64,000 nucleotides of DNA, from positions 8,182 through 72,181 of the forward strand of contig JAKLEM010000004.1 in NCBI GenBank assembly GCA_022711655.1, given 5' to 3'. This document shows, one piece after another, positions 1-64,000 of this stretch (positions are counted from its first letter, which is position 1; every line of letters starts with the position of its first letter). This DNA comes from Candidatus Auribacterota bacterium. GTDB taxonomy: Bacteria > Auribacterota > Ancaeobacteria > Ancaeobacterales > Ancaeobacteraceae. The position numbers and the translations under genes are program-made. The notes below the pieces were generated by a model. That model saw nothing but the letters and a program-made list of their open reading frames with translations, did not search any database and had not been told where the DNA came from.

Positions 1-720
1 TTGACCCCTGCGAATTCAGGGCTTAACCTGGGAATTCAACGGTTGTTGAATACGCAGTTCGAAGCGATCCTTCATATGCTCGAAGAGAATTGCGGGGCCA
101 ATATCCTGTCTGCGCCGAAGATCATGGCGTACAGCAACCAGGAGGCGTCGATCATCATCGGTACGCAATACCCGATCGTGACGACGTCGATCACGACGGG
201 GACGACGGCGACGACGACGGTCCAGCTCGATTACTACCAGAACATCGGCGTGCGCTTGAGCGTCATTCCCCAGGTGAGCGACGACAAGTACATCAATATG
301 ATGCTGCATCCGGCCGTCACGACGAGCACGTCAGACCTCGAGATCAAGAACGACGGCGGCTTTACGATCGCGAAATATCCGATCATCCAGACGAGAGAGG
401 CCGATACGCGGGTTCTCATGCAAGACGGCGAGACGATCGTTATCGGCGGGCTCCTGAAAGATGAAAAGAAAGAGACGCGCATCGGCGTGCCCTTCTTGTC
501 CGACCTGCCGTTCGTCGGGGCCGCGTTCAGGCGGACCACGACCGACACGAAGAAGATGGACCTGCTGATCTTTGTGACCGCGCATATCGTACTGAAGGGG
601 AGCGATACCGGCAGGAACGCCTATTCGTACCTTATAAGCAAGCAGCAGGCGGAACAGTTGCTCAAGAAAGAACCGGCTGCCCCGGCGGAGGTTGCGCAGG
701 AACAGCCGGCTGGTGAATGA
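1..720 (+). CDS. Secretin C-terminal domain protein (GspD/PilQ family), 5-prime truncated by the window edge
   Basis: Open from base 1. Has secretin C-domain hallmarks: LSAPKIMAYSNQEASIIIG and GVPFLSDLPFVGAAFRRTTTDTKKMDLLIFVTAHIV. Confidence 0.85.
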   Translation: MTPANSGLNLGIQRLLNTQFEAILHMLEENCGANILSAPKIMAYSNQEASIIIGTQYPIVTTSITTGTTATTTVQLDYYQNIGVRLSVIPQVSDDKYINMMLHPAVTTSTSDLEIKNDGGFTIAKYPIIQTREADTRVLMQDGETIVIGGLLKDEKKETRIGVPFLSDLPFVGAAFRRTTTDTKKMDLLIFVTAHIVLKGSDTGRNAYSYLISKQQAEQLLKKEPAAPAEVAQEQPAGE

Positions 721-749
721 TGGCTCACCAACACATAAAGGAGATGGCA

Positions 750-1754
750 ATGAACATGCAAACGTTACGCTGGATCGTAGCAGCAGGGATCTGTTTCGTC
801 ATGGGATGCAGTCCGCTCAGCACCACCGTCAAGCCGGTCAAGACGGATATCTGCGCCGAATTGGTGTCGAAGAAGACCGTTGTCAGGAATATGGACACGG
901 TGGCTATCTTTCCCCTGGCTGATTACTCGAGAGACCAGTCTTTCCTCCATAATCCCCGGTACGGGATCAATCTCAAGGTTATGGAGGCGATAACCGATGA
1001 GCTGAACGGGCGGGGGATATCCGTCCTCAATCAGGAGGATGTCAACGGGTTCCTGGTAAGCGAAGGGATCATTGCAGTCGTGAAGAAGAGCAGCGACGCG
1101 GCCAGCCCCGAATGGGAACTGCAAAAACGACCGCATTCAAAGCTCATGCAGGCAAACTTAGTTCATATGATGTCGCAGAATGCAAAAGGCGATTTCAACG
1201 ATAACAAAGAACTGGAAGGGGTGAATGTCGGCCTCTCAAAAGAAAAGGTGAAGGAGCTGGGCGAAGAACTGGGCGCCGATAAGATCATACGGGGCCAGAT
1301 CATAGAATACGGTTTCGGCGAGACGAAAAACCTCAATCCGATGAACGGGTGGCTTGCGGTTTTGCTTGGAGGCCTTGCGGAGGGGAGCGGGGCGTTTGTC
1401 TATCAGGAAGGATACGAAAAAGGGTTGCCGGACAGTTCGTGGACGTCGAAATATATCTATGATAACGAGCTGGGACAGGGTCCCGGCGCCAATATCCCGC
1501 CAAAGCTGACGCAGTGTTTTGTGCAGTTACGGCTCTATCTGCAGGACGTGAAAACCGGCAAGATCGAGTGGTCGAACAGGACGGAGATAAAATTCTCGCC
1601 GACATGGCTGCTCAACTACGATGAGAACCAGCCGAAGAATATGACGGATAAGGCGATCCAGAAGGGCGTGTCGGATCTGATGCTGAATCTTTTCAACGGG
1701 GCCGTGTCTAAAAGCGCAACGGTTACAAAAGAGGCTGTCCCGGAAAATAAATAA
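750..1754 (+). CDS. Lipoprotein of unknown function, possibly with a CsgG/LpoB-like fold
   Basis: The ORF at 717 overlaps the secretin stop (ATGA). I prefer ATG 750, which sits 6 nt after AAGGAG. Signal peptide with lipobox: MNMQTLRWIVAAGICFVMGCS. The motif TVAIFPLADYS...KIIRGQIIEYGF resembles the CsgG/LpoB-type lipoprotein fold; this is from memory only. Confidence 0.6.
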   Translation: MNMQTLRWIVAAGICFVMGCSPLSTTVKPVKTDICAELVSKKTVVRNMDTVAIFPLADYSRDQSFLHNPRYGINLKVMEAITDELNGRGISVLNQEDVNGFLVSEGIIAVVKKSSDAASPEWELQKRPHSKLMQANLVHMMSQNAKGDFNDNKELEGVNVGLSKEKVKELGEELGADKIIRGQIIEYGFGETKNLNPMNGWLAVLLGGLAEGSGAFVYQEGYEKGLPDSSWTSKYIYDNELGQGPGANIPPKLTQCFVQLRLYLQDVKTGKIEWSNRTEIKFSPTWLLNYDENQPKNMTDKAIQKGVSDLMLNLFNGAVSKSATVTKEAVPENK

Positions 1755-1842
1755 ACGCGGCAAATGCCCGTCCCCGCCGCGCTGCGGGCGCGATGATCTG
1801 CCGGGCCGGTTTTTAGAGCAGCGAAAGTTTTACGGGGAGCGG

Positions 1843-3054
1843 TTATCTGCTTCGGATTTCGTCCAGCCGGGTTTTTGCCTGCACGGCGTGCTTGCTGAGC
1901 GGTATCTTCCGTATGATCTCGCGGTAGGCCTGCCTCGCGTGCGGGTACGCGCGGTTAGCAACGTACATGTCGCCCACCCGCATCTGCGTTCGCGCCCAAT
2001 CCTCGTTGACCAGGTTCCAGCCGGGTATGGCGGCGAGGAACGCGACGGCGAGCGCGATCGCCAGGTACAACACTGCTTTCGCGACCATCCTGTATGTTTT
2101 TACCTTAAGACGCTGGTACTTCTCGTCGTGGATCGATACGCGCAGCAGCCCTTTCTGGAAACGGTCGAGCACGTTGAGGAACTCGTCGAGCGTCTGATAC
2201 CGTTTTGCGGGATCCTTCTCCAGCATCTTCATGACGATCGTGTCGAGGATGTAGGGGGTCTCGTGAGTGATCTGCGACGGAACGGCCGGAGCGGCGGTGG
2301 TTATCTTGTCGATGAGCGCGGCAAACGATCCCTCGTTGAACGGCGTCCTGCCGGTGAGCAGCTCGTAGAGCACGCATCCCAAAGAGTAGATGTCGCTGCG
2401 CCGGTCGAGAGGTTTGCCCATCGCCTGTTCCGGCGACATGTAGTTCGGGGTGCCGGCGATCTCGCTGCGGTTGGTGTCGGCGAGGTTTACCAGCCTGACG
2501 AGCCCGAAATCGGTTATGCGCGGCCAGCCATCGGCATCGATCAGGATGTTCCCCGGCTTGACGTCGAGATGGATTATGCCGCGCTGGTGCGCGTAGTGCA
2601 GCCCGCCTGCGACCTCCTTGACGATACGCAGCGCCTCGTCGATCGTCGGGAGGCGCTGCAACTGCAGGTGCTTCTCCAGGACGGACGATAACGGAGTCCC
2701 TTCGACGAGTTCCATCGCGAAATAATAGGTCCCTTCTTCTATGCCGAAAAAGTAGATTGCGATGATGTTGGGATGGGACAGCGACGCGATGACCTTCGCC
2801 TCTTTCCTGAACCGCTCGACGAAATCGGGGCGCAGGGAGAATGTCTTCGGCAGAACTTTGACGGCGACCCTCCGGTTGAGGCTTTTTTGGAACGCCTCAT
2901 ACACGACGCCCATCCCGCCCCGTCCTATCTCGCGCACGATCTCGTATTCGCCGAGGCTCGCGCCTGTCAGGTCTGTCTGCGACGCGACGGCGGCCTTCGA
3001 GACTATCGTCTTTTCCGGGTCGAAAGGGGTGTTGTTGTCGAGAGGTAAGGTCAT
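1843..3054 (-). CDS. Hanks-type Ser/Thr protein kinase with a C-terminal TM segment and a short TPR-like tail
   Basis: G-loop GRGGMGVVYEA, VAVKVL lysine, catalytic loop IIHLDVKPGNIL, DFG, GTPNYMSPE; TM segment AVLYLAIALAVAFLAAI. Start set at ATG 3054 (MTLPLDNN). The longer ORF to 3468 would run antisense into gcvT. Confidence 0.9.
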   Translation of the reverse strand: MTLPLDNNTPFDPEKTIVSKAAVASQTDLTGASLGEYEIVREIGRGGMGVVYEAFQKSLNRRVAVKVLPKTFSLRPDFVERFRKEAKVIASLSHPNIIAIYFFGIEEGTYYFAMELVEGTPLSSVLEKHLQLQRLPTIDEALRIVKEVAGGLHYAHQRGIIHLDVKPGNILIDADGWPRITDFGLVRLVNLADTNRSEIAGTPNYMSPEQAMGKPLDRRSDIYSLGCVLYELLTGRTPFNEGSFAALIDKITTAAPAVPSQITHETPYILDTIVMKMLEKDPAKRYQTLDEFLNVLDRFQKGLLRVSIHDEKYQRLKVKTYRMVAKAVLYLAIALAVAFLAAIPGWNLVNEDWARTQMRVGDMYVANRAYPHARQAYREIIRKIPLSKHAVQAKTRLDEIRSR

Positions 3055-3133
3055 AGGCTGCCCTTCTTTATGGGATATTATACCCCGAGCGCATTCGGCG
3101 CGCAACGTGAAAGGGGTATTTTGAATTATACGT

Positions 3134-3162
3134 TTGACAAGGGTGAGGCCGGTTGCTAGACT
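3134..3162 (+). promoter_or_regulatory. Sigma70-like promoter candidate for the gcv operon
   Basis: TTGACA (3134-3139), 17-nt spacer, TAGACT (3157-3162), about 40 nt upstream of the gcvT ATG. Confidence 0.4.
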
Positions 3163-3202
3163 ACGGGCTGCTTCCGAGATTGTGAAGGGAAAGGATGGGG
3201 TA

Positions 3203-4336
3203 ATGTCAACGCAGGAAACCATGCAACCGCTTATGAAAACGCCCCTGTACGACGTCCATGTACAGTCGGGCGCCAGCATAGTCGATTTCAACGGATGGCT
3301 GATGCCGATCCAGTACGAGGGGATCATCGCCGAACATAACGCGGTGAGAAAGAGCGTCGGGATATTCGATATCTGCCATATGGGCGTGATCGAGGTCAAC
3401 GGCCCCGATGCGCTCCGCTTCTGCCAGTATGCGATAACCAACGACGCCGGGAAGCTCACCGACGGCAAGGCGCTCTATACGCCCCTGTGCAATAAAAATG
3501 GCGGGATCGTCGACGACGTCCTGCTCTACCGGTTCGGGAAGGAGCGTTACGCGTTCGTCGTCAATGCGTCGAACATCCCGAAAGACACCGCGTGGCTGAA
3601 GGGGCTGCTGAAAGGCTTTCAGGCGGAGGTGGCCGATGCGAGCCCGCGGACGGGGATCATCGCGGTGCAGGGCCCCAATTCGCTGCCGCTGATGGAGGAC
3701 CTTTACGGCCGCGCCGTCGAGACGCTGCAGTATTACAGTTTTGTCGAAACGGAGATCTGCGGCGGCCCGTGCGTCTTGTCGCGGACCGGCTACACCGGCG
3801 AGATGGGGTTCGAGCTTTATTTCCCCCGGGAGAAGGCCGCGGAAATATGGGCGCTTATCATGGATAAAGGGAAGCGGTACGGCATCCGCCCGATCGGCCT
3901 GGGGGCGCGCGACACGCTCCGCCTCGAGATGGGTTTCTCTTTGTACGGGCACGAGATAGACGATACGACGACGCCGCTTGAAGCGGGGCTCTCCTGGACG
4001 GTTTGTTTGGACAAAGAGGATTTTGTCGGCAAGAAGCCGCTCCTGGAGCAGAAGAAAAGCGGCCTGCCGCGCAAGCTCGTCGCCTTCAGGATGCTCGACC
4101 GGTCCATACCGAGAGCGGGCAACCCGGTGCGCAACATGGGAAAGGTGATCGGGAAAGTGACGAGCGGCTCTTATTCGCCGTCGCTTTCTGTCGGGATCGG
4201 CATGGCATATGTCGACAGCCTCTACGCCGTGGCCAACAGCCAGATCGCCGTGAATATCAGGGGCAAAGACTCGTTCGCCGAAGTCGTGAAGCCGCCGTTT
4301 TACCACAAGAAGGCGGCGGCCAAGGCGAAGAAATAA
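3203..4336 (+). CDS. gcvT: Glycine cleavage system T protein (aminomethyltransferase)
   Basis: N-terminus TPLYDVHVQSGASIVDFNGWLMPIQY, length about 377 aa, followed by gcvH and gcvP. ATG 3203 is preceded by AAGGA. Confidence 0.95.
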   Translation: MSTQETMQPLMKTPLYDVHVQSGASIVDFNGWLMPIQYEGIIAEHNAVRKSVGIFDICHMGVIEVNGPDALRFCQYAITNDAGKLTDGKALYTPLCNKNGGIVDDVLLYRFGKERYAFVVNASNIPKDTAWLKGLLKGFQAEVADASPRTGIIAVQGPNSLPLMEDLYGRAVETLQYYSFVETEICGGPCVLSRTGYTGEMGFELYFPREKAAEIWALIMDKGKRYGIRPIGLGARDTLRLEMGFSLYGHEIDDTTTPLEAGLSWTVCLDKEDFVGKKPLLEQKKSGLPRKLVAFRMLDRSIPRAGNPVRNMGKVIGKVTSGSYSPSLSVGIGMAYVDSLYAVANSQIAVNIRGKDSFAEVVKPPFYHKKAAAKAKK

Positions 4337-4349
4337 CAGGAGGATATAG

Positions 4350-4733
4350 ATGAAGACGCCGGCGGAATTACAGTATGCGAAAAGCCACGAGTGGATGAAG
4401 GTTGAAGGGAAGAACGCGCGTATCGGGATCACCGACTTCGCGCAGCACGAGCTGACCGACGTCGTGTTCGTCGAGCTGCCGAAGATCGGCAAAGAGGTCA
4501 AGGCCGGGGGGCAGGCGGCGGTGATCGAATCGGTGAAGACGGCGGTCGACGTCTATTCGCCCGTGTCGGGCAAGATCGTCGAAGTGAACGGCGGCCTGGA
4601 GAACGACCCGGGCACGCTCAACCGCGACCCCTACGGCACAGGCTGGATGTTCGTCGTGCAGATGGCGAAGCCCGAAGAGGCCGGCGCGCTGATGGCGGCG
4701 GCCGATTACGAGAAGCTGACCTCGGGGAAATAA
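4350..4733 (+). CDS. gcvH: Glycine cleavage system H protein (lipoyl carrier)
   Basis: 127 aa; lipoyl-lysine motif ESVKTAVDVYSPVSG; AGGAGG RBS upstream. Confidence 0.95.
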   Translation: MKTPAELQYAKSHEWMKVEGKNARIGITDFAQHELTDVVFVELPKIGKEVKAGGQAAVIESVKTAVDVYSPVSGKIVEVNGGLENDPGTLNRDPYGTGWMFVVQMAKPEEAGALMAAADYEKLTSGK

Positions 4734-4740
4734 GACTTTC

Positions 4741-6135
4741 ATGGACTTCATACCTCATACCAAAGCCGATACCGATTCGATGCTGAAGGCGGTCGGCGCC
4801 GATACGGTCGAGAAGCTTGTCGCGGACATACCCGCGGCGCTCCGTCACGGGCTCCACGGGATCCCGCGGCCGCTTTCCGAGTGCGAGCTTCTTGCGGACC
4901 TGCGAGAGCGCGCGTCGCGCAACGCCGACAGCGACGGCTTTACCTCGTACCTCGGCGCCGGCGCCTACGAGCACTATATCCCTTCCGCGCTCTCCCACAT
5001 CGTCGGGCGGAGCGAGTTCTACACCGCCTACACGCCGTACCAGCCGGAGGCAAGCCAGGGAACTTTGCAGGCGGTCTACGAATACCAGAGCGTCATGTGC
5101 GGCCTGACCGCGATGGATGTCACGAACGCGTCGCTCTATGACGGCGGGTCGGCGGTCGCCGAGGCGGCGCTTATGGCGCTGGCCGCGCGCGAGGGGCGAA
5201 GCGAGGTCATCGTCTCCGAGCTTGTCCATCCCGAATACCGGCAGGTGCTGAGGACCTATCTCGCGCAGCGCAAAGTGACCATCCGCGAGATCCCGCATGT
5301 CGACGGCGCGACCGACCTCAAGACTCTCAAGGGGCGTGTCAGCGGCAACACCGCCGCCGTCATCATCCAGAGCCCGAATTTCTTCGGGTCGCTTGAGGAT
5401 ATGCGCGCATGCGAAGAGATCATCCATAAGGCGGGAGCCCTGTTCGTCGCCGTCGTCAACCCCCTGTCGCTCGGGGTGATCGCGCCGCCGGGGGAATACA
5501 ATGCGGATATCGCGGTAGGCGAAGGCCAGCCGCTGGGCAACCCGGTCGCGTTCGGCGGGCCGTATCTCGGCTTTATAGCCGTCAAGGACGAGCTGAAGCG
5601 GCGGATGCCGGGGCGCATGGTCGGCGTCACGCTTGACCGCAACGGCAAAAAAGGGTTCGTCCTCACCCTGCAGGCGCGCGAGCAGCACATACGCCGGGAG
5701 AAGGCGACGTCCAATATCTGCAGCAACGAGGCGCTGTGCGCGCTCTCCGCGTGCGTTTACGTCTCCCTGCTCGGCAAGCAGGGGATGGTCGAGCTCGCGA
5801 AGCTCAATATAGCCCGCAGCCACTACCTTGCCTCGAAGATCGCTGCGGTCGAGGGCATCAGAGTTGCGTTCAAGGCGCCGTTCTTCAATGAGTTCGTCGT
5901 CGAGTCCGACGTGCCGCTGAAAAAGATCAACCGGTATCTCCTCAGGAACAAGGTGATCGCCGGCCTCGATATTTCGCGCTTCTATAAAGGGTGCAAGAAC
6001 ATGATGCTCGTGTGCGCCACCGAGACGAAGTCGCCGGACGATCTCGACAGGTACGCAGAGCTACTGGCCGAAGTCGCCGCGGGCGCGGCCAAGGTTAAGG
6101 AACCGGTCTGCGAAGAGACGGTGAAGGGCGTTTAA
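4741..6135 (+). CDS. gcvPA: Glycine dehydrogenase (decarboxylating) subunit 1
   Basis: 464 aa; FIPHT...SYLGAGAYEHYIP...TAYTPYQPEASQGTLQ is typical of split P-protein subunit 1. Confidence 0.95.
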   Translation: MDFIPHTKADTDSMLKAVGADTVEKLVADIPAALRHGLHGIPRPLSECELLADLRERASRNADSDGFTSYLGAGAYEHYIPSALSHIVGRSEFYTAYTPYQPEASQGTLQAVYEYQSVMCGLTAMDVTNASLYDGGSAVAEAALMALAAREGRSEVIVSELVHPEYRQVLRTYLAQRKVTIREIPHVDGATDLKTLKGRVSGNTAAVIIQSPNFFGSLEDMRACEEIIHKAGALFVAVVNPLSLGVIAPPGEYNADIAVGEGQPLGNPVAFGGPYLGFIAVKDELKRRMPGRMVGVTLDRNGKKGFVLTLQAREQHIRREKATSNICSNEALCALSACVYVSLLGKQGMVELAKLNIARSHYLASKIAAVEGIRVAFKAPFFNEFVVESDVPLKKINRYLLRNKVIAGLDISRFYKGCKNMMLVCATETKSPDDLDRYAELLAEVAAGAAKVKEPVCEETVKGV

Positions 6136-6167
6136 CGGGTAGGGCGCAGGCGTGCCTGTACCCTGCG
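6136..6167. repeat. 32-nt GC-rich palindromic REP-like element, copy 1
   Basis: CGGGTAGGGCGCAGGCGTGCCTGTACCCTGCG lies between the gcvPA stop and the gcvPB start. It is a near-identical reverse complement of 10039-10070. Confidence 0.7.
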
Positions 6168-6190
6168 AGATCGTGGATGACAGGATAGGG

Positions 6191-7645
6191 ATGGTTATGA
6201 ACGAAGAAAAGCTCATATTTGAGATCGGGTCGCCGGGTCGTGCTGGCTATTCGCTGCCGTCCTGCGAAGGGAGCCCGGCCCCAGAGTCGGTGATCCCGAA
6301 AGGATACCTTCGCGCCGCGGCGCCGGCACTGCCCGAGGCGTCGGAGCTTGACGTGGTCAGGCATTTCACCAACCTGTCACGGAAGAATTTCGGCGTCGAC
6401 ACCAATTTCTATCCGCTCGGCTCCTGCACGATGAAATACAACCCGAAGGTGTGCGAGGAGGCGGCGAAGATCCCCGGCTTCCTGAAGGCGCACCCGTATC
6501 AGCCCGAAGAGCTTTCGCAGGGGCTGCTCCAGATATTCCATGAGACCGAGCAATACCTGTGCGAGATCTGCGGAATGGACGCCTTCTCGCTCCAGCCGGC
6601 GGCGGGGGCGCACGGCGAATTCCTGGGGCTCCTCCTGATCAGCGCCTATTTCAGGGATCGCAGGGAGAAAAGATCGAAAGTGATCGTGCCCGACTCGTCG
6701 CACGGTACGAACCCGTCCAGCGCGCATATCGCCGGATTCTCGGTCGTGACGATCAAATCGAACGCGGACGGAGAGGTCGATCTCGCGGAGCTCGAAAAGG
6801 CCCTCGATGACGATACCGCGGCCCTGATGATGACCAACCCGAACACGCTCGGCCTTTTTGAGAGAAAGATCGTCGAGATCGCCGAGATGGTCCACAAGCG
6901 CGGTGCTCTGTTGTACTACGACGGCGCGAACCTGAACCCGCTCCTGGGGCTTGCGCGGCCCGGCGACATGGGTTTCGACGTGATCCACGTGAACCTCCAC
7001 AAGACGTTCGCTACGCCGCACGGCGGCGGCGGGCCGGGGTCCGGTCCCGTGGGCGTCAAGAAGGCGCTGGAGCCGTTCCTGCCGGTGCCGCGGATCAGGA
7101 AAAACGACGACAGCTACCGGTTCGACGGGAAACTGCCGAAATCGGTCGGCAGGGTCCGCTCGTTCTACGGGAACGCCGGGGTGATCCTCCGCGCGTACGC
7201 CTACATCCGGGCGCTCGGTGCGGAAGGACTCAAGAAGGTCGCGCTCTATTCGATCCTCAACGCGAACTACATCAAGGAACAGCTGAAAAACGACTACCAT
7301 CTGCCTTACGACCGGACCTGCATGCACGAATTCGTTTTTTCCAGCGCCAAACAGCTCGACCGGGAGGTCCACGCGGTCGACGTCGCCAAAGCGCTGATCG
7401 ACATGGGGATCCATCCGCCGACCATCTATTTCCCGCTGATCGTTCCCGAGGCGATCATGATCGAGCCGACCGAGACGGAGAGCAAGGAGACGCTCGACCG
7501 GTTCATCGCCGCCATGCGGGAGATAGCCGCCAAGGCGAAGAGCGATCCCGCATCGCTGAAAGCCGCGCCGGTCACCACCCCGGTCACCCGCCTCGACGAA
7601 GTGAAGGCTGCCCGCGAGCCGAACCTCTGCTACAAGCCCTGCTGA
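6191..7645 (+). CDS. gcvPB: Glycine dehydrogenase (decarboxylating) subunit 2
   Basis: PLP-lysine motif VNLHKTFATPHGGGGPG. Start placed at ATG 6191 (MVMNEEKLIFE) because the GTG at 6152 lies inside the hairpin repeat. Confidence 0.95.
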   Translation: MVMNEEKLIFEIGSPGRAGYSLPSCEGSPAPESVIPKGYLRAAAPALPEASELDVVRHFTNLSRKNFGVDTNFYPLGSCTMKYNPKVCEEAAKIPGFLKAHPYQPEELSQGLLQIFHETEQYLCEICGMDAFSLQPAAGAHGEFLGLLLISAYFRDRREKRSKVIVPDSSHGTNPSSAHIAGFSVVTIKSNADGEVDLAELEKALDDDTAALMMTNPNTLGLFERKIVEIAEMVHKRGALLYYDGANLNPLLGLARPGDMGFDVIHVNLHKTFATPHGGGGPGSGPVGVKKALEPFLPVPRIRKNDDSYRFDGKLPKSVGRVRSFYGNAGVILRAYAYIRALGAEGLKKVALYSILNANYIKEQLKNDYHLPYDRTCMHEFVFSSAKQLDREVHAVDVAKALIDMGIHPPTIYFPLIVPEAIMIEPTETESKETLDRFIAAMREIAAKAKSDPASLKAAPVTTPVTRLDEVKAAREPNLCYKPC

Positions 7646-7648
7646 CAA

Positions 7649-7914
7649 GAAACGGCGGATAACGGCCCGTCTGCGGCAACCCTGCGAATCGAAGATTCGC
7701 GGAGCAGCCCCCGCGCCTGGGGGCGTTGCCCGCCATCGCTCCCTTTGTGCGGCGTACTTACCAGTACGCCTCCCCAGGCGGGGACTGGTCCGCGAATCTC
7801 TAAAGATTCGCCGGCTTGTCCCCATACGGGGACCGGTCCGCAAATCTTACGATTCGCCGGCTTGTCCGCGGTCGCTGGCGGGCGCCTTGCACCCGGGCCG
7901 TTCTTCGCCGTTTC
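7649..7914. repeat. Composite palindromic intergenic element (family 2), expanded copy
   Basis: Outer inverted arms GAAACGGCGGATAACGGCCCG / CGGGCCGTTCTTCGCCGTTTC enclose three GCGAATC-N-GATTCGC hairpin modules. A shorter homolog lies at 62868-62976. Confidence 0.75.
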
Positions 7915-7940
7915 AAATAGTAACCAAAGGATATGTTCGG

Positions 7941-8711
7941 ATGAATGAAACGTTCGACGCCCCTATGAATATGGCGATCGACGAGGCGCTGTTGCTCAAG
8001 GCGATCGATTGGCGCAGCCGGACGCCGGCCGTCAGGTTTTACGACTGGTTGCGGCGCGCGGTCTCGATCGGCTACTTCCAGAAGATCGCCGTTGTCAGGG
8101 ATATCCTGAAGCCGGTGCAGACGAGCTTCGAGATCGTCCGCCGGATGACCGGCGGCGGCGTGGTCTTTCATGGCAACGATATCACGTTCAGCATCGTTGC
8201 TCCCGAAGAGGCGTTTGCCGGGGGCGAAGGGCCGGGGAAGGTCGTCGAGAGCTACCGGAAGGTCAATGAAGCGATCAGGAGCGGCATCTCGGCAATACGG
8301 GAAGCGGGCTCCGGCGGCCCGACATCTCTTGAGCGTCAGGCGGCCTCGATACGCGCGACGAAGCTTTGCTTTGCCCAGCCGACGAAATACGATGTGATGT
8401 ACGAGGGACGTAAGATCGCTGGCGGCGCTCAGCGCCGGATCGGCGGGTATGTGCTGTATCAGGGTTCGATCCTTATGCGGAGAGAGCCCGAGGAGGAGCT
8501 TTCAGCCCTGCTGGGGCCGACGGCCGCCACAATGGAAGAGATCGCTGGGCGGAAGCTTGATCGGAACGAAGCGGTACGGCAACTACGTGCGGGATTTGAA
8601 GAGGCGTTCGGCCGGTGCGCTCCGGCGGCGATTGACGAGACGGTGATCGATCAAGCCCGCCGCTTGGCCATAGAGCGATACGGGTGCGACGAATGGTTGA
8701 ACGCGTATTGA
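7941..8711 (+). CDS. Lipoate-protein ligase / octanoyltransferase family protein (BPL/LPL catalytic domain)
   Basis: MNMAIDEALL...VRFYDW...AVSIGYFQ...VRRMTGGGVVFHGNDITFS and a conserved K in GRKIAGGAQRR. Sits next to gcvH, a lipoylated substrate. Confidence 0.8.
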   Translation: MNETFDAPMNMAIDEALLLKAIDWRSRTPAVRFYDWLRRAVSIGYFQKIAVVRDILKPVQTSFEIVRRMTGGGVVFHGNDITFSIVAPEEAFAGGEGPGKVVESYRKVNEAIRSGISAIREAGSGGPTSLERQAASIRATKLCFAQPTKYDVMYEGRKIAGGAQRRIGGYVLYQGSILMRREPEEELSALLGPTAATMEEIAGRKLDRNEAVRQLRAGFEEAFGRCAPAAIDETVIDQARRLAIERYGCDEWLNAY

Positions 8712-8712
8712 T

Positions 8713-10014
8713 CTACGAAATTGTTTTTGACACGAGCGGCGGCGGCGTTACGCGCTTTTTCGAGACTCGTACCGCCGCTATCAGCTTCTGAACCGCAGTG
8801 TCGATGCAGTGTTTCCGGTGGGTGAATATGGTGAAGACCGGCTCTCCAGGGGATACGCGCTCGCCGATCTTCTTATGCACGACGATACCGGCCGCCGGGT
8901 CGACGGCATCTGTCAGCTGCATCCTTCCCGCGCCGAGCAGGTTCGCCGCCATCCCGATCTCGTAGGTGTCCATCCCGCTGATGTACCCGCGAGAGGGGAG
9001 CACGACGTCGCTCATGATCGGCGCGCGGACGAACTTCTCCGGCTGTTCGATGAACGAAACATCTCCCTCCTGAACGGAGACGATCTCGGTGAGCTTCCGC
9101 AGAGCGGATCCGTCGTCGAGGTTGCGCGCGGCAAGCCGCAAACCTTCCTTGAATGTCCGCACGGTGCCCGCAAGGGCGAGCATGTGGGCGCAGAGGATGA
9201 GCGACAGTTCGCGCACGTCCGCAGGCCCGTTGCCCCGCAAAACGTCGATCGATTCGATCACTTCCAGCGTGTTGCCGACGGCCTGGCCGAGCGGCTGGTC
9301 CATGCTCGACAGCACCGCCCGCGCCTTCTTGCCCATCAGTTTTGCGATCGATACCAAGAGACGCGCGAGCTTGTCGGAGCCGGCGCGGTCTTTCATGAAC
9401 GCGCCGCTGCCGGTCTTGACGTCCAGGACGAGCGCGTCGGTCCCCTCCGCGCATTTCTTTGACAGGATACTCGCCGTTATAAGGGGTATCGATTCGACGG
9501 TTCCCGTGACATCGCGCAGGGCGTAAAGCTTGCGGTCTGCGGGGGCGATCTCTTCGGATGTCCCGATCATGACGGCGCCGACGGTGTTTAACTGGCCGAT
9601 GATCTCAGGTTCGGAAAGGACCGTCCTGAATCCGGGGATCGATTCGAGCTTGTCGCGTGTCCCTCCGGTATGCCCTAGGCCGCGGCCGAACATCGTCGGT
9701 ACCTTGAGGCCGAGGCTGGCCGCGAGGGGGACGACGATCAGGGTCGTCTTATCGCCGACGCCGCCCGTGGAATGCTTGTCGACGGTATAGCCGACCGGAC
9801 GCAGGTCGAGGATATGCCCCGACCGCATCATCGCGCCGGTGAGCGAGGCGGTCTCGCGGTCGCTCATCCCGTTCTTGAATACGGCCATGAGAAGACTCGC
9901 CATCTGATAATCAGGTATGGTTCCCGCGGTGTATTCCGCGATCAGCGCGGCGATCTCGTCATCGGCAAGCTCTTTGCCGTCACGCTTCTTGATGATGATC
10001 TCGATGATGTTCAT
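8713..10014 (-). CDS. pdp: Pyrimidine-nucleoside (thymidine) phosphorylase
   Basis: 433 aa; IIKKRDGKEL...IPDYQMASLLMAVFKNGM...HSTGGVGDKTTL is a family signature. Confidence 0.9.
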   Translation of the reverse strand: MNIIEIIIKKRDGKELADDEIAALIAEYTAGTIPDYQMASLLMAVFKNGMSDRETASLTGAMMRSGHILDLRPVGYTVDKHSTGGVGDKTTLIVVPLAASLGLKVPTMFGRGLGHTGGTRDKLESIPGFRTVLSEPEIIGQLNTVGAVMIGTSEEIAPADRKLYALRDVTGTVESIPLITASILSKKCAEGTDALVLDVKTGSGAFMKDRAGSDKLARLLVSIAKLMGKKARAVLSSMDQPLGQAVGNTLEVIESIDVLRGNGPADVRELSLILCAHMLALAGTVRTFKEGLRLAARNLDDGSALRKLTEIVSVQEGDVSFIEQPEKFVRAPIMSDVVLPSRGYISGMDTYEIGMAANLLGAGRMQLTDAVDPAAGIVVHKKIGERVSPGEPVFTIFTHRKHCIDTAVQKLIAAVRVSKKRVTPPPLVSKTIS

Positions 10015-10038
10015 AGGTGATCTCCTTTAGCGGGAATC

Positions 10039-10070
10039 CGCAGGGTACAGGCATGCCTGTGCCCTACCCC
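10039..10070. repeat. 32-nt GC-rich palindromic REP-like element, copy 2
   Basis: CGCAGGGTACAGGCATGCCTGTGCCCTACCCC overlaps the stop codon of the GT4 gene. It is the reverse complement of the 6136-6167 copy, with two C/T differences within the palindrome and one at the element end. Confidence 0.7.
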
Positions 10071-11170
10071 TTCGCAACGACATTCGTGTACAATTCTAAC
10101 GTCTTAGAGATTGTTGCATCCAGCGGAAAACGGGCGGCGGCAGCTGCGCGCGCGCGCCTGCCGAATTCGGCGCGAAGATCGGGGTTGCCGGCGAATCGCA
10201 GGATCGCTGTTGCCAGTTCGCTCGGCGAACGCGGCGGTACCAGGATGCCGGTCGAGTTGTTCTCGACCACTTCGGATATGCCGCCGATGTCTGTCGCTAC
10301 CACCGCTTTTTCCATCATCATCGCTTCGAGGACCGCCAGGCCGAACCCTTCCATGTGCGAGGGCATCGCGAAGATGTCGATAACCGAGAGCGGCCTGCGG
10401 GTGTCGTCGACGCGGTCGACATAGCGGACCGAATCGTCGACGCCGAGCTTTTTCGCGAGCTGTACCAGGCCGGGCTTTATGTCTCCTTCGCCGACGATCA
10501 GGAGCTCGAGGCGGTTGTCGCTCGCGAGCGCCGCGGCGAATGCGGTGATCAGATCTTCATGCCCTTTGACCGTCGAGAGGCGAGCGATGATGCCGACGAC
10601 GGTAGAGTCGCCGCGCAGTCCGTATTCGCGGCGCAGGGCCTGCGGATCGATCCCGGCGGGCCGTTCGGAGAAACGCGCGGTGTCGACGCCGTTGTGGATC
10701 AGCGAGATCTTCTTTTCGGGGATGCCGAGGTCACGCAGGAGATAGTCCTTTACGGGCGTGCTGATCGCGATGACCCGTTCGCCGATGCAGGGGAGGATGC
10801 GCCGCAGCGTCCGCTTCCTGAAGAAGCCGTGATAGGTCGTTACGTGGGGTACGTGTGTCAGCCGCGAGGCGGCCTGCGCGACGACCTGCGTAACGCGGCT
10901 GTTCGAGTGGATGATGTCAATTCTCTGTTCCTTGAGCAGCGTGCAGAGCTGTGGCATGGCGCGGAACGCCTTCGGGCCGAACTCCTGTTTCGTCCTGATA
11001 GCGAGCGGCAATAGCGTGACGCCGCTTCCCCTGAACCGCTCCTCCATGCTGCCGCCGCCCGATGCGACGAATACAGAATGCCCTTCTTTGATGTATCCCC
11101 TGGAGAGCGTCAGGATATACCAGGTGATGCCGCCGATATCGAGGTGGGTGGAGAGGAAGAGGATGTTCAT
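10064..11170 (-). CDS. Glycosyltransferase family 4 (GT-B, retaining type)
   Basis: 368 aa; N-terminus MNILFLSTHLDIGGITWY; C-terminal EGFGLAVLEAMMMEKAVVATDIGGISEVV motif typical of GT4. Confidence 0.85.
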   Translation of the reverse strand: MNILFLSTHLDIGGITWYILTLSRGYIKEGHSVFVASGGGSMEERFRGSGVTLLPLAIRTKQEFGPKAFRAMPQLCTLLKEQRIDIIHSNSRVTQVVAQAASRLTHVPHVTTYHGFFRKRTLRRILPCIGERVIAISTPVKDYLLRDLGIPEKKISLIHNGVDTARFSERPAGIDPQALRREYGLRGDSTVVGIIARLSTVKGHEDLITAFAAALASDNRLELLIVGEGDIKPGLVQLAKKLGVDDSVRYVDRVDDTRRPLSVIDIFAMPSHMEGFGLAVLEAMMMEKAVVATDIGGISEVVENNSTGILVPPRSPSELATAILRFAGNPDLRAEFGRRARAAAAARFPLDATISKTLELYTNVVAKG

Positions 11171-11218
11171 TTAGGTTGCCATTGGCCGATCAGGTTTCGA
11201 GAAGGAAGTGATTGCTTG

Positions 11219-11376
11219 GCAGCGGGGCCTGACATAGCAGCACTCTTTCAGCATCGCTCGGGTCCCTCCGGCGGGGTCCCTCGCTCGGCGAGAATTTCTG
11301 CGCGCCGACGTTCGTCGGCGACCAAGCCGCAGAAATTCTCAACGTGCTGAAAGAATGCTGCCATGTCACCCACTGC
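11219..11376. repeat. 158-nt nested-hairpin element (family 1), copy A
   Basis: Terminal inverted arms GCAGCGGG / CCCACTGC, a long outer stem, and an inner 13-bp stem GAGAATTTCTGCG / CGCAGAAATTCTC. Inverted homolog at 15555-15713. Confidence 0.85.
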
Positions 11377-11414
11377 GCTTCGCGATCGATAAGGCACTGC
11401 TTTGGAAATGAGAA

Positions 11415-11491
11415 TGGTGGGCGGTACAAGGCTCGAACTTGTGACCCCATGCTTGTAAGGCATGTGCTCTAGCCAACTGAGCTAACCGCCC
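11415..11491 (-). tRNA. tRNA-Val(TAC): tRNA-Val, anticodon TAC, CCA encoded
   Basis: Reverse complement: GGGCGGTTAGCTCAGTTGGCTAGAGCACATGCCTTACAAGCATGGGGTCACAAGTTCGAGCCTTGTACCGCCCACCA. It has a 7-bp acceptor stem, anticodon loop CTTACAA and a GTTCGAG T-loop. Confidence 0.95.
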
Positions 11492-11521
11492 GTATATGAT
11501 CGTGTGTCAAAAAACAGAGTT

Positions 11522-11549
11522 ACTATAAAGCAAAAAAGGCGTTAGTCAA
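11522..11549 (-). promoter_or_regulatory. Sigma70-like promoter candidate for tRNA-Val
   Basis: On the minus strand: TTGACT, 16 nt, TATAGT, ending about 30 nt upstream of the mature tRNA 5-prime end. The -35 overlaps the stop of the upstream GT2 gene. Confidence 0.45.
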
Positions 11550-12325
11550 CTTTTTACCGGCGGCTGGCCGGCGGAGCGCTTCATTTCCCAGTACTTCGCG
11601 TAGCTCATGATCTGGTAGAGGCCGCCGAAGTAGGCGAGGATGAAGCCGTAGAAGCCGTCTTTGTAACCCTTTTTCTTTACGTAGGCACGCAGGAACCTGT
11701 CGAAGAACTTGCGCATCGTTTTAGCGAGGCCGATCTTCCGGTTCTCCTTGAACCACTTGCGCGCCTCGAGGGTGGTCTGCGCGTTGAGCTTCTGGACGAA
11801 ATCGTGCAGGTCGCGGTACGAACGGTGTATGATGTCTTTGGTGAGGTGCCCGCAGGTGCCGTCCATGAAGGCGCGGGGATGGACTTCGGTCTCTTCGTAC
11901 TTGAACTCATCCCGCTTGAAGATGCGCACCTTGCCTGCAGGGTACCAGCCGCCGTAGCGGACCCAATAGTCGCCGATATAGGTCTTGAAGGGGATCGTGA
12001 AGCCGTTGTGCGATATCGGCTTGGCGAAGGTGTCGCGGATCTCTTGCGCCAGCTCCGGCGTCACCCGCTCGTCGCAGTCGAGGCTCATCACCCAGTCGTT
12101 CTTCGCCTGCGCGTAGCCGAAATTGCGGTGCCGCCCCTCGATGTCCAGCTTGCGCTGGATCACCCGCGCGCCGAGGCCGCGGGCGATCTCCGCGGTCCTG
12201 TCGGCGCTGAAATCGTCCAGGACGATCACCTCGTCTGCCCAGCTGACGCTCTTAAGGCAGTCTGCGATATCGATCTCCTCGTCTTTTGCCATGATCATGA
12301 TGCTGATAGGGAGCTTTGTTTCCAT
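11546..12325 (-). CDS. Glycosyltransferase family 2 (small, LPS-core type)
   Basis: 259 aa; ISIMIMAKDEEIDIADCLKSVSWADEVIVLDDFSADRT and a DCDE acidic motif. Its ATG shares one base with the upstream TAA (TAATG). Confidence 0.85.
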   Translation of the reverse strand: METKLPISIMIMAKDEEIDIADCLKSVSWADEVIVLDDFSADRTAEIARGLGARVIQRKLDIEGRHRNFGYAQAKNDWVMSLDCDERVTPELAQEIRDTFAKPISHNGFTIPFKTYIGDYWVRYGGWYPAGKVRIFKRDEFKYEETEVHPRAFMDGTCGHLTKDIIHRSYRDLHDFVQKLNAQTTLEARKWFKENRKIGLAKTMRKFFDRFLRAYVKKKGYKDGFYGFILAYFGGLYQIMSYAKYWEMKRSAGQPPVKS

Positions 12326-13470
12326 TAGAATCTCTCCGCTTTCTTGAGTTGGATGATGTGATCGAGTGTCTTGATGTAAGTGATACGGCCCGTTACGTCA
12401 TTTCCTGTCCCGCGGCAATAGGCCGGACAACCGTGAATAGGATAGAAGGATGCCACCGATTTTGCAAGAGGACTTTCGAACGCCAGGGCGAGATCATACG
12501 GTTTTTTGCGCTTCGTGATGATCCTCCAGAGTGCCGTTATAGTAAGCAGAGCAGGGTTCACGGAGACCACCTTGATGTTTGCCATTTCCGCGATGCCGAG
12601 CTCGCGAAACAGATCGGCTTTGGTGCGCTGGGGGGATACGGCGATATACAGGTGGATATAGCATTCGTTGCGCGCGAGCTGTACTATATCGATGATCGCC
12701 TCCCGGAGACGCCGGCGGTCCGCGACGATCCCGTCTCCTGCCATCGCGAAGATCCTGAGCGGCCGGCCCCAGCGCTCCTCATAGATCTTCTTATTCTTCC
12801 GGAAAAGCTCTTCCTTCCAGGGGACGCGGTCGAGCGACTTGTGCTCGTGATGATAGACGTAGGCGCCGCAGGCTTTGGTACAGCGGTAGCCGGCGGCCTT
12901 TGCGCGCATCGAGAAGTCGGTGTCCTCGAAATAGGCGAGTCCGAACGCCTCGTCGAGATAGCCGATCTTGTCCATGACCTCGCGCTTGACGAGCATCGCG
13001 AAGCCGATGCAGTTGCCGAACTCGACGCAGCTCTCCGCGAGCGGCGCAAGCTTTCGTGCGACGTCGTCGGCGGTCTCGCCGGGGGCCGGCCTGACGCCGA
13101 AGTTGCTGCTCTCCGGGTTTACCAGTCCGATGTCGGGATGCCGGCGGGCGATCCCGAGCATGATCTCGAGGCATTTCTCGGTGAAGAACGTGTCGTTGTT
13201 GAGGATGAGCGCGAACGGGGAAGAGCCGCGCCGCAGTCCCTGGTTGACCGCCTTTCCGAAGCCGAGGTTCTCGGCGTTCTCGATAACCTCGATTTTCACG
13301 AATTCGTTCGGCGAGAAGCCCCGGATAACCGCTTTGGTCGCCGCGTCGCTGGCGTTGTCGACGATGATCAGTGTGACGGGTATCCGCGTGGTCCTGAGTA
13401 TCGACGCGACGCAGTCGCGGGTGAGCTCGGGCTGGTGATAGACGGGGATGACGATGTCGCAGACGCTCAT
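12325..13470 (-). CDS. Glycosyltransferase family 2 with a ~130-aa unassigned C-terminal extension
   Basis: Start at ATG 13470 (MSVCDIVIPVYHQPELTRDC...IIVDNASDA, then YFEDTDFS). The ATGA overlap with the upstream gene supports this start over the 525-aa ORF. Confidence 0.85.
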   Translation of the reverse strand: MSVCDIVIPVYHQPELTRDCVASILRTTRIPVTLIIVDNASDAATKAVIRGFSPNEFVKIEVIENAENLGFGKAVNQGLRRGSSPFALILNNDTFFTEKCLEIMLGIARRHPDIGLVNPESSNFGVRPAPGETADDVARKLAPLAESCVEFGNCIGFAMLVKREVMDKIGYLDEAFGLAYFEDTDFSMRAKAAGYRCTKACGAYVYHHEHKSLDRVPWKEELFRKNKKIYEERWGRPLRIFAMAGDGIVADRRRLREAIIDIVQLARNECYIHLYIAVSPQRTKADLFRELGIAEMANIKVVSVNPALLTITALWRIITKRKKPYDLALAFESPLAKSVASFYPIHGCPAYCRGTGNDVTGRITYIKTLDHIIQLKKAERF

Positions 13471-14369
13471 ACGGACAGTTTCTGATATCTGGTTATCAGT
13501 CCCTGCTGCGCTATGGAGAACATCGTCCGTATCCGGTCGAGATAGGTATGCTTGCTGATGGCGAGCTCGTATCCCCGCCGGGCGATCGCTTCGCGCTCGT
13601 CGTCGTGCTTCAAGTAGTGCTCGGTCAGCTCGAAGAGCTCTTTCGGCGTGCGGTAGACGACGCAGTTCTTCCGATCCTCGAAGATCTCGCCGAACCCGTT
13701 GCCTTTGATCTCGTTGGTGAGGAGCATCGTCCCGCAGCTCATCACTTCGAACATACGCATGTTGACGTCGTTCCTGATCGAGTAGTTGAAGCCGATCTTC
13801 GCCGACGAGTATATCTGCGACATCTTGGTGTGTTTCGCCATCCCGATGGAGCTTTTCGGATAGCGCTGGCGGAGCTGTTCGAGAAGCGTCTTCCGCAGGC
13901 ACTTCTTGCCGTCGGTTCCGACGAAGCCGATATCGAGCGTCTTTTTGATGTCCAGCTTCCGGTGCATCGCAGGTTCGCAGCCGAGCGGGACCCAGTACGT
14001 CTGCCTGCCGATGTGGCGGGCGACCTTTTCCGCTCCCTCTTTTTGCGCGCAGTAGACAAAATCGTAGTGCGGCGCTTGTTCGCAGATCTTCTCGTACGGA
14101 TGCTTCAGGTGCGTGTCGATGGCGAGGAATCCGCAGGGGTGCAGGTATTCCGGGATATCGTATTTGTAGTCGCCATGATCGATCCGGAGGTAGAAGTCGA
14201 ACTCCGGCTTGATCTTGTCGGCGTAGACGGTCCAGAAATGGCGGACGTCGTGCCCGGTCCGCCTGAGGGCGTTCTCGAAATAACAGCCGATCGTGTCGTC
14301 CCGGTCCTTATTGAAGATGATCGCGATCTTGAGGCCGTCTTTTTTCTTCTTCAGGAATTGGAGGAACAT
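13467..14369 (-). CDS. CgeB-family / DUF3880-type glycosyltransferase
   Basis: 300 aa. The C-terminal half (SSAKIGFNYSIRNDVNMRMFEVMSCGTMLLTNE...YRTPKELFELTEHYLKHDDEREAIARRGYELAISKHTY) matches the CgeB-like GT-B C-domain pattern as I recall it. Confidence 0.7.
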   Translation of the reverse strand: MFLQFLKKKKDGLKIAIIFNKDRDDTIGCYFENALRRTGHDVRHFWTVYADKIKPEFDFYLRIDHGDYKYDIPEYLHPCGFLAIDTHLKHPYEKICEQAPHYDFVYCAQKEGAEKVARHIGRQTYWVPLGCEPAMHRKLDIKKTLDIGFVGTDGKKCLRKTLLEQLRQRYPKSSIGMAKHTKMSQIYSSAKIGFNYSIRNDVNMRMFEVMSCGTMLLTNEIKGNGFGEIFEDRKNCVVYRTPKELFELTEHYLKHDDEREAIARRGYELAISKHTYLDRIRTMFSIAQQGLITRYQKLSV

Positions 14370-14379
14370 GTATAAAGCC

Positions 14380-14408
14380 TTGCTCTATAGATTCTTGAAA
14401 GATATTAT
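14380..14408 (+). promoter_or_regulatory. Possible promoter in an AT-rich divergent intergenic region
   Basis: TTGCTC, 17 nt, TATTAT, about 55 nt upstream of the GT9 ATG at 14463. The hexamers are weak. Confidence 0.3.
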
Positions 14409-14462
14409 ATGTGCTATCGTTTGTCAATTAATGTGTCAGGACCCGCTGCAGATTTGAGGAGC

Positions 14463-15533
14463 ATGCAGAACATACTGATCATCAACCCTTTCGGCATCGG
14501 CGATGTCCTTTTCACGACGCCGCTGGTGCGGGCGCTGAAAGAGGGGATCAAACCCGCGCCGCGCATCACATTCGTCTGCAACGCGCGGACCTATCCGATC
14601 ATCGCGGCCAATCCCTGTATCGACCGCGTGATCGTCTTTGATCGCGGCGATTACCGGATGCTCTGGCGGGCGGATAAGGCCGCCTGCGTGAAAAATCTCC
14701 TGGCGTTCGTAGCAGACATAATTAAGTCCGGGTTCGATTGTGTTTTTGACATCTCGCTGTCCCGTCAATTCTCGTTCTTGTCGGCCATAGCGCGCGTACC
14801 CGTCAGGATCGGGTTTGATTACAAGGGGAGAGGGACGTTCCTTACGCACCGTATGGTTTTGGAAGGTTTCTCCGGGAAGCCGATCCCTGACTATTATCTC
14901 TCTCTCTCCCGGCTGGCCGGCGTCGAGCCGGCGGCCGGCGGGCTGCTCGAATTTCCGCTGACGCAGGGATCGGCACGCGAGGCGGATGCTCTGTGGGCGT
15001 CGCATGGCATTACCGGGAACGATCTGCTGGTCGGCATCGTCCCCGGCGGAGGCGACAGCTGGGGGAGCGACGCCGGCCTCAAACGCTGGGCTCCGGAGAA
15101 GTTCGCCGAAGCCGCCGGCCGGCTTGTCGCAGAGCGCCGTGCTATACCGGTGATCTTCGGCAGCAATGGCGAGGCGGAGCTGTGCGACTCGGTGCAACAG
15201 ATGATCGCCGGGAAAAGCGTCGTTGCGACGGGCCTGTCTCTCGGCGGTTTCGCGGCCGCAATGAAGCGCTGTCGTGTTGTGATATGCAACGACGGCGGGC
15301 CGCTGCATATAGCCGTCAGTCAGGGAGTTAAAACGGTTTCTATCTTCGGTCCGGTCGATCCGCTCGTCTATGGCCCGTATCCGGGGACCGATCGTCACGC
15401 CGTGATCACGGCGGCGGTCCCGTGCCGACCCTGTTACCGTAACTTCCGCTATGAAAAATGCGGCAACCGCCGTTGCCTCGGGGAGATATCGCCGGACGCC
15501 GTCTGCGATGCCGCAATCCGGTTGCTTCATTGA
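14463..15533 (+). CDS. Glycosyltransferase family 9 (heptosyltransferase-like), paralog 1
   Basis: MQNILIINPFGIGDVLFTTPLVRALKE; NDGGPLHIAVSQGVKTVSIFGPVDP; C-terminal CRPCYRNFRYEKCGNRRC. Confidence 0.85.
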   Translation: MQNILIINPFGIGDVLFTTPLVRALKEGIKPAPRITFVCNARTYPIIAANPCIDRVIVFDRGDYRMLWRADKAACVKNLLAFVADIIKSGFDCVFDISLSRQFSFLSAIARVPVRIGFDYKGRGTFLTHRMVLEGFSGKPIPDYYLSLSRLAGVEPAAGGLLEFPLTQGSAREADALWASHGITGNDLLVGIVPGGGDSWGSDAGLKRWAPEKFAEAAGRLVAERRAIPVIFGSNGEAELCDSVQQMIAGKSVVATGLSLGGFAAAMKRCRVVICNDGGPLHIAVSQGVKTVSIFGPVDPLVYGPYPGTDRHAVITAAVPCRPCYRNFRYEKCGNRRCLGEISPDAVCDAAIRLLH

Positions 15534-15554
15534 ATCTCTCAGTATGCAACTTGT

Positions 15555-15713
15555 GCAGCGGGTGACAGGGCGTCATTTTTTCAGCACGTTGAGAATTTCT
15601 GCGGCTTGGTCGCCGGCAGAATGCCGGCGCGCAGAAATTCTCGCCGAGCGAGGGTCCCCGCAGGAGGGACCCGAGCGGTGCTGAAAAAGTGGCGTCCTGT
15701 CAGGCCCCGCTGC
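15555..15713. repeat. 159-nt nested-hairpin element (family 1), copy B, inverted relative to copy A
   Basis: Lies between two plus-strand GT9 genes. Its reverse complement aligns end to end with 11219-11376. The outer stem pairs fully (Watson-Crick plus G-U) on the plus strand. Confidence 0.85.
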
Positions 15714-15780
15714 AATGAGTTATTTATTCAAAAATCCCCCTGGTTTGATATAATCCTACCCTTTGGGAAACTGTGACTCT

Positions 15781-17985
15781 ATGATGACAAAAGACATCAA
15801 AAGCATCATGATCGTGAAGCTCAGTTCGATCGGGGACGTTGTCCACGCCCTTCCGATCGCCCGGGCCCTCCGGGACCGCTATCCGCACGCCCATATCACC
15901 TGGGTCGTCAAGCGGAGCTGTAAGGACGTCGTCGAGGGGAACCCCCATATCGACGAGGTGATGATATACGAGCGCGAGCGGTGGGGCGACCCGCGCAACC
16001 TCAGATCGACCGTGCAGGAGATCTGCGCTTTCGCCCGCGAGATACGTTCGCGCCATTTCGACGTGGTCGTTGACCTGCAGGGGCTTTTCTACACCGGCAT
16101 CATCACCTATTTCTCCGGCTGCAAATGGCGGATCGGCTTCAGGAACGCCCGCGAATTCGCCCACATCTTCTACAATCACCGGGTGGCGGTCCCGACGATG
16201 GACATGCACGCCATCGACCGCTATTTCCTGCTTGCCGATGCGGTCGATGCGCATGTGCGGAAGGCCGATTTTACCATCGCCGTGTCGCGGGAGGACAAGG
16301 AGTTCGTCTCCGCCTTCCTGCGTGACGCCGGCGTGTCCGGCGACGGGAAACCGCTTATCGCGATCAACCCGTCGGCGCGCTGGATAACCAAACAGTGGCA
16401 GATGGAGAAGTTCGCCGAGCTTTCAGACGCTCTGGCCCGGCATATGAACGCGACCATCATCCTGATCGGGAGCAACGCCGACCGCGAGCTCGTCGCGCGC
16501 CTTATCGAGAAGATGCACACCGTCCCGGTCAACGCGACGGGCAAGACCTCTCTGAAGCAGCTCGTCGAGCTTCTCGGCCGCGCCGACCTCCTGATCAGCA
16601 ACGATACCGGCCCGATGCATATCGCCTGCGCTGTCGGCACGCCGGTGCTCGGCCTCTTCGGGCCGACCGACCCCCGCCGCACCGGCCCGTTCGGGTTCGG
16701 CCACGCGGTGATCAGAAAGGACATCTTCTGCAGCCCCTGCTTTAAAAAGAGATGCCGGGACTTGATCTGCATGGACCTGCTGACGATCCAGGACGTGATC
16801 TACGCGATAAAGGTGAATCTGGAGAGCGGCAGCTTCGGGAAGGTCAATCTCTCGAAGGTCGGCCGCATTATGCGCAACCTCGACATCGCGGGCCTTCCCC
16901 CGGCGCCGGGGATCGACGTCCTGGTGTTGAGCGACGGCAAGCCCGGGCATGTCAACCAGTCTCTCGGGATGGTCAAGCACGTCGTCGGCCTGAAATACCG
17001 CGTTTCGCGCATCAAGTATAAATCGGAGCTGCACCGCGGCCTTGCGTGGATTGCCGGCGTGTGCGGCATGGGGAAGGTCGGCTTCCTCAGGTGGGCGCTG
17101 AAGCCGGAAAGTTACCGGTCGGTCATGGAGTCGGTGCCGAAAGTAGTCCTGTCGGCCGGCATCTCGGTGGCGGCCATTAACCTCATACTCGGCCGGATCT
17201 TCAAGGCGAAGACGGTGGTGAGCATGAAGCCGGGGCCGATCAGGCTGACCCGCTTCGATCTTGCGATCGTCCCGATGCACGACGAGCCGCCGAAGCTCAA
17301 GACGGTCATCCAGACGCTCGGCGCGCCGAACATCATAGACGACGAGCTCCTGAACGGCGAGCGGGACAAGCTGCTGAAAGATATCCGGTTCACCAAGAAA
17401 GTGAAGATCGGGATACTGATCGGCGGCGAGACGCCTGATTATTTCATTTCAAAAGAAACCATGAACCATCTGATCGAGAATATTAAGAATATGTCGGAAC
17501 GCCTGGACGCCGAAGTCCTCATCGCGACGTCGCGGCGGACGCCCAAACCGCTTGAACGGCTGCTTGTGCACAACTTTAAAAAGAACGAGCGCTGCAAGCT
17601 GTTGTCGATCGCGAGCCACACGAAGGATAACCCGATCCCCGGCATCCTTGGCTTGTGCACGATCATCGTGGTGACGGAGGAAAGCATTTCGATGGTGTCC
17701 GAGGCGGCCAGTTCCGGAAAGTATGTCTTTGTCGTCCGGATCGACCACAAGGATAACCGGCGCTTAAAGCAGGAGCGGACGATCGATATCCTCGCCCAGC
17801 GAGGTTACATCATCAAATCGGACATGTCGCAGTTGTGCGAAACGGTCGCGCAGTTCTGGCCGCCGAAAAGCCCGCCCCGTGTGCTGAACGACACCGAGAC
17901 CGCTTCGGAAGCGCTGATGAAGCTGCTTCGCACGGCGCAGGCGCAGAAAAAGGAGCTCGTGTGCGCCTGCTGCGTGAATGCGTGA
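15781..17985 (+). CDS. Fusion protein: N-terminal GT9 domain plus C-terminal ELM1-family (DUF1022-like) GT-B domain
   Basis: GT9 part: IMIVKLSSIGDVVHALPIARAL, NDTGPMHIACAVGTPVLGLFGPTDP, CSPCFKKRCRDLIC. From about nt 16900: VLVLSDGKPGHVNQSLGM, FDLAIVPMHD, IATSRRTP, VTEESISMVSEAASSGK, resembling the bacterial ELM1 family. Confidence 0.8.
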   Translation: MMTKDIKSIMIVKLSSIGDVVHALPIARALRDRYPHAHITWVVKRSCKDVVEGNPHIDEVMIYERERWGDPRNLRSTVQEICAFAREIRSRHFDVVVDLQGLFYTGIITYFSGCKWRIGFRNAREFAHIFYNHRVAVPTMDMHAIDRYFLLADAVDAHVRKADFTIAVSREDKEFVSAFLRDAGVSGDGKPLIAINPSARWITKQWQMEKFAELSDALARHMNATIILIGSNADRELVARLIEKMHTVPVNATGKTSLKQLVELLGRADLLISNDTGPMHIACAVGTPVLGLFGPTDPRRTGPFGFGHAVIRKDIFCSPCFKKRCRDLICMDLLTIQDVIYAIKVNLESGSFGKVNLSKVGRIMRNLDIAGLPPAPGIDVLVLSDGKPGHVNQSLGMVKHVVGLKYRVSRIKYKSELHRGLAWIAGVCGMGKVGFLRWALKPESYRSVMESVPKVVLSAGISVAAINLILGRIFKAKTVVSMKPGPIRLTRFDLAIVPMHDEPPKLKTVIQTLGAPNIIDDELLNGERDKLLKDIRFTKKVKIGILIGGETPDYFISKETMNHLIENIKNMSERLDAEVLIATSRRTPKPLERLLVHNFKKNERCKLLSIASHTKDNPIPGILGLCTIIVVTEESISMVSEAASSGKYVFVVRIDHKDNRRLKQERTIDILAQRGYIIKSDMSQLCETVAQFWPPKSPPRVLNDTETASEALMKLLRTAQAQKKELVCACCVNA

Positions 17986-18032
17986 GAGGCGCCGTTCCGA
18001 GTCGCTGCGAAAAGAAAGAACGAAAATAAGAC

Positions 18033-20120
18033 ATGAACATATTGCAGATGGTCCCTGAACTGGAGTGCGGCGGCGTCGAGACCGGCACGGTCGACATCGC
18101 GCTGAAGCTCAAAGAGTCCGGCAATAACTCATTTGTCGTGACCAGCGGCGGGTCGCTGGTCGCAAAACTGCGCGACGCGGGCGTCGGCTGCTACCTCCTG
18201 CCTGTCCACAAGAAATCGCTCCTGTCGATGGTCCGCTGTATCATGAAGGTCCGGCGCATCATCCTGCTGGAGCGCATCGAGGTCGTGCATGCGCGCAGCA
18301 GGGTTCCCGCCTGGATCGGCTGGTTTGCGGTAAAAGGGACGCCCGCCCATTTTGTCACCACGGCCCACGGGCACTACAAAACGCACTCGGCCAGCGCGGT
18401 CATGGGGTTCGGAGAGCGGGTGATCGTCCCGAGTTACGCGATACTCGATCACATGGAGAAGGGCTTTGGCGTGGAGAAGGAGCGGCTCCGCCTGATACCG
18501 CGCGGCGTCGACGTCAAGCGTTTTCGGCAGAAAGAGCCCGAGCTCTCGGGCCTTAAGGATTCGTTCAATATCGCGGTGATCGGGAGACTGACGCCGATCA
18601 AGGGGCACGTGTACGTGATCAGGGCGATGGAACAGGTCCTGCGCGAGTGCCCGCACGCCAAGCTGTTCATCGTCGGCGACGCGCACCCGTCGAAATTCCG
18701 CTACAAAGAAGAGCTGCTGAAACTGGTTGAGACGCTCGGCCTGAACGACAAGGTCGTCTTTACCGGGGCGTGCCACGACGTCCCCAAGATATTGGAGAGC
18801 GTCGATCTTGTCGTCCTTGCGACGACGGTCCCCGAGGCGTTCGGCCGGGTGATCATCGAGGCCCAGGCTTCCTGCATACCGGTGATCGGGACGCGCCTGG
18901 GCGGCGTTCTGGATATCATCGATGACGGCGTGACCGGCCTGCTCGTGGAGCCGAAAGATGTCCAGGGCCTGACCGCGGCGATCATCAGGATGATCAAGGA
19001 AGGGGCATTGCGGGAGCTTCTCGTCGACAACGCGTATAAGAAAGTCAGCACGGAGTATACCCTGCAGAAGATGTTCAGTGCGACGCTGCAGGTGTACGAG
19101 GAGGTCGTGCTGACAAAAAAGATACTGATCGTCAAGCTGAGCGCGTTGGGCGATATCGTCCTGATCAGTCCGTCGATACGCGCATTGAAGAACAAGTACC
19201 GTTACGCATCGCTGTCAGTCTTGACGTCAAGCCGTTATAAATCGCTGTTTGCCAATTGCCCTGACATCGACACCATCTTCACGTACGATAAGGAAAAGAA
19301 CGTCGGGGCGATCGTATCGGCGGTGCGCGGGATCCGGCGCGGGCGATACGATATCGCGATCGATTTCCAGAACACCATCAGGTCCCATCTGATCCTGTTC
19401 CTGAGCGGTATCAGGAAGACGGTCGGGTATAACAGGCACGGCGGGCATTTCCTGCTCAGCGACAGCATTACCGCCGACAGCAAGCCGATCGACCCCGTCA
19501 GCCATCAGTTCAAGCTGCTCAGCCTCCTTGGCATTACCCTGGAGGACCGCCGGATCGAGTTCTGGTCTAACGACGACGACGCTCGCATGATCGATAATTT
19601 CCTCAAACGTCACGGCGTTACGAACGGCGAGACCCTTGTCGCCGTCAGCCCGGGCGGAAGTCCCCGCTGGGAGACGAAACGCTGGCCCAAGGAGCGTTTC
19701 GTCGAGCTGATACGCGAGCTCGGGGAGAAGTACCGGGCGAAAATCGTGCTGGTCGGGGGAGAGGATAACGCGGACCTTAAGGAATATTTCGGGCAGCACG
19801 CCGGCGTCCCGTATGTCGATGCTATCGGAGAAACGTCGGTCACGCAGCTTGGCGCCCTGATACGGCGCTGCAGCCTGCTTATCACCGGGGACACCGCGCC
19901 GCTCCACATCGCGGCCGGCTGCGCCGTGCCATTTGTCGCGCTGTTCGGCCCCACCGACCCCCAGCGGCACCTGCCCTCCGGGACCGGCGTTGCGATCACC
20001 AAGAACGTGTCGTGCAGTCCCTGCGGCAAGAGCGTCTGCGAGGTGTTCCTGTGCATGGACAAGATCACCGTCTCCGACGTCCTCGGCCACGCGGACGCCT
20101 TCCTGAAAAAAACGGAGTAG
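18033..20120 (+). CDS. Fusion protein: N-terminal GT4 domain plus C-terminal GT9 domain
   Basis: GT4 part: MNILQMVPELECGGVETGTVD...EAFGRVIIEAQASCIPVIGTRLGGVLDII. From about nt 19120, the GT9 part: KILIVKLSALGDIVLISPSIRALK, GDTAPLHIAAGCAVPFVALFGPTDP, CSPCGKSVCEVFLC. Confidence 0.85.
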   Translation: MNILQMVPELECGGVETGTVDIALKLKESGNNSFVVTSGGSLVAKLRDAGVGCYLLPVHKKSLLSMVRCIMKVRRIILLERIEVVHARSRVPAWIGWFAVKGTPAHFVTTAHGHYKTHSASAVMGFGERVIVPSYAILDHMEKGFGVEKERLRLIPRGVDVKRFRQKEPELSGLKDSFNIAVIGRLTPIKGHVYVIRAMEQVLRECPHAKLFIVGDAHPSKFRYKEELLKLVETLGLNDKVVFTGACHDVPKILESVDLVVLATTVPEAFGRVIIEAQASCIPVIGTRLGGVLDIIDDGVTGLLVEPKDVQGLTAAIIRMIKEGALRELLVDNAYKKVSTEYTLQKMFSATLQVYEEVVLTKKILIVKLSALGDIVLISPSIRALKNKYRYASLSVLTSSRYKSLFANCPDIDTIFTYDKEKNVGAIVSAVRGIRRGRYDIAIDFQNTIRSHLILFLSGIRKTVGYNRHGGHFLLSDSITADSKPIDPVSHQFKLLSLLGITLEDRRIEFWSNDDDARMIDNFLKRHGVTNGETLVAVSPGGSPRWETKRWPKERFVELIRELGEKYRAKIVLVGGEDNADLKEYFGQHAGVPYVDAIGETSVTQLGALIRRCSLLITGDTAPLHIAAGCAVPFVALFGPTDPQRHLPSGTGVAITKNVSCSPCGKSVCEVFLCMDKITVSDVLGHADAFLKKTE

Positions 20121-20124
20121 CCGT

Positions 20125-21180
20125 ATGGATGCGCCGTCCAGGTCGATCGAACGTCCGGGCAGCATACTGATCGTATCGAAGAATTGGCTCGGAGACGCTG
20201 TCTGCGTGACGCCGGCGATACGGGCGATCAAAGAGGCATTCCCGTCGTCGCAGGTCAGCGTCCTGACGCATCCCCGTTGCGCGGATGTGTACCTGCACAA
20301 CCCGTTTGTCGATCATATCGTGCGCTTTCACGAGCGGCGTGGCGTTGCTGCTTTTTTCAGCCTGCTGCGCTTGTGGCTTCTGATGATCTCAGGACGGTAT
20401 GATACCGTTTTTCTTTTTCACCGGTCGCGGTCAAAGGCGCTTGTCGCGGCGCTCGCGGGTATCGGGAACAGGATCGGGTTTGACACCAAGGGCCGCGGCA
20501 TCTTCCTGACCGTGCGCGCGGCGCAGCCGGATGCCGGTGTGCACATGATCGACCACCATCTGCGGCTGCTGGAAGAGTGCGGTATCCCGGCGCGCGGGCG
20601 TGCACCCGTCTATGCTGTCGTTGACGAGGAAATGACGGCGGCGCGGCTGCTGCTGTCCGGGCTCGGTCTCGGGGACGGCGAACGATATATCGTCATCAAC
20701 CCTGGAGGAAACTGGGAACGGAAACGGTGGCCCTGCGAACGGTTCGCCGGCCTTGCCGACAGGCTGGCCGCGGCGCATCCGTGCCGTATCGTGATCACCG
20801 GGGGCGAGCAGGATAGAGCGACGGCGGGTGCGATCGCCGGCCTGATGCGGACGCAGCCGGTTATCGCCGCGGGCAGGACAGACCTCAGGACGCTCGGCGC
20901 GGTCCTGGCGGGCGCGGCGCTTTACATCGGGAACGATTCGGGGCCGACGCACATTGCGGCGGCGGTCGGTGTGCCCGTGATCGCGCTATTCGGCCCGACC
21001 GACCCTGCGCTCACCGGCCCGGCGGGGCGCGGCTCGATACGCGTCATCTCGCGGAGTGCGGGATGCCCCGTCCCGTGTTATAATGCCGGTTGCGTTGACT
21101 ACCGTTGCATTCGCGCGGTATCAGAGGAAGACGTTCTCGAAGCGGCGAGGAGAATCCTGCATGAATATGCCGGCGCATAG
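20125..21180 (+). CDS. Glycosyltransferase family 9, paralog 4
   Basis: SILIVSKNWLGDAVCVTPAIRAIKE; NDSGPTHIAAAVGVPVIALFGPTDP; CPVPCYNAGCVDYRC. Confidence 0.85.
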   Translation: MDAPSRSIERPGSILIVSKNWLGDAVCVTPAIRAIKEAFPSSQVSVLTHPRCADVYLHNPFVDHIVRFHERRGVAAFFSLLRLWLLMISGRYDTVFLFHRSRSKALVAALAGIGNRIGFDTKGRGIFLTVRAAQPDAGVHMIDHHLRLLEECGIPARGRAPVYAVVDEEMTAARLLLSGLGLGDGERYIVINPGGNWERKRWPCERFAGLADRLAAAHPCRIVITGGEQDRATAGAIAGLMRTQPVIAAGRTDLRTLGAVLAGAALYIGNDSGPTHIAAAVGVPVIALFGPTDPALTGPAGRGSIRVISRSAGCPVPCYNAGCVDYRCIRAVSEEDVLEAARRILHEYAGA

Positions 21181-22183
21181 CCGCGATCTCGGCAAGATCC
21201 TGTTTATCACGCTCAGCAATCTAGGGGACGCGGTCCTTACGACGCCCGTCCTGGAGGCGCTCCATCGCGAATTTCCTGCGGCAAAGTTCACCGTCATCGC
21301 CGGCCCGAAATGCGCGGACCTTTTCGAATCGGATCCGATCGTCGAAAAGATCATTGTCTATCAAAAAGATTATTCACTTTTCGACCTGAGCCGCTTTGCC
21401 AGGCGGCTTCGCCGAGAGCGGTTTGACGCGGTGGTCGATCTCAAGCATACCCTGTTCCCGTTCGTTATCGGTTCCCGGCGGTTGACGAAGCTTGTGCGCG
21501 GCACGAACAGGAACACGCATGCCGTCATCGATCATCTCTCGAAGCTGAACTGTGTCGGGCCGATCGATACGGCGCATGCCCGTTTTCGTATCGTCGTTTC
21601 CGAGCGGGCGTGGGAGTTCCAGCGTTCGGTCTGGAACGAGCATCGGGTCAGGGAAGGTGAATGCGTCATCGGCATCAACCCGCACGCCGCGAGTTCCCTC
21701 AAGATGTGGTACCCGTCGAACTTCATCGACTTTATGCGCGCCATCGGCAAGGAACGCCCTGTGCGGTTCGTCATCGTGGGAGGCCGGGACGCCATCGACA
21801 TAAATACGCTCGTCGCGGAAGGATATCCCGACGCGATCAACCTCACCGGCAGGACGACGATCCCGGAGCTCGCGTCGGTCGTCGGTGTCTGCAACCTGCT
21901 CGTAACCAACGACAGCGGACCGCTTCATTTCGCCAGCGCGTTCGGTGTCCCGACCGTCGCCATTTTCGGACCCTCGAATTCGAAGCGCTACGGACCGTTC
22001 GGAAACCCCCATATTATTCTGCAGAAAGATCTCTCGTGCGTCCCGTGCGAGGAGGCACAATGCCCGGCCGGCCAGCGGACCTGCATAGACCTGATCACGG
22101 TCGATGAGGTGCTTGCCGCGGCTCGGAAGCTCCTCCCGCCTTGCGCGGCGGGCGGCGGCGAAGAGCCGATCAACCTTGCGTGA
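21161..22183 (+). CDS. Glycosyltransferase family 9, paralog 5
   Basis: ATG 21161 overlaps the previous gene by 20 nt. KILFITLSNLGDAVLTTPVLEAL; NDSGPLHFASAFGVPTVAIFGPSN; CVPCEEAQCPAGQRTC. Confidence 0.85.
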   Translation: MNMPAHSRDLGKILFITLSNLGDAVLTTPVLEALHREFPAAKFTVIAGPKCADLFESDPIVEKIIVYQKDYSLFDLSRFARRLRRERFDAVVDLKHTLFPFVIGSRRLTKLVRGTNRNTHAVIDHLSKLNCVGPIDTAHARFRIVVSERAWEFQRSVWNEHRVREGECVIGINPHAASSLKMWYPSNFIDFMRAIGKERPVRFVIVGGRDAIDINTLVAEGYPDAINLTGRTTIPELASVVGVCNLLVTNDSGPLHFASAFGVPTVAIFGPSNSKRYGPFGNPHIILQKDLSCVPCEEAQCPAGQRTCIDLITVDEVLAAARKLLPPCAAGGGEEPINLA

Positions 22184-22209
22184 AAGCCAGTCCAACCTGA
22201 GGACCCCAG

Positions 22210-23250
22210 ATGAAACCGAAGATCCTGATCGTTCGTACAGACCGGATGGGCGACGTTCTGCTCAGCACGCCGGCGATACGGGCAGTGCGCCGCGCTGTTC
22301 CGAACGCGCACATCGCCGTGATGGTGAGGCCGTACACAGCCGATATCGTCAGGGACAACCCTGATATCGACGAGGTGATCGTGTATGATAAGGAAGCGCG
22401 CGAGAAAGGGATCTGGGGAAATTTCCGGTTCGCCGTCAGGCTTTTCCTTAAGCGGTTCGACACCGCGCTGATCCTGCACTCGAGCAACCGTTCGGTTCTG
22501 ATACCGTTCCTTGCCGGCATCCGCCTGCGGGCGGGATACGCGCGGCGTCTAGGGTTCCTTCTCTCCCACCCGCTGCCCCCGCTCAAGAACAAAGGCGACA
22601 GGCACGAGATCGTCTACTCGCTGGATGTCCTCGAGAAAGCCGGGTTCCCTGTCGGCGATACCCCGCTCAGGCCGGTTTTTAATGTGAACGCGCGCGACAG
22701 GGAAACGGCTAAACGTCTCTTGGAAAAAAAGGGGGTAAGGCCCGACGATACGATTGTCTGCATCCACGCCGGCGCGAGTTGCCCGTCGAGGTGGTGGCCG
22801 CTGTCGCGGTTCCGCGATGTCGCGCGGCATTTTATCAGAGAAAAAAGGTGCGTTGCGGTCGTAATAGGGGGGAACGCCGAGGTTGAAAGGATGGAAGAGC
22901 TTGCCTGCGGTCTCGGTCCGAAACTGCTCAACTTTACCGGAATGCTGACGATCGGCGAGACGGCCGCCGTGATCGAGCGCAGCGCCGTCCTCATTTCCAA
23001 CGATTCCGGCCCCGTCCATCTCGCGAGCGCCGTCGGGACGCCGGTGGTCGCGATCTTCGGCCGTAAAGACCCCGGGCTTGGCCCGAAGGTGTGGGGGCCG
23101 CTGGGAGCGCACGATATCGTTTTGCAAAAAGATGCGGGATGCGTCACCTGCCTTGCGCACCGGTGCGTCGAAGGCTTCAAATGCCTTCACGCCCTTGGGA
23201 CGCAGGACGTGCTGAAGGCGGCGGACGCCATCGTCTTTCGGAAACCATGA
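22210..23250 (+). CDS. Glycosyltransferase family 9, paralog 6
   Basis: KILIVRTDRMGDVLLSTPAIRAV; NDSGPVHLASAVGTPVVAIFG; CVTCLAHRCVEGFKC. Confidence 0.85.
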   Translation: MKPKILIVRTDRMGDVLLSTPAIRAVRRAVPNAHIAVMVRPYTADIVRDNPDIDEVIVYDKEAREKGIWGNFRFAVRLFLKRFDTALILHSSNRSVLIPFLAGIRLRAGYARRLGFLLSHPLPPLKNKGDRHEIVYSLDVLEKAGFPVGDTPLRPVFNVNARDRETAKRLLEKKGVRPDDTIVCIHAGASCPSRWWPLSRFRDVARHFIREKRCVAVVIGGNAEVERMEELACGLGPKLLNFTGMLTIGETAAVIERSAVLISNDSGPVHLASAVGTPVVAIFGRKDPGLGPKVWGPLGAHDIVLQKDAGCVTCLAHRCVEGFKCLHALGTQDVLKAADAIVFRKP

Positions 23251-25136
23251 GTAAGTTCATACGCTACCTCGACAGCATCTTCATCGGCGCGGCGCTCCTT
23301 CTGGCTGCCGGTTGGAACATCTCGCCGGTCGACAACGACGATTTCTGGCTGCACGTCAAGACGGGCGAGCTTATATGCCGCGGGAAGGCCATCCCGGATC
23401 ACGACATCTTCCTCAATAACCCCAACCCCAATCCGTGGGTCATCCATTCCTGGCTGTCATCTGCAGCATTCTATCAGTTGACGCACCGGTGGGGAGTCGA
23501 CGCCGTTATTGCGGTAAAGGCGGGGGCTGTCGTGTTGGCTCTGGCGCTGCTTTTCGCGCTGTTCCGGTCGGTCTCCGGCAGCGGCTTTGCCGGCGCTGCC
23601 GCATCATTGTCTGTCCTCTTTATGAACGCGGGAAGGATACGGATGTGCCGGCCGATGGCATTCTCGTATCTTCTTTTCGCCGGACTGGCGCTGACGCTCA
23701 CCCTGTACCGTGAGGGCGGGAGACGGCGCCTGTTCTACACGCTGCCGGCGGCATTCTTCTTGTGGGCAAATCTGCACGGCGAATTCTTGATGGGGATCGC
23801 GATGACGGCCCTGTATGCCGCGGGGCTCTTTCTCGATGAGAAGCTTTGCCGCGGCGGCCGGGATCAGTCCTGGAGAACTGCGGCGTGGCTGTCGGCATGC
23901 TGTTTCGCCGCGACGCTCTGCAATCCGTATTTCTGCGGCATCTACACTCATATCTTTTCGTTTCTCCATTCGCCGCTCTACATGGGACGTAATGCGGAGT
24001 GGGCGCCGGTGAACGTGAGGCACTCATGGCAGTTCCTCCTCGTCTGCGCGGCCGCCGCGGCGGCGGGCATCCTGGCTTTTTCGCGGATGCGTCTGGCGTT
24101 CCTTGTCCCGTTCGCCGGGCTTGTTGCCCTGGCCCTGTACAAAAACCGTTTGATCTATTTCGCATCCGTCAGCGCAGCGCTTGTGCTCGTGTCGGCGTAT
24201 CCCGTTATGCGCGAGCGATTGAGAAAAAGATCTGGGCGGTTTTTCGGATGGTTATCGGCCGGCCTGCGGCTTCTGGCCATTGCCGCGGTCCTGCTCGTGA
24301 CGCAGGCGGCCTACGCGCGCGGCATGCTTTTCCGGTGGGGAGTCGTCGAGCGGACTTTCCCTGAGGGAGGCGTCCGTTTCATGCTGGATTGCCGGCCGCA
24401 GGGAAAGATGGTCAACTTCCGGGAATGGGGCGGCTACCTGATCTACCGGCTCTGGCCGGGCTACAAGGTTTTCATCGACGGGCGGGTTCCCGAAGCGGCC
24501 GGCGAAACGACCTGGGCGTATGAGGCGATCGCCGAGGCGAAGCCGGGGTTCGACAGCTATCTGGATCGCCAGGGGATCGACATCGTTTTTGCCGACTATA
24601 TGGTCTTCAGGAGGGCGGCGGACGACCCGATCCAGCCGATCGCGTTTCTCAAAAACTGGGCTCTGGTCTACTGGGACGACACCGCGCAGGTCTATCTGCG
24701 GGACACGCCGGCGAACCATCCGCTCATCGAAAAGTATGCCTATCGCGCCGTGATGCCGTCGAGCGTGACCAACCCGTTTTGCACGCAGGACATCGATGCG
24801 GCGATCGCGGAATGCCGGCGTTCCGTGGAGACGACGCCGTCCGAGCGGGGATACCTGTTCTGGGGTTTTCTTCTCATGCAGCAGGGCCGCCGGGACGAGG
24901 CGATCGGGAAGTTCGGCGAAGCGCTCAAGGTGAATCCCGGAAGCGCCAAAGCGCTGTATAACATCGGGGTTGTGCATATGAAGCAGGGGATGCTGGACGA
25001 TGCCGAGCGATACGTATCGGCGGCGCTGGCGATGGACCGGCGGTACGCCCTTGCGCGCCGAACGCTGGAGAAGATCCGCAACCGGAAGCTGGACCGGGGA
25101 TATCTCGGCAACCCTGCAGACGGCAGCCGCCGATAA
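23247..25136 (+). CDS. Polytopic membrane protein with C-terminal TPR repeats (GT-C-like glycosyltransferase or ligase/polymerase candidate)
   Basis: ATGA overlap with the last GT9. More than 10 predicted TM helices. Acidic first loop NISPVDNDDFWLHVKTGE. C-terminal TPR-like WGFLLMQQGRRDEAIGKFGEALKVNPGSAKALYNIGVVHMKQG. Confidence 0.6.
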   Translation: MSKFIRYLDSIFIGAALLLAAGWNISPVDNDDFWLHVKTGELICRGKAIPDHDIFLNNPNPNPWVIHSWLSSAAFYQLTHRWGVDAVIAVKAGAVVLALALLFALFRSVSGSGFAGAAASLSVLFMNAGRIRMCRPMAFSYLLFAGLALTLTLYREGGRRRLFYTLPAAFFLWANLHGEFLMGIAMTALYAAGLFLDEKLCRGGRDQSWRTAAWLSACCFAATLCNPYFCGIYTHIFSFLHSPLYMGRNAEWAPVNVRHSWQFLLVCAAAAAAGILAFSRMRLAFLVPFAGLVALALYKNRLIYFASVSAALVLVSAYPVMRERLRKRSGRFFGWLSAGLRLLAIAAVLLVTQAAYARGMLFRWGVVERTFPEGGVRFMLDCRPQGKMVNFREWGGYLIYRLWPGYKVFIDGRVPEAAGETTWAYEAIAEAKPGFDSYLDRQGIDIVFADYMVFRRAADDPIQPIAFLKNWALVYWDDTAQVYLRDTPANHPLIEKYAYRAVMPSSVTNPFCTQDIDAAIAECRRSVETTPSERGYLFWGFLLMQQGRRDEAIGKFGEALKVNPGSAKALYNIGVVHMKQGMLDDAERYVSAALAMDRRYALARRTLEKIRNRKLDRGYLGNPADGSRR

Positions 25137-25163
25137 GAGTTTTGCAGCGCGCGAATTTTTCTT

Positions 25164-25191
25164 TTGACTCTCCGGATCAATATGCTATAGT
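25164..25191 (+). promoter_or_regulatory. Sigma70-like promoter candidate for tRNA-Asp
   Basis: TTGACT (25164-25169), 16 nt, extended -10 TGCTATAGT (hexamer 25186-25191). Confidence 0.5.
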
Positions 25192-25252
25192 TTCACCCTC
25201 TTCTCCGGCCTGGCCGGCGGAGGGGTCTCTTTACGGCGGATTTTCCCTTTAT

Positions 25253-25326
25253 GGGGGTGTAGCTCAATTGGTTAGAGCGCTGCCCTGTCACGGCAGAGGT
25301 CGCGGGTTCGAGTCCCGTCACTCCCG
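25253..25326 (+). tRNA. tRNA-Asp(GTC): tRNA-Asp, anticodon GTC, CCA not encoded
   Basis: GGGGGTGTAGCTCAATTGGTTAGAGCGCTGCCCTGTCACGGCAGAGGTCGCGGGTTCGAGTCCCGTCACTCCCG gives a cloverleaf with anticodon loop CTGTCAC. Confidence 0.95.
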
Positions 25327-25334
25327 TTGTTCGC

Positions 25335-25378
25335 AAGAGCCCCGTGATGCGAGAGCGTCACGGGGCTCTTTGTCGTTG
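25335..25378 (+). terminator. Rho-independent terminator candidate after tRNA-Asp
   Basis: 13-bp stem AAGAGCCCCGTGA / TCACGGGGCTCTT with a 10-nt loop, followed by TGTCGTTG (only moderately T-rich). Confidence 0.55.
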
Positions 25379-25480
25379 CGCCCATAAAGTAGCAGTCTTT
25401 TCTTACCATTTTTACTCTAATCCTGTAGAATATCCCCACGTCTTCATCTACATATGCTGAAACGCCGGGAGGTCACGATC

Positions 25481-26356
25481 ATGATAAGAAAGATGATTCT
25501 GCCGTTGGTGCTTCTGTGTGTATGTGCGGGCCTGGTATCGGCGCAGGAAGATCCGGGGCTGCCGACGCAAGAAGCGCCACCGGCCGTTGTTCGCGAAACC
25601 GTGCATATGACGGCAGAACAGTTCCACCAGGCGCTCAAGTCGGCGAACCATGATTATGCCGGGGATGCCGTGTTGGTTATCGACGAACATGGCTATGTCG
25701 CCGAGGCTGTGCTGAGCGGGACGCCGGTGGAAGACCTTTCGCCGATCGCCGGCGTTATGTTGCAGGTTCTCGACCTCCGGGGGCTTCAGATCGACAACAT
25801 TTCCGCGCTCGCCGGTACGCCGGTGCGCCGTCTTTTTATCGATAACACCCGTATTGCAGATATCTCGCCGCTCAAAGGCGCAAAGCTCGAATTGCTCTAC
25901 CTGAAGAACGCCAAGGTCTCCGACCTGTCGCCGCTTGCCGGCATGCGCTTGGTCGATCTGAACCTGGAGGGATGCCCGGTGTCCGATATTGCGGCCTTGC
26001 AAGGAATGCCGCTGGAGATGCTCTGGCTCAACGAAACTAAAGTGTCCGATATAACACCGCTTGCCGGCGCCCCCTTGATCGCCCTGACGCTGCGCGGGAC
26101 GAACGTCTCCGACCTGCGCCCTCTCGCCGGAGGCAAGCTGGAACGGCTCCATATCGGCGGCACACCGGTGGCCGATCTTACGCCGCTGAAGGGCCTTCCG
26201 CTGAAGCGTCTCATCTTCACGCCGAAGAATATAACGGCGGGGATGGATATAGTCAGGAACATGCCGACGATCAAAGAGATCGGTGTCCGGTTCGACAAGA
26301 TGATGAAGCCCTCCGAGTTCTGGCAGCGGTACGACGAGGGGGAGTTCAAGGACTGA
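25481..26356 (+). CDS. Secreted leucine-rich-repeat (LRR) protein
   Basis: Signal peptide MIRKMILPLVLLCVCAGLVSAQE. About eight 21-residue units of the type LxLLxLxxxxVSDLSPLAGxx. Confidence 0.8.
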   Translation: MIRKMILPLVLLCVCAGLVSAQEDPGLPTQEAPPAVVRETVHMTAEQFHQALKSANHDYAGDAVLVIDEHGYVAEAVLSGTPVEDLSPIAGVMLQVLDLRGLQIDNISALAGTPVRRLFIDNTRIADISPLKGAKLELLYLKNAKVSDLSPLAGMRLVDLNLEGCPVSDIAALQGMPLEMLWLNETKVSDITPLAGAPLIALTLRGTNVSDLRPLAGGKLERLHIGGTPVADLTPLKGLPLKRLIFTPKNITAGMDIVRNMPTIKEIGVRFDKMMKPSEFWQRYDEGEFKD

Positions 26357-26398
26357 TCGCAATGCTATGACCGGCGGGCGGCCGAGGAGGGATGCCGA

Positions 26399-29300
26399 GT
26401 GATCATCAGGGATTTTCCGAAAAAACAGGGGTTGTACGATCCGCGTTACGAGCACGACAACTGCGGCGTCGGCTTTGTCTGCAATATCAACGGCAGGAAG
26501 ACGCACGGCATCGTCCTGAAAGGCATGGAGGTCCTCGAGCGGCTGAGCCATCGCGGCGCGGTCGGCGCCGACCCCGAGACGGGCGACGGCGCGGGCATCC
26601 TCATGCAGATGCCGCATACATTCTTGCTGAAGGAATGCAAAAAGGCCGGCATCGCTTTACCCGAACCGGGGTCGTACGGCGCCGGCCTGGTCTTCCTGCC
26701 GAACGATGCCGGCGACCGGGAACTGTGCGTAGAAATAATCAAGAGGATCATCGATGAAGAGGGGCAGAGGTTCCTGGGCTGGCGCGATGTCCCTGTCAAC
26801 AACTCCGTGATCGGTAAGGGCGCGCGTGAGACCCAGCCGCACATTGCGCAGATATTCATCGGCATGAAAGACGGGGCGAACGATCAGCTCGCGTTCGAAA
26901 GAAAGCTCTATGTCATCCGTCGGCAGGCCGAGAACGCGGTCAGGTCCGTCGCCGCGGCGGAGAGATCATCGTTTTACGTTGTCAGCCTCTCCTCGCGCAC
27001 GCTCTGCTATAAAGGGCTCCTGATGCCCTCTCAGCTGAGAGGATTCTTCGCCGACCTGCAAGACGATTCCCTGGAGAGCTCGCTCTGCCTCGTCCATTCC
27101 CGCTACAGTACGAACACCTTCCCGTCGTGGAGCCTTGCCCAGCCGTTCCGTTTCCTCGCCCACAACGGCGAGATCAATACGCTGCGGGGCAACATCAACT
27201 GGATCAGTGCCAGGGAGCGGCTCCTCTCAAGCGGCCTTTTCGGGACGGATATCGAGAAGCTCAAACCGGTCATTGTGCGGGGCGGGAGCGACTCGGCGGC
27301 GATCGACAACGTCTTCGAGCTGCTGGTCCTTGCCGGGCGGCCGCTCGAACACGCGATGATGATGCTCATCCCGGCGGCGTGGGAGCACGACAAGCTGATG
27401 GACAACGGCCTCAAGGATTTCTACCGGTATCACGCCTGCTTCATGGAGCCGTGGGACGGACCAGCCGCGATCGCCTTCACCGACGGGACGAACATCGGGG
27501 CGGTCCTCGACCGGAACGGCCTTCGGCCCGCGCGATACATCATCACGAAGAACGATTTTGTCGTCATGGCCTCCGAGGCCGGCGTCCTCGACATCGACCC
27601 CGCCGACATCAAGGAATCGGGGCGGCTCGAGCCGGGCAAGATCTTCTTTATCGATACCGCGGCGGGGCGGATCGTCAATAATACCGAGATCAAGAAGAGC
27701 GTCTCGGGCCGCGCGCCGTACGGCTGGTGGAACGATCGCCACATGATCGATCTGGATACGTTGACCGGTTCCGGCGGCGGGGAACGGGCGATCGAAGACA
27801 TGCTGCCGGCAATGAAGGCGTTCGGCTACACCCGGGAAGACCTCAAGGTGGTCCTGAAACCGATGGCCGAGGAGGGGAAGGAGCCGGTCGGTTCGATGGG
27901 CAACGACGCCCCGCACGCCTTCCTCTCGAAGAAACCGCAGATCCTCTACGCTTACTTCAAGCAGCTGTTCGCGCAGGTGACCAACCCTCCCATCGATTCG
28001 ATACGGGAAAAGCTGGTTATGAGCATGGAGAGCTTTATCGGGCCGGAAAAGAACATACTGGACGAGTCGCCGGAGCATGGCCGCAAACTGCGGGTGAAGA
28101 ATCCCATCCTGACCGACGAGGAACTCGAAAAGATACGGGATATCAGCGTCGGCGGGTTCAAGTCGAAAACGGTCTATACCTTCTTCGACGCGGGGAGCGG
28201 CGCGGACGGTTTCCGGCGCGCGCTTGATCGCATCTGCTTTGAGGCGGAATATGCGATCGAGCAGGGGTATTCCTTCCTCATCCTGAGCGACCGCGGGGTC
28301 GACAGGGACAACATTGCCCTGCCGGCGCTGCTGGCGGTGAGCGCCGTCCATCAGCACCTGGTCAGGAAGACGATACGGTCGCAGGTGTCATTGATCGTCG
28401 AGAGCGCGGAGCCGAGAGAGGTCCACCATTTCGCCCTTCTGTTCGGTTTCGGCGCCGGGTGCGTCAACCCGTACCTTGCCTATAAGGCGGTGGAATACCT
28501 TGTGGATGAGAAACATGTCTCCGCGGACCGCACGACGGCCCTAAAAAATTACCACAAGGCCATTACGGACGGGATCCTGAAAATACTTTCAAAGATGGGG
28601 ATATCCACGCTGAGGAGTTACCGCGGCGCGCAGATCTTCGAGGCGCTCGGCCTGGATCATGAAGTCATTGGAACCTATTTTACCGGTACCCCCTCGCGGA
28701 TCGGCGGAGTGGGCCTTGACGGGATCGCCGGTGAGACGATCGCGCGGCACCGGGAGGCGTACGCGCAGAGGGACGCCGAGCGGCTGTACCTTTCGAGCGG
28801 CGGCGTCTATCAGTGGAAAAAGGACGGCGAGTTCCATCTCTGGAACCCGGACAGCATCGCGGCGCTCCAGGACGCCGCCCGCAATAACGACCATGCCCGG
28901 TACAAGGAGTTTGCGCGTCTGATCAACGACCAGAGCGACAATCCGGTAACGTTACGGAGCCTCCTGACGTTCAAAAATGGTGCGGCGCCGGTCCCGATCG
29001 AGGAGGTCGAGCCGGCCGAGTCGATCATGAAACGGTTCGTCACGGGCGCCATGAGTTTCGGCTCGATCAGCGGCGCGGCGCACGAGACGATCGCCATCGC
29101 TATGAACAGGATCGGTGGCAAGTCGAACACGGGGGAAGGGGGCGAGGACCCGAACAGGTTCATCACGCTCCCCAACGGCGATTCGCGGCGGAGCGCCATC
29201 AAACAGGTCGCGTCGGGGAGGTTCGGCGTCACGATCAACTATCTGGTGAACGCCGACGAGATACAGATCAAGATGGCGCAGGGGGCGAAGCCCGGCGAAG

Positions 29301-30934
29301 GAGGCCAGCTGCCGGGGCACAAGGTGAGCGGGATCATCGCGCGGACGAGGTATACGACGCCCGGCGTCACGCTGATCTCGCCGCCGCCGCACCACGACAT
29401 CTATTCGATCGAAGACCTCGCCCAGCTGATTTTCGACCTGAAAAACGCGAACCCCCGCGCGCGGGTGAGCGTCAAGCTGGTCTCGGAAGTCGGCGTGGGG
29501 ACCATTGCGGCGGGCGTCGCGAAGGGGCATGCCGACATGATCCTCATATCGGGCGGCGACGGCGGCACCGGCGCGTCGCCGATCAGCTCGATCAAGTATG
29601 CCGGGCTCCCGTGGGAGCTGGGCCTCTCTGAGACGCACCAGACGCTCCTCCTCAACAATCTTCGCTCGCGGGTCAGGCTGCAGACCGACGGGCAGATCCG
29701 GACGGGGCGCGACGTGGCGATCGCGGCGCTCCTCGGCGCAGAAGAGTTCGGCTTCTGCACGGCGGTGCTCATCGTGAGCGGCTGCGTGATGCTGCGGCAC
29801 TGCCATCTCAACAACTGCTCGGTCGGCGTGGCAACGCAGGACGATATTTTACAGAAGCGGTTCAGGGGGCGGCCGGAATACATCGTGAACTATTTCCGCC
29901 TGGTTACGCACGAGCTCCGCGAGATCATGGCGCAGTTGGGCGTGCGGACGGTAGACGAGATGGTCGGCAGGACCGACCTGCTCGAGACGAACGCCGGCAT
30001 CGCGCCGGCGAAGGCGAAGGAGATCGATTATAGCGCCGTCCTGTATAAGCCGGACATCCCCGCAGACGTCGGGCGTTATTGCACGCGAGCGCAGGAGTGC
30101 GGACTCGACAACGTCCTGGACCGCGAACTCATCGCGGCGAGCAAGGACGCCTTCCAGAAGAACAGGCCTGTGCGGATCTCGCGGGCGATACATAACACCG
30201 ACCGGGCCGTGGGCGCGATGCTGAGCGGCGAGGTGTGCAGGCGGTGCGGCGACGGCGTCCTGCTCGAGGACACGATCACCTGCGCGTTCACGGGCGTCGC
30301 GGGGCAGAGCTTCGGCGCCTTCCTTGCGAAAGGCGTCACCTTCGAGCTGGAGGGGATGTCCAACGATTATGTCGGCAAGGGGATATCGGGCGGGAAGATC
30401 GTCATCTATCCGGACAGGAAGTCGCACTATGCGCCGGCCGAGAACGTGATCATCGGCAACACCTCGTTTTACGGCGCCATATCGGGCGAGGCATACATCG
30501 CCGGCCTGGCGGGCGAACGGTTCTGCGTGCGGAGTTCGGGGCTGTACGCCGTCGTGGAGGGCGTCGGAGACCATGGCTGCGAGTATATGACGGGAGGCAG
30601 GGTGATCGTCCTCGGTCGGACAGGGCGTAATTTCGCCGCGGGCATGTCGGGCGGCATCGCGTATGTGTACGATGAAGAGGGGGCCTTCAGGGGGAGGTGC
30701 AACACCGATATGGTCCTTCTGGAAGACGTCAAAGAAGACGACAAAGATACCATCTATCATCTCCTCCACAACCACATCAAATACACGAAGAGCGCAAAGG
30801 CGAAAAAGGTCATCGACAATATCCATGAAGAACTGAAGAGGTTCGTGCGAGTGATCCCGATGGAATACAAGCGTATCCTCGAGGGGATCAAGATAGAAAA
30901 GAAACTGAACCTGACGGAGAAGCTGGATGGGTGA
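26399..30934 (+). CDS. gltB: Glutamate synthase large subunit
   Basis: 1511 aa; GTG start after GAGGAGGG. N-terminal Ntn cysteine EHDNCGVGFV, FMN domain LISGGDGGTGASP, C-terminal GXGXG beta-helix region. Confidence 0.95.
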   Translation: MIIRDFPKKQGLYDPRYEHDNCGVGFVCNINGRKTHGIVLKGMEVLERLSHRGAVGADPETGDGAGILMQMPHTFLLKECKKAGIALPEPGSYGAGLVFLPNDAGDRELCVEIIKRIIDEEGQRFLGWRDVPVNNSVIGKGARETQPHIAQIFIGMKDGANDQLAFERKLYVIRRQAENAVRSVAAAERSSFYVVSLSSRTLCYKGLLMPSQLRGFFADLQDDSLESSLCLVHSRYSTNTFPSWSLAQPFRFLAHNGEINTLRGNINWISARERLLSSGLFGTDIEKLKPVIVRGGSDSAAIDNVFELLVLAGRPLEHAMMMLIPAAWEHDKLMDNGLKDFYRYHACFMEPWDGPAAIAFTDGTNIGAVLDRNGLRPARYIITKNDFVVMASEAGVLDIDPADIKESGRLEPGKIFFIDTAAGRIVNNTEIKKSVSGRAPYGWWNDRHMIDLDTLTGSGGGERAIEDMLPAMKAFGYTREDLKVVLKPMAEEGKEPVGSMGNDAPHAFLSKKPQILYAYFKQLFAQVTNPPIDSIREKLVMSMESFIGPEKNILDESPEHGRKLRVKNPILTDEELEKIRDISVGGFKSKTVYTFFDAGSGADGFRRALDRICFEAEYAIEQGYSFLILSDRGVDRDNIALPALLAVSAVHQHLVRKTIRSQVSLIVESAEPREVHHFALLFGFGAGCVNPYLAYKAVEYLVDEKHVSADRTTALKNYHKAITDGILKILSKMGISTLRSYRGAQIFEALGLDHEVIGTYFTGTPSRIGGVGLDGIAGETIARHREAYAQRDAERLYLSSGGVYQWKKDGEFHLWNPDSIAALQDAARNNDHARYKEFARLINDQSDNPVTLRSLLTFKNGAAPVPIEEVEPAESIMKRFVTGAMSFGSISGAAHETIAIAMNRIGGKSNTGEGGEDPNRFITLPNGDSRRSAIKQVASGRFGVTINYLVNADEIQIKMAQGAKPGEGGQLPGHKVSGIIARTRYTTPGVTLISPPPHHDIYSIEDLAQLIFDLKNANPRARVSVKLVSEVGVGTIAAGVAKGHADMILISGGDGGTGASPISSIKYAGLPWELGLSETHQTLLLNNLRSRVRLQTDGQIRTGRDVAIAALLGAEEFGFCTAVLIVSGCVMLRHCHLNNCSVGVATQDDILQKRFRGRPEYIVNYFRLVTHELREIMAQLGVRTVDEMVGRTDLLETNAGIAPAKAKEIDYSAVLYKPDIPADVGRYCTRAQECGLDNVLDRELIAASKDAFQKNRPVRISRAIHNTDRAVGAMLSGEVCRRCGDGVLLEDTITCAFTGVAGQSFGAFLAKGVTFELEGMSNDYVGKGISGGKIVIYPDRKSHYAPAENVIIGNTSFYGAISGEAYIAGLAGERFCVRSSGLYAVVEGVGDHGCEYMTGGRVIVLGRTGRNFAAGMSGGIAYVYDEEGAFRGRCNTDMVLLEDVKEDDKDTIYHLLHNHIKYTKSAKAKKVIDNIHEELKRFVRVIPMEYKRILEGIKIEKKLNLTEKLDG

Positions 30935-32372
30935 CACGAGAGGTTTTCTCAAGATAGCGCGGCAGGGCGGCCAGTACCGAGAGGTGTGCGAGCGCGTCCG
31001 GGACTACAAGGACGTTGCGCGGATGCGCCCGGACGCGCAGACCCAGGAGCAGGCCTCGCGCTGTATGGACTGCGGGACGCCCTTCTGCCATTCGGGATGC
31101 CCGATCGGCAACTACATACCCGAGTGGAACGACCTTGTCTATCGGGGCAAGTGGGAAGCGGCGCTCGCGCTTCTTGATGCGACCAACTGCCTGCCTGAGG
31201 TCACCGGCCGGGTATGCCCGGCGCTGTGCGAATACGCCTGCGTCCTGGCGCTGAACGATGACGCGGTGACCATCCGCGAGAACGAACTTGCGGTCGTTGA
31301 ATACGGGTTCAAGCACGGTCTCATGAAGCCGGCGGTCATCAAAGAGCGGACGGGGAAACGGGTCGCCGTGATCGGATCGGGGCCGGCAGGACTCGCGTGC
31401 GCGGCGCAGCTGAACCGGGCGGGCCACGCGGTGACCGTCTTTGAGCGGGACGAAAAGCCGGGCGGGATACTGCGCTACGGCATCCCCGATTTCAAGCTCG
31501 AGAAACACCTCCTGGACAGGCGCATCGATATCTGGAAAAAGGAAGGGGTTGTTTTCAGAACAGGGGTCAACGCCGGCGGCGACTATGCGGCAGGCAAGCT
31601 GCTGAGCGAGTTCGACGCGGTCTGCCTCGCGGGCGGGTCGCGTGTTCCGCGGGATATTGCGGTGCCGGGCAGGGACCTGAAAGGCGTCGCCTTTGCCATG
31701 GATTATCTGACGCAGTCGAACAGGCGCTCGGCCGGTGAGACGATACCGAAAGGCGAGCTGATCGACGCGAAAGGTAAAAAAGTGGTGGTGATCGGCGGCG
31801 GCGACACCGGCTCCGATTGCGTCGGCACTGCGCATCGCCAGGGGGCGGGGTGCGTCGTGCAGATTGAGGTGATGCCGCGGCCCGACGAGGGGAGGACCGA
31901 GGCATACCCGTGGCCGCGATATCCGCTCCTCCTGAAGACGACGTCGAGCCATGAAGAAGGGGGAGAGCGCCACTGGGCCGTTTTGACCAAGGGCTTTATA
32001 GGCGAGAAAGGCCGTGTGACAAAGCTTTCCTGCGTCAGGGTTCAGTTCGTGCACGAGCACGGCAAGCGGTTTCCCGCCATGAAAGAAATGCCGGGAAGCG
32101 AATTCGAGATCGGCGCCGACCTGGTCATCGTCGCCGTCGGCTTCCTGAATCCGGAGCATGCCGGTCTCCTGGCGGACCTTCACGTCGCCTTCGACGAGCG
32201 CGGCAACGTGAAGACGGACGAAAAGTTTATGACCTCGGTTTCGAAGGTTTTTTCGGCGGGCGACATGCGGCGGGGCCAGTCGCTGGTGGTCTGGGCGATC
32301 GCGGAGGGCAGGCGGTGCGCGCGGAGCATCGACATGTTCCTTATGGGCGAGAGCAACCTGCCGGCGATGTGA
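30927..32372 (+). CDS. gltD: Glutamate synthase small subunit (NAD(P)H)
   Basis: Overlaps gltB by 8 nt. Fe-S motifs [10 protein letters not shown] and CPALCEYAC; dinucleotide fold [14 protein letters not shown]. Confidence 0.95.
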
Positions 32373-32466
32373 GCGGGTTTTTCTTCGATAACGGAAACCT
32401 GTCACCCGCTGCGAGAGGCAGCACGAGTATTTGGATGTGCCATATAAAATATTTTCAGGAGATACC

Positions 32467-35064
32467 ATGATCAGCACGGGACTGAAGGGGCTGGACGGCG
32501 TTATCACGGGACTGCGGCTCGGCGACAATGTGGTCTGGCAGATAGACGACATCAAGGACTATATCGGCCTGGTGAAGCCTTTCGTGCGCGAGTCGCTTGC
32601 GCAGAACAGGAAGGTGATCTACCTGCGGTTCGCCTCGCACAAGGAGATCATCAAACCTGCGAAAGAGATCAAACGGTACGAGCTCAACCCGGATACCGGC
32701 TTTGAGGTGTTTACCGCCCGGGTCAACGCGATCATCACGAAAGAAGGCGAGGGGGCCTATTACGTCTTCGATTGTCTCTCCGAGCTCCTGTCCGCCTGGG
32801 CAGCCGACCAGATGATCGGCAACTTTTTCATGGTCACCTGCCCGTACCTGTACGAGCTCAAGACGGTCACCTATTTCGCGATCCTGCGCAATAACCATTC
32901 GTTCAAATCGATCGCGCGCATACGGGAAACGACGCAGCTCCTCTTGGATGTCTACCACTGCGACGGCGGGATGTATATCCATCCGCTGAAGGTGTGGAAC
33001 CGCTATTCGCCGACGATGTTCTTCCCTCACCACTGGGCAGGCGATACGTTCGTCCCGATCACCGACAGCGTCAACGCCGTCAAGATCCTGTCGTACATCA
33101 GGGAAAAGGGAGCGGAAAGCGCGAAGCGGAACCTCGATTACTGGGACCGTCTGTTCATCGAAGTGCAGGAGATGATCTGCGGCAAGGTAACTGAAGCCCG
33201 TCGCAAAGAGATGGTCAGGAAACTCTGCGACATCATGATCACGAAGAACAGGAAGATGTCCGAGCTGGCGCAAAAGCATTTCTCGCTCGAGGAGATCGTC
33301 GAGATCAAGTCGCGGCTGATCGGCACGGGGTTCATCGGCGGCAAGGCGGTCGGCATGCTGCTGGCGCGGAAGATCCTGTCGGAGAGCAAACAGCTTGACT
33401 GGCAGAAGCTGAGCGAGCCGCACGACTCGTTTTACATAGGGTCGGACATCTTCTACGCGTATATCGTGCAGAACCGCTGGTGGAAGCTCCATATCCAGCA
33501 GAAGACCGACGAGGGTTATTTCGGCGTCGCCAAGATATTGAAAGAAAAGATGCTGTACGGCACCTTTTCCGAAGAGATCATGGAGCATTTTCAGCAGGTC
33601 ATCGAGTATTTCGGCTCATCTCCCATTATACTGCGCTCGAGCTCTCTCCTGGAGGACGGCTTCGGGAACGCGTTCGCCGGGAAATACGAGAGCGTCTTTC
33701 TGGCCAACCAGGGGACGCCCGAGCAGCGGTATATCCAGTTCGCCGAGGCCGTCAAGAAGATCTATGCGAGCACGATGAGCGAGGACGCATTGGCCTACCG
33801 CAAGCAGCGGGGGTTGGATAAACTGGATGAGCAGATGGCGCTCCTGGTCCAGCGGGTGTCGGGGTCTCACCACAGTCAGTATTTCTTCCCCGACCTTGCG
33901 GGCGTCGGCATGTCCTACAACACCTATGTCTGGAACGAGCAGATGGACCCCAAGGCGGGGATGCTCAGGATGGTGTTCGGCCTCGGGACGCGCGCGGTCA
34001 ACCGAGTGGAGGGCGATTATCCGCGGATGGTCGCGCTTGACGATCCGATTCGGCGGCCGTACGCGGAAAAAGACGACCTGCGGAAATACTCCCAGCACGA
34101 GGTAGACCTCATCAACACGAAGGACAACCTGTTCGCGACGGTGCCCTTTGACGTCCTGCTCGGCGAGCATGCCTGCGGGGATATCGGGCGGGTGGCGGTG
34201 CGGGACCACGAGGCGGAACAGATGATGAACAGGGACGGGAAGGGTGTCAAGGAGTACTGGATCCTGACACTCGACACGGTGTTCGACGACCCGGCCCTGG
34301 CAGATTCCTTCAGGAAGATGCTGAATACGATCGAGCGCGCGTACCGGTATCCAGTGGAAATCGAATGGACGGTCAATTATACGAGCGACGGGACGTTCAG
34401 AATTAACCTGCTGCAGTGCCGGCCGCTTCAGACGCGCGGGCTGGGGCATAAGGTGGATATGCCGGACAGCGTGAAGAGGGAAGAGATGCTGTTCCTGTCG
34501 CGCGGGTATTTCCTGGGGGGTAACGTCTCGCAGCCGATCAAGAGGATCATCCGTGTGGAAGCCGAAGGGTACTGCAAGCTCGATCTTTCGGATAAGTATG
34601 AGATCGCCCGCATCATAGGGGCGTTGAACAGGGAGATACGGAGCAGAGAAGAAATGCCGACCCTGCTGATGGGCCCGGGGCGTTGGGGCACCACGACGCC
34701 GTCGCTCGGCGTTCCGGTGAAATTTGCCGAGATAAATAACATGGCGGCCCTCGCGGAGGTCGCTTTCCCCGAGGGAAATCTTATGCCTGAACTTTCATAC
34801 GGGACGCACTTCTTTCAGGACCTGGTCGAGACGGGCATCTTCTACGTCGCGCTGTTCCCCGGTAAGAAAGAGGTTGTGTTCAATACGGAATGGTTTCAGC
34901 CGTCGGAGAATATCTTCGGGCGGCTCATGCCCGAATCGGTAAAATATGCCGATATCATCGGCGTCTACGACGTCGGCGACAAGGACCTGCGGATCATGTC
35001 GGACGTCGTTTCTCAGAAGGCAGTATGCTTCTCGGATGTGAAGAAGGCGGCCGCGCTCCGGTAA
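32467..35064 (+). CDS. PEP/pyruvate-binding (PPDK_N-type ATP-grasp) domain protein with an unassigned ~280-aa N-terminal domain
   Basis: ATG 32467 after AGGAGA. Central GTGFIGGKAVGMLLARKIL and SSSLLEDGFGNAFAGKYES resemble the nucleotide-binding domain of PEP synthase/PPDK. No TSHAAI-type phosphohistidine swivel motif was seen. Confidence 0.7.
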   Translation: MISTGLKGLDGVITGLRLGDNVVWQIDDIKDYIGLVKPFVRESLAQNRKVIYLRFASHKEIIKPAKEIKRYELNPDTGFEVFTARVNAIITKEGEGAYYVFDCLSELLSAWAADQMIGNFFMVTCPYLYELKTVTYFAILRNNHSFKSIARIRETTQLLLDVYHCDGGMYIHPLKVWNRYSPTMFFPHHWAGDTFVPITDSVNAVKILSYIREKGAESAKRNLDYWDRLFIEVQEMICGKVTEARRKEMVRKLCDIMITKNRKMSELAQKHFSLEEIVEIKSRLIGTGFIGGKAVGMLLARKILSESKQLDWQKLSEPHDSFYIGSDIFYAYIVQNRWWKLHIQQKTDEGYFGVAKILKEKMLYGTFSEEIMEHFQQVIEYFGSSPIILRSSSLLEDGFGNAFAGKYESVFLANQGTPEQRYIQFAEAVKKIYASTMSEDALAYRKQRGLDKLDEQMALLVQRVSGSHHSQYFFPDLAGVGMSYNTYVWNEQMDPKAGMLRMVFGLGTRAVNRVEGDYPRMVALDDPIRRPYAEKDDLRKYSQHEVDLINTKDNLFATVPFDVLLGEHACGDIGRVAVRDHEAEQMMNRDGKGVKEYWILTLDTVFDDPALADSFRKMLNTIERAYRYPVEIEWTVNYTSDGTFRINLLQCRPLQTRGLGHKVDMPDSVKREEMLFLSRGYFLGGNVSQPIKRIIRVEAEGYCKLDLSDKYEIARIIGALNREIRSREEMPTLLMGPGRWGTTTPSLGVPVKFAEINNMAALAEVAFPEGNLMPELSYGTHFFQDLVETGIFYVALFPGKKEVVFNTEWFQPSENIFGRLMPESVKYADIIGVYDVGDKDLRIMSDVVSQKAVCFSDVKKAAALR

Positions 35065-35124
35065 GGCAGATACATAGAAAGCCTGTGTCATGCCGCATAA
35101 TGCGCGATCAGGTAGGGATGTCGC

Positions 35125-35289
35125 ATGAAATACATCACATTGTTGGCCGTATGCGCGGCGCTGACATGCGCGGCCCGCGTCTATCCGGGCAGCGTCGGCG
35201 CGGCGGATACGTCAATGCTCGCCTTTCAGGCGGCGGGCAAGGTGATCGTACTTTATTCTTTAGAATCCCATGCAAGGAGGTATGAATGA
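35125..35289 (+). CDS. Small ORF (54 aa) with a signal-peptide-like N-terminus
   Basis: Not in the ORF track. MKYITLLAVCAALTCAARVYPGSVGAAD... Its TGA overlaps the ATG of the next ORF (ATGA at 35286-35289), which is preceded by AGGAGG. Confidence 0.3.
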   Translation: MKYITLLAVCAALTCAARVYPGSVGAADTSMLAFQAAGKVIVLYSLESHARRYE

Positions 35290-35684
35290 GAACAAAGTGT
35301 TCCGCGTCCCTTTGCGCTTGTGCGCTCATAGCGTTCCTCGTTCCTGCGACCGCCATGCTCTGCCTTGCGGCGGAGGATCTTGCCATCAAGAAGAGGGGGC
35401 TGACGACGACGGATCTCAATAAGGGGTATTCAGACAAGTTTTCGTTCTCTTCACAAATCCTTAAAAATGAAGAAAAAAAGGAAGTTAAAGAGATAAAGGA
35501 TAAGAGAAGCAGGAATGTCGAGGACCTCAATAAAGGGAGCACCGATAATTTTAAAATGGATCTAAAGCCCCGCGTCGGTTCAGCGACTCCGCCGGGAACT
35601 ATGCTTGGTGCGCATGAATCGCTCAGCACGAAGGGTAATCTGAAAACGTACGATCAGATGTCTGAACAGTACAAGAAGAAATAG
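35286..35684 (+). CDS. Small secreted Lys/Glu-rich protein, unknown function
   Basis: 132 aa; signal-like N-terminus; duplicated motif DLNKG-x-SD-x-F; visibly AT-rich coding sequence. Confidence 0.45.
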   Translation: MRTKCSASLCACALIAFLVPATAMLCLAAEDLAIKKRGLTTTDLNKGYSDKFSFSSQILKNEEKKEVKEIKDKRSRNVEDLNKGSTDNFKMDLKPRVGSATPPGTMLGAHESLSTKGNLKTYDQMSEQYKKK

Positions 35685-35714
35685 TGCCCCAACGTCGACG
35701 AAGGAGATACATAG

Positions 35715-37025
35715 ATGAACACGTTGATCCCGATGCTCGGTCAACCGGCAGTCCAGACGCCGCTGCTCAAGCTGCTGCCGGAAAAGTTCCAGAAGACGGT
35801 GTTTATCGCCGACGATGAACGCGTCTTGTTCGACATCCGCGCGGCGAACGTGCGGCGCATGATCGCGGAAGGGAAAGAGATACCGTCGTTCGAACAGGCG
35901 GGGCCGCGCCGTTCGATCTTCTTCGAGCCGTCGCAGACCTCCGCTGCGATCGTCACCTGCGGCGGCCTCTGTCCGGGCATCAATAACGTGATACGCTCGG
36001 TCGTCATGACGCTCACTTACCGCTATGGCGTCAAAAGGATACTCGGCGTCAGGAACGGCTACCAGGGTTTCATCCCCGAGTACGCGTGTGAGCCGATCGC
36101 CCTCACCCCCGACATGGTCGACCACGTTCACCGGCAGGGCGGGACGATGCTCGGGACGTCGCGCGGCAAGCAGGACCCCGAGCGCATCGTCGATTTCCTC
36201 CTGAACAACAAGATCGACCTGCTGTTCATCATCGGCGGCGACGGGACGCAGCGCGGCGCGCTCGTGATATCCGAGGCGGCGAGAAAGCGGGGAGCGAAGG
36301 TCAGCATTATAGGGATACCGAAGACGGTCGACAACGATATCGCCTTTATCGACCGGAGTTTCGGTTTTGCGACGGCGTCATCGGTCGCCTGCCAGGTGAT
36401 CGCCACGGCGCACACCGAGGCGAAGTCGTCACCGAACGGCATCGGGCTGGTCAAGCTGATGGGGCGGCATTCCGGCTTTATTACCTGCCTCGCGGCGCTC
36501 GCGGTGAGCGAGGCGAATTTCGTGCTGATACCGGAGGTCCCGTTCTCGCTGAACGGCGGCAGCGGCTTCCTGAACGCGCTCAAGGAGCGGATGCTGCGGC
36601 GCGGCCACGCGGTGGTGCTCGTCGCCGAGGGGGCGGGGCAGGACCTGATCCCGGCGAAGAGCCAGGAGCATGACGCCTCGGGGAATATCAAGTTCCAGGA
36701 CATCGGCATTTTCCTCAAAGACCGCATCAACGAATTTTTTAAGAAGGAAAAGATCGAGATAAACCTCAAGTATATCGACCCCAGCTACATCATCCGCGCG
36801 ATACCGGCCAACCAGATCGACAGCGTCTACTGCTACATGCTCGGCGAATATGCCGTCCACGCGGCGATGTCGGGGCGTACCGAGATGGTCGTCGGCCTCG
36901 TCAATAACGCCTTTGTGCACATACCGATGGCCATGATCGCCGCCGGCCGCAAGCGCGTCGAGCCGCACGGCCCGCTGTGGCTATCGGTGATCGAGGCGAC
37001 AGGACAACCGCCGGAGATGCTGTAG
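35715..37025 (+). CDS. pfkA: 6-phosphofructokinase, PfkA family (phosphoryl donor ambiguous)
   Basis: CGGLCPGINNVIRSVV, IGGDGTQRGA, GIPKTVDNDI, MGRHSGF; AAGGAG RBS. Confidence 0.9.
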   Translation: MNTLIPMLGQPAVQTPLLKLLPEKFQKTVFIADDERVLFDIRAANVRRMIAEGKEIPSFEQAGPRRSIFFEPSQTSAAIVTCGGLCPGINNVIRSVVMTLTYRYGVKRILGVRNGYQGFIPEYACEPIALTPDMVDHVHRQGGTMLGTSRGKQDPERIVDFLLNNKIDLLFIIGGDGTQRGALVISEAARKRGAKVSIIGIPKTVDNDIAFIDRSFGFATASSVACQVIATAHTEAKSSPNGIGLVKLMGRHSGFITCLAALAVSEANFVLIPEVPFSLNGGSGFLNALKERMLRRGHAVVLVAEGAGQDLIPAKSQEHDASGNIKFQDIGIFLKDRINEFFKKEKIEINLKYIDPSYIIRAIPANQIDSVYCYMLGEYAVHAAMSGRTEMVVGLVNNAFVHIPMAMIAAGRKRVEPHGPLWLSVIEATGQPPEML

Positions 37026-37034
37026 AGAACGCAT

Positions 37035-37271
37035 ATGGGTACGGAAAATATGGAGCTGGGAACACAGCCGCTCGACGGCATCATGACCCGGCTGAACCTG
37101 GCGAATGCTGATCTGGTCAAGGCGTCTATCGAACAGCTGACGCACAAGGTGGTCCAGAAAGGGCGCAAGGGGCGTCGGCTGACGCAGAACGCCCGTGAGA
37201 AGATACTGAAGGCGCTGAACGCGGTGAGCGGGGAAGAGAAGTTCGCGCTCAAGGATCTGTTCACCTATTAA
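37035..37271 (+). CDS. Small basic hypothetical protein (78 aa or shorter)
   Basis: ORF between pfk and glgX; KVVQKGRKGRRLTQNAREKILKALN. Start uncertain (ATG 37035, 37050 or 37083) and there is no clear RBS. Confidence 0.35.
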   Translation: MGTENMELGTQPLDGIMTRLNLANADLVKASIEQLTHKVVQKGRKGRRLTQNAREKILKALNAVSGEEKFALKDLFTY

Positions 37272-37284
37272 TAGGGAGAAATAC

Positions 37285-39375
37285 ATGCCAGACCTCTCCG
37301 GCCAGCTGAGGACCATCGAGAAGTGGGAAACCGACGAAGGGGTGCCGTTCCCGATCGGCGCGACGTGGGTCGACCATCTCAAAGCCTATAACTTCTCGCT
37401 TTTCTCGAAGTACGCGACGGGCGTCACCCTTCTCTGTTATACCAAGGTTGACCGCGATGTTCCCGTCTACGAGTACCGGTTCGACCCTCACAAGAACAAG
37501 ACCGGCAGGATCTGGCATTGCTGGATCCCCGCCGAGGAGATGAACGGCGCGACGCTCTATGCGTACCGCGTTGAGGGGCCGCACGAGCCCTCTGCCGGTC
37601 ACCGCTTTGACGACAAAAAGATCCTTCTCGACCCGCTTGCCAAAGAGGTCTGGTTCCCGCCGGAGTTCGACCGCAGCGCGGCGATCGGGCCGGGGGCGAA
37701 CGACGGCAAGGCGCCGCTCGGCGTCCTGCCAAAACGGCAAAAGGGCGGTTTCGAGTGGAGAGATAACGTCCGCCCCCGTCATACGTCGGACGCGATCGTT
37801 TACGAGCTGCATGTCAAAGGGTTCACCGCACGGAAGAACTCCGGCGTGACGCCGGCAAAACGCGGGACGTTCGCCGCCCTCATCGAAAAGATCCCGTATC
37901 TGCAGGAGCTCGGCGTCACGATCGTCGAGCTGATGCCGGTCCACCAGTTCGATCCCCGGGAGGGGAATTACTGGGGGTACATGACGCTGAACTTTTTTGC
38001 GCCGCACGCCGGTTATGCGACGGGCAGTCCGATGGAAGAGTTCCGCGAGATGGTGAGGGCGTTCCACAAGGCCGGGATCGAGGTATGGCTCGACGTCGTG
38101 TACAACCACACCTGCGAAGGGGATGCGCGCGGGCCGACCTATTCCTATCGGGGGATCGACAACCACTGTTTCTACCTCCTCGAACAGGACCGCAGCCGGT
38201 ACGTAAATGACGCCGGTTGCGGCAATGTCCTGCGCGTTGCGCACCCGACGGTGAGGATCATGATCATCGAGAGCCTCCGCTACTGGGCGCGGATGATGCG
38301 TGTGGACGGCTTCCGGTTCGACCTCGCCTCGATCTTTACGCGCAACAACGACGGGTCGGTCAATGTCACCGACCCGGCTCTTGTCATCGAGATCGGGTGG
38401 TTCGCCTACATGAACGATATCGCGCTTACCGCGGAGGCGTGGGATATCGCGTCGTACCAGCTCGGCAGGACGTTCCCGGGGATGATGTGGCGGCAGTGGA
38501 ACGGCAAGTTTCGCGACGACGTCCGCCAGTTCGTCAAAAGCGACGCCGGGATGGTCGGCGCGCTCATGCGCCGTCTATACGGCAGCGACGATCTTTTCCC
38601 TGACGCGGTGATCGACGCGAGCCGGCCGGTGCAGAGCGTCAACTTCATCACCGCGCATGACGGGTTCTGCCTCTACGACCTCGTGTCGTACAACCAAAAG
38701 CATAACAAGGCGAACGGCAACAACAACACCGACGGCGCCGACAATAACCTGAGCTGGAATTGCGGGCATGAGGGTGATCGCAATGTTCCCGCGGAGGTCA
38801 TGGAGCTCCGGCGCCGGCAGGTCAAGAATTTCTTCACTATCCTGATGCTCGCCAACGGCACGCCGATGTTCTGCGCCGGCGACGAGTTCATGAATACCCA
38901 GAAAGGGAATAACAACCCGTACAACCAGGATAACGAGACCACGTGGCTGGACTGGTCGCTTCTCGACAAGAACCGCGACATGTTTCGCTTCTTCAAGCTG
39001 ATGATCGCCTTCCGCAAGGCGCACCCCTCGATCTCCCGCAGCCGGTTTTGGCGCGACGACGTGAGCTGGTACGGCCCGAACGGCGGGGTCGACCTCGGCC
39101 ACGGATCGCGCACCCTCGCCTATTGTCTGCGCGGGGCCTCGCAGGGCGACGGCGACATCTACGTGATGATCAATGCCTTCTGGGAAGACGTCGACTTTAC
39201 GGTGCAGGAAGGGAAACCCGGCGAGTGGTCGCAGGCTGTCGATACCGCCATGGCTTCGCCGGACGATATCTGCGAAACAGGGAACGGCAAGAGGCTGCAT
39301 GCGCGTTCGGTGAAGGTCAAAGCCCGCTCGATCGTGGTCCTTGAGCGTCAGCAATCAAAGGAGATGAGTGACTAA
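37285..39375 (+). CDS. glgX: Glycogen debranching enzyme (isoamylase type, GH13)
   Basis: 696 aa; PFPIGATW N-domain; GH13 motifs VVYNHT, DGFRFDLAS, EAWD, FITAHDGF. Confidence 0.9.
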   Translation: MPDLSGQLRTIEKWETDEGVPFPIGATWVDHLKAYNFSLFSKYATGVTLLCYTKVDRDVPVYEYRFDPHKNKTGRIWHCWIPAEEMNGATLYAYRVEGPHEPSAGHRFDDKKILLDPLAKEVWFPPEFDRSAAIGPGANDGKAPLGVLPKRQKGGFEWRDNVRPRHTSDAIVYELHVKGFTARKNSGVTPAKRGTFAALIEKIPYLQELGVTIVELMPVHQFDPREGNYWGYMTLNFFAPHAGYATGSPMEEFREMVRAFHKAGIEVWLDVVYNHTCEGDARGPTYSYRGIDNHCFYLLEQDRSRYVNDAGCGNVLRVAHPTVRIMIIESLRYWARMMRVDGFRFDLASIFTRNNDGSVNVTDPALVIEIGWFAYMNDIALTAEAWDIASYQLGRTFPGMMWRQWNGKFRDDVRQFVKSDAGMVGALMRRLYGSDDLFPDAVIDASRPVQSVNFITAHDGFCLYDLVSYNQKHNKANGNNNTDGADNNLSWNCGHEGDRNVPAEVMELRRRQVKNFFTILMLANGTPMFCAGDEFMNTQKGNNNPYNQDNETTWLDWSLLDKNRDMFRFFKLMIAFRKAHPSISRSRFWRDDVSWYGPNGGVDLGHGSRTLAYCLRGASQGDGDIYVMINAFWEDVDFTVQEGKPGEWSQAVDTAMASPDDICETGNGKRLHARSVKVKARSIVVLERQQSKEMSD

Positions 39376-39394
39376 CAACAATCGGAGGTATACG

Positions 39395-39808
39395 ATGAAG
39401 ATCGGGAAAATTCTTCTTGCAGGGTTTGCGGCGACCGTTGTTCTATCGGTATTTGCGATAGTGACCGACGGCTGGCTGTTCAGCTGGATATATAAGCTTG
39501 AGCCGGTGAATGTCTGGCGGCCGATGGCAAAGGGTCCCGGCATGGACTATTACGCGGGGGCCTTCGCGCTCAACTGCCTTTTCGCGGCGGTTTATGCCGT
39601 GCTCAAGAACGGGGTCCCGGGTAAGAACCGGTACGTCAAAGGGATCGTGTTCGGCTTGTGCGTGTACGCGGTCGGCGTCCTGCCGGGGATGTTCCTGACC
39701 CATATCTTCATGACGGTCTCGTCCGTCTGGGTGATATACGGGACGCTGCTGAGCGTCATCGATACGCCGCTCAAAGCGCTGGTCATAGCGGCGATATACG
39801 GCGATTGA
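39395..39808 (+). CDS. Small integral membrane protein, unknown function
   Basis: ATG 39395 after GGAGG; about 4 hydrophobic helices. Confidence 0.5.
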   Translation: MKIGKILLAGFAATVVLSVFAIVTDGWLFSWIYKLEPVNVWRPMAKGPGMDYYAGAFALNCLFAAVYAVLKNGVPGKNRYVKGIVFGLCVYAVGVLPGMFLTHIFMTVSSVWVIYGTLLSVIDTPLKALVIAAIYGD

Positions 39809-39868
39809 TCGAAAGGGAAACAGAAAAATGGAACAGTATCTGTCTCGAAAGCGCTGATTAGCGGAAAT

Positions 39869-40201
39869 ATGATGTCGTTAATTCTTACGAGCGCTTTCGC
39901 CATCTGCACCCTTGTTTGCGTCTGCGCCGCGGTCGCGATGTTCGGGTCCGGCGATACGGGGGGCGGCTTCTTCTTTGTCTTTTTCGGCATGTTCTTCGGC
40001 GCGCTGGTCCTCGCGTCCGTCGCGGGGCGGCTGGCGGGGAAGGGCGGGTTTTTCGGAAAGTTCCATCGGGCGGTGTGCAGCAAAGAAAGACCGCGCCCGG
40101 CATTCGTCCCGCACTGGATCACGATGTTATTGCTGTGCATAGCGGCCGCTGGGGCGCTTATCGCGGTCATCGTCCCGGTGATGTCGCGGCTGCACAAATA
40201 A
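39869..40201 (+). CDS. Small integral membrane protein, unknown function
   Basis: 110 aa with three hydrophobic segments. Several overlapping alternative-frame ORFs exist, so the call is tentative. Confidence 0.4.
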   Translation: MMSLILTSAFAICTLVCVCAAVAMFGSGDTGGGFFFVFFGMFFGALVLASVAGRLAGKGGFFGKFHRAVCSKERPRPAFVPHWITMLLLCIAAAGALIAVIVPVMSRLHK

Positions 40202-40203
40202 GG

Positions 40204-40232
40204 AAGACAAGATTCGCCGCTTCGTGTAGAAT
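40204..40232 (+). promoter_or_regulatory. Possible promoter for the V-ATPase genes
   Basis: AAGACA, 17 nt, TAGAAT (40227-40232), about 58 nt upstream of the subunit B ATG. The -35 is weak. Confidence 0.3.
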
Positions 40233-40289
40233 ACAGGTTCTTGCGCAGGTGCGGTATCTGCACGTCAAACACAAACAGGGGTGAGCCAT

Positions 40290-41624
40290 ATGTCGTACGC
40301 ACTTATCAAATATACCAGTATCAGCGAGATCATAGGCGACCTGATCAGGGTGAAGGCCAAGAACGTCGCGTTCGGCGATATCGCCGTCGTGGAGAACACC
40401 GACGGCGAAAAATCGTTCGCGAAGGTGGTGGAGCTCGACGGCGACACCGTGAGCCTCCAGGTCTTCGCCGGAGGCAAGGGGCTGTCGACCGACGCGACGA
40501 TCCATTTCCTCGGCCATCCGTTCGACGTGACCTATTCGCCGAATATCCTGGGCCGTATCTTCGGCGGCTCCGGCCAGCCGGTCGACGGCGGGCCTCTCCT
40601 CGACGGGATGCCCAAAATACCGGTTGGCGGGCCGACGGTCAACCCGATGATGCGCATCCTGCCTAAGAAGATGATCCAGACCTGCGTGCCGATGATCGAC
40701 CTCTTCAACTGCCTGGTCGAAAGCCAGAAGATACCTATTTTCTCGGTGGCGGGGGAGCCGTACAACGAGCTGCTTGCGCGGATCGGGTTCCAGGCCGACG
40801 CCGATATCGTGGTGTTCGGCGGCATGGGGCTTATCTTCGACGACTACTATTTTTTCAAGAACGCGTTCGAGTCTCACGGCGTCTTCCACAAGACGGTCAT
40901 GTTCGTCAACCTGGCTTCAGACCCGATCGTTGAGCGGCTCCTTGTTCCCGACATGGCGCTGGCTGTCGCGGAGAAGTTCGCTGTGGAGGAACACAAGCGG
41001 GTCCTCGTCCTCCTGACCGATATGACGGCGTACGCCGACGTTATGAAAGAGCTGGGGATATCGCTCGAGCGGATTCCGGCGACGCGCGGTTATATGGGCG
41101 ACCTCTATACCCAGCTTGCCCAGCGCTACGAAAAGGCGTGCGATTTCAAGGACGCGGGTTCGGTGACCATCCTGACGGTGACGACGATGCCCGGCAACGA
41201 CCTGACCCATCCGGTACCCGACAATACGGGCTACATCACGGAAGGGCAGTTCTACCTTCACGACAAGATAATCGATCCGTTCGGTTCTCTTTCCCGGCTG
41301 AAACAGCACGTGGTCGGGAAGGTGACGCGCGAGGACCACCCGCAGATCATGAACACGATGATCAGGTTCTACGCGAGCGCGAAAGAGGCCGACCGCAAGA
41401 AGGCCATGGCGTTCGAGCTGTCGGCGTTCGACGAAAAGCTCCTGAAGTTCAGCTCGCTGTTCAAGGAGCGTTTCATGGATATTTCCGTGTCGCTGACGCT
41501 GGAGGATGCGCTGGACCTCTGCTGGAAAACGCTGGCGGAATGTTTCGATCCTTCGGAGCTGCTGATGAAACAGGGGCTGATCGATAAGTATTTTCCGGCG
41601 AAAGATGCGCCTGCGGCGAAATAG
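40290..41624 (+). CDS. ntpB: V-type ATPase subunit B
   Basis: YTSISEIIGDLIRV...VSLQVFAGGKGLS and a conserved B-subunit core lacking a P-loop lysine pattern. ATG 40290 (GTG 40281 also possible). Confidence 0.9.
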   Translation: MSYALIKYTSISEIIGDLIRVKAKNVAFGDIAVVENTDGEKSFAKVVELDGDTVSLQVFAGGKGLSTDATIHFLGHPFDVTYSPNILGRIFGGSGQPVDGGPLLDGMPKIPVGGPTVNPMMRILPKKMIQTCVPMIDLFNCLVESQKIPIFSVAGEPYNELLARIGFQADADIVVFGGMGLIFDDYYFFKNAFESHGVFHKTVMFVNLASDPIVERLLVPDMALAVAEKFAVEEHKRVLVLLTDMTAYADVMKELGISLERIPATRGYMGDLYTQLAQRYEKACDFKDAGSVTILTVTTMPGNDLTHPVPDNTGYITEGQFYLHDKIIDPFGSLSRLKQHVVGKVTREDHPQIMNTMIRFYASAKEADRKKAMAFELSAFDEKLLKFSSLFKERFMDISVSLTLEDALDLCWKTLAECFDPSELLMKQGLIDKYFPAKDAPAAK

Positions 41625-41630
41625 GATGTC

Positions 41631-42260
41631 ATGGCAAAGATATCGTACAATAAAAGCTTCCTCCAGAAGCAGCGCGAACAGCTGAAGCTGTACAGGCGGC
41701 TGCTGCCATCTCTCGACCTGAAGCGGCGCCAGCTCACGTTCGAGCTGGTCCGCGCGCAGAAGGAGCTTGCGGAGGTCGGCCAGGCGAAGGAGAAGTACGC
41801 GGCGTCGATCGGTGCCCAGCTGCCGATGCTTGCCCGGACGAAGGTGTCTCTGTCGGGGCTTGTCCGGATCGCCCGGCTCGATATCGGAGAGGAGAACGTT
41901 GTCGGTATCCGCCTGCCGGTGGTGCGCGAGGCCGTCTGCGAGATCGTCGATTATTCGATGTTCGTCAAGCCGCAGTGGGTCGATTTTCTGGTCGTCAGAC
42001 TGAAGGAGATGGTCCAGCTCCATTTCAGGGAGAAGATCGCCAGAGAACGGGTGTCGCTGCTGGAGAAAGGCGTCAAGCACATCACCCAGCGGGTGAACCT
42101 CTTCGACAAGATCCTTATCCCCCAGGCGAAAGAGACGATCTTCCGCATCCAGATCTTCCTGGGCGACGCCGAGCGGTCGGCGGTGGTCCGTGCGAAGCTG
42201 GCCAAGCAGAAACACCGCAAGGAACACGAGCAGGAACAGCAGATGACGGAGAGCGCATGA
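41631..42260 (+). CDS. ntpD: V-type ATPase subunit D
   Basis: 209 aa, coiled-coil; NKSFLQKQREQLKLYRRLLPSLDLKRRQL is typical of subunit D. Confidence 0.85.
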   Translation: MAKISYNKSFLQKQREQLKLYRRLLPSLDLKRRQLTFELVRAQKELAEVGQAKEKYAASIGAQLPMLARTKVSLSGLVRIARLDIGEENVVGIRLPVVREAVCEIVDYSMFVKPQWVDFLVVRLKEMVQLHFREKIARERVSLLEKGVKHITQRVNLFDKILIPQAKETIFRIQIFLGDAERSAVVRAKLAKQKHRKEHEQEQQMTESA

Positions 42261-44047
42261 GCATCGTGCCGCTGATCAAACTGACGGTGTTCGGGTTCGC
42301 GAAGGACAAAGACGCGATCCTCGCCGGGTTGCAGGAACTGGGCTGCGTGCACGTCGAGCCGCTGCAGGCGGGGCAGGGAGGGCGCGGTACTTCGGCGCCG
42401 GCGAAAGAGGCGTACGAGGCGCTCCAGTTCCTCTTGAGCTGCCCGAACCGCCGCAGGCAGGAGCGCCGCGTGACGGGGTTCGACGCCCGCAAGATACAGC
42501 GGGAAGCGCTCGCCCTCAAGGCGAAGATGCAGGACCTCGATTCGCAGCTCGACCGCATCGGCGCGCGGATCGTCGACCTGCGGCCGTGGGGCGAGTTCGC
42601 GCTGTCTCCCCTGGATGAGATGCAGGGACTGCGGCTCTGGTTCTACGTCGTGCCCCTCACGCTGATGCGCGCCGTCGAGGCGCTCCCATACCCCTGGCGC
42701 GCCGTTCACCGCGACCAGACGAACGCGTATGTCGCCGTCGTGTCGCGCGAGGAGCCGCAGGGGATGCCGGTCCTCCGCACGCACGCGGGGACGCTTTCCC
42801 TCTCCGAACTCGAGCAGAAGCAGGCGTCTCTTGAAAACGCAATGGCGGACCTCCAGTCGACGAGGGAGAGCCTGACGCGCTGGTGCGACCTGTTCATGCA
42901 GGCGATGTGGGAGCTGGAGGACCGGGCCGCCGTCGAAGAGATGGGATGCCGCACGCACGACGCAGAAGGGTTGTTCGCGCTGCGGGGATGGGCCGCGCGC
43001 GCAGACGAGGACAAGCTTCGGGAATTCGCCGTTGCGCGCCGGACGGCGGTATTCTTCGAGGAACCGCTTCCCGGCGAAGAGCCGCCGACCATGCTGCGCA
43101 ACCGCGAGCCATTCGCCGCCGGCGAGGACCTGGTGGCGTTCTACATGACGCCCGGCTACCGGCTCTGGGATCCCTCGGCGATCGTCTTCGTCTCGTTCGT
43201 CGTATTCTTCGCGATGATCTTTTCCGACGCGGGGTACGGCCTGATCATGGCCGCGATCGTGCTCTGGAAATGGAACTCATTCGGCGGGAGCCCCTCGGGC
43301 AAGCGCTTCAGGACGCTCTGCGTCGCGCTGTCGGCAGCGACGATCGTATGGGGGGTTCTTGCCGGCGGTTATTTCGGCATACACCTCCGCCCTGACTCGT
43401 TCCTGGCGCAACTGAAGCTCGTTGAGATCGAGGACGACCGTGTTATGATGCCGCTGGTGATCCTGATCGGGGTTGCTCACGTCCTGCTGGCGAACGCCTG
43501 CGACGTGTGGCGCCGCCGCTGGTCGCTGAGCATGCTCTCTCCCGCCGGCTGGATCGCGATGATCTCCGGCGGCGCCTCGTTCTACGTCAGCACGCTGGCC
43601 CCGGCGATCGCGCGGCCGCTGCAGCTTCTGGCATACGCGTTGCTGGGGATCGGGGTTGCATGCATTGTCTTATTCTCCGAGCATGAGGGATCGCTCGTCA
43701 AACGGTTACTCGGCGGCCTGCACGGCCTGACGCGCATCAGCAGCGCGTTCGGGGATATCCTGAGCTACATGCGAATATTCGCTCTCGCGCTGGCGGGCGT
43801 GTCTCTCGCGGTCACGTTCAATAATCTCGGCGCGCAGATCTCGCGCGCCCTGCCGGGGATCGGTATCGCGATCGCGGCGCTGGTCCTCGTCTTCGGTCAC
43901 GTCCTGAACTTCGGGCTTTGCATCATGAGCGGGTTCGTTCACGGGCTGCGCCTCAATTTCATCGAGTTTTTCAACTGGAGCATGTACGAGGAGGGGAAGC
44001 CGTTCAAACCCTTCGCAAAAAAAGGAGGTGTCGTTTGGAACAGGTGA
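42257..44047 (+). CDS. ntpI: V-type ATPase subunit I (a-type membrane subunit)
   Basis: ATGA overlap with subunit D. N-terminus MSIVPLIKLTVFGFAKDKDAILAGLQELGCVHVE; C-terminal multi-TM half with SYMRIFALALAG (conserved Arg region). Confidence 0.85.
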   Translation: MSIVPLIKLTVFGFAKDKDAILAGLQELGCVHVEPLQAGQGGRGTSAPAKEAYEALQFLLSCPNRRRQERRVTGFDARKIQREALALKAKMQDLDSQLDRIGARIVDLRPWGEFALSPLDEMQGLRLWFYVVPLTLMRAVEALPYPWRAVHRDQTNAYVAVVSREEPQGMPVLRTHAGTLSLSELEQKQASLENAMADLQSTRESLTRWCDLFMQAMWELEDRAAVEEMGCRTHDAEGLFALRGWAARADEDKLREFAVARRTAVFFEEPLPGEEPPTMLRNREPFAAGEDLVAFYMTPGYRLWDPSAIVFVSFVVFFAMIFSDAGYGLIMAAIVLWKWNSFGGSPSGKRFRTLCVALSAATIVWGVLAGGYFGIHLRPDSFLAQLKLVEIEDDRVMMPLVILIGVAHVLLANACDVWRRRWSLSMLSPAGWIAMISGGASFYVSTLAPAIARPLQLLAYALLGIGVACIVLFSEHEGSLVKRLLGGLHGLTRISSAFGDILSYMRIFALALAGVSLAVTFNNLGAQISRALPGIGIAIAALVLVFGHVLNFGLCIMSGFVHGLRLNFIEFFNWSMYEEGKPFKPFAKKGGVVWNR

Positions 44048-44484
44048 TGGTCATGTTGGGGTATGTGGGCATATTTTCGCCGCTGGCGCTCTCCGCCGTC
44101 GGCAGCTGTATCGGGTGCATGCGAGCTGGTATGACCGCCTGCGGCGCGATGCTCGACACGGAGAGCGGGTACGGGAAATTCATCGGGCTGTCCGTTCTCC
44201 CGTCGTCCGTCATAATCTACGGTATCGTGATCATGCTGTCGCTGCAAAAGGCGGCGGCGCCGGGGAGCCCTGCTCTCTTCGGTATCGGGTTCCTGTCGGG
44301 GGTGGCGCTGCTGTATGCGGGGGCCACGCAGGGGAGCTGCTGCGCGGCTGCCATCAACGCATCGAAGAGCAAGCCGGAGATATTCGGCATATCGGTCACG
44401 CCCGCGGCGGTCGTGGAAGGATTCGCCGTCTTCGTGTTCGTCTTCGCGCTGATACTCATCGGCTCGATAACGGGAGGGAAATAG
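44047..44484 (+). CDS. ntpK: V-type ATPase proteolipid subunit K
   Basis: 145 aa, four hydrophobic helices, carboxylate in the last helix (AAVVEGFAVF). Its start overlaps the subunit I stop. Confidence 0.85.
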   Translation: MVMLGYVGIFSPLALSAVGSCIGCMRAGMTACGAMLDTESGYGKFIGLSVLPSSVIIYGIVIMLSLQKAAAPGSPALFGIGFLSGVALLYAGATQGSCCAAAINASKSKPEIFGISVTPAAVVEGFAVFVFVFALILIGSITGGK

Positions 44485-44485
44485 C

Positions 44486-45160
44486 ATGTCAGAATCCGCA
44501 AAAGTCTCCGCGGGCGTTGAGGAGCTCATCAGGCAGATACGCGACGAGGGGGTCCAGGCGACGCGGCAGGAAGCAGACAAGATATTGAAAGACGCGCGCG
44601 ACCAGGCGGCCCGCATGCTCGACGGCGCGCGCAGGGAAGTGCAGGAGCTCAAGGCCAGGTCTCATGAGGAGATACAGAACGAAAAGGCCGCCTCGGAAGA
44701 GGCGCTGAAGCTCGCCGCGCGCGACTCGATCCTGCGGCTCGGCAACGAGGTCAGGGCGACGTTCGAAGCATATGTGAAACGGCTCGTTGCCGAGAAGCTG
44801 AGCGAGGAGGATGTGCTGAAGGAGGTCATCCTCGCCCTAGCGCGCAAGGCCGGCGCGATGCTGCCGGCGGATAACGAGATCGTGCTGCTTCTCGCAGGCG
44901 ACCCCGCGGTGGCGGGGAAGAAGACTGCCGACGCGGCCGAGCAGAAGTTCCGCCAACTGGTGCTGAAGACGGCGGGGGGGATGCTGCGGGAAGGGATCGA
45001 CCTTAAAACGGTCGGCGAGAAGTTCGCCGGCGTCAAGATTCAGCTCAAGGGTCAGAACATCCAGGTCGACCTGACCGACCAGGCGATCGCCGACCTGCTG
45101 GTGCGCCACCTTGTGCCGCGTTTCAGGAAGATCATGACGGGGCAGCACACGATCGTCTAG
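44486..45160 (+). CDS. ntpE: V-type ATPase subunit E (peripheral stalk)
   Basis: 224 aa; charged coiled-coil N-terminus EELIRQIRDEGVQATRQEADKILKDARDQAARML; position within the operon. Confidence 0.7.
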   Translation: MSESAKVSAGVEELIRQIRDEGVQATRQEADKILKDARDQAARMLDGARREVQELKARSHEEIQNEKAASEEALKLAARDSILRLGNEVRATFEAYVKRLVAEKLSEEDVLKEVILALARKAGAMLPADNEIVLLLAGDPAVAGKKTADAAEQKFRQLVLKTAGGMLREGIDLKTVGEKFAGVKIQLKGQNIQVDLTDQAIADLLVRHLVPRFRKIMTGQHTIV

Positions 45161-45175
45161 ACGGAGAGGGGACAC

Positions 45176-45859
45176 ATGGGCGTGAATCTAAACGATTACT
45201 ATGCGCTCATCGGCAGCCTGCCGCACCTGCCGCGGTTCGATCAGGCGACGCGGCTGCCGATCACGCAGGAGCGGCTCTCCGAGCGGCTGAAGATGCTGGA
45301 GCCGGGCGATGCGTACATCCTGTCGCGGATCGAGTCGTTCCTGTTCTGGAAACGCCAGGTCGTCAGGGAGTCGGAAAAAGAGCTCGGCCGCCAGTTCAAC
45401 AGCCTCATGGAGCTGCCGATGCCGGACGAGCTCAAGGAGTTCATCCGGACCGTCATGACGCAGCGCGTGGTGATGGTGCAGCTGCGGCGCCGACAGCGCG
45501 GCCTCCCGCCGCCGGTGCCGGGCGCGGCATGGGGTTTCGGGCACCTTTTGCGGCACATCGAGAAATACTGGGCCGAGCCGGACTTCAAGCTCGCGTATCC
45601 CTTCATCCCGCGCGCGCGGGAGCTGCTCGCCGCGGGCGACGCGCCTGAGCTGGACAAGCACGGCGGCCTCTACGGGATGCGGCTGGTGGATACCCTGGTG
45701 TTCGAGAAGGAATATACGTTTATCGGCGTTGTCGGGTATGTATTCAGGTGGAACATGGTGGCCTACTGGCTGTCGTTCGACAGAGAGATGGCGCAAAAGC
45801 GGTTCGAAGAACTCGTCGCGGAGGTGTGCAGTGAATTCGAAAAACGGTCAGAGCAATAA
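45176..45859 (+). CDS. DUF2764-like protein (putative C/d-subunit substitute of Bacteroidetes/Chlamydia-type V-ATPases)
   Basis: 227 aa. N-terminus NDYYALIGSLPHLPRF resembles the DUF2764 start as I recall it. Located between E and A, as in that operon type. Confidence 0.5.
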   Translation: MGVNLNDYYALIGSLPHLPRFDQATRLPITQERLSERLKMLEPGDAYILSRIESFLFWKRQVVRESEKELGRQFNSLMELPMPDELKEFIRTVMTQRVVMVQLRRRQRGLPPPVPGAAWGFGHLLRHIEKYWAEPDFKLAYPFIPRARELLAAGDAPELDKHGGLYGMRLVDTLVFEKEYTFIGVVGYVFRWNMVAYWLSFDREMAQKRFEELVAEVCSEFEKRSEQ

Positions 45860-47675
45860 CGTGCAACGGCAGTCGTCCGCCGCCCGCGCACGGATCGTCG
45901 GTGTGCGTGACAACATCGTTCAGGTCGAGGTCGTCGAGGGCTCGATCAAGAAGAACGAGGTCGGCTATGTATGCGTCGGCGAGGAGCGCCTGCGTGCCGA
46001 GGTGCTGCGGATACGCGGCAAAAAAGCAGACATGCAGGTCTTCGAGGACACCACCGGCGTGCGCATCGGTGATACGGTCGAGATGACCGGATACATGCTT
46101 TCCGTGGAACTCGGGCCCGGCCTGTTGGGCCAGGTGTTCGATGGCCTGCAGAACCCGCTGACCGTCTTCGCGAAGAATTACGGTTTTTTCCTGCCGCGCG
46201 GCCGCGATATCCGGGCGCTCGACGCGTCGCTAAAGTGGCAGGTTACCCCCGCGGTCGCGGCCGGCGCGAAGCTCAAGCCGGGCGGAGTGATCGCCAGCGT
46301 CCAGGAAGGGCGGTTCGCGCACAAGATCATGGTCCCTTTCGACATCAAGGAGCCGGTCACGGTGACCGAGGTGCAGGAGGGGCCGGCGACGATCGACGGG
46401 CAGATCGCCCGCATCCGGCTCGCCGACGGCACCGAGCGGGATGTCACGCTCACGATGAAGTGGCCTGTTCGCCGGTCGATCCCCGCGTCGCTGCTCAAGG
46501 GCGGTTACGCCGAGCGGCTGTACCCTGACGAGCCTCTGACGACGACGATCAGGATCATCGACGCTTTCTTCCCTATCGCGCGCGGCGGCACCGCCTGTAT
46601 CCCGGGGCCGTTCGGCGCCGGCAAGACGGTCCTCCAGAGCCTCATGGCGCGCTATTCGACCGTCGATATCGTCATCATCATCGCCTGCGGCGAGCGCGCA
46701 GGCGAGGTGGTCGAGACGATCACCGAATATCCCGAGATGAAGGACCCGAAGACGGGCGGTTCGCTGATGGACCGCACCGTCATCATCTGCAATACCTCAT
46801 CGATGCCGGTCGCGGCGCGCGAGTCGTCGCTCTACACAGGCATCACGCTCGGCGAGTATTACCGCCAGATGGGATACAACGTCCTGGTGATCGCCGATTC
46901 GACGTCACGATGGGCTCAGGCGATGCGCGAGACCTCGGGGCGCATGGAAGAGATCCCCGGCGAGGAGGCCTTCCCCGCCTATCTCGATTCGTCGATAAAG
47001 AACATCTACGAGCGGGCCGGTGTGATCCGGACCGCGGACGGCGCCGTGGGGAGCCTCACGATGGTGGGGACCGTATCGCCGGCCGGCGGCAACTTCGAAG
47101 AGCCGGTGACGCAGGCGACGCTCGCGACGGTCAAGACCTTTCTCGGCCTGTCGTACGACCGCGCCTACCGGCGCTTCTACCCGGCGATCAACCCGCTTAT
47201 TTCGTGGTCGCGCTACCTCCAGCAGCTCGAGCCGTGGTTTACGAAGAACCTCGGCGCGACGTGGGTGCAGGACGTCCGGGAGATGAACGAGCTCCTCGTC
47301 GAGGCCGACAACATCAACCAGCTGATGCAGGTGACCGGCGAGGAGGGGATCACGATCGGCGATTACCTGACGCTGCATAAGGCGACGCTTGTCGACATGG
47401 CCTATCTCCAGCAGGATGCCTACGACCCTGTGGACGTGTCGGTCTCGCGCGAGCGGCAGCTCGAGAGTTTCGCGTTCCTGAAGGAGATCATCCATCACGA
47501 GTACACGTTCCATACAAAAGACGAGGTGCGCGAGTTCTTCACGCGCGTCACGGGGCTATACAAGAACCTGAACTACAGCCCGCTGAAGTCGCCCGATTAC
47601 GCGAAATACAAGAAGGAGATCGAGGAGCTGATGAGGTCGTTTACCGTCAGGGGGGCGAAGGCCGCCGCGAAATAG
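45831..47675 (+). CDS. ntpA: V-type ATPase catalytic subunit A
   Basis: Walker A GPFGAGKTV; ADSTSRWAQAMRE. There is no in-frame ATG. GTG 45831 lies 6 nt after GGAGG; GTG 45861 is the alternative. Confidence 0.9.
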   Translation: MNSKNGQSNNVQRQSSAARARIVGVRDNIVQVEVVEGSIKKNEVGYVCVGEERLRAEVLRIRGKKADMQVFEDTTGVRIGDTVEMTGYMLSVELGPGLLGQVFDGLQNPLTVFAKNYGFFLPRGRDIRALDASLKWQVTPAVAAGAKLKPGGVIASVQEGRFAHKIMVPFDIKEPVTVTEVQEGPATIDGQIARIRLADGTERDVTLTMKWPVRRSIPASLLKGGYAERLYPDEPLTTTIRIIDAFFPIARGGTACIPGPFGAGKTVLQSLMARYSTVDIVIIIACGERAGEVVETITEYPEMKDPKTGGSLMDRTVIICNTSSMPVAARESSLYTGITLGEYYRQMGYNVLVIADSTSRWAQAMRETSGRMEEIPGEEAFPAYLDSSIKNIYERAGVIRTADGAVGSLTMVGTVSPAGGNFEEPVTQATLATVKTFLGLSYDRAYRRFYPAINPLISWSRYLQQLEPWFTKNLGATWVQDVREMNELLVEADNINQLMQVTGEEGITIGDYLTLHKATLVDMAYLQQDAYDPVDVSVSRERQLESFAFLKEIIHHEYTFHTKDEVREFFTRVTGLYKNLNYSPLKSPDYAKYKKEIEELMRSFTVRGAKAAAK

Positions 47676-47738
47676 GCGTCTGAACCGCGGGTATCCATTC
47701 TCAGTTGAACTTAATTGACGACACGAAAAGGAGGTAAT

Positions 47739-49916
47739 ATGGGAAAACAGGGATTACTGGTGCGCTCATGTGCCGGTTTGCTAACAATCGTATATCTATT
47801 TGTCACTGCCGTTGCCGCGTATGCGGCAGCGCCCGAATGGCCCCGGCAGATCGCCGCGCAAGGGGCGCAGGTCATCGTCTATCAGCCGCAGCCCGAGTCG
47901 CTGAAAGGCGATCTCCTGACCGCGCGCGCAGCTGTGTCGGTGACGCAGGACGGCCAGGCAGAAGCCGTTTTCGGTACCGTGTGGTTCAACGCGCACCTGA
48001 CCACCGACCGCGATGCGCGGACCGTCACGATCGTCGAGCTTGAGGTCCCCAAGGTGAAATTCCCCAACGCGACGCCGGATCAGGAACAGAAGCTTGCAGA
48101 TATCTTGAAGAACAGCCTGTCGCAGGGGGAAATGACGATATCGCTCGACCGCCTCATGAGCAGTCTTGATGCAGCTCAGAAGGAGGAGGCCGCCGCGGCG
48201 CAGCTCAGGAACGACCCCCCGCAGATCATCTTCGCGAAAGTCCCGTCCGCCCTCGTCTCTGTCGACGGGGCGCCGAAGCTCCAGCCGGTGAAGAATTCGA
48301 AGATGATGCGCGTCATGAACACGCCCTTTACCATCATCCTTGACCCGGAGGCGAAGAAGTATTATCTCAAGGGCGGCGACAACTGGTATTCGGCCGCCGA
48401 GATGAAAGGGCCGTGGACGACGGAAGGAAATACGCCGAAGGCGGTCATCGACGCGGCTCCGGCCGGCGCCGGCGCGCAGGATGTGACGGCAGAAGAGCTT
48501 ACGGCGGAAAAACCGCTGAACATCATCGTCTCGACGCAGCCGGCGGAATTGATCGTCTCCGACGGCGATCCGCAGTATACGCCGGTCGACAACACGAACC
48601 TCCTCTTCATGAGCAACACCAAGAGCGACGTCTTCATGAGCATCGATTCCCAGCAGTATTATCTCCTCCTGTCGGGCCGCTGGTACACGAGCGCGGCGCT
48701 GTCCGGCCCCTGGGCGTTCGTTCCCGCGAACGGGCTGCCGGCCGATTTCGCGAACATCCCCGAAGGCTCGCCGAAGAGCGGGGTGCTCCCGTTCGTGGCC
48801 GGCACGACGCAGGCGAAAGAGGCGGTGCTCGACGCGAGCGTCCCGCAGACCGCGACGGTCAAGCGGACGGCTGGAAAAGACCTGAAGGTGACCTACGACG
48901 GCTCCCCGAAGTTCAAGGACGTGGACGGGGTGAGGGCAAGCTATGCGGTCAACACGGCCAGCGCCGTCCTGAAGATCGACGGAAAATATTACTGCTGTGA
49001 AAAAGCGGTATGGTATGAAGCGGCGGACCCGATGGGGCCGTGGACTGTCTGCGTCAAGGTGCCGAAAACGGTCTATGAGCTGCCGCCGAGCTGTCCGATA
49101 TATAACGTGAAGTACGTGTATGTCTACGATTCAACGCCTGACGTCGTTTATGTGGGTTATCTCCCCGGTTACGTCGGCTCGTATGTGTCCGGCGGCACGG
49201 TCGTCTACGGGACCGGTTACGTGTATGAGCCGTGGTGCGATACCGTCTATGTCCCGTATCCGGTGACGTACGGCTATAGCGTCGCGTACGACCCGGTCGC
49301 CTGCGCGTGGGGGGTCGGCCTGGGTTTCTGCGCAGGGTTCGCGATCGGGGCGTGGTGCGGCGGCGGTTGGGGATGGGGCGGCTGGGGCCCGCACGGATGG
49401 AACGGCAGCTATACAAAAAATGTTACCAATAACATCTATAACCACAGCAACAACAATAACGGGAACAACTACAATAATCGGCATGATCACAACAACAATA
49501 ATAATAACCACGGCGGCAACCATGGCGGGCACGGCGGCGGGCCGCATGGCGGGCCTATGCCCGGCCCCGATGGCATCCAGCGCGGCGACAGGGGAGACAG
49601 GCCTGCCGGCGATCTGAAGAACAATGTGTTTGCCGATAAGGACGGCAATGTCTTCAAACGCGACGGTGAAGGGTTGCAGAAATTCGATAAAAACGGCTGG
49701 TCGAACCATGTGCGCAATGCGGATGATGCGCAGAGATCAGGCTGGCAGCGCCATGATTTCGACGGGGCGCAGCGCGAAGGGTTCAACCGCGACCGCGGCG
49801 ATTTCAGGTCCGACCGGTTCCAGAACGCGAACAGGGGCGGATTCGACAGGGGGAACTTCAATAGAGGCAATTTCGGCGGATTCCATGGCGGCGGCGGACG
49901 TGGCGGACGGAGATAA
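47739..49916 (+). CDS. Secreted protein with W-x-GPW repeats and an Asn/His/Gly/Arg-rich low-complexity tail
   Basis: AGGAGG RBS; signal peptide ending AAYA-AAP. Repeats WYSAAEMKGPWT, WYTSAALSGPWAFV, WYEAADPMGPWTV. Tail NHSNNNNGNNYNNRHDHNNNNNNHGGNHGGHGGGPHGG ... GGGGRGGRR. Confidence 0.7.
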   Translation: MGKQGLLVRSCAGLLTIVYLFVTAVAAYAAAPEWPRQIAAQGAQVIVYQPQPESLKGDLLTARAAVSVTQDGQAEAVFGTVWFNAHLTTDRDARTVTIVELEVPKVKFPNATPDQEQKLADILKNSLSQGEMTISLDRLMSSLDAAQKEEAAAAQLRNDPPQIIFAKVPSALVSVDGAPKLQPVKNSKMMRVMNTPFTIILDPEAKKYYLKGGDNWYSAAEMKGPWTTEGNTPKAVIDAAPAGAGAQDVTAEELTAEKPLNIIVSTQPAELIVSDGDPQYTPVDNTNLLFMSNTKSDVFMSIDSQQYYLLLSGRWYTSAALSGPWAFVPANGLPADFANIPEGSPKSGVLPFVAGTTQAKEAVLDASVPQTATVKRTAGKDLKVTYDGSPKFKDVDGVRASYAVNTASAVLKIDGKYYCCEKAVWYEAADPMGPWTVCVKVPKTVYELPPSCPIYNVKYVYVYDSTPDVVYVGYLPGYVGSYVSGGTVVYGTGYVYEPWCDTVYVPYPVTYGYSVAYDPVACAWGVGLGFCAGFAIGAWCGGGWGWGGWGPHGWNGSYTKNVTNNIYNHSNNNNGNNYNNRHDHNNNNNNHGGNHGGHGGGPHGGPMPGPDGIQRGDRGDRPAGDLKNNVFADKDGNVFKRDGEGLQKFDKNGWSNHVRNADDAQRSGWQRHDFDGAQREGFNRDRGDFRSDRFQNANRGGFDRGNFNRGNFGGFHGGGGRGGRR

Positions 49917-50043
49917 GGCTGAAGCCTGTTTTGTTCGGTGGTAATTGATTATCCCGGTACAGATGATATAACGATGCGGTTGCTTGGATGAAACCGTCGT
50001 GCCGGTTGCGGCGTCTGTACTGTGCGTACAAGGAGAGGGTATC

Positions 50044-51519
50044 ATGAGAATGCGATCGTTATGTGCGGCGGTAATGATATGTGTGCTGACAGCATTTTCT
50101 TCGACCGCGTACGGTTTTATCTTTCCGGTCGGCGGCGACCAGGAATCACGTCCGCGAAGCGAGGTGAAATACGCGGTGACGCCCGACGGGTGGAAGATCG
50201 CGCTGGAGCATGTGCCTCCAGCCGGCGGCCAAAGCGGAAGGATCCCGGTGATCCTATGTCACGGCCTTGGCTATAACGGCGATTTCTGGATGCTCTCCAA
50301 CGAGGTGAACCTGCCCAGGCACCTCTCTCTCGAAGGGTATGACGTCTGGATCCTGTCTCTGAGGGGCGCAGGCAAGAGCACCAAGTGGGTCTATAAGCTC
50401 GCGGAGATGGGGCTTGAAGCGCCCGGCATCATCAGCAGCGTGAACAACGAGGACTATGTCGGCATGGGCATCAAAGGGCTCGGGATGCTGATGAAGCTCG
50501 GCCAAGCCAAGATGGAAAATGCCTCCGCGAACCCGAAATACATCAACTGGACGTTCGATGATTACGTGAAATACGATGTCCCGACGGCGATCGACTATGT
50601 CAAGAAGGCGACCGGGTCGCCGGAGGTCTTCTGGGTCGGGCACAGCATGGGAGGCAATGTCCTCCTGGCGCACCTCGCCAGGTATCGGCGCACCGACGTC
50701 CGCGGCGCGGTGACGGTCGGCTCGCAGCTGACGATGGTCAACGGCCACATCATATCGCAGTATATCAACACGCTCCAGTGGCTCCGCCTGTCCGAACTTG
50801 CCGGCGGCGTCGAAGCCGAGAAGGCCAAGCAGGCGGCGAAAGAGCAGGCGCGGGCGCTGCTCTTCTACGGGCCAAATATGGAAGGGGATGTCGTCGGGCG
50901 GCTCGAGAACGCCGGCACCGATACCCCTGCCGTCGGCGTCCTCGGACAGTATCTTGAGCTGGTCGCCTCGGGGCAGTTCAAGACGGCCGACAACAAATAC
51001 AATTATGCGCAGAATGCGAAAAACATATCGATCCCGCTGCTGGCGTGTGCCGGCAGCCAGGACTCTTTCGTCAACCCGAACGACCTGACGTTCCTGCGCG
51101 ATAACGTGTCGTCCGGCGATTTTCAGACCCTTCTGCTTGGCCCCTCGGCGGGGATGGATACGTTCGGACACAACGACGCCCTCATCAGCCGCCGCGCGTC
51201 GTCGCAGGTCTACCCGCTGATAACCGAATGGCTCGATAAGCACGCTGACGGGCGAATGCCCGTGCCGGCCATGAACGGATCCGAACGGCTGCATGATGTC
51301 GAGAGCGATGGATCGCTTCCGGCTTCGCAGCCGCAGGTGCCCGTTCCCGGCGGCATGAATATCCCCGGATCGCAACCCGTTCAAAGCCTGCCCCGCGCCC
51401 AGCGGGTGATAGTGGATGACGGCGCGAATATCGCGCGCGCGACACGCATCGTGCCCGCTGAGAGCGATGATGAGACTGAGGGCGCGAATCGGCCGCTGAG
51501 GGCGCTGCCCGTCGAATAG
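50044..51519 (+). CDS. Secreted alpha/beta-hydrolase (lipase/esterase-like) with a disordered C-terminal tail
   Basis: Signal peptide MRMRSLCAAVMICVLTAFSSTAYG; VILCHGLGYNG; nucleophile elbow GHSMGG. Confidence 0.8.
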   Translation: MRMRSLCAAVMICVLTAFSSTAYGFIFPVGGDQESRPRSEVKYAVTPDGWKIALEHVPPAGGQSGRIPVILCHGLGYNGDFWMLSNEVNLPRHLSLEGYDVWILSLRGAGKSTKWVYKLAEMGLEAPGIISSVNNEDYVGMGIKGLGMLMKLGQAKMENASANPKYINWTFDDYVKYDVPTAIDYVKKATGSPEVFWVGHSMGGNVLLAHLARYRRTDVRGAVTVGSQLTMVNGHIISQYINTLQWLRLSELAGGVEAEKAKQAAKEQARALLFYGPNMEGDVVGRLENAGTDTPAVGVLGQYLELVASGQFKTADNKYNYAQNAKNISIPLLACAGSQDSFVNPNDLTFLRDNVSSGDFQTLLLGPSAGMDTFGHNDALISRRASSQVYPLITEWLDKHADGRMPVPAMNGSERLHDVESDGSLPASQPQVPVPGGMNIPGSQPVQSLPRAQRVIVDDGANIARATRIVPAESDDETEGANRPLRALPVE

Positions 51520-51532
51520 TATTCAGGACGAG

Positions 51533-52549
51533 CTAGAGAGAGCTTTGCACCGTGCGCGAGATCCACTGGTCGATCATTTCTCCTGCGGAAAGCGGCGGCG
51601 GGACTGCCAGGTCTTCGGGGGGCACTTTCTTCAATTCTTTCGTGACCGTGTACAGCATGCCGTCGTATTCGTATGCCGTGGAGATGTTCCGGAACGGAGT
51701 CGGTTGTATGCGCATTGATACATTTCCTTCGGCGTTCTCTTCGGCTATGACCGCTTCGACGTAAGGCAGGGTGTCTTCGGTGATGAAGAGGGTTCCGCCG
51801 CTGCGCAGCAGCAGCAGGATCTTCGAGACGACCTTCCTCTTTGCGTTATCGATCTTCTTCGCGAGCGGCAGCCTCAAGTCAGAAAAAATCTCGTCGGTGG
51901 CGATCTCGTGATACGAGATCCCGTGTTTGCGGAAGCGCTCGAGGACAGAGTCCCTGAAATCAACGGATGCGAAGACGTTGAGGAACGTGATGTGATCGAT
52001 GCTGTTGGGAAGGAATCCGTGTTCTTCGTCGATCTCCTGCACGCTTATCCGCCGGTAATCGGGGCGACGGACAACTGCTTCATGTAATTTGCTTTCAGAG
52101 AGATAGGTATCGATTAAGTACTTGTGCATCTCGAGATAGTCCTGATTGATATCGGTGATGTAGGTCCGGTCCATAAAGAAAATATCGGGGTAGGTAAAGT
52201 CAGGCAGGGGGCCGGATCCGATGTGCAGGGATGTCTGTCCCGGCAGCGCATACTGCGCCATGGATTGCGCTCGTTGTATCATTCGATGGCGCTGCTTTAT
52301 ATCAGTCACGTTATCGACGACATGTTCGGGATCAAAGATCCATCGCTGACGATGCCGGCGGGATTTGTTTTCATATAGGTCCTGAAAGTCGGACTGTATA
52401 ACCTTCAGTTTTGACTGCGGCGCCAGAGAGCTTTTTCCGACATAGACACTGCTGACCTGCTCGCGCGCAGGTGGAGAGGCAGGGATAACGTATAGTGCAA
52501 TGGCCGCAACAACAACGAAATAACCCCTTTTTAAGAGTAGACAGTTCAT
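51533..52549 (-). CDS. Signal-anchored hypothetical protein with faint class-I methyltransferase-like motifs
   Basis: 338 aa; N-terminal hydrophobic anchor. LHIGSGPLPD and LLLLRSGGTLFI loosely resemble SAM-MTase motifs I and III. Visibly lower GC than the flanks. Confidence 0.5.
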   Translation of the reverse strand: MNCLLLKRGYFVVVAAIALYVIPASPPAREQVSSVYVGKSSLAPQSKLKVIQSDFQDLYENKSRRHRQRWIFDPEHVVDNVTDIKQRHRMIQRAQSMAQYALPGQTSLHIGSGPLPDFTYPDIFFMDRTYITDINQDYLEMHKYLIDTYLSESKLHEAVVRRPDYRRISVQEIDEEHGFLPNSIDHITFLNVFASVDFRDSVLERFRKHGISYHEIATDEIFSDLRLPLAKKIDNAKRKVVSKILLLLRSGGTLFITEDTLPYVEAVIAEENAEGNVSMRIQPTPFRNISTAYEYDGMLYTVTKELKKVPPEDLAVPPPLSAGEMIDQWISRTVQSSL

Positions 52550-52654
52550 TTAATCACCTTTTCTATTATAACCTATATTCGCGACGTTGTCAATTGTTGT
52601 GCAACATGTTGCTGTGTAGGTGCATATGAGTTTTATAAGCCAGGTAGATTTTTC

Positions 52655-52681
52655 TTGTCAGCGCGCCCGTTTTTCTATAAT
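52655..52681 (+). promoter_or_regulatory. Promoter candidate very close to the DUF2156 gene start
   Basis: TTGTCA, 15 nt, perfect TATAAT (52676-52681). The first ATG (52691) is only 10 nt downstream. Confidence 0.35.
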
Positions 52682-52690
52682 GTCCCCTGT

Positions 52691-53623
52691 ATGGATATGC
52701 CTGTATTCCCGCGGTCCCGGGACGTGGTCTTCGATGATAGAGAATCGTTCAATACGTTGTTCCGGCTCTATCCGCCCGTTATATCTGAGATGACGTTCAC
52801 AAACCTTTTTGCCTGGCGCGAGTTTTACCGGTTTAGCGTCGCCGAATATAGCGGGCATCTCCTGTTGGGATGCGGCGGGGCCGCGCCTGCTGTTTTTTTA
52901 CCCCCGGTCGGTCCCGATCCGGTATCTGTTATGATGGAATTGATCGCCGCGAGCGGCGCACAGTTTATCCGCGTGCCCGAGGTTGAGGCGCAGCGGTGCG
53001 CGACGGCTGACGGTGCCGTTATCGTTTCCGACAGAGACAATGCCGATTACCTCTACGATGCGGCGGAGCTGGCCTCTCTCAGCGGAGCGAAATACGACGG
53101 CAAGCGCAATCTCGTCAGGCGGTTCCAGTCCTCTTTCCCCTACGAGTATCACCCGTTGACCCCGTCGCTGATCGACCGGTGTCGCGACTTCGAACACCGT
53201 TGGTGTTCGGAAAAAGGGTGTGACCGCGATGCCGGCCTTTGCGCGGAGCGCCGCGCATTCGATACGATGCTTCCGCACTGCGGGTGCCTGCCGCTGCGCG
53301 GCGGTGCGATAACGATCGGCGGGGAGGTCAAAGCGGTCTGTATCGGGGAGCTGCTCAATCCGGAGACACTGGTCATCCATATCTTGAAAGCGATGAGGGA
53401 TTATCCGGGCCTCTATCAGGCTGTTTTTCATGATTTTTTAGTGAAAGAAGCGCGGGATGTGCGCTATATTAATATGGAGCAGGACCTTGGCGTCGATGGG
53501 TTGCGAAAGGCGAAGCTGTCCTATCACCCGGTCCGCATGGTCGACAAATATGCCGTATCGCGAAAAATGCGGGGCTCAGCGGAGCCGCAGCCTGCCGTCC
53601 TGCATGGGTGCTCACATGAATAG
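52691..53623 (+). CDS. DUF2156-like protein (aminoacyl-phosphatidylglycerol-synthase C-domain-like, GNAT-type fold)
   Basis: FTNLFAWREFYRFSVAEYSGHLLL and GAKYDGKRNLVRRF resemble DUF2156 / MprF C-terminal domain proteins; this is from memory only. Confidence 0.6.
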   Translation: MDMPVFPRSRDVVFDDRESFNTLFRLYPPVISEMTFTNLFAWREFYRFSVAEYSGHLLLGCGGAAPAVFLPPVGPDPVSVMMELIAASGAQFIRVPEVEAQRCATADGAVIVSDRDNADYLYDAAELASLSGAKYDGKRNLVRRFQSSFPYEYHPLTPSLIDRCRDFEHRWCSEKGCDRDAGLCAERRAFDTMLPHCGCLPLRGGAITIGGEVKAVCIGELLNPETLVIHILKAMRDYPGLYQAVFHDFLVKEARDVRYINMEQDLGVDGLRKAKLSYHPVRMVDKYAVSRKMRGSAEPQPAVLHGCSHE

Positions 53624-55385
53624 CAGATCCGATCGTCAGACGATACATCGCGGTGTTTGGACGCTGTGCATTGCGGCGGCGCTCCTTTCCGGATGCGTCA
53701 AGCCGGACGATAACGCCAACCGCCTGTTCGTCGAGGCCTCTCAGCTCGTCCGTGACGGCCAGGAGCTGGAGAAGAAGAGCTTCACGAGGGCGCTTGCTCT
53801 CTATCTCAGGTCGCAGGAAAAATTGCGTGAGATCCCCGCGCGGTTCCCGTCCTCGGAGATGGCGGTGAAGCTGGTCCAGGGGCAGCTTCGTGTCGGCTCA
53901 TACACCGTGTCGGAATTCGAGGATATCGTCCTCACTCAGGCGCGGATGAAGGCGAAGGCGGAGGCCGATCCGCTGTCGTGCGCGCTGCTCGTCTCCGATC
54001 GCGTCACCGACCCGTCGTCACGCGCCAAACTGCTCATCGACATCGCAAAGATCCATCTCCAGAAGAAGAATGCCGATTTCGGCGCAGAGCTTCTCATGCG
54101 TGCGCTCGGCACCGCCAACAGTATCAATGATACGTCGCTGAAGTCGGGGATCATAGCAGACATCTCGATGATGTTCGCGCAGTCCGGGAACTACGAGAAG
54201 GCGCTGGCGGTGACCAATTCAATTGAGGGCCCTTCGGACAAGACGGGCGCCCTAACGGCGATAGCGGACGCGTACGGCAAGATCGGTCAGGGCGAGAAGG
54301 CGGCCGAGATATTGTTTCGATCGCTCGTGACCGCTTCGACTATCAAAGACCCGTCGTTCAAATATGGCGCCCTGATTGATATCGCCCGCGCGTACGCAGC
54401 CATCGGCCGTTTTGAGCCGGCGATGCAGGTGGTTAAGATCATCGACAATCCCGCCGAGCGGACCACCGCCTATTTTGCAATCGCGAGGGCGCACGTCAGG
54501 CAGGGGAGCCCCGACAAGTGCTCCGAGATCCTGTCCAAGGCGTTCGTTGCGGCCAGTATGATCAAGGACCCCGCCCGCCGCGGATTGGCCCTGTCAGAGA
54601 TCGCGAAGATCTATAACGAGATCAGCCGGTTCGACCAGTCCCAGATGATCGCAAAGATCGTCTCCGATCCGGCGATGCAGACATCGCTTCTCGGCGAGAT
54701 AGCGGGGTGCCTCTATAAGAACGGCGACGGCGTTCGGGCGGAGGATATGCTCGATCAAGCCGTGCAGGGCGTCGCGGCCGTATCCGACCCCGAGGCGAAA
54801 GTGAAGCTTTTGTCTTTTCTTGCCCATCAGTGCCTGCAGGGCGGCGAATCAGACCGGGCGGTCGAGCTTATCCACCAGGCGTATGCGGTCGTCCTCATCA
54901 TCAACGACCCTGTGGTCAAGGCGAACCTGCTTACCGATATCGCCGGCCTGTACCGGGAGTCGCCACTGAGCGGGAAGACCTCCGATATCCTTGGGCAGGC
55001 GATGCAGGAGGTCTCGGGGGCGGTCAAGGACCCGTATGGGCGGATACAGCTGCTGGAAAAGATCGGCGATCTCTACCGGGTGATCGGCAAGAATGACAAG
55101 GCGGCGCAGATCTTTGCCGAGGAGGTGCAGGTCGCCAACGGCCTCACGGACCCGTCGCATCGTGTTAGCGTCTATCTCGAGATCGCGGCACGCTACGACG
55201 AGATGGAGCTCAAGAAAGAGCTGCTTGGCGTCATTTCGGAAGCGCTGCGCGCCGCCGCATTGATGAACGATTATTCATACAAGACCAGGACGCTTGTCGA
55301 TATCGGTGAGCGGTATGCCCAAAAGGACATGCCGGTTAATGACGACTCACGCGCCGTTCTCCACGATATCATCTGCGGGTTGTGA
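53616..55385 (+). CDS. Lipoprotein with about 12 alpha-solenoid repeats (33-41 aa units)
   Basis: ATG 53616 overlaps the upstream stop by 8 nt. Lipobox LLSGC. Repeated unit I-x-DP-x2-K-x3-L-x2-IA-x2-Y-x3-G. Confidence 0.7.
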   Translation: MNSRSDRQTIHRGVWTLCIAAALLSGCVKPDDNANRLFVEASQLVRDGQELEKKSFTRALALYLRSQEKLREIPARFPSSEMAVKLVQGQLRVGSYTVSEFEDIVLTQARMKAKAEADPLSCALLVSDRVTDPSSRAKLLIDIAKIHLQKKNADFGAELLMRALGTANSINDTSLKSGIIADISMMFAQSGNYEKALAVTNSIEGPSDKTGALTAIADAYGKIGQGEKAAEILFRSLVTASTIKDPSFKYGALIDIARAYAAIGRFEPAMQVVKIIDNPAERTTAYFAIARAHVRQGSPDKCSEILSKAFVAASMIKDPARRGLALSEIAKIYNEISRFDQSQMIAKIVSDPAMQTSLLGEIAGCLYKNGDGVRAEDMLDQAVQGVAAVSDPEAKVKLLSFLAHQCLQGGESDRAVELIHQAYAVVLIINDPVVKANLLTDIAGLYRESPLSGKTSDILGQAMQEVSGAVKDPYGRIQLLEKIGDLYRVIGKNDKAAQIFAEEVQVANGLTDPSHRVSVYLEIAARYDEMELKKELLGVISEALRAAALMNDYSYKTRTLVDIGERYAQKDMPVNDDSRAVLHDIICGL

Positions 55386-55399
55386 GGGAGGGGACGATC

Positions 55400-57055
55400 A
55401 TGAAAAAGATTTTCTGCTTATGCGTTGCAGCGGCCGTTGCGATAGGCTCGCAGCTGGCCTGGGGTGGCGAACCGAACGTCGACGAACAGGCAAACGTGCT
55501 TTTCATCGAAGCTGTGGAGCATGTCGGGGGTGCACAGAAGGCCGAGCAGGGAGAGGATATGTCGCAGGCCTACAAACTATACAAGAAGGCCCTGGAGAAG
55601 CTGAATACTATCATGGACCGTTATCCGTCGTCGCAGATGGCTGCGCAGCTCTCCGAAGGCGATGTGCGTGTCGGGCCGTATACGATCGCCGAGATCGAAA
55701 AGTCGGTCTTGCCGAGGCTCAAGAAAACATGTGAATCCGAGAGCGACATGCTTGCCGGCGCCCTTGTTATGTCTGACGGGTTGGCCGAACAGCAGCAGAA
55801 AGCGATGGTCCTCAACGAAATAGCGGCGGGGTTCATCGCGCGCAAGGAAGCCGCTGCCGCAGACGAGGCATTGTCCGCGCTCCGGCAGTCGGCCGAGCAG
55901 ATCGAGAACGCAGTGATCTCTTCCAGGGTGCTGCTGGCGGCGGCAGACAAAGAAATGCTTGCCGGCCGCAGGGAACAGGCCGGAGCGCTGCTTAACGCGG
56001 CGATGCGGCGCGCCTCCTCTGTGGAGGAAGAAGACGGAAAGCTCAAACTTTTGCTCGATATAGCGATGAATATGGCCGCCGCGGGATTCTACGACCAGGC
56101 GTTCTCCGTCGCGAATATGATCGCTCACCCTTCGGCGCGCGCGGTGATCCTTCTGAATATCGCGAGGCAGCTCGGTGCTGCCGGTAAGCGCGATGAGATG
56201 AAGCGGACTATGGAAGACGCTTACCGGTCGGTGACGTCGATGCAGGATTATTTTCAGCAGGCGGTGGCGCTGTGTGAACTTGCGGATCTCTATATCTCGA
56301 TCGGCGACCTTAAAACGGCCCAGGCGGTCGTCGGCAGCGCCGCGGTATTGTCCGAACAGATGACCCTCAACGAAGTAAAGGCCTCGATACTGCCGGACCT
56401 GGCCGTCCGCTATGCGAAGCTGGGGCAGCCGGCGGAAGCGATGTCGTTGATCCTGAAGGCATATCAGATGGCAAAAGGGATCAAGGACAGCCGTCTGCGT
56501 ATGGAGCTCGGCCTCAAGATCGCGCAGGCATACGTCGATTCAAAGAACGGAGCGGAAGCCGAGAAGCTGCTCGCCAATCTGCGTTCTGACGCGGCGCATC
56601 TTGCGGATCTGCAGTTCCAGGCCCAGGCGCTCGCGGAGATCGCCGATACGCACGGCAAGATGAAGCAGTACGGGCAGTCGCTAGCCGTCATTAAGGAGAT
56701 AAAAGATCCGCAGATCGCGGTGATCGCGTATCTCAGCCTGGCGGACCTGATCAAGAGCAGCGGCTCGTCCCAGGACATCGTTCCCCTGATCGCGGATGCA
56801 TCCGCCGCAGCCCGGCAGATCGGGGACGGTAACTCGCGGGACGATGCGTTTTGCAGGATCGCCTTCCGCTATGCGGATGAGGGTAAGTTCAACGAGGCGC
56901 TGCAGCACGTCGCGCAGACGGCTAACGCCGGGATCCGCGCATTTGCGTTGGCGCACACGGGCGCGGTCGCCGCAAAGGCACAGTACGCGAGCACGCCGGA
57001 AGATCGGGCGATGATCCGGGATATTATGAAGAGTCAGCAGGTGCGGCAGAAATAA
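55400..57055 (+). CDS. Secreted alpha-solenoid repeat protein, paralog of the upstream gene
   Basis: Signal peptide MKKIFCLCVAAAVAIGSQLAWG. Shares the N-module (RYPSSQMAAQLSEGDVRVGPYTIAEIE vs RFPSSEMAVKLVQGQLRVGSYTVSEFE) and the repeat pattern. Confidence 0.7.
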   Translation: MKKIFCLCVAAAVAIGSQLAWGGEPNVDEQANVLFIEAVEHVGGAQKAEQGEDMSQAYKLYKKALEKLNTIMDRYPSSQMAAQLSEGDVRVGPYTIAEIEKSVLPRLKKTCESESDMLAGALVMSDGLAEQQQKAMVLNEIAAGFIARKEAAAADEALSALRQSAEQIENAVISSRVLLAAADKEMLAGRREQAGALLNAAMRRASSVEEEDGKLKLLLDIAMNMAAAGFYDQAFSVANMIAHPSARAVILLNIARQLGAAGKRDEMKRTMEDAYRSVTSMQDYFQQAVALCELADLYISIGDLKTAQAVVGSAAVLSEQMTLNEVKASILPDLAVRYAKLGQPAEAMSLILKAYQMAKGIKDSRLRMELGLKIAQAYVDSKNGAEAEKLLANLRSDAAHLADLQFQAQALAEIADTHGKMKQYGQSLAVIKEIKDPQIAVIAYLSLADLIKSSGSSQDIVPLIADASAAARQIGDGNSRDDAFCRIAFRYADEGKFNEALQHVAQTANAGIRAFALAHTGAVAAKAQYASTPEDRAMIRDIMKSQQVRQK

Positions 57056-57087
57056 TCAGCGGCGCATCCGGCAGAGAGGCAGGCTTC

Positions 57088-58143
57088 ATGGTCCACGATT
57101 TTATGCAGAAAATCTGTGCGGGGAACCGCATCGCCGATTATACGATCGCCCTGCTGATATTCTGCACGTTCTTTCTGGCGGTGCGTTTTTTCACCCGGGT
57201 GATCCTGTCCCGCCTCAGCGCCAGGGCGCAGCGCTCGCCGGCGCGCATCGATAATTTCCTGATCCTGCTTTTCCAGAAGAACGCGCCGCCCCTGCTCTAC
57301 TTTGTCGCGTTCTTTATCGCCGTTCAGACGCTTGCGATGGCGCCGTTTGTCGCTAGGACGGTCAATGTTCTCGGGCTGACCCTCGTATCCGTCGTTATCA
57401 TCAGGTCTTTGATCGCCATCGCCGGCTATTCGATCGCTGCCTATGTGGCGCAGAAAGGCGCCGGCGCGGAAAAACACCAGAGCATCGCGGGTATCATGAC
57501 GATGGTCAAGATGCTCGTGTGGGGGCTGGGTGCCGTTTTCGTCCTCGACAACCTCGGGTTCAAGATCTCGGCGGTTGTCACCGGCCTGGGGATCGGCGGC
57601 GTCGCCGTCGCCTTCGCGTCTCAGGCGATCCTGGGAGACCTTTTCAGCTACTTCGCGATATTTTTCGACAGGCCGTTCGAGGCAGGCGATTATATAGTCG
57701 TTGGCGACCAATCGGGGACGGTTCAGAAGATCGGACTTAAAACGACCCGCATTGCCAGCCTGTGGGGGGAGCAGATCGTTTTCTCCAACACTGACCTGAC
57801 AAAGTCGTTCATCCGGAATTACAAGAAGATGGAGCGCAGGCGGGTGTGCTTTAAGTTTGGGGTGGTCTACCAGACGTCGGCCGAAGTGCTGAAGAAAATA
57901 CCGGATACGGTGGGCGAAATCATCCGGGCGATCCCTATGACGACGCTTGACCGCGTGCATTTCACGTCGTTCGCTGACTCGTCTCTTCTCTTCGAGGTTG
58001 TCTATTATGTGACAGGGAACGATTACAATTCTTTTATGGATATCCAGCAGGAGATCAATCTGAAGGTCAAGGAATCGTTCGAGAAATGCGGGATCGAGTT
58101 TGCCTACCCGACGCAGAAGATATACGTTGCGAAAGAGACCTGA
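57088..58143 (+). CDS. Mechanosensitive ion channel, MscS family
   Basis: Pore/beta-domain signature GLGIGGVAVAFASQAILGDLFS...FEAGDYIVVGDQSGTVQKIGLKTTRI. Confidence 0.9.
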   Translation: MVHDFMQKICAGNRIADYTIALLIFCTFFLAVRFFTRVILSRLSARAQRSPARIDNFLILLFQKNAPPLLYFVAFFIAVQTLAMAPFVARTVNVLGLTLVSVVIIRSLIAIAGYSIAAYVAQKGAGAEKHQSIAGIMTMVKMLVWGLGAVFVLDNLGFKISAVVTGLGIGGVAVAFASQAILGDLFSYFAIFFDRPFEAGDYIVVGDQSGTVQKIGLKTTRIASLWGEQIVFSNTDLTKSFIRNYKKMERRRVCFKFGVVYQTSAEVLKKIPDTVGEIIRAIPMTTLDRVHFTSFADSSLLFEVVYYVTGNDYNSFMDIQQEINLKVKESFEKCGIEFAYPTQKIYVAKET

Positions 58144-58162
58144 CGCTTTGCCGGGGATAACG

Positions 58163-59890
58163 TTACCACGCCCGCCCGCCGCCTCCGCCGAAGCCTCCGC
58201 CCGAGAAGCCGCCTCCCCCGAACCCGCTGTGCCCGCCCGACGCCCCGCTCGACGACCGCGGCGCCGATACGAACGTCGTTGCGACGGTGCGGTTCATCGA
58301 GTTCAGGCTGTGCATGAAGACCATCGTGTCGAAAGGGCTGCCGCCGTACGCGCCTTCGTACCATTCCGGCTGTTCGCGGCAGATCTCCTTGAACGCCGAC
58401 GCCCACTGCTCGGCGACGCCGAGCGCCATCGCGTAGGGGAGTAATTTCTCGAATGTTTCCGGCGTGTCGAGTTTCAGGCGGTCCTTCTCGGCGCGCGAGA
58501 GATATTCTTCGAACCCCTTGATGTGCCAGAGCGCCTCGGCTCCTTTTTTCGTTTTTCGGGGCATCAGCGGGGCGAAGATCGCGATGATCGCACCGGACAG
58601 GATCATGCAGACGATCAGCGCGACGTTCGGCTCGGCGGTGAGCGGGATGGTGGCGAAACCCAGCGCGGCGACGAATATCCCAACGCCGATATAGAGCGTG
58701 CGCGTGCCGTCCGGGCGGCTGCTGAAATAGCCGTCGGTGACCATCGCGCTGTAGAGCGCATCTTTGATGGCCGGTATGTGCGTGTAGAACTTGTTGGTCA
58801 GCTCGGACAGCTTCTTCTCCGTGCCGTTTCCGAAGATACCGTTCAGGATCTCGGTCTCATGCTTGCGCAACCCGGGGTCGGCCGCGTGGCCGGGCTTGAG
58901 GAATGTGAAGCGGAAATCCTTCGAGCTGAAGATCAGCCCTTTCGACTCTTCTTCCCTGATTCGCAAATAGCCGCGGACGGCGAGATCGACGACCGTCGCC
59001 GAGATGTCTCGCATATCGACCTTTTCGTCGATGATCGTCCCGACCTCGGCAGGCGTCGCGCCTTTCGGCGGCTCGTACTGGGGCATGATCGAGCTGCGTC
59101 CGCTTTCGGGGTCACGCCCCGTCCGCAGCCAGAGGTACACCATCAGAGCGAGGATCGCGAACGGCAGGAAGATATACCAATTGTCCGTCAGGAACCAGCG
59201 GATCTTTGTCGACGCGGAGATCGGCGTGACGATCCCTTTCGGCCAGCCGCAGACGATCGTGAGCCCCTCTTTAAAGGTGAGCGGGTCGGTCGTTTCGAAT
59301 ATGATCTCGCTGCCGCTGAGCTCGGCGCGGCAGTCTTTAGCGGTCGATCCGAGCTCGCCGGTGTAGGCGGTGTAATTGACGCGCTGATCTTTCACGCCGG
59401 GCGGCAGGATGACCTTGGCGCGGGCGCGGGCGATCGGAACGGGCCATTCGTTGCCGGTGACGTTCCAGTAGAGCTCGTCATGGTCGTTGAAGTAGAGCAG
59501 GGCGTTGGAGACCCGGTAGGCGACCTTGACCGTCCGGACCGCGTCGACGGCGCCGGGGACCCATATCTTGATGTCTTTCAGCGGGCCGTTGCCGGAGACG
59601 GTGTGCTTGAGCGATGCGCCCGCCCCGTCGGTCACGCCGTCGATCTTGATCCTGAGCCTGAGCGCAGTTCCGTAGGGGCCGGTGTATTTATAGGGGATCG
59701 AGCGGTAGATGCCGTTGTACTCGCCTTCGAACCGCAGCGTGATCGTTTCGGTGACCGTGAGCGAGCTGTCGGGATGGACCTCGATCCTGCTGTCGAACTC
59801 GTCGATCGACCAGGCTTTAGCGAAAAGCGCCGCCGGAAACAAGAGGAGCGCAGCGATGACCGAAGCGCTGACGGATCTCTTCGTGGTCAT
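58163..59890 (-). CDS. DUF2207-family membrane protein with a Gly-rich C-terminal tail
   Basis: Signal peptide, large N-domain, TM segments, and tail SGFGGGGFSGGGFGGGGGRAW typical of DUF2207. Its ATG shares a base with the lemA stop (TGATG). Confidence 0.8.
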   Translation of the reverse strand: MTTKRSVSASVIAALLLFPAALFAKAWSIDEFDSRIEVHPDSSLTVTETITLRFEGEYNGIYRSIPYKYTGPYGTALRLRIKIDGVTDGAGASLKHTVSGNGPLKDIKIWVPGAVDAVRTVKVAYRVSNALLYFNDHDELYWNVTGNEWPVPIARARAKVILPPGVKDQRVNYTAYTGELGSTAKDCRAELSGSEIIFETTDPLTFKEGLTIVCGWPKGIVTPISASTKIRWFLTDNWYIFLPFAILALMVYLWLRTGRDPESGRSSIMPQYEPPKGATPAEVGTIIDEKVDMRDISATVVDLAVRGYLRIREEESKGLIFSSKDFRFTFLKPGHAADPGLRKHETEILNGIFGNGTEKKLSELTNKFYTHIPAIKDALYSAMVTDGYFSSRPDGTRTLYIGVGIFVAALGFATIPLTAEPNVALIVCMILSGAIIAIFAPLMPRKTKKGAEALWHIKGFEEYLSRAEKDRLKLDTPETFEKLLPYAMALGVAEQWASAFKEICREQPEWYEGAYGGSPFDTMVFMHSLNSMNRTVATTFVSAPRSSSGASGGHSGFGGGGFSGGGFGGGGGRAW

Positions 59891-60453
59891 CAAAAAGAGA
59901 CCTTTACGTTCTTGCCTTCTTCTTCCGAGCCGAGCTCGAAGAACGCCTTTGCCGTGAAGCTGAACATGTTCGCGACGATGTTGCTCGGGAACATCGATAT
60001 CTTGGTGTTGAGGTCGCGCACGACGGCGTTGTAGTATCTCCGTGACAGCTGCAGCTTGTCCTCGACATCGGTCAGCGTGCTCTGGAGTTGGAGGAAGTTC
60101 TCGTTCGCCTTCAGTTCGGGATAGTTCTCGGCGACGGCGAAGAGCGACTTCAACGCCGAGGTCAGGAAGTTCTCGGCCTGAGCCTTGTCGCCGACCGCCG
60201 TTGCGCTCATAGCCGCCGCACGCGCCTTCGTCACCTCCTCGAAGGTGCCCCGCTCATGCTTCGCGTACCCCTTGACCGATTCGACGAGGTTGGGGATCAG
60301 ATCGTAGCGCCGTTTCAGCTGGGTGTTGATGTCAGACCATGCCTCCTCGGATCGTATCCGAAGTTTTATGAGCCCGTTATAGATCCTGACAACGAACGAA
60401 GCGATCAAAACGATGATCAGTATGATGCCGAACATGACTCCGAGACTTCCCAT
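59890..60453 (-). CDS. lemA: LemA family protein
   Basis: 187 aa; N-terminal TM helix, then YNGLIKLRIRSEEAWSDINTQLKRRYDLIPNLVESVKGYAKHE. Confidence 0.9.
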   Translation of the reverse strand: MGSLGVMFGIILIIVLIASFVVRIYNGLIKLRIRSEEAWSDINTQLKRRYDLIPNLVESVKGYAKHERGTFEEVTKARAAAMSATAVGDKAQAENFLTSALKSLFAVAENYPELKANENFLQLQSTLTDVEDKLQLSRRYYNAVVRDLNTKISMFPSNIVANMFSFTAKAFFELGSEEEGKNVKVSF

Positions 60454-60526
60454 GGGAACCTCCGTTTTTAAGAATTTTACATTAGGCGCAGGATAATTTA
60501 TAGTAATTTCTCAACAGGAGGCGATC

Positions 60527-60892
60527 ATGGCGACCAATATCTTTTTTCTTATGTTTCTCGGATTGACGGCCGGGGTGTTTAGCGGGCTGTTCGGTATCGG
60601 CGGGGGGATCATCCTGATCCCCGCTATGGTCTATATCCTGAAGATGTCCCAGCACCAGGCGCAGGGGACGACGCTCGCCCTGATGGTGCTGCCGATCGGG
60701 CTGCTGGCGGCGTGGCAGTATTACCTGAAGGGGCATGTCGACATCAAGGTCGCGGCGTTCATCTGTATCGGCTTTGTGATCGGCGGCCTTCTCGGCGCGA
60801 AGATCGCGCTGCCGATCCCCGACGTGACGCTCCGCAGGCTGTTCGGCGTGTTCCTGCTGGTCGTGTCGGTGAAGATGATTGTTGGGAAATAG
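60527..60892 (+). CDS. Half-size TauE/SafE (TSUP) family membrane protein
   Basis: 121 aa, about four TM helices; GIGGGIILIPAMVYIL motif; AGGAGG RBS. There is no room for a second half before the convergent gene at 60910. Confidence 0.75.
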   Translation: MATNIFFLMFLGLTAGVFSGLFGIGGGIILIPAMVYILKMSQHQAQGTTLALMVLPIGLLAAWQYYLKGHVDIKVAAFICIGFVIGGLLGAKIALPIPDVTLRRLFGVFLLVVSVKMIVGK

Positions 60893-60909
60893 CCATGCCG
60901 GTTTGAAAG

Positions 60910-62199
60910 TCATTCTTCACGGTCGGTGAAACGCAGGAAACTCGCGACGACGTCGTTGTTGATGTCGGTCTTGCCCTTCTTCTTCCGCATGATCGGTTCG
61001 TATATCCTGTTCTGCTTCGCTGCGGCTGAGAAGGCGGCGATTGCCGCGTTGCGTTTCCCCGTTTTCCAGCTGATCACGCCTTTCATGAAAGCCGCCTGTG
61101 CGTTGGACGGGTCCGTCTTGAGCTCTTTGTCGAACGCGGCGAGAGCCGCGGTCTTGTTGCCCCGCTTATATTCGGACATCCCGACGACATGGTTCGCCCG
61201 CGCGATCCGCGGGTTTCTCTTGGCTGCCCGTGTCGCATACCGGACCGCCTCTGAGTATTCGCCGGCTTCGTAGTACAGCGACGCCACCTCCGTGAGCGTC
61301 TGCGCGCTCCATTCGCCTTCTCCTTTGGCGTACCGGCGCGCCAGGTTCATCTGCCATGCGTCGTCGAACGATGGGAGCGAGGCGATCTCCGACGGGAACG
61401 CCTTTATCAGACGCCTTTCGGGGCCGAACGACATCGACGTCGTTATGTACGACTTGAATTTCGATCCTGCGTGGGGCATCCGCGCGAGGTAAGCGACGAG
61501 CGAATACGAATACGCGGTAAAGAATTCCGCCCCCTCCGGCATCCGGTCGGTGTCGACGATATCGGCTACCGGCGGCAGCAGCTTTTTGTAGAGCGCAGCG
61601 TAGAGCAGTTCCTCATAGGCAGCCCGGCGTTTTTTTGAGGCCGTCATGTATTCGGCGAACCCGACAGAGAACCAGAGAGGGATCTTCTCCTCGACGCTTT
61701 GCCCGCGGAAAAATCCCTCGTTCGCGATGTCCGCGATCACCAACTGAACGATGGCCCGCTCCATTTTCGCCTGAAGATCAGGCGCGCCGTCGCAAGCGAG
61801 GATCACCCGTATCTTCCTTTCTCTGAAGAAAAGGAACCAGGAGACCTTGTCGGTGCAATCGGGCGAGACCGCCTGCCGGTACTCTTTTTCGTTCGGGAAT
61901 ACCTTGATAAGGGTTGTGCGTTTCCACCTCCCGGCGTAGGAGAGGCAGGCGTAGACCCTTTTTCTGATGCTCCGGGCCGTCGATACGAGCTCGTCCGCCT
62001 CTTTCGCGGACAGGGCGAAGGCGGTGAATTGCTTGGCGGCGTCGGTGCTGACCGCGACGTCTTTACTCTCGAATGATTGTGCGATCGACTCCTGCGTCTT
62101 CTTTGCCGCTTTTTTCGCCTTGGGCTTGGCGCCGCACACGCCGGCTGTCAGGGCAAGCACGATCGATGCGGACAGGATGTGGTAGATAAGCCTTTTCAT
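60910..62199 (-). CDS. Secreted protein with C-terminal TPR repeats
   Basis: Signal peptide MKRLIYHILSASIVLALTAGVCGA; TPR-like YYEAGEYSEAVRYATRAAKRNPRIARANHVVGMSEYKRGN. Confidence 0.65.
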   Translation of the reverse strand: MKRLIYHILSASIVLALTAGVCGAKPKAKKAAKKTQESIAQSFESKDVAVSTDAAKQFTAFALSAKEADELVSTARSIRKRVYACLSYAGRWKRTTLIKVFPNEKEYRQAVSPDCTDKVSWFLFFRERKIRVILACDGAPDLQAKMERAIVQLVIADIANEGFFRGQSVEEKIPLWFSVGFAEYMTASKKRRAAYEELLYAALYKKLLPPVADIVDTDRMPEGAEFFTAYSYSLVAYLARMPHAGSKFKSYITTSMSFGPERRLIKAFPSEIASLPSFDDAWQMNLARRYAKGEGEWSAQTLTEVASLYYEAGEYSEAVRYATRAAKRNPRIARANHVVGMSEYKRGNKTAALAAFDKELKTDPSNAQAAFMKGVISWKTGKRNAAIAAFSAAAKQNRIYEPIMRKKKGKTDINNDVVASFLRFTDREE

Positions 62200-62220
62200 G
62201 TGATATAAGGTGCCGCAGGG

Positions 62221-62772
62221 CTACTGCTGGATGCCGCGCTGGTAGGGCTTGTCATCCCAGTTCCAGCGGATGGAGTCGATGACCGTGTTGTTGTCGAGCA
62301 GGACGATGTTGTATGCCTTGACCTGGCCGTATTTCTTGTTCAGCTCCTGGTTGTGCTCGAACTTCGCGATCCGCCGCCCGACCTTCGTCTTGCTGAAGTA
62401 TTTTGGGAGGTAGCCTTTGCTCTTTTCCCAGTCCCATTGCTCGCCGTTGGTGGTCGCGCCGCCCCAGCTGACTTCCGGCAGCTCGAACTCGTCGTCGCGG
62501 CTGCCGCGGGCTACGAATTTCACCGTCAGCGGTTTCGTGCTTTCGGCGTGGTAGATGACGTAGAAAAACTTCGAGGTGCCGAACCCCTGGAAGGCGGCGG
62601 TCTTTTTCGAGACCTTGAGCAGGCGGTTTCCTTTGCCGTCGACCCCTTCGTCCTTCTTGCCCTTGCGAACCTTGTTCACGATATCGTTGATTGATCCTGC
62701 GTCGGGTGCAGAGGGGGCGAGGAGACACAGCGCGACGAGCGTGACCAGCGCGGCGACAAATGTTTTCTTCAT
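62221..62772 (-). CDS. Secreted hypothetical protein
   Basis: ATG 62772; signal peptide MKKTFVAALVTLVALCLLAPSAP. No recognisable motif. Confidence 0.55.
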   Translation of the reverse strand: MKKTFVAALVTLVALCLLAPSAPDAGSINDIVNKVRKGKKDEGVDGKGNRLLKVSKKTAAFQGFGTSKFFYVIYHAESTKPLTVKFVARGSRDDEFELPEVSWGGATTNGEQWDWEKSKGYLPKYFSKTKVGRRIAKFEHNQELNKKYGQVKAYNIVLLDNNTVIDSIRWNWDDKPYQRGIQQ

Positions 62773-62867
62773 GCGGCCTCCCATTTTGCGGTTCGGGTAT
62801 CAGATAATTTGATTGAGAAACGATACTATAATCTATAATATACCCTGTCAATTACAACCTGAGATCC

Positions 62868-62976
62868 GAAATGGCGGATAACGATCCGTCTGCGGCAACC
62901 CGGCGAATCGAAGATTCGCCGGGTTGCCCGCGCTCGCTGGCCTGCGCCTTGCAGCCGAACCGTTCTTCGCCATTTC
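62868..62976. repeat. Palindromic intergenic element (family 2), minimal copy
   Basis: GAAATGGCGGATAACG...CCGGCGAATCGAAGATTCGCCGG...CGTTCTTCGCCATTTC aligns with both ends of 7649-7914. Confidence 0.75.
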
Positions 62977-63050
62977 GAAGATTACCCATCGGGTGAGCAG
63001 TTTCTTCTATGAAAAGTGATATTACCTGCCATTCTAAGAGAGAGGACTCT

Positions 63051-64000
63051 ATGAAGCTAGTGATCATCGGAGGTGTTGCCGGCGGGGCCTCGGCGGCGGC
63101 TAGGGCGCGGCGCCTGTCAGAAGAGGCGCAGATCGTTCTATTCGAGCGTGGCGGGTTCGTGTCGTTCGCGAACTGCGGCCTGCCGTACCATATAGGGGGA
63201 ACCATCAAAGAACGCGGCGACCTGCTCGTGCAAACGCCCGAGGGCCTTCGGGGCCGTTTTAATATCGATGTCAGGGTGTTCCATGAGGTTACGAAGATAG
63301 ACCGAGAGAGGAAAGAGGTTGAGGTTAGAGAGGTAAAAACGGGGAATGTGTACCGCGAGCGGTACGACAAGATCATCCTGTCGCCCGGCGCGGAGCCCGT
63401 CAGGCCGCCGCTTCCGGGCATCGACCTGCCGGGGATATACACGCTGCGGACGATACCCGACATGGACTGTATCATCCACACGATCGATCACAGCAAGCCG
63501 CGGCGTGCGGCGGTGATCGGCGGAGGGTTCATCGGGCTTGAGATGGCCGAGAACCTTCATGCGCGGGGCCTCGGCGTGAGCGTCGTGGAGATGCTCGACC
63601 AGGTGATGCCGCCGCTCGATAAGGAGATGGCCGAGCCGGTCCATCAGCACCTCAGGCTGAAAGGGGTTTTTCTTAGGCTCGACGACGGCGTTGCCGGCTT
63701 CGAGAAGGATGGGGATGCCACGGCCGTAAAGCTGAAAAGCGGCGCTGCCGTTACGGCAGATATCGTGATACTTGCGATCGGCGTCGCTCCCGAGACGAGG
63801 CTTGCGCGCGAATGCGGGTTGGCGATCGGCGAGCGCCGCGGGATCAGGGTTGACGAGTATATGCAGACGAGCGATCCCGACATATACGCGGTCGGCGACG
63901 CAATCGAGGTGAAGGACTATGTTCTTGGTAACGACACGTTGATCCCGCTGGCGGGTCCGGCGAACAGGCAGGGGAGGATCGCGGCAGACAACGTCTTCGG
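63051..64000 (+). CDS. CoA-disulfide reductase / NADH oxidase family flavoprotein, 3-prime truncated by the window edge
   Basis: Not in the ORF track because it has no stop in the window. My translation: MKLVIIGGVAGGASAAARARRL...SFANCGLPYHIGG (redox Cys)...AAVIGGGFIGLEMAENL...YAVGDA. It stays open to base 64000. Confidence 0.9.
   Translation, partial: MKLVIIGGVAGGASAAARARRLSEEAQIVLFERGGFVSFANCGLPYHIGGTIKERGDLLVQTPEGLRGRFNIDVRVFHEVTKIDRERKEVEVREVKTGNVYRERYDKIILSPGAEPVRPPLPGIDLPGIYTLRTIPDMDCIIHTIDHSKPRRAAVIGGGFIGLEMAENLHARGLGVSVVEMLDQVMPPLDKEMAEPVHQHLRLKGVFLRLDDGVAGFEKDGDATAVKLKSGAAVTADIVILAIGVAPETRLARECGLAIGERRGIRVDEYMQTSDPDIYAVGDAIEVKDYVLGNDTLIPLAGPANRQGRIAADNVF

Follow-up and report, generated by a model that had tools for sequence, protein, structure and literature searches.

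Background

Four closely packed genes, encoding a DUF2156-family protein, two repeat proteins (TPR1 and TPR2), and an MscS-type channel, lie in a 64,000-nucleotide stretch of contig JAKLEM010000004.1 (hereafter the window) from the Candidatus Auribacterota assembly GCA_022711655.1, and they raise the question of whether they form a dedicated envelope system or are simply neighbors. The original prediction was of an apparent operon in which an aminoacylating enzyme, two periplasmic repeat proteins, and a tension-gated channel may form an envelope-remodeling or stress module. Here, we find the arrangement in none of the other genomes and metagenome contigs examined, which argues for an ordinary lineage-specific juxtaposition rather than a new envelope system, and we consider it probable that the four genes are a lineage-specific string, likely a single transcription unit, with no dedicated conserved system behind it. 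A literature search for MprF together with mechanosensitive channels found no combined system.

Gene boundaries, spacing, and promoter

The open reading frame listing and the sequence place four genes on the plus strand of the window at 52691-58143: the DUF2156 gene (52691..53623, with its ATG at 52691 and its stop at 53621-53623), the TPR1 gene (53616..55385, ATG at 53616), the TPR2 gene (55400..57055, ATG at 55400), and the MscS gene (57088..58143, ATG at 57088). As first described, the DUF2156 and TPR1 genes overlap by 8 nt (ATGAATAG), TPR1 and TPR2 are separated by 14 nt, and TPR2 and MscS by 32 nt. The 14-nt gap holds a Shine-Dalgarno sequence (GGGAGGGG); the TPR1 start is without one of its own. 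JGI gene calls on a metagenome contig of 100% identity place all four boundaries at the same positions.

Upstream of the DUF2156 gene lies a divergent, AT-rich intergenic region of 141 nt, in which a promoter-like site (TTGTCA, a 15-nt spacer, and TATAAT; 52655..52681, plus strand) was read by eye. This site was missed by our consensus scan because the scan demands a spacer of 16-18 nt, and it ends 10 nt ahead of the ATG, so the leader would be very short or absent. The scan did report a perfect TTGACA-17-TATAAT on the minus strand (52593-52565), which we assigned to the upstream gene. Within the four-gene string, the site scan revealed no convincing internal promoters or terminators, no tRNA or Rfam elements were found near the DUF2156 gene, and PADLOC returned only generic TPR hits at the locus, with no defense-system signal. 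Co-transcription of the four genes is plausible given the overlap, the short gaps, and the one upstream promoter-like site: transcription would begin immediately ahead of the DUF2156 gene and continue as one unit through MscS, with DUF2156 and TPR1 translationally coupled via the 8-nt overlap.

The four-gene spacing is by itself unremarkable, as tight gaps are the norm across the window. On crude open reading frame calls, 12 of the 27 same-strand adjacent pairs in the 64-kb window (44%) are separated by ≤35 nt, and hence three tight junctions in a row would occur by chance ~9% of the time. The locus thus illustrates how little the close packing of genes says about shared function when a genome is compact. 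The overlap and short gaps would also suit a functional operon, an observation that counts against reading the genes as unrelated.

A freestanding DUF2156 protein of the 2HQY type

The assignment of the first gene to DUF2156 was upheld by the Pfam profile PF09924, which covers the protein over its full length (2.2e-41; 142.3 bits against a cut-off of 27.5; profile positions 2-297 of 298), and a six-frame search of the genome repeated this result and gave it as the sole PF09924 match in the genome. The protein is freestanding, with 310 aa and no transmembrane or other hydrophobic segment, and its alignment with homologues begins at residue 1. The closest structure is PDB 2HQY (3.8e-45, residues 10-290), a hypothetical protein of B. 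thetaiotaomicron that shares the single ~300-aa PF09924 domain and the lack of a flippase or aminoacyl-tRNA synthetase fusion, whereas none of the MprF structures among solved chains was matched by sequence at E≤0.01. Homology to 2HQY implies a predicted tandem GNAT fold. A K/R-rich motif (KYDGKRNLVRRF, residues 134-145; A-K-Y-D-G-K-R-N-L-V-R-R-F with residue 133) is conserved, with D136, K138, R139, and N140 invariant in 15 homologues.

The catalytic family PF09924 is common to MprF, LysPGS, AlaPGS, and LysX, but the N-terminal multi-TM flippase domain of MprF and the fused LysRS of LysX are both absent from the window protein, and the gene neighborhoods of MprF-type loci are unlike this one. 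The missing flippase domain speaks against identity as MprF, and the genome has no second PF09924 gene. Among freestanding DUF2156 proteins, the fungal ergosteryl-3beta-O-glycine synthase ErgS has been characterized; a positively charged helix between the GNAT halves is essential for use of aminoacyl-tRNA, and DUF2156 sequences do not reveal substrate specificity (PMC8913301). ErgS modifies ergosterol, for which no synthesis is known in these bacteria. The K/R-rich motif sits where the inter-GNAT helix would be expected and is equated with it by position only. We infer that the protein is a soluble aminoacyl-tRNA-dependent transferase, which would transfer the amino acid of a charged tRNA to a lipid or small-molecule acceptor.

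Phylogenetically, the protein belongs to a bacterial clade of 2HQY-type freestanding DUF2156 proteins that is abundant among Omnitrophota-labelled genomes and of which a word-indexed search found 1528 members at E≤1e-10. In the DUF2156 tree, all 11 in-phylum homologues fall elsewhere, and the window protein is placed with Omnitrophota-labelled proteins in a clade with 99/95 support; its nearest homologues (46-48% identity) are Omnitrophota-labelled proteins with unrelated gene contexts. This bacterial clade is uncharacterized, while its fungal counterparts aminoacylate sterols, and therein lies part of the residual value of the locus.

A tandem pair of predicted exported repeat proteins

The two middle genes had been described as exported repeat-protein paralogs, one of them lipid-anchored, and the sequence supports both points. 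TPR1 (589 aa) has a signal peptide with a lipobox (LLSG-C27) after a hydrophobic stretch, and homologues in three other genomes (G036, G011, and G027) carry G-C or S-C aligned at the lipobox Cys. TPR2 (551 aa) has a signal peptide and one hydrophobic N-terminal segment (residues 4-22), and alignment of the N-termini places IGS where TPR1 has SGC; with the lipobox Cys replaced, TPR2 is predicted to reside in soluble form in the periplasm or to be secreted. The two align over their full length by BLASTP (25% identity, E 3e-34) and are a tandem duplicate with a predicted TPR-like superhelix; the repeat-lipoprotein would have been duplicated in tandem, with TPR1 retaining its lipid anchor and TPR2 losing it.

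Repeat parsing divides TPR1 into an N-terminal module of ~100 aa and 12 two-helix repeats of 32-41 aa each, with the motif [IV]xDPxxKxxxLxxIAxxY. The Pfam profile TPR_12 scores 53 bits on TPR1 (cut-off 30.1), while the Pfam TPR score of TPR2 (24.3 bits) is under its cut-off. No Pfam family was found for the conserved N-terminal module, with only a sub-threshold MIT match on TPR2. An AlphaFold2 model of TPR1 built with 31 sequences (pLDDT 94.5, pTM 0.86) is helical throughout except for one short beta hairpin in the N-terminal module, which the alignment run resolved and which had pLDDT <50 when modeled from the single sequence. Foldseek with the whole model gave TPR superhelices (LGN/Pins, APC/C) as best matches, with probability 1.0 and TM scores of only 0.25-0.38.

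The periplasmic TPR lipoproteins BamD, LpoA, and PilF serve as scaffolds. Like TPR1, they join a lipobox signal peptide to an all-helical TPR-like superhelix, but no sequence relationship to TPR1 was detected, and the TPR1 repeat is a distinct 32-41 aa unit with a DP motif. For the TPR1/TPR2 family, the most likely role is that of a scaffold that binds proteins in the periplasm. Exhaustive HMMER searches with the N-terminal module (E≤1e-10) recovered at least 287 clusters at 50% identity, among which no characterized member was found. Word-indexed searches with TPR1 or the 31-sequence alignment returned mostly generic TPR matches and few genuine members of the family, and a scan of genome contigs with a three-sequence alignment added nothing to the previously identified Ca. 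Theseobacter exili locus. The residual value here is an uncharacterized family with a conserved N-terminal module and now a confident structural model, and it and the DUF2156 clade could each be studied separately.

An MscS-type channel

The fourth gene is an MscS channel gene, as originally named: its 351-aa product matches three MscS Pfam domains, each above cut-off (PF21088, 33.9 bits; PF00924, 56.0 bits; PF21082, 48.7 bits), while NCBIfam MscS models match at 1e-23 to 4e-17, far under their equivalog and subfamily cut-offs. All three Pfam domains are common to E. coli MscS, though similarity in sequence is distant only. Five hydrophobic segments (residues 22-40, 70-88, 94-112, 135-153, and 160-178) recall YnaI, which has five TM segments and is likewise only distantly similar in sequence. 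The basic loops are predicted to be cytoplasmic, and the periplasmic loops comprise ~4-7 residues, which makes the contact envisaged between them and the repeat proteins structurally unlikely; we know of no MscS reported to require a lipoprotein partner. This is the sole MscS-family gene found in the 75%-complete source genome, and 12 further genomes of the phylum carry full-length orthologs (40-51% identity). It probably serves this genome as a standard osmotic safety valve of the MscS type. As a separate observation, all four products of the string are envelope-related or possibly membrane-acting, which counts against regarding the genes as unrelated.

Conservation of the neighborhood

No other genome or metagenome contig that we examined has the DUF2156-repeat protein-MscS arrangement. 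A repeat-protein neighbor accompanies 0 of ~95 other DUF2156 genes, including 0 of the 11 in-phylum loci, and 83 DUF2156 loci totaling 617 kb (80 metagenome loci and the three loci of the closest Omnitrophota-labelled homologues) contain no MscS or TPR1/2 homologues; their recurrent neighbors are response-regulator receiver, MatE, and CMD genes. Conversely, DUF2156 and MscS are absent from all 15 other repeat-lipoprotein loci, and DUF2156 and repeat proteins from all eight MscS-ortholog loci, where hybrid histidine kinases, a BcrAD ATPase, a ZIP transporter, and a rubrerythrin-like protein lie upstream. DUF2156 is present in 12 of the 40 relatives searched and the repeat family in 10 genomes besides the source among all 79 of the phylum, and no genome of the phylum except the source has both.

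In the one same-family genome (G001), which with two same-order genomes makes up the close-relative comparison for this poorly sampled lineage, the V-ATPase and alpha/beta-hydrolase synteny is kept at 65-79% identity and diverges exactly at the start of the four-gene block; this genome is without DUF2156, the repeat family, an MscS ortholog, or DUF2207. The upstream alpha/beta hydrolase was considered as an aaPG-hydrolase partner and rejected, as it is kept at 65-70% identity in relatives without DUF2156; an opposite-strand gene lies between it and the DUF2156 gene.

With the DUF2156 protein grouping with Omnitrophota-labelled proteins and the MscS orthologs lying within the phylum, the parts differ in history, and the four would have been assembled in the source lineage from genes with separate histories. 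The proposed envelope-remodeling or stress module is conserved in no relative across every data set searched, the outcome that the original prediction itself had named as refuting; it is not supported, and little follows from it.

Alternative readings

In our judgment, a true envelope module is unlikely; in such a module, the DUF2156 protein would attach amino acids to a membrane lipid, the repeat proteins would serve as envelope sensors or scaffolds, and channel gating would be tuned by this lipid modification or coordinated with it. Tight coupling of the genes and the membrane or envelope association of every product speak for the module, and it has a rationale in established knowledge, as lipid aminoacylation of the MprF type alters the charge of the membrane surface and lipids influence MscS gating. 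Two further loci might be cited in its support. One, in G035, again places DUF2156 and MscS genes side by side, but the MscS-cNMP gene there, 94 nt away, is convergent and of a different subfamily, and we estimate the chance of an MscS gene near DUF2156 at ~1% per locus (~12 neighbors; 2-3 MscS genes per ~2500), so one such gene within ~6 kb in ~95 loci is close to chance. The other is the nearest MscS ortholog (51% identity; G010), which is preceded by an exported TPR_12 protein, but this protein is not homologous to TPR1/2. Non-conservation at the ~95 DUF2156, 15 repeat-family, and eight MscS-ortholog loci, together with the short periplasmic loops and the differing phylogenetic affinities of the components, weighs against such a module. 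The G035 and G010 arrangements nonetheless stand as observations that count against treating the four genes as unrelated.

Very unlikely, in our view, is a functional pair confined to DUF2156 and TPR1, with a conjugate needed or handled by the lipoprotein, TPR2 a duplicate, and MscS a passenger. The 8-nt overlap without a separate Shine-Dalgarno sequence implies coupled translation and would fit such a pair, but the two families share no other genome of the phylum, no TPR-family gene neighbors the ~95 DUF2156 genes, and the predicted locations of the two proteins are separated by the inner membrane. A faint link to aminoacyl-tRNA chemistry came from G011 and G027, two genomes of one genus in which a YbaK-like gene for a PF04073 aminoacyl-tRNA editing domain (1.7e-26) lies 3′ of the homologous lipoprotein gene, and was rejected because this neighbor is missing in the third genome of the genus and at all other loci.

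Also highly improbable is a young functional innovation, in which a laterally acquired DUF2156 protein would make an aminoacylated lipid or envelope conjugate, with the scaffold and MscS co-regulated under osmotic or envelope stress; if true, it would tie tRNA-dependent lipid modification to mechanosensation. The lineage-specific string favored above is almost certainly no artifact of chimeric assembly or mis-called open reading frames: although the source is a 75%-complete MAG in 56 contigs and GC content falls to 0.51-0.54 between 52.0 and 53.5 kb, a separate 57.5-kb JGI metagenome contig is 100% identical over 17.8 kb with agreeing gene calls, all four open reading frames have strong family or homologue support, and their GC3 (0.68-0.78) is near their neighbors' values.

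Four closely spaced genes as a probable transcription unit

Four genes follow one another on the plus strand between 52691 and 58143, encoding a DUF2156 protein (52691–53623), the repeat proteins TPR1 (53616–55385) and TPR2 (55400–57055), and an MscS channel (57088–58143). The ORF list, the sequence, and the JGI gene calls (identical boundaries for all four genes on another metagenome contig, 57.5 kb long and 100% identical over 17.8 kb) agree on the originally predicted spacing, with an 8-nt overlap between the DUF2156 stop and the TPR1 start (ATGAATAG) and gaps of 14 nt between TPR1 and TPR2 and 32 nt between TPR2 and MscS. Purine-rich ribosome-binding sites precede TPR2 and MscS, and none of its own was found in the sequence upstream of TPR1. 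The block is limited upstream by an opposite-strand gene of 338 aa and a 141-nt AT-rich divergent region, in which TTGTCA-15-TATAAT, on the plus strand, stops 10 nt short of the DUF2156 ATG; downstream, a convergent DUF2207 gene, paired with lemA, ends 19 nt past the MscS stop. The 338-aa gene (51533–52593) has an N-terminal hydrophobic anchor, lower GC (0.526, with a GC3 of 0.655), no match in Pfam or NCBIfam, and a perfect TTGACA-17-TATAAT promoter consensus on the minus strand (52593–52565).

In bacterial operons, same-strand gaps below ~40 nt usually mean co-transcription, and the four genes are quite probably co-transcribed. Such spacing is nevertheless ordinary for this genome: crude ORF calls put the gap at ≤35 nt in 44% of the window's same-strand neighbour pairs, and co-transcription in a compact genome is no sign of a shared mechanism. 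The most economical reading is that a probable transcription unit was assembled in the window's lineage from unrelated genes.

Gene-neighborhood comparisons across the phylum and metagenomes

The original prediction went further, proposing that the four genes may form an envelope-remodelling or stress module, a reading that we consider very unlikely, as the arrangement recurs nowhere among the loci examined and every comparative linkage test was negative (DUF2156, repeat-family, and MscS loci, and synteny with the only same-family genome, G001). The host MAG (1.62 Mb, 56 contigs) shares its GTDB phylum with Candidatus Theseobacter exili (Ca. Auribacterota of the PVC group at NCBI); the phylum was sampled through 79 genomes, only one of them from the same family and two from the same order. 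DUF2156 homologues occurred in 12 of 40 relatives searched, all at ≤39% identity, and none of the 11 in-phylum loci fetched had a TPR1/2 homologue beside the gene. The closest homologues anywhere (46–48% identity) were mostly Omnitrophica/Omnitrophota-labelled and stood in unrelated contexts. A metagenome scan added 80 DUF2156 loci, and these together with three earlier loci (617 kb in total) contained neither an MscS nor a TPR1/2 homologue. Among ~95 DUF2156 loci, the only other adjacency to MscS was in one genome of the phylum (G035; L021 1932–4628), where a homologue of ~30% identity lies 94 nt from, and convergent with, a gene for a 561-aa channel of another MscS subfamily, fused to a cyclic-nucleotide-binding domain; a single such case is about what chance predicts.

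The neighbors that do recur beside 2HQY-type DUF2156 genes (named for a solved freestanding protein of B. thetaiotaomicron) are lineage-level and form no obvious functional pattern: response-regulator receiver genes lie one to three genes upstream in 28 of 79 loci (L079–L158), and MatE and CMD-family genes lie directly downstream in 21 metagenome loci each. Rubrerythrin adjoins DUF2156 in two long Omnitrophota contigs.

The other two families gave the same picture. The repeat family was present in 10 other genomes of the phylum, and neither DUF2156 nor MscS was found near any of 15 repeat-family loci (10 in-phylum and five more distant metagenome members); no other genome of the phylum combined the family with DUF2156, for which 40 relatives were searched. 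Full-length MscS orthologs (40–51% identity) occurred in 12 genomes of the phylum, and at the eight ortholog loci examined other genes stood upstream, namely hybrid histidine kinases, a BcrAD-type ATPase, a ZIP transporter, and a rubrerythrin-like protein; in one genome (G010) the upstream gene encodes an exported TPR_12 protein that is not related to TPR1/2. G001 retains the V-ATPase genes together with an exported alpha/beta hydrolase at 65–79% identity (window 49984–52549 versus L076), and synteny stops exactly after the hydrolase; that region has no counterpart to the window from 51533 to its end, and the genome lacks DUF2156, the repeat family, an MscS ortholog, and DUF2207. A 733-aa gene at 47715–49916 is also absent from G001.

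Protein features bear on the module as well. The channel, the only MscS-family gene found in the 75%-complete MAG, carries all three MscS Pfam domains and is an ordinary member of its family; it has five predicted hydrophobic segments, and its predicted periplasmic loops are just a few residues long, so the suggested contact with the repeat proteins would find almost no periplasmic surface. No described system in which a mechanosensitive channel is combined with an MprF-type domain came up in a literature search, and nothing in our data calls for proposing one. The gene arrangement thus stands as an observation, its interpretation as a module is unsupported, and only the individual proteins are new, as members of existing kinds.

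A freestanding DUF2156 protein with a probably distinct history

The first gene, the sole PF09924 gene of the genome, matched that profile (LPG_synthase_C, DUF2156) over its entire length (2.2e-41), bearing out its original assignment. Its product has no predicted hydrophobic segment and aligns with 2HQY (3.8e-45), and no MprF chain matched among solved structures; it is therefore a soluble 2HQY-type protein, and MprF, whose defining fused flippase domain it lacks, is ruled out. It joins the freestanding group that includes 2HQY and the fungal ergosteryl-glycine synthase ErgS (PMC8913301). A K/R-rich motif conserved mid-protein among homologues (KYDGKRNLVRRF) may correspond, by position, to the positively charged helix described mid-protein in this family as essential for aminoacyl-tRNA use (PMC8913301).

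In a maximum-likelihood tree, the protein grouped with Omnitrophota-labelled proteins in a clade with 99/95 support, and all 11 in-phylum homologues lay outside it, whereas the best MscS relatives are in-phylum; this contrast suggests lateral acquisition of DUF2156, or at least a history differing from that of MscS. Its nearest relative in the tree (P0014, 47% identity, among the closest homologues) sits on an Omnitrophota-labelled 1.62-Mb contig (L028) from JGI sample 3300010429, the metagenome sample that also yielded the window's organism, which would fit an exchange of genes by co-resident lineages.

An uncharacterised family of repeat lipoproteins

TPR1 and TPR2 are full-length paralogs, as predicted (25% identity, E 3e-34), sharing an N-terminal module of ~100 aa followed by ~12 repeats of 32–41 aa with the signature [IV]xDPxxKxxxLxxIAxxY. 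An AlphaFold2 model of TPR1 (31-sequence alignment; pLDDT 94.5, pTM 0.86) is helical throughout, the one exception being a short beta hairpin within the N-terminal module (helices 30–51, 56–76, and 81–87, hairpin ~92–97, helices 98–117 and 119–127), and the PDB structures that it matches are TPR superhelices of a generic kind, consistent with the predicted alpha-solenoid. Both proteins are members of an uncharacterised family of lipoproteins whose fold is TPR-like: a profile of the module searched against 1.84 billion representatives recovered 287 clusters at E ≤ 1e-10 (777 at E ≤ 1e-3), so the family is real and sizeable, and the module is nearly always N-terminal in proteins of 450–1300 aa (representatives P0129–P0277). 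A YbaK-type aminoacyl-tRNA editing-domain gene (PF04073, 1.7e-26) follows the repeat-lipoprotein gene on the same strand in two genomes of one genus (G011, L065 1975–2478; G027, L066 8247–8771), whereas the genus's third genome has no such neighbor, and neither does any other locus.

The lipobox of TPR1 (LLSG-C27) points to a lipid anchor, as foreseen for one of the pair. The start of TPR2 (55400–55480) has Ser at the lipobox Cys position (IGS versus SGC/LGC in every other aligned family member) and an insertion of 7 residues, which gives it an end of the signal-peptidase-I type, and this tandem duplicate apparently switched from a lipid-anchored to a soluble form. The family seems prone to local duplication; adjacent copies also occur as two genes in G055, another genome of the phylum (L176 2725–7183), and as genes for 858 and 277 aa on a metagenome contig (L180 6001–9395).
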